In this document: piece after piece, positions 1 to 13,580 of the stretch
Numbering within the stretch: position 1 is the stretch's first letter
Layout of the letters: every line of letters starts with the position of its first letter
IMG/VR virus record: IMGVR_UViG_3300012984_000013
Span: 1 to 13,580 of that record
DNA length: 13,580 bases
From: a virus
Taxonomy: Duplodnaviria > Heunggongvirae > Uroviricota > Caudoviricetes
Reading direction: 5' to 3' (one strand)
Position numbers and translations under genes: made by a program
The notes under the pieces: generated by a model
The model's input: only the letters and a program-made list of their open reading frames with translations
The model's database searches: none
Told to the model about the DNA's origin: nothing

Positions 1-16
1 ATCCTCTTATTCTATA

Positions 17-2584
17 TCATATAGTTTTATTATCATTTCTATCTACCATATATTCATTAAAATTTCTAGTAATACTAATATTTATATCTTTATATACACC
101 ATTTTCAGAAGAAGATGATTGTAATTGATAACTAATATAATCATTAGTTAAATATGCTGATATTTTAGCCCAAATTGCATCAAATATTACACCATGACCT
201 GCATTATTAGCATGTATTCCATCTCCTGCATAGTAAGCTGGTATATATTTAGCAGGTGCCCCTGCTGTATAGGCTTGGGCTAATGGAGTAAATACATCAA
301 CAACAAATGGCCCTACATCAGGATCATTTTTTATTAATGTTACAAAATCATATAATCTTTGCTGTTCAGCTACTGTAAATCCATCTCTAGGTTGAGTTGT
401 TGTTATGAAACAAGGTACTCCCTTACTTTTAGCTTTGTTGAAGATTAACTTTAAATTAGCTAAAAATTGAGCATTTGTATTGAAACTAATGTCATTGGAT
501 GGTAAACTTACTATTAATATATCTAAATTTAGACATAATAAAGCATCCACATTCCTATTCCAATCAGATAATGCGGATGAACCGTCTGGTACATAATAAT
601 CACTATATGTACCATTTACAGCATTGTATAGGAATTCTCCATTTGGTATAGTTGCTACTTGAGCAGCTAGTCTTTCATGTAATTTAAAACCTGTGGTAGC
701 ACCAGTACCAAATAATGTAGATGATCCTAAAGCTCCTACCCTCAATCCATTACTTAACTTCGCCCAAGGTTTACCAAATTTTAATAATATTTGGTTATCT
801 CCTTGTTCCTCTGCCACTAAGGATAATTCACTTTTAAAACCTCCTATAGTAGACATCCTAGCAACTGCATTTGGAGTATTAATTACTATACTTGGAGCTA
901 CAGGTGTGATATTATCTAATAATCCTATTCCTAAATAATTAAAAGGATCATCTGATTCTAATCTAAAATCATCAGAAGGATATGGACTTTGATCAAAATA
1001 TTGTATTTCCCATGCAGCATCAGACACTCCTTGAGGCTCATTTCCCGCATTATTATCTATTTTTGATCTATAATGAAGAGATTTATAAACACACCAGTCA
1101 CCAGTATTAAAGACTAGAGGTTGTCCTTTATTAGTTCCAGATGCAGGAAATCCTGAGGATGTACCGATAGTTGCAGTCCACCTTTTTAATTTTGAAAAAT
1201 TAAAATCTGAAGGATATCCTGACTGTACAAATTTTAAAGTTGCTATTGATGGAGTTGATGTATTGCCTGATACACTAACATTCGGATTAGAAGCACCGTT
1301 TCTAATAAACGCTTTACCTGTTTGATATCTATTATTTTGTACTTGAATTGGTATAACAGTATTTGCAATATCCCAAATTGTATTTTGATCAGTTGCTGAA
1401 GGATATACTAAATTGTATCCAAAAGTTAAATCATAAAACCAATTATTATTAATTTTATAACCTGTAATACCATCATTTGCAGGACCAATATAACCACCAA
1501 GATTCTTAGAAGTATAGAAAAGATTGTTGTTGATCTCGATATCATTACCTGCAATTGGGGTATCAGGAGTACCACCTGAACCAGAAGCATTACTTAATGT
1601 AATAAAGTATTCACCAGCACTATGTACAATATTATTTCTAAAATATACAGGACCAAATCGAGTATTTAATTGAACTGCCCTGTCTTGAAATCTCTGAAAA
1701 GGGTCAGTCCAAGATAGATCAGTAAATATATAATTATTATAGAAATCACACCCCGCTCCAACATTACTAGCTTGAAATTCACAGCCAGAGCGAACAAATC
1801 TATTATTATATACTTTTACATTTCTTAAAGTATGTTGATTTGTACTATTTATATTGTATCCTAAATAGATAGGTTCCTCACAATGGTCATGGCCATATAT
1901 ATCATGTAGAGAGAACTCCATATCCTCAAATGTATCTGGGTTATCTTCCTTTATGTTAAATAAAGTACCTCCTCCATCTCTACATTCAATATATTCAATC
2001 TCAAAATTGTTAGCCATTCTAACAGTAGCAGTACCACCTATACCAACATGTATAGAGGTTTTATCTGTCCACTCTTTATCACAAAGAAATCCATATCTAT
2101 CTCTAGTATTTCTATAAGAAACAGCATGTCCCTGATATTGAGAGTCGCCTGTTTTGTTGGCATAATTATATCTACCTGTCCATTTCCAATAGATTGCTCC
2201 TGAAAATCCATAACTTTTGGATCTTACCTGACCTCCATAGTTAGTTAAAATTATAGGATTTAAAGCAGTTCCTGTAATATCAGGCATTTCCATCCTAATA
2301 TAGTCATATATACCCCCTTTTATAAGGATTTTCTTACCTGGAGCAAGATCTACTCCTCCATTATAACTACTAATAAGATTACTAAAACTAACTCTAATAT
2401 CTATAGCTCCATTAGGATATGTTGAATTTGGTCCAATATTAGGACTATCAATAATCATATCACCAATAGTAGCATTGTGAATCTGATTCTGATCATTTAT
2501 ATCAGCTATTCTCCAACCTGTATTGGTAGTTATAGGAGGGGCACCTGTATACCCTATACCAGAAAGAATACCTTTAATATTCAT
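17..2584 (-). CDS. Probable tail-associated polysaccharide depolymerase/esterase: right-handed parallel beta-helix + CBM5/12-like insert + SGNH/GDSL hydrolase within an FN3-like domain; may extend past the TGA at 17-19
   Basis: 855-aa ORF. aa ~75-445 show beta-helix-type repeats (PGKKILIKGGIY, GTALNPIILTNYGGQV, NVKVYNNRF, DFYNNYI, YFRNNIV, IEINNNLF, YKINNNWF). aa ~469-526 contain FNTGDWCVYKSLHYRSK...W, like CBM5/12. aa ~613-812 have all four SGNH blocks (GALGSST, NAVNG, LPSND, GDGIHANNAGH). Lies directly after a tail-fibre-like gene. Confidence 0.75.
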   Translation of the reverse strand: MNIKGILSGIGYTGAPPITTNTGWRIADINDQNQIHNATIGDMIIDSPNIGPNSTYPNGAIDIRVSFSNLISSYNGGVDLAPGKKILIKGGIYDYIRMEMPDITGTALNPIILTNYGGQVRSKSYGFSGAIYWKWTGRYNYANKTGDSQYQGHAVSYRNTRDRYGFLCDKEWTDKTSIHVGIGGTATVRMANNFEIEYIECRDGGGTLFNIKEDNPDTFEDMEFSLHDIYGHDHCEEPIYLGYNINSTNQHTLRNVKVYNNRFVRSGCEFQASNVGAGCDFYNNYIFTDLSWTDPFQRFQDRAVQLNTRFGPVYFRNNIVHSAGEYFITLSNASGSGGTPDTPIAGNDIEINNNLFYTSKNLGGYIGPANDGITGYKINNNWFYDLTFGYNLVYPSATDQNTIWDIANTVIPIQVQNNRYQTGKAFIRNGASNPNVSVSGNTSTPSIATLKFVQSGYPSDFNFSKLKRWTATIGTSSGFPASGTNKGQPLVFNTGDWCVYKSLHYRSKIDNNAGNEPQGVSDAAWEIQYFDQSPYPSDDFRLESDDPFNYLGIGLLDNITPVAPSIVINTPNAVARMSTIGGFKSELSLVAEEQGDNQILLKFGKPWAKLSNGLRVGALGSSTLFGTGATTGFKLHERLAAQVATIPNGEFLYNAVNGTYSDYYVPDGSSALSDWNRNVDALLCLNLDILIVSLPSNDISFNTNAQFLANLKLIFNKAKSKGVPCFITTTQPRDGFTVAEQQRLYDFVTLIKNDPDVGPFVVDVFTPLAQAYTAGAPAKYIPAYYAGDGIHANNAGHGVIFDAIWAKISAYLTNDYISYQLQSSSSENGVYKDINISITRNFNEYMVDRNDNKTI

Positions 2585-2587
2585 CTA

Positions 2588-4675
2588 TTATCTATATTCG
2601 TATTTAATATACCCACTAAATACTGTAGCAACTGGAGCAGTTGACCAAGTAGTAGGATTTACCATTTTTATCTCCACGTAATGATTAGCATCTACATCTA
2701 CTGACATAGCTGAATTTGTCCATATTCTTTCTCCAGTTGATACTCCTATTGTTTGAATGAGTGTATCAGTGGTTCCATCTACTCTTACATACATTGACCA
2801 GTTTTCATTAGATCCAGCAGTTGTAGATTGAGAATATATTTCAACATGGGTTATTCTAATATTATCTCTGAAATATATTTTTCGTATATTTGAAGTAGTA
2901 GTAGGTGTATTAGGGTGTATACCGAAGTAATAAGTTGTATTTTGGTTAAGATTGCTACTATGACCTAATAAGTTTAAAACAGATCTACCTATAGTAGTTA
3001 CATCCCTAATTTCTATTGCTCCTGTACTACTATCTCTTGTAAGAATTTGAGTATTAGCACTACCAGTAGCTGGAGTTTGTGTTAATTTGATTATACCTGT
3101 TAGACTATCTAGTTCTATATTACCATCTGCACCAGAACCATTTTTAGCTCCAGATTTTAATAAAATACTACCTCCAGGGTTATTTCCTGTAGTGTATGCG
3201 GCACCACCAAATAATTTAAGTGCTCCTCCATTAACTGTTGAAGCTATACCTGCCTTACCTTTAATATTAAAGGTTGCTGAATTTGATGCAGTAAGTAAAT
3301 GTTCTATTGTAAGATCATCTCCACTATTTTCTCCAAATATAGAGAGGTTACTTGAGTAGGCGCCTATTCTTACCTTGGCTGTGTTACCTTTACCTGTTAT
3401 ATACAGGTCAGCAGTAGCATCCGCTGATCCTACAGTTAGTGATTTTGTACCAGCAATACTAGAGTTACCTAAAGTAATCCCGTCTACTGTTAATATATTT
3501 GTTGTACTATTATATTCAAATCCAGCTTCGCTGCCTACAGTTCCAGATCCAGTAAAATATGCTACTTGTCCACTAGTTCCTGATCCACCAAGTTTAGCAT
3601 TCCAGGTAGAGGCAGACCCTATTCTGGCATCTGCTAACGTACCTGCCCAAGTAATTGTATGATTACTTCCACTTGACACTATTGTAATATTAGTATCATC
3701 TACAAAAAATTGCGTACTTGAAGTAAGTCCGTTTATAGAGGTTATTCCTCCTCCGCCTCCTAATGTTCCTAAAGCTCCCCATGCCATCCATATACCACCA
3801 CCTCTATGTTGAAAAGTTACAGCAGTATTATCAGTAAGCATTGTTGTGGCAACGCCCTCTATTGTTCCAGTTAATGATATATCCCCAGATCCAGCACCTT
3901 TTACTAAGGTAAACGAATGATCCAGCATAACTGACCCAGTAAGATCTATATTAATTGGATTTGTATTAACACAAACTATTGTTTTTCCAAAATCCCCATC
4001 ATTAATAAGGCGATATGCATTAGGATCTAACTCATGAGGATTTTTAAGAACATTATACCAATATCCACCTACTCTAGCATATAGATCAGTAATTGTACTA
4101 CTACTATTGTAGTATATATCACCATTTGCTGGAGTACTAGGGGTGCCTGAATAAGAACCTACATTTATACCAGCATTAGTAGAATTTGGAGTATAGGTAT
4201 GTTTACCTATCCAAGTTTTAACTATATTAGTATCAATTGTCCATACTGTTCCACTACTAGATACAGTAATATCTCCTTTATCACCATCTGTTACCCCACC
4301 TCCTGATGAAGATATAGTAAAGTTAGGATAAATACCTGTAATAGTAACATTTGATCCTTCACTAAGGGTTACTACCTGATCAGGTGCAGTATTAGTAATA
4401 GTAATAGCAGGAGTAGTTATAGGATTAGCTACAAATACACTAATTCCTGTACCTCCAACAGCACTTACTGATGTTACAGTTCCACTACCTCCACCTGAAG
4501 TAATGGTGGAGAATTTCTCATCTATTTTCTGAAGTAATACCTGTAAACTATCATTAGTATTACCTTCTATATAAGGGAGAGTTTCTCCTTCATATATAAC
4601 ACACATACTGCTAAGAAGAATTTGACATCCTCCAGATAGGCATAATGCTGTCTTGTTTGAACAATTACAAGGCAT
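2588..4675 (-). CDS. Tail fibre / receptor-binding-like structural protein
   Basis: 695-aa ORF rich in Gly/Thr/Ser. Has a Cys-rich N-terminal module (CVIYEGETL...SLQVLLQKI), fibre-shaft-type motifs (GTVTSV, DGDKGDITVSSSGTVWTID, ITSINGLT, GTSGQVAYFTG) and a beta-rich C-terminal domain. Sits among virion genes. Confidence 0.7.
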   Translation of the reverse strand: MPCNCSNKTALCLSGGCQILLSSMCVIYEGETLPYIEGNTNDSLQVLLQKIDEKFSTITSGGGSGTVTSVSAVGGTGISVFVANPITTPAITITNTAPDQVVTLSEGSNVTITGIYPNFTISSSGGGVTDGDKGDITVSSSGTVWTIDTNIVKTWIGKHTYTPNSTNAGINVGSYSGTPSTPANGDIYYNSSSTITDLYARVGGYWYNVLKNPHELDPNAYRLINDGDFGKTIVCVNTNPINIDLTGSVMLDHSFTLVKGAGSGDISLTGTIEGVATTMLTDNTAVTFQHRGGGIWMAWGALGTLGGGGGITSINGLTSSTQFFVDDTNITIVSSGSNHTITWAGTLADARIGSASTWNAKLGGSGTSGQVAYFTGSGTVGSEAGFEYNSTTNILTVDGITLGNSSIAGTKSLTVGSADATADLYITGKGNTAKVRIGAYSSNLSIFGENSGDDLTIEHLLTASNSATFNIKGKAGIASTVNGGALKLFGGAAYTTGNNPGGSILLKSGAKNGSGADGNIELDSLTGIIKLTQTPATGSANTQILTRDSSTGAIEIRDVTTIGRSVLNLLGHSSNLNQNTTYYFGIHPNTPTTTSNIRKIYFRDNIRITHVEIYSQSTTAGSNENWSMYVRVDGTTDTLIQTIGVSTGERIWTNSAMSVDVDANHYVEIKMVNPTTWSTAPVATVFSGYIKYEYR

Positions 4676-4712
4676 AAGTTAATTAAATTAATGTACTAAC
4701 GGGAATTGTTAG

Positions 4713-5054
4713 TTACGGTGCTGTAGTAGTGGTAGTAGTGGTGCTACTTGTACTTGTGGTAGTTGTAGTGGTTGCGATTGCACCAATTAAACCCCAGTTT
4801 GGAGAAGTGGTCCCCATTCCTATATATAGGAATTGAGAAGAATTATCAATATAAAGTTGACCTTTAAATTTAGGAACAACAGATGGTACACCTGTACCTT
4901 CCAAAGCTTTAAAAGTATTATTGATAGCGAGGAGTATTTCATCCAAGGAGGTAAGGGGTGGGATTTCTATGGTTGATAGAATCTCACCAGCGTATATAAC
5001 ACAGGCTGCATTAACATACGTTGCACATGTAGGACAAATATCTGCTACTCTCAT
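4713..5054 (-). CDS. Small structural protein with Cys-rich N-terminal module and poly-Thr/Ser C-terminal tail (tail-fibre-related)
   Basis: 113-aa ORF. aa 18-48 align without gaps to aa 25-55 of the 695-aa protein (14/31 identical). Ends in 17 consecutive Thr/Ser residues. Preceded by a TAAATTTG element. Confidence 0.75.
   Translation of the reverse strand: MRVADICPTCATYVNAACVIYAGEILSTIEIPPLTSLDEILLAINNTFKALEGTGVPSVVPKFKGQLYIDNSSQFLYIGMGTTSPNWGLIGAIATTTTTTSTSSTTTTTTTAP
4722..4772 (-). repeat. Low-complexity ACN/AGY codon run encoding TTTTTTSTSSTTTTTTT
   Basis: Read directly: ACC ACT ACA ACT ACC ACA AGT ACA AGT AGC ACC ACT ACT ACC ACT ACT ACA on the minus strand. Confidence 0.95.
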
Positions 5055-5061
5055 AATTTTG

Positions 5062-5069
5062 CAAATTTA
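5062..5069 (-). promoter_or_regulatory. Putative Bacteroidota sigma70 -7 promoter element (TAnnTTTG)
   Basis: Minus strand reads TAAATTTG followed by CAAAATT-ATG of the 113-aa gene. It lies in the largest intergenic gap of the window. No clear -33 TTTG is visible, and the motif also occurs by chance inside CDSs. Confidence 0.5.
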
Positions 5070-5103
5070 ATGAATTTTTGGGTAATAAAAAGGGGTATTT
5101 TGA

Positions 5104-5131
5104 ATCCTTATGCATAATATAGCATAAGGAT
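5104..5131. repeat. Perfect 10-bp inverted repeat with 8-nt loop (possible terminator, processing or stabilising hairpin)
   Basis: ATCCTTATGC-ataatata-GCATAAGGAT, starting 5 nt after the TAA of the 1627-aa gene. No U-tract directly follows the stem on either strand. Confidence 0.8.
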
Positions 5132-5136
5132 AAAGA

Positions 5137-8100
5137 TTATCTCATAGCTCTGGCTTCTGCTGAAACTCTGATGCCCATTTCCTTAGCTGCTTCAGGGTCT
5201 ATAATAGGAAGAATTTCATTTTGAATCTGTGATCCAACAGGCATTAAATTAAGGAAATACTTCAAAGGATGAGTTTTATCGATCATTTGTTGATCATCTA
5301 TAGCTCTAGCATAAGTCTCTTTACCTAAAGCTTCAAAGAATCTTTCAGCTTTTACAGCCAGTCCTAAAGCTGGAATAACACTTCCTCTAGTCATAGATTC
5401 AAAAGAAAGTGGGTTATAATAGAACCAAAGTTCATCCATTATCTTATTTGAGGCTTTTGCCCAGAACTTATATTGATTTATAGAATGCTTATCATCCTCA
5501 TCTTCAGGAGGTTCTGCTAACTTAACAGCTACAACTAGACCTACTAAACCAGCTAAAATGTAGAGTTCTTTTACCTGATTCTGGATTTCATCCCTCATTA
5601 GGTCATAAAACTCCTGTTCTGAAATCTCTAATTCCTGACCTGTTTTCTGGTAGTAAGCTTCTTTTTTCTTGTCGTATATATCCTTTAATATAGATAGACC
5701 TTTATCTGTACCAAGTAAGATGTCTCTAATATTGGCGATATTCCTGAAACCAAGATGCTGTATTGTTTTTACAAATGCTCTGGTTCTACCATATTCCCAC
5801 TGATCTAGCTCTAAATTCTTGTTTATATCCAGAGTTCTCAAGGAAACTTGCTTAGGAATCCAACCTTTAAACATCATAAAAGACTTCAAGATAGTATCTC
5901 TACGATAGTCAGCTTTGTTATTTTGGTTCATCTGACCACTTAAATTCCTAGTATATTCGATGATTTTAACCCTATATTTGGCTAATTCCTCATCTGATAC
6001 TCCAGGTATATCAACACCTTCATCTGTCAATTTGGCTACTTTTACTAAAGACTTTTCATCTTTTAGCTTTTTAACCCTATTTTCATATGATTTTTCTAAC
6101 TCTCTACGATCTTCATAAGCTAAATCTTTCTTAGCTTCTCTATCCTGTTCCCTTACATACTGTCTAATATTGACCATTTTACCATCCACTATCATTGTAT
6201 TTTCAAGAAATGATAATGCACTGGCAAACTGTAGTAGTCTATCAGGAAATGAGTTAGTAACCATCATAACATCATGGAATGTCCATGTATTAATATAGTC
6301 TAGAAATCCTTGTTTTTTGGCTAACTTTCGTCTAGCTTCCTGAGAAGAATCCTCATTTAATGGAACTATTTTATCTAACAGTCCTTTTTCTAACGAAGAA
6401 AGGGTATTTGTGGTTATTTTGGCGTTATTTTTCTCAAATTCTTTGAAGGTTATTAATCTACCAGCATTAATAGCAGCTTGCATATTAAAACCTACATAGT
6501 TAGGAATAGCAACAAGGAGCTTTAAACCTACAGCTAACGATTGAACTAGTTTATTAGCATTAGTAAGTGCCTTTTTAGTAGACAATTTTGTTTCTTCTTT
6601 AGATTCTTCAGTAGAATCAGGTTTTGCAACATCTACAGCTTTTGACAATCCTATATTACCAATAGATGATAAGTTTTCACTTAATCCATAAACAGCATCA
6701 TCTATGATAGTTTCTAGAATAGCAGAATTTTTCTCATTTTCTTCAATAGTTTTAGGTACTCCTCCTTCAAATATAGGTCTACCAGAAGAATCAGTTACTA
6801 TTCTACCTTTGTTTTTCTCTACATTATGAAGAACTAACAGAGTATTTTCTATGTTTCTAGAGCTTTCATATTGGCTAAGTGCCTTTATCCAGAGAGCGCC
6901 TACTTTTGTAATATCTGTAGATAACTGACCAACAGCTTTATTACTTCTGGTGAATAACTTAGGAATTTCCTTCTTAAGTTCACCTGTTTCTTCATCTATT
7001 TTAGAATAAGCAGCTTCTTCCTCTGCTCTTACAGTATAAGAGTCTTTTAGTATTTGACCAGATTCAGTAAGTAGATTATTAGTTTTAAGAAGCTTTTCAA
7101 TAATAGTAGCCTCCATTAATGGAAAGAATGAAAGTCCATTTCTTCCTGATAGATAGCCAAGTTGTCTTGCTTTTATGTTTAGGTCTGTAAAGAACTGCCA
7201 TGTTTTTCTGGCTGTTTCTGACATTTCTTTGTATTCCTTAGACAAGTGATCTTCTTCTTTAAGAGAATCCCAGAATAAACGTTTAAAGTCATAGTCCTCA
7301 TATCCATTAAAATCCTTAGATTCTATGTCAAGAGATTGATGAATTTTAGTAATTGCTTGCTTTCTCTTAAAGTCATCAAATCTTTTATCATCAGAGTAGT
7401 GTTTTTTATTCTCCTCTTCTTCTCGTCTAGTTATAACTTCTTTAGAAAGTTTATTATACTTCTCCATATCCATATTCTCTATGAAGAAATCCTTTTTCTT
7501 TTCTTTTCTATTCTTAAAGACATCCTTTTTAAACTCAGGGTCTATTTTAGAGATCAATTGAAGTCCTTTACTGGTTACATTTCCTATAAGACTAAATGCA
7601 GATTTACCCTTTGCTTTAGCTTCTTTTTCAAGTTCTACCAGTAAAGGAGATAATTTATCTGTTAATTTAGTAACTACTATATCTACCAGACTTTTAGCTT
7701 TCAAAATGAGATTAGAAGCTAATCTAACAATCTTGGAGGATAATTTTGAACCCTCAAGAAATGTTTTAGCAAAGCTACCTATCTCTATTTCTGGAGATAA
7801 TACACTTTCGCCAAGTCCTTCTTTAGTTGCTTTATATACTGTATAGTTATTAAATATATCTTTAATTCTATCTAACATTCTCCTTGTAGAAGATGATATC
7901 TTCTCAAGAGAGGTAAGTAGATCTTTATCATCCTCTGATAAACCATCTTTTGGAAAGTGTTTCAAGAAAGCTTCATCTAATGACGCAAACTTACCAGCAC
8001 TTTCTTGAATATCAAGAAGTTCACCAAGTCTAAGGTTTATTTCATCATTAGAAAGTTTAGTATAATCAACATCTTCAAAAGACTTAAATACCTTTGCTGC

Positions 8101-10020
8101 ATTATTCAAGAATGTTTTAGCAACACCAGCAAGTGGTTGAAAGTCTCTTTTTAAATGAAGTGATCTAATTGATTTAGAAAGCTCATTAAGTCTTTCATTC
8201 TTCAAATGCTGTTCTTCAGGGGATGATATGGTGTTATATATCTTCTTATGATACTCTCTTAAAGACCTTGTTAATTTATCAATGTCCTGATCTCCAGAGG
8301 TTTCTGTATCCAAAGGTACAGGTAATAAGTATAAATTAGGTTCCTTTGTAGGATCTAAATTACCTATTTCTATAGAAGTTAAATGAAGTTTTTTCTTTCT
8401 TTCTATATAATTAGCCTGGAAAGGAATCATTCTAGCCTTTCTAAGCTGTTGAGGTTTAACCCCATAATTATACATCATTTGAGTATATTCCTTCATTTGC
8501 TCATTCCACTCTTTCTTCTTATACCAAGGAATATCTTCCTGATATTCAGTGTTTATACTGGCAAATTTCCAATCGTATATATCCATTTTAAAGCTATCAC
8601 CATCTGGTTCAATAGCTACGAAATCCATAGTAGAGGCAAGTTTTCCCTTTACTTTCTCATTGATAACTTTCTTTTCTGTGATAAACCTAGTTCCAGGTTT
8701 GTAACTATTGATAAGTTCAGTAGCAAATCTTTTCAACTTTTGCTCTACTTTATTATCCAATTCACTGGTTACCTCAATATCTTTAGGAGTTTCAAGGGCA
8801 AAACCTTGCTTATCTATAAGATTAGTTTCTATATAGTTAGCTATATAATTATGTCCTTCAGATCCCCATTGCTTTTTGGCATCATCTTCTGCCTTCTGCT
8901 CAGGTGTCCTTTCTTCAAAATTCTGCTTAGAATTTTCTTTTAATTTCTCAGTAACTGATCTAGCTACTTCTGCTTCATCAAAAGTATAATGACGCTTTTT
9001 ATCCCCCATTTGAGGAACAAGCTCCATTCTTTTGTCTATATCAAGAATCTTATCATAAATAGTATTGACTGATGTATTTCTTTCTATATTATAGAAAGTA
9101 GCATTTTCAATACCTTCAATTTCTTCATTGACTACTTCTCCTGATAGAATAGAGGTGGCTACTTGCTCAAATACATCAATGTTGGCTTTTCTATATTGAC
9201 CTTTAATCCAGTCAAGAATATCTTGCCACATCTGATATACCAGGGATCTATTTTCTTCTTTTGCTAATTCTGGATATTGTTCTAGATTTTCAGACTTATT
9301 AATAATAACTTCAGCAATAAGCTTATCTACAGCTTCTTTTTTAATCTTTCTTATATCTGGCTTACCATTTTCAAGTTGATAGTTTCTAAAACCTTTATAT
9401 AGATTCAAAGTATCTCTATATATCTTAAACCTATCTATCTTAGAGATCATTTCAGTCACTAACTTAGGGTCCTTATGCTCTATAAAATAAGTAGCTATAT
9501 GGACCATTTCTTCAGTAAGAGTTTCATTCTCTTTACCTTCAGCTATAGCTATAACATTATGAGCTAAATCTGCAAGAGCGTTAATACCCGTGGCTTGTAT
9601 TCCTATAACTTTAGCATAGTCTTGTAGACCTTTAAGATCAATACCCATTTTATCAAGTAAACTCTTGATCTTTTTGACAGTAACATCAGAAGCTACTGTT
9701 TGACCTATACCTTGCTCTTTGTTAAACAACACTTCCTGTTTCTCAACAGAAAGAGGTAATACGTTAATATTTAAAGAATGTTTACCATTACCTATAGAAG
9801 GAAGAGTAGCTATACCTGTCCCAAATTTAGCAACAATTTGGGACACAAATTCAGTAGCTTTAGGATAAGAGTTTTTAATAGTAACAAATCTGTTAGCTTC
9901 TCTTCTAAAAGCACCTGAGGACTTAGCATCCTCAAGAATAGTCATGTGGATACCTTCCAAACGAGCTTTCTCTGTTTCAGATAGTTGTGCAGATTGAATA
10001 TAAGGAATTTGACAGGCCAT
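5137..10020 (-). CDS. Large probable virion cargo/ejection protein with N-terminal zincin-like domain, PD-(D/E)xK nuclease domain and helical C-terminal region
   Basis: 1627-aa ORF next to the virion RNAP locus. Motifs: TLTEEMVH (aa 167-174) with a later EAVDKLIAE; SVT / GSEGH / E449 / D466 / DWK (483-485) / QMKEY. The remainder is charged and helical-looking, with a hydrophobic LYILAGLVGLVVAV near the C-terminus. Confidence 0.7.
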   Translation of the reverse strand: MACQIPYIQSAQLSETEKARLEGIHMTILEDAKSSGAFRREANRFVTIKNSYPKATEFVSQIVAKFGTGIATLPSIGNGKHSLNINVLPLSVEKQEVLFNKEQGIGQTVASDVTVKKIKSLLDKMGIDLKGLQDYAKVIGIQATGINALADLAHNVIAIAEGKENETLTEEMVHIATYFIEHKDPKLVTEMISKIDRFKIYRDTLNLYKGFRNYQLENGKPDIRKIKKEAVDKLIAEVIINKSENLEQYPELAKEENRSLVYQMWQDILDWIKGQYRKANIDVFEQVATSILSGEVVNEEIEGIENATFYNIERNTSVNTIYDKILDIDKRMELVPQMGDKKRHYTFDEAEVARSVTEKLKENSKQNFEERTPEQKAEDDAKKQWGSEGHNYIANYIETNLIDKQGFALETPKDIEVTSELDNKVEQKLKRFATELINSYKPGTRFITEKKVINEKVKGKLASTMDFVAIEPDGDSFKMDIYDWKFASINTEYQEDIPWYKKKEWNEQMKEYTQMMYNYGVKPQQLRKARMIPFQANYIERKKKLHLTSIEIGNLDPTKEPNLYLLPVPLDTETSGDQDIDKLTRSLREYHKKIYNTISSPEEQHLKNERLNELSKSIRSLHLKRDFQPLAGVAKTFLNNAAKVFKSFEDVDYTKLSNDEINLRLGELLDIQESAGKFASLDEAFLKHFPKDGLSEDDKDLLTSLEKISSSTRRMLDRIKDIFNNYTVYKATKEGLGESVLSPEIEIGSFAKTFLEGSKLSSKIVRLASNLILKAKSLVDIVVTKLTDKLSPLLVELEKEAKAKGKSAFSLIGNVTSKGLQLISKIDPEFKKDVFKNRKEKKKDFFIENMDMEKYNKLSKEVITRREEEENKKHYSDDKRFDDFKRKQAITKIHQSLDIESKDFNGYEDYDFKRLFWDSLKEEDHLSKEYKEMSETARKTWQFFTDLNIKARQLGYLSGRNGLSFFPLMEATIIEKLLKTNNLLTESGQILKDSYTVRAEEEAAYSKIDEETGELKKEIPKLFTRSNKAVGQLSTDITKVGALWIKALSQYESSRNIENTLLVLHNVEKNKGRIVTDSSGRPIFEGGVPKTIEENEKNSAILETIIDDAVYGLSENLSSIGNIGLSKAVDVAKPDSTEESKEETKLSTKKALTNANKLVQSLAVGLKLLVAIPNYVGFNMQAAINAGRLITFKEFEKNNAKITTNTLSSLEKGLLDKIVPLNEDSSQEARRKLAKKQGFLDYINTWTFHDVMMVTNSFPDRLLQFASALSFLENTMIVDGKMVNIRQYVREQDREAKKDLAYEDRRELEKSYENRVKKLKDEKSLVKVAKLTDEGVDIPGVSDEELAKYRVKIIEYTRNLSGQMNQNNKADYRRDTILKSFMMFKGWIPKQVSLRTLDINKNLELDQWEYGRTRAFVKTIQHLGFRNIANIRDILLGTDKGLSILKDIYDKKKEAYYQKTGQELEISEQEFYDLMRDEIQNQVKELYILAGLVGLVVAVKLAEPPEDEDDKHSINQYKFWAKASNKIMDELWFYYNPLSFESMTRGSVIPALGLAVKAERFFEALGKETYARAIDDQQMIDKTHPLKYFLNLMPVGSQIQNEILPIIDPEAAKEMGIRVSAEARAMR

Positions 10021-10508
10021 TAATTGGTTGTTAAGAAATAATAAAAGTTAACTAAAAAGTGACAAGCTACAGAAGAAATGTAAGAATATCCATTTTTAAG
10101 ATAAACATAACAGAATAATAATCCAGCCACTCCTTGTATAGGAACACTCCATGCTCCTTGGCTATGAATGTATCCGAAAAGAGTAGATGAAAATAGGACA
10201 TATAATAATATTATTTTCTCATGTTCGAATTTTTTAAGTAAACTAAGGGGTTTTCTAAAAAAGACCTCCTCTACCAATGGAGCTAATATACACATAGATA
10301 TAAAGGAGTGTATAGTAGACTCAACAAACATAAATTGTAATTTAATTGTTCCAAATTCTGGAATAAACGATTTATATATAAACAAGATGAAAGTAGCCCA
10401 CATAATATAAGCTGCGGCTCCAAAAATAATGTTTTTAATTTTTCCCAGAGTGGTTGTTTCTGGAGTGTGGAGCAGTTCTAGCTCCAACTTACCTATTAAG
10501 TTTCTCAT
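10020..10508 (-). CDS. CPBP family (Abi/CAAX/Rce1-like) intramembrane glutamic/metalloprotease
   Basis: 162-aa hydrophobic ORF with several TM-like segments and the family motifs in order: APLVEEVFFR (EExxxR), FGYIH (FxxxH), HFLVN (HxxxN). Confidence 0.9.
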   Translation of the reverse strand: MRNLIGKLELELLHTPETTTLGKIKNIIFGAAAYIMWATFILFIYKSFIPEFGTIKLQFMFVESTIHSFISMCILAPLVEEVFFRKPLSLLKKFEHEKIILLYVLFSSTLFGYIHSQGAWSVPIQGVAGLLFCYVYLKNGYSYISSVACHFLVNFYYFLTTN

Positions 10509-10509
10509 A

Positions 10510-13500
10510 TTAAATACAATTAGGAAGTATATCTGTTCCGTCTTTCTTCACTTTACTTATTTTTTCAACCTTAGGAGGATATAGTACATTCTCTATAGTT
10601 ACATCAGGTACTTCATCAACCTTAATGAACCCATTATCTATTACAGACTGTTGAGGAATATTGTAGAATTCATTAGCTCTATATGAATCACCCCAAGCAT
10701 TTACAGCCTTAAATATGTTAGATATAGTAGTTTTACCAGCCTTATTAGTATAAGAAGTAGTTAATGGAAGATCATTATCTCCATAAACCTTCTGGAAAAG
10801 ACCTTTCTGAATATAAGAATAGTCACCTTTACTTCTCATTTCTTTCTTCAATTCCTTATCTTTCTTATAGCTAGCAGAAAGTGTTTTCTCCCATGAGTAT
10901 ACAACAAACTCAGATCTACCTTCCTTGGTATAAGGAGATAACTGGATAGTTTCAGGTATTTTATTCTCTCTGACCGCTTTCTTTAGCTTATTATCCAAGA
11001 ATTCTCTCTCAGGAGCATATACATACTTCTTCTCATATCCTGTATAGAAGTCAACAAATGGGGTTTTTAACTTCAGTAATTGTGCCTTTTTGTTAGGTAC
11101 AATATCATCATTAGCCCAGTTATTTCTTTCAAATACATTAATATCCTTAAATTGTTGCAAATTAGGTAATTTATCTAATATAGACAAGGTTTCGTTGTAT
11201 ATATTTTTGAAATCTTCATAAGGAAGAAGATGAGTAAATGATATCTTAGAAGCAGCTAATCCTGACTGTAGTACAGCCACACCTATAATCTTGTTATAAA
11301 GGTGCTGTTCTTCAGGAAGAAGGCTCTTTTTAAGCTCATAAAACCCATAAATTATATGATTTTGGTCATATACCTTGTTATTCTTACCTACAATATAGAG
11401 GTTATTAGGGGTATTTTCCCTAACACTATCACTTGTTTGCTTTATAGAATTGACAATAAAGTTGTTATGTAAAGGATGGTCCTTATCCTTTTTAACCTTA
11501 TTTACAAAGTCCATTATCTGCTTTGTAGCAGATTCCTGGGTATCTGAACCTAATAGGATATCCTTTATACGGGAGTTTATTTTACTATTAGTCTGTACAG
11601 CCCAATCAAATAGATCAGAAACTGCTTTTTGACTAATTTTAACAAAGTCCCTATCATTGTTATTTACATAAGGAAGTAATACTTGCTCCATTACACCTCT
11701 TACAGAATTAGGTTTATCTGAAATAAGGATAGTTGAGAACGCATTTCTTATGTCGTTTATTCTCTTATGTATAGTACCTACAAAGGAGTTGTTCAAGAGG
11801 TCATCTACAGAGCTAATCATTGTAGTTCTGGCCTTTTGAAGCTGTATTTCCTTCTTAAAGGTAATGAAAGGATCACTTATAGTAGCTGTGTCAAAGTTAC
11901 TACCTTGCTGTACATGGAATAAATGCTCTGCCAACTTGGCATATTTGAAGAATTCATCAAGTATAAACAACTGTTCTGCTTTCTCTTTATCAGTCAAACT
12001 GTCAGTATCCTTAGACATAGTTGTCTTAAGTGCTGATTCAGAAGGAATCTGAGTTAACACTATATTTGATCCCTGATAGGATGACTTGGTAAGTTTTGCA
12101 ATATTATCATTGAATAACCAGCTATATCCTGCATTTTCAAGCTCTCTTAAGTAGTCTCTTACAATAGGTTGGTTCATAAAGTAGGCTACTGTATTAATAG
12201 GCACACCTAATTTAATCAAGAACAACCATGTAGAGGCTGTATTAGGAGTAGCTCCTAACTGCATAATCCAAGGACCCTTTGAAATATCCACATATCCATC
12301 AATAAACTGACCTATAATATCAGATATAAGCTGTCCATCTTTGTTTTTGGACAAGGATAAGGTAGGTTTTCCATTAATTTCATTAAATTCTTTGAACTTA
12401 ATTTTACCGTCTCCTAACCACTTTTTGTCATCATCTGGTTGAGTATCCAGTTTAGAATAATCAATGTGGATGAAAGCTCTTTGGTTCTGAGCATTATTAG
12501 TTTGAGAAGTAGCTGCTATACCAATAGCGTATTTACCTCTAACAAAGGCTTGTCTTAAAGAAGACATAAAGTTCCTATCCAATATATTTTTTACGTCAGT
12601 ATAGTCAAATTTAACCTGTTTAGTAGCATTTACTACTTGTTCAGATAATCCTTTTAATTGATCTGCTGAGTTAGGAGTTATTAATCTCTCAAAGTTAAGA
12701 GGGTCTGAAGTCAACTTTTCTAATGACTTAATGTACTCATTCTCAAGTGATTGTCTATATTTCTCTTCAACTACTTTGTCTTTAAATTCTTTGTCATCCT
12801 TGGAATCAAGTAAGTCATCCATAACCTCCTGGACATAGCTATCTTCATAGGATTGCTTTCCAAATATAGCAGTAAATAGGTTATCAATAACCTCATCTTT
12901 ATCTTCTATCTTTCTATTTTTAATCCATTTATTAGCTTTAGCTCTATCCTTTTCAGATAAGAAGTTTCCTTCATCGTACATTTGAGCCAGCTTATCTTTA
13001 GATTTCTGACCATATCCTGAGAATGGAACTTCTTTAGTCTTACCACTTAAGGTATTATATGTGTTTTTAAGGTAGATTGAAAGTTTATCAATATCAAAGT
13101 CAGATCCTACTTTCTTAACAAGAGCAGAAGGAATGATTACAGAATCGCCAAATTCTTCAGGTAAGAATTGCTTTATTCTGAATACATCAATAGAGTTCTG
13201 TTTTTGTGTAGGGATACGGAAACCTATACCTCCTAATACACCAGATTCATTGAGTTCTTTGATAAGCTCCTCATCTGTTTTTTCAGATTTGAACCATCTT
13301 CCAACCATTATTTCACAGACTCTTTTACCATCCTCATCTTCATAGAACTTAAGAATATCTGAAGTATAAGCTCCTTTTTCTTCTTTAGCTCTTACAGATT
13401 CCAATAAAGTAGATGGTACTTGTACTTTCATACCTCCAGAAATAGTAGGTCTGATAACTTGCTTATTAGCAATAGCGTATAGAATATTCCTTATTTGCTG

Positions 13501-13580
13501 GTATGCAGGAGTAGCTTCAAGTACTACATCTCCAGTCTTAAATCCTTCAAAAGCTGAAATAATGTTGTCATTAACCTCTC
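10510..13580 (-). CDS. Virion-associated DNA-dependent RNA polymerase of crAss-like phage type (beta'-like catalytic part), 5' truncated by the window edge
   Basis: Contains GFRIPTQ and VGSDFDIDKL (DFDID at 13087-13101), plus IGIAA and YVDISKGPW segments. The frame stays open upstream of the ORF-track Met at 13431 to the window end (EVNDNIISAFEGFKTGDVVLEATPAYQQIRNILYAIANKQVIRPTISGG-MKVQVP), so the real start lies outside the window. Confidence 0.9.
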   Translation of the reverse strand, partial: EVNDNIISAFEGFKTGDVVLEATPAYQQIRNILYAIANKQVIRPTISGGMKVQVPSTLLESVRAKEEKGAYTSDILKFYEDEDGKRVCEIMVGRWFKSEKTDEELIKELNESGVLGGIGFRIPTQKQNSIDVFRIKQFLPEEFGDSVIIPSALVKKVGSDFDIDKLSIYLKNTYNTLSGKTKEVPFSGYGQKSKDKLAQMYDEGNFLSEKDRAKANKWIKNRKIEDKDEVIDNLFTAIFGKQSYEDSYVQEVMDDLLDSKDDKEFKDKVVEEKYRQSLENEYIKSLEKLTSDPLNFERLITPNSADQLKGLSEQVVNATKQVKFDYTDVKNILDRNFMSSLRQAFVRGKYAIGIAATSQTNNAQNQRAFIHIDYSKLDTQPDDDKKWLGDGKIKFKEFNEINGKPTLSLSKNKDGQLISDIIGQFIDGYVDISKGPWIMQLGATPNTASTWLFLIKLGVPINTVAYFMNQPIVRDYLRELENAGYSWLFNDNIAKLTKSSYQGSNIVLTQIPSESALKTTMSKDTDSLTDKEKAEQLFILDEFFKYAKLAEHLFHVQQGSNFDTATISDPFITFKKEIQLQKARTTMISSVDDLLNNSFVGTIHKRINDIRNAFSTILISDKPNSVRGVMEQVLLPYVNNNDRDFVKISQKAVSDLFDWAVQTNSKINSRIKDILLGSDTQESATKQIMDFVNKVKKDKDHPLHNNFIVNSIKQTSDSVRENTPNNLYIVGKNNKVYDQNHIIYGFYELKKSLLPEEQHLYNKIIGVAVLQSGLAASKISFTHLLPYEDFKNIYNETLSILDKLPNLQQFKDINVFERNNWANDDIVPNKKAQLLKLKTPFVDFYTGYEKKYVYAPEREFLDNKLKKAVRENKIPETIQLSPYTKEGRSEFVVYSWEKTLSASYKKDKELKKEMRSKGDYSYIQKGLFQKVYGDNDLPLTTSYTNKAGKTTISNIFKAVNAWGDSYRANEFYNIPQQSVIDNGFIKVDEVPDVTIENVLYPPKVEKISKVKKDGTDILPNCI

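Follow-up and report, generated by a model that had tools for sequence, protein, structure and literature searches.

The gene and its junctions

Why does a crAss-like phage carry a gene of the CPBP/Rce1 family of intramembrane proteases exactly between the gene of its virion RNA polymerase (RNAP) and the next gene of the late operon, and does such a protease serve the ejection of the genome or some other end? The question arises from the window analysed here, that is, a whole stretch of 13,580 nucleotides of an uncultured tailed phage. A literature search found no paper on CPBPs or intramembrane proteases in crAss-like phages (Crassvirales).

First of all, the gene itself is located on the minus strand at 10020..10508 and encodes 162 aa plus the stop codon (the protein is designated P0001), as indicated by the ORF, its translation, the match to PF02517, the AF2 model and the fold matches described below. 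The span given by the earlier note, 10018-10512, contained this real ORF, but its extra bases belong to the overlapping codons of the neighbours. At the upstream junction TAA-T-ATG (10506..10512, minus strand), the RNAP stop TAA (10512-10510) is separated by a single base from the CPBP start ATG (10508-10506), and at the downstream junction TAATG (10018..10022, minus strand) the last A of the CPBP stop TAA (10022-10020) is shared with the ATG (10020-10018) of the downstream gene for a 1627-aa protein. Both junctions were read directly from the sequence, so that the coupling to the RNAP and to the next gene, as described earlier, stands. No repeats were found bracketing the gene, again as had been stated, and its GC content of about 31% equals that of the flanks; its base composition is fully ameliorated. 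As a counterpoint to the reading preferred below, the tight coupling to two virion-protein genes also fits a virion-linked role.

Catalytic motifs and family membership

The three motifs of the family are intact, and the residue numbering of the earlier note is exact. Motif 1, E80-E81-V-F-F-R85 (10254..10271, minus strand), carries the catalytic Glu pair and the Arg in EEVFFR; motif 2, F111-G-Y-I-H115 (10164..10178, minus strand), carries F111 and H115 in FGYIH; and motif 3, H150-F-L-V-N154 (10047..10061, minus strand), carries H150 and N154 in HFLVN. All three were read from the translation and placed in the family alignment, which comprises 94 diverged members (mean column identity 31%). Among these 94 members, E80, F111, H115, H150 and N154 are invariant, and E81 and R85 are at least 90% conserved; in the 12-member clade of closest homologues E80, E81 and R85 are invariant, and so are all three motifs.

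In the Pfam search, P0001 matched PF02517 (Rce1-like) with an E-value of 9.7e-15 and 55.1 bits, compared with a gathering cut-off of 22.4; together with the three motifs and the coupled junctions, this match bears out the description of an intact CPBP-family protease gene in a late operon. The best NCBIfam matches are CTERM-sorting CPBP proteases, namely MrtJ (NF033192) and exosortase E/protease (TIGR04162), and the similarity extends over the catalytic core. Membership in these two families was rejected at 30.5 bits against a cut-off of 75 and 24.4 bits against a cut-off of 150, respectively, and a gene for a CTERM-tagged substrate was not seen here. The profile search found no PHROGs family for the protein, and no defence-system family of PADLOC-DB matched it at E<=0.01. 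In summary, P0001 belongs, as a minimal form with five helices, to the glutamic-type intramembrane endopeptidases of the CPBP/Rce1 family, its identity and fold being supported, and to judge from its conserved residues it is probably proteolytically active.

Structural model and solved relatives

The AF2 model of P0001 built on a deep alignment reached a pLDDT of 94.1 and a pTM of 0.89 and contains five membrane helices (20-48, 65-94, 97-113, 118-138 and 143-161); a model from a 12-sequence alignment had a pLDDT of 53 and was discarded. In a PDB-wide exhaustive structural search of 48,161 chains, the first rank was taken by SpdC (6u0o_A; Z 9.3, rmsd 4.4, 140 residues aligned) and the second by MmRce1 (4cad_C; Z 7.2, rmsd 4.2, 135 residues aligned), with the remaining matches at 5.6 or below, where Z values of 9.3 and 7.2 lie in a modest range for helical proteins. 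Foldseek of the model against the PDB gave no match at E<=0.001, the sole match of a profile search of PDB sequences was 4cad (E 0.43), and among the AFDB clusters the best 30 are without exception CPBP/CAAX entries. The PDB search thus places both solved CPBP folds ahead of all other chains, and the modelled protein shares their polytopic helical fold.

As in MmRce1 (4CAD) and Staphylococcus aureus SpdC (6U0O), the three motifs stand in the right order on successive helices. MmRce1, however, has eight helices, whereas P0001 has five in 162 aa and consists of the catalytic core with one helix added and a short N-terminal helix that is conserved; moreover, unlike Rce1 and SpdC, it comes from a crAss-like phage of virulent type. 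Assignment to Rce1 proper (the type II CAAX prenyl endopeptidase) was rejected, as the eight-helix architecture is not matched by the five-helix model and the Cys conserved near the end of the RNAP does not form a CAAX box; a prenylated substrate is not expected in bacteria.

SpdC-type scaffolds have lost the catalytic residues, whereas P0001 keeps all of them. This bears on the possibility that P0001 is a scaffold or regulator with a CPBP fold and no proteolytic function, rewiring an envelope enzyme or a sensor kinase of the host late in infection, in the manner of SpdC with SagB, of Abx1 and CflP with CovS in GBS, or of an LnsB-like acyl-transfer partner. The best structural match is indeed SpdC in its complex with SagB, and there are several CPBPs of bacteria whose action is not proteolytic, namely Abx1 (PMC3578759), CflP (PMC13692083) and LnsB (PMC7387801). 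Yet the six residues E80, E81, R85, H115, H150 and N154, invariant or nearly so in an alignment as diverged as that of the 94 members, form an enzyme-like pattern, and a partner gene linked to the CPBP was not found, so a non-proteolytic role is unlikely.

Among small stand-alone CPBPs, which P0001 resembles, the bacterial 'Abi' immunity proteins (PlnI, SkkI and others) need the conserved motifs for their function and act on membrane-associated peptides. The same holds for MroQ, a regulatory CPBP protease of S. aureus (PMC9388083). In contrast to both, P0001 lies in a phage late operon with no adjoining bacteriocin or peptide-pheromone gene, and the homology is that of the shared family domain only. 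A bacteriocin self-immunity linkage of the 'Abi' type was considered and rejected, a small secreted-peptide gene not being found adjoining the CPBP. Virus-borne CPBPs that, like P0001, are optional cargo include gp60 of Bacillus phage G, the 'CAAX protease self-immunity' protein of Siphoviridae sp. ctHip2 and the CAAX proteases of giant viruses (BFVD), but these are 17-23% identical to P0001, longer (about 210-280 aa) and from unrelated virus groups.

Neighbouring genes in the window

The CPBP gene is surrounded in the window by RNAP, gp65-like and tail-fibre-like genes. The window contains the 3' part of the crAss-type virion RNAP gene (10510..13580, minus strand), recognised by tblastn to gp66 of phi14:2 and other crAss RNAPs; the whole protein of 3769 aa, encoded at 10510-21819 of the genome, is homologous to the gp66 virion RNAP of phi14:2. 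On the other side lies the ORF of the 1627-aa gp65-like post-RNAP protein (P0003; 5137..10020, minus strand), which has weak homology to the post-RNAP protein of cr108_1 and one hydrophobic, TM-like segment at aa 1483-1501. The zincin that had been placed next door was not recovered, the HExxH motif being absent from both the 1627-aa protein and the RNAP.

Two candidate substrates among these neighbours were rejected. The first was a CAAX-like signal that the conserved Cys close to the RNAP C-terminus (…PNCI) might form with the gp65-like N-terminus, 'MAC'; both features are shared by the CPBP-less phi14:2 and cr108_1, and the Cys has the form C-x-COOH or C-COOH, not CAAX. The second was the hydrophobic stretch in the gp65-like protein, taken as a CPBP-specific substrate; the same segment is found in gp65 of phi14:2 and in the cr108_1 protein. 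As far as shown, the RNAP gene is a neighbour of the CPBP gene and not its functional partner.

Presence and absence among related phages

The junction between the RNAP and gp65-like genes was surveyed without the CPBP as a query, in 55 independently sampled junctions of related phages. The two genes abut directly in 52 of the 55 (these CPBP-less contigs are known at the junction only), one junction holds a CPBP, and two hold unrelated inserts (L065 and L078). In addition, the CPBP is absent from phi14:2, cr108_1 and Leptolyngbya phage Lbo-JY46 and from the whole of a complete 125-kb relative, G005. The earlier remark that crAss RNAP/cargo blocks do not normally include a CPBP is thus upheld. 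Since most relatives do without it, the gene is an optional addition and does not belong to the machinery of DNA injection.

The order RNAP, CPBP, gp65-like is found in about ten related contigs (L002-L012 and L047). These carriers form one clade (SH-aLRT 99) together with the CPBP-less L046, which is sister to the carrier L002 and whose RNAP and gp65-like proteins are 67% identical to those of the window. At the same junction, L002-L004 bear an HNH/DUF723 homing endonuclease. That the carriers make up one small clade is consistent with a single gain; in the tree of CPBP proteins, however, L012 falls away from the window's clade, so the history of the site may include a replacement instead of a single gain.

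These data weigh on the proposal that the ejection or cargo proteins have in the CPBP a dedicated partner, which would mature or clear those inserted in the membrane, for example by cutting the gp65-like protein at its hydrophobic segment. Translational coupling on both sides, the constant arrangement in the carriers, the TM-like segment, and the distant phage L020, where a CPBP is again flanked by two giant proteins and the first of these has RNAP homology, would agree with it. Against it stand the direct abutment of the two genes in nearly all junctions sampled, the absence of the CPBP from a sister of a carrier, the complete relative that has no CPBP at all, the hydrophobic segment found equally in phages that have no protease, the genomes G002 and G003, where the CPBP lies tens of kb away from the RNAP gene, and the want of any constant neighbour. 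The proposal is rather improbable. The 'protease-controlled injection module' of the earlier note is likewise not supported, since most of what it named as contrary evidence was found: relatives that lack the gene (the close relative L046 and the complete G005), and unrelated genes at the site (the HNH gene of L002 and the inserts of L065 and L078).

The mini-CPBP family in other contexts

A family search retrieved 262 representatives at E<=1e-10, and the best 150 of the 262 all have E<=2.7e-15 and are nearly all 130-190 aa long. Neighbourhood searches of IMG/VR found no relatives, whether the query was P0001 by itself or the 12-sequence alignment; the successful pattern search used a narrower sub-alignment than the 94-sequence set. 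With the two family members P0001 and P0092 as queries, tblastn gave no match among the 50,697 phage genomes on deposit.

The positions of the family members are diverse. Some (L015, L017, L018, L021 and L023) precede the crAss-type TerL gene by a few kb, and others (L022, L025 and L026) lie inside the structural block, with L025 and L026 being members of 141-145 aa at mid-structural positions. Each of the genomes G001-G004 has a single copy, and across the family contexts compared, no gene was found as a constant neighbour of the CPBP. Small relatives also occur in a genuine chromosomal context of Patescibacteria, with RecA and FtsK, by which a strictly phage-specific family is ruled out.

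In L018, L023 and L024, small proteins with one to three TM segments are encoded directly upstream of the CPBP, and in every context seen the position is in a late operon. Both features would suit the control of lysis by a late protease that processes a holin, an antiholin, a spanin or a signal-anchored endolysin. Between contexts, however, the small TM neighbours show no homology, in the window the CPBP is not adjoined by any recognisable endolysin or holin, and most relatives lyse with no CPBP; a role in lysis is very improbable.

Selection on the gene

For the CPBP gene pN is far below pS. Its dN/dS is about 0.11-0.16 in comparison with the clade members L005, L002 and L011 and 0.30 with L012, values that are approximate because dS is saturated (>1), and it is equal to or below that of the flanking genes. 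Among the relatives the protein keeps 54-78% identity at saturated synonymous sites. The dN/dS check thus points to purifying selection and not to the relaxed selection that had been named as a possible objection. From purifying selection together with the invariant catalytic residues, it follows that the CPBP is a functional accessory gene. A hitch-hiking or selfish insert of no benefit to the phage is hardly credible, although the junction is prone to insertion (homing endonuclease and unrelated inserts) and the gene was lost in L046, for the gene is clearly selected with its motifs invariant, has neither a mobility gene of its own nor flanking repeats, and is ameliorated in composition.

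The most probable explanation

The reading preferred here, to which we give a probability of roughly 60%, is that P0001 is an accessory mini-CPBP protease, gained by a single insertion in a small clade, kept by selection, made late and acting in the host membrane. The CPBP would have been inserted once, exactly between the virion RNAP and gp65-like genes, within one small aquatic clade of crAss-like phages, then kept by purifying selection and lost again at least once. The mini-CPBP family (about 140-170 aa) is scattered, at one copy per genome and in varied positions of the late and structural modules, over many uncultured crAss-like phages and also Patescibacteria.

Since the gene is translationally coupled to late virion genes, late expression, and with it a membrane location, is most likely. 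The protein would be inserted into the host cytoplasmic membrane rather than packaged, and its target would be a protein or peptide embedded in the membrane or close to it. We do not think that it is a step in genome ejection. Its role may, tentatively, be a protective fitness function in the infected cell, similar to immunity or exclusion; this guess is drawn by analogy with bacterial CPBP immunity proteins and the CPBP morons of prophages. No bacteriocin, receptor or defence gene was found linked to the CPBP, and PADLOC was without a match. A more novel reading is doubtful: that the mini-CPBPs of aquatic crAss-like phages may be a new class of phage conflict effectors, late intramembrane proteases which would cut a host inner-membrane protein or incoming ejection channels, leading to superinfection exclusion or a disarmed defence sensor, and whose gene, a one-gene cassette sufficient in itself, would shift from one late-operon position to another.

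Meaning for crAss-like phages and the CPBP family

The analysis removes an attractive but unsupported idea, namely that crAss-type genome ejection is under the control of a membrane protease. In its place stands a compact CPBP, evidently active to judge from its sequence, which recurs, in single copy, as a mobile accessory gene among uncultured crAss-like phages from aquatic habitats. At present P0001 is a well-defined, ordinary member of the CPBP family. Identification of its substrate would place it among the few phage intramembrane proteases with a known role, and it would also be a very small and tractable model of the Rce1/CPBP catalytic core.

Gene Order and Genomic Setting

The CPBP gene (10020–10508, − strand; PF02517), which encodes a 162-aa Rce1-like intramembrane protease, lies between the genes of the giant crAss-type virion RNA polymerase (RNAP; 3769 aa, 10510–21819, −) and a gp65-like protein (1627 aa, 5137–10020, −). 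The C-terminal 1022 aa of the RNAP fall inside the window and match the virion RNAP gp66 of phi14:2 and other crAss-type RNAPs. Direct reading of the sequence gives the stop TAA, one base and then ATG at the RNAP/CPBP junction, and the CPBP stop and the gp65-like start overlap as TAATG, so that the coupling to both neighbours claimed in the earlier note is borne out. The same strand also carries a 113-aa ORF (4713–5054, −) and a 695-aa ORF (2588–4675, −), both tail-fibre-like, and the gene of an 855-aa protein (17–2584, −). The first two have a Cys-rich N-terminal module in common (C..C…C.IY.GE.L..I), a poly-Thr/Ser tail closes the 113-aa protein, and the pair resembles a tail-fibre adaptor module with a short paralogue. 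In the C-terminal part of the 855-aa protein lies a GDSL/SGNH esterase domain (aa 618–797, Pfam E 2.6e-7, just under threshold), which would fit a tailspike with a deacetylase module.

The source record (118,792 bp, 32.4% GC) is rated 100% complete, and the window is its first 13.6 kb. Outside the window, TerL (genome 48447–50495, −) has its nearest cultured relative in the cyanobacterial Leptolyngbya phage Lbo-JY46 (39% identity), with those of Cellulophaga and Flavobacterium phages lower, near 30%; this group of phages may have a host outside the Bacteroidota. The phage also has its own RecA homologue (genome 101263–102228, +, outside the window), which shares 35–36% identity with RecA from two Patescibacteria MAG contigs (L030 and L033) and 38% with RecA from a viral contig (L027), and each of these contigs also carries a small CPBP.

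Identity and Predicted Fold of the CPBP

Pfam PF02517 (Rce1-like) recognises the 162-aa protein at E 9.7e-15 (55 bits, threshold 22), and the protein's motifs E80-E81-x3-R85, F111-x3-H115 and H150-x3-N154 stand at exactly the residues for which the earlier note had claimed an intact CPBP gene. In an alignment of 94 family members (mean column identity 31%), P77, E80, F111, H115, H150 and N154 are invariant, and E81 and R85 are conserved in at least 90%. AlphaFold gave a poor model with 12 close homologues (pLDDT 53) and, with the 94 members, a model of pLDDT 94.1 and pTM 0.89, in which a short helix at the N-terminus precedes five long ones (20–48, 65–94, 97–113, 118–138 and 143–161), giving the predicted five-helix membrane fold.

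A Foldseek search of this model against the PDB returned no match. In exhaustive alignment against 48,161 PDB representatives, the two solved CPBP folds came first and second, namely SpdC (6u0o_A; Z 9.3, 140 residues aligned) and MmRce1 (4cad_C; Z 7.2, 135 aligned), with all others at Z ≤5.6; the best 30 AlphaFold-DB clusters were all CPBP/CAAX entries (highest TM 0.73). From the motif conservation and these structural matches it follows that the protein is a minimal CPBP, consisting of the catalytic four-helix core and one more helix, with an intact active site. An assignment as Rce1 orthologue was rejected, as was membership in the MrtJ/CTERM-sorting subfamilies, for which scores fall far under the cut-offs, and the PADLOC defence models gave no match to the CPBP.

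Occurrence at the RNAP/gp65-like Junction

Since relatives found through the CPBP itself are a biased sample, metagenome contigs were searched with the gp65-like N-terminus, which gave 66 loci, 55 of them including both the 3′ end of the RNAP gene and the beginning of the gp65-like gene. In 52 of these junctions no gene separates the two (spacing −59 to +12 nt), the absence of a CPBP in these contigs referring to the junction; in agreement with the earlier note, the gene is not standard in the crAss RNAP/cargo block. One junction (L047) holds a CPBP of 160 aa, and two hold unrelated inserts: a 538-aa ORF in L065 (923–2539), and 226-aa and 161-aa ORFs in L078 (1964–3129). In L002–L004, a HNH/DUF723 homing endonuclease is inserted at the junction after the CPBP (L002 10468–11400). 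The junction is an insertion hot spot.

In the gp65-like protein tree, the carriers (the window, L002, L005, L012 and L047) fall in one clade (SH-aLRT 99), which also includes the CPBP-less L046 as the sister of L002 (support 99). The RNAP and gp65-like protein of L046 are 67% identical to those of the window, with a 10-nt spacer between their genes, and one gain and one loss of the CPBP would be the simplest history of this clade. Profile search of the complete 125-kb relative G005 (RNAP C-terminus 54% identical) revealed no CPBP anywhere in the genome, while the same profile, as a positive control, picked up a single copy per genome in four other phages. No CPBP was found in phi14:2, cr108_1 or Lbo-JY46 either. 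In view of the CPBP-less junctions, L046, G005 and the other inserts, the CPBP is an accessory gene particular to this clade, inserted at a junction where other genes can be inserted as well.

Close Relatives and Selection

Eleven CPBP homologues were found in public metagenomes, at 54–77% identity, and wherever flanks are available (L002–L011, L012 and L047) the order is RNAP C-terminus, CPBP, gp65-like N-terminus. CPBP identity to L005 is 78%, that of the flanks about 59–60%. Although synonymous sites are saturated (dS >1), pN is far below pS, and the gene is under purifying selection. The relaxed selection considered in the earlier note is not seen: with dS saturated, dN/dS is about 0.11–0.16 against L005, L002 and L011 and 0.30 against L012, no higher than in the flanking genes. 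The CPBP of L012 (5532–5990) is only about 38–49% identical to that of the window, its flanking RNAP and gp65-like protein being 54–61% identical, and branches elsewhere in the CPBP tree; the cassette may have been replaced in situ, or may just have diverged rapidly.

The Wider Mini-CPBP Family

Profile search of 1.84 billion representatives gave 2820 matches at E ≤1e-3, of which 262 reach E ≤1e-10; the best 150 (E ≤2.7e-15 throughout) cover the whole query and, with few exceptions, measure 130–190 aa. In all phage contexts sampled, the CPBP is co-oriented in the late or structural module at variable positions. In L020 it is flanked by a 4261-aa protein with RNAP homology and one of 2648 aa; in L015, L017, L018, L021 and L023 it precedes crAss-type TerL (phrog_6681) and portal genes by a few kb; in L022, L025 and L026 it follows a conserved five-gene block within the structural region; and in L024 and L027 it lies elsewhere. 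These contexts have no neighbouring gene family in common, and G002 and G003, phages of 165 kb, carry the CPBP tens of kb away from the RNAP gene. The RNAP-adjacent proteins occupy three places in the CPBP tree, the well-supported branches of which are compatible with a single origin. Patescibacteria MAGs contain small relatives too, one of them in surroundings that are clearly chromosomal (RecA, FtsK and CofD), and therefore the family is not exclusive to phages; distant CPBPs are present in other viruses (BFVD). tblastn with two family members against 50,697 deposited phage genomes gave no match.

Candidate Substrates in the Neighbouring Proteins

A conserved P-x-C-x motif closes the RNAP (10513–10524), with Cys at, or one residue from, the end (…PNCI, …PECL, …PKCV, …PNCA; phi14:2 …QECK; cr108_1 …NLCK; L020 …QGC), and the gp65-like protein starts with M-A/S-C (10012–10020; MACQIPY, in phi14:2 MSCKLQ; L013 and L014 are also entered for terminal Cys). 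This paired feature is kept across crAss-like phages regardless of CPBP presence, and it was rejected as a link since phi14:2 and cr108_1 have both ends without a CPBP; it might be a metal or disulfide contact between two virion proteins. A single hydrophobic segment (aa 1483–1501, approximately 640–777, −) lies about 130–145 aa before the C-terminus of the window's gp65-like protein and is conserved in its counterparts in L002, L012, phi14:2 (gp65) and cr108_1. It may serve this family of ejected proteins in membrane insertion, and was rejected as a CPBP-linked substrate because the last two phages are CPBP-less. The zincin that the earlier note placed next door was not found; no HExxH motif occurs in the gp65-like protein or RNAP of the window. 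Among terminal Cys, hydrophobic segment and zincin motif, no feature ties the CPBP to its neighbours.

Possible Role of the CPBP

The CPBP has an intact active site under selection, is coupled to the late operon at the sequence level, and its carriage is optional and mobile. It would be made late together with virion proteins, then be inserted into the host cytoplasmic membrane, and would cleave a membrane-associated substrate. The injection module of the earlier note is not supported, since the gene is optional at the junction, absent from the sister phage L046 and from G005, and has no fixed neighbour; relatives that lack it (L046, G005) or carry unrelated genes (L065, L078) were what that note had named as counting against it.

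Sister phages do without the CPBP and it has no constant partner, both of which speak for a self-sufficient contribution to fitness. A role akin to immunity or exclusion, suggested by comparison with the Abi/CPBP immunity proteins of bacteria and the CPBP morons of prophages, is tentatively proposed, at a probability of roughly 0.3, and would be more likely than an obligatory ejection role. A function as non-catalytic scaffold, as for SpdC/Abx1/CflP, or one resembling that of LnsB, is unlikely; SpdC is the closest solved fold, and the catalytic motifs are intact. Cargo maturation is slightly less probable again; the CPBP is coupled to the gp65-like gene, and the candidate features of that protein recur in CPBP-less phages. 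That the CPBP times lysis is improbable; its contexts are late, and most relatives lyse their hosts without it. Least credible is a neutral hitch-hiker; the junction is prone to insertion, and the gene is under purifying selection. The CPBP belongs to a known family, for whose crAss-like setting no description was found in the literature searched.
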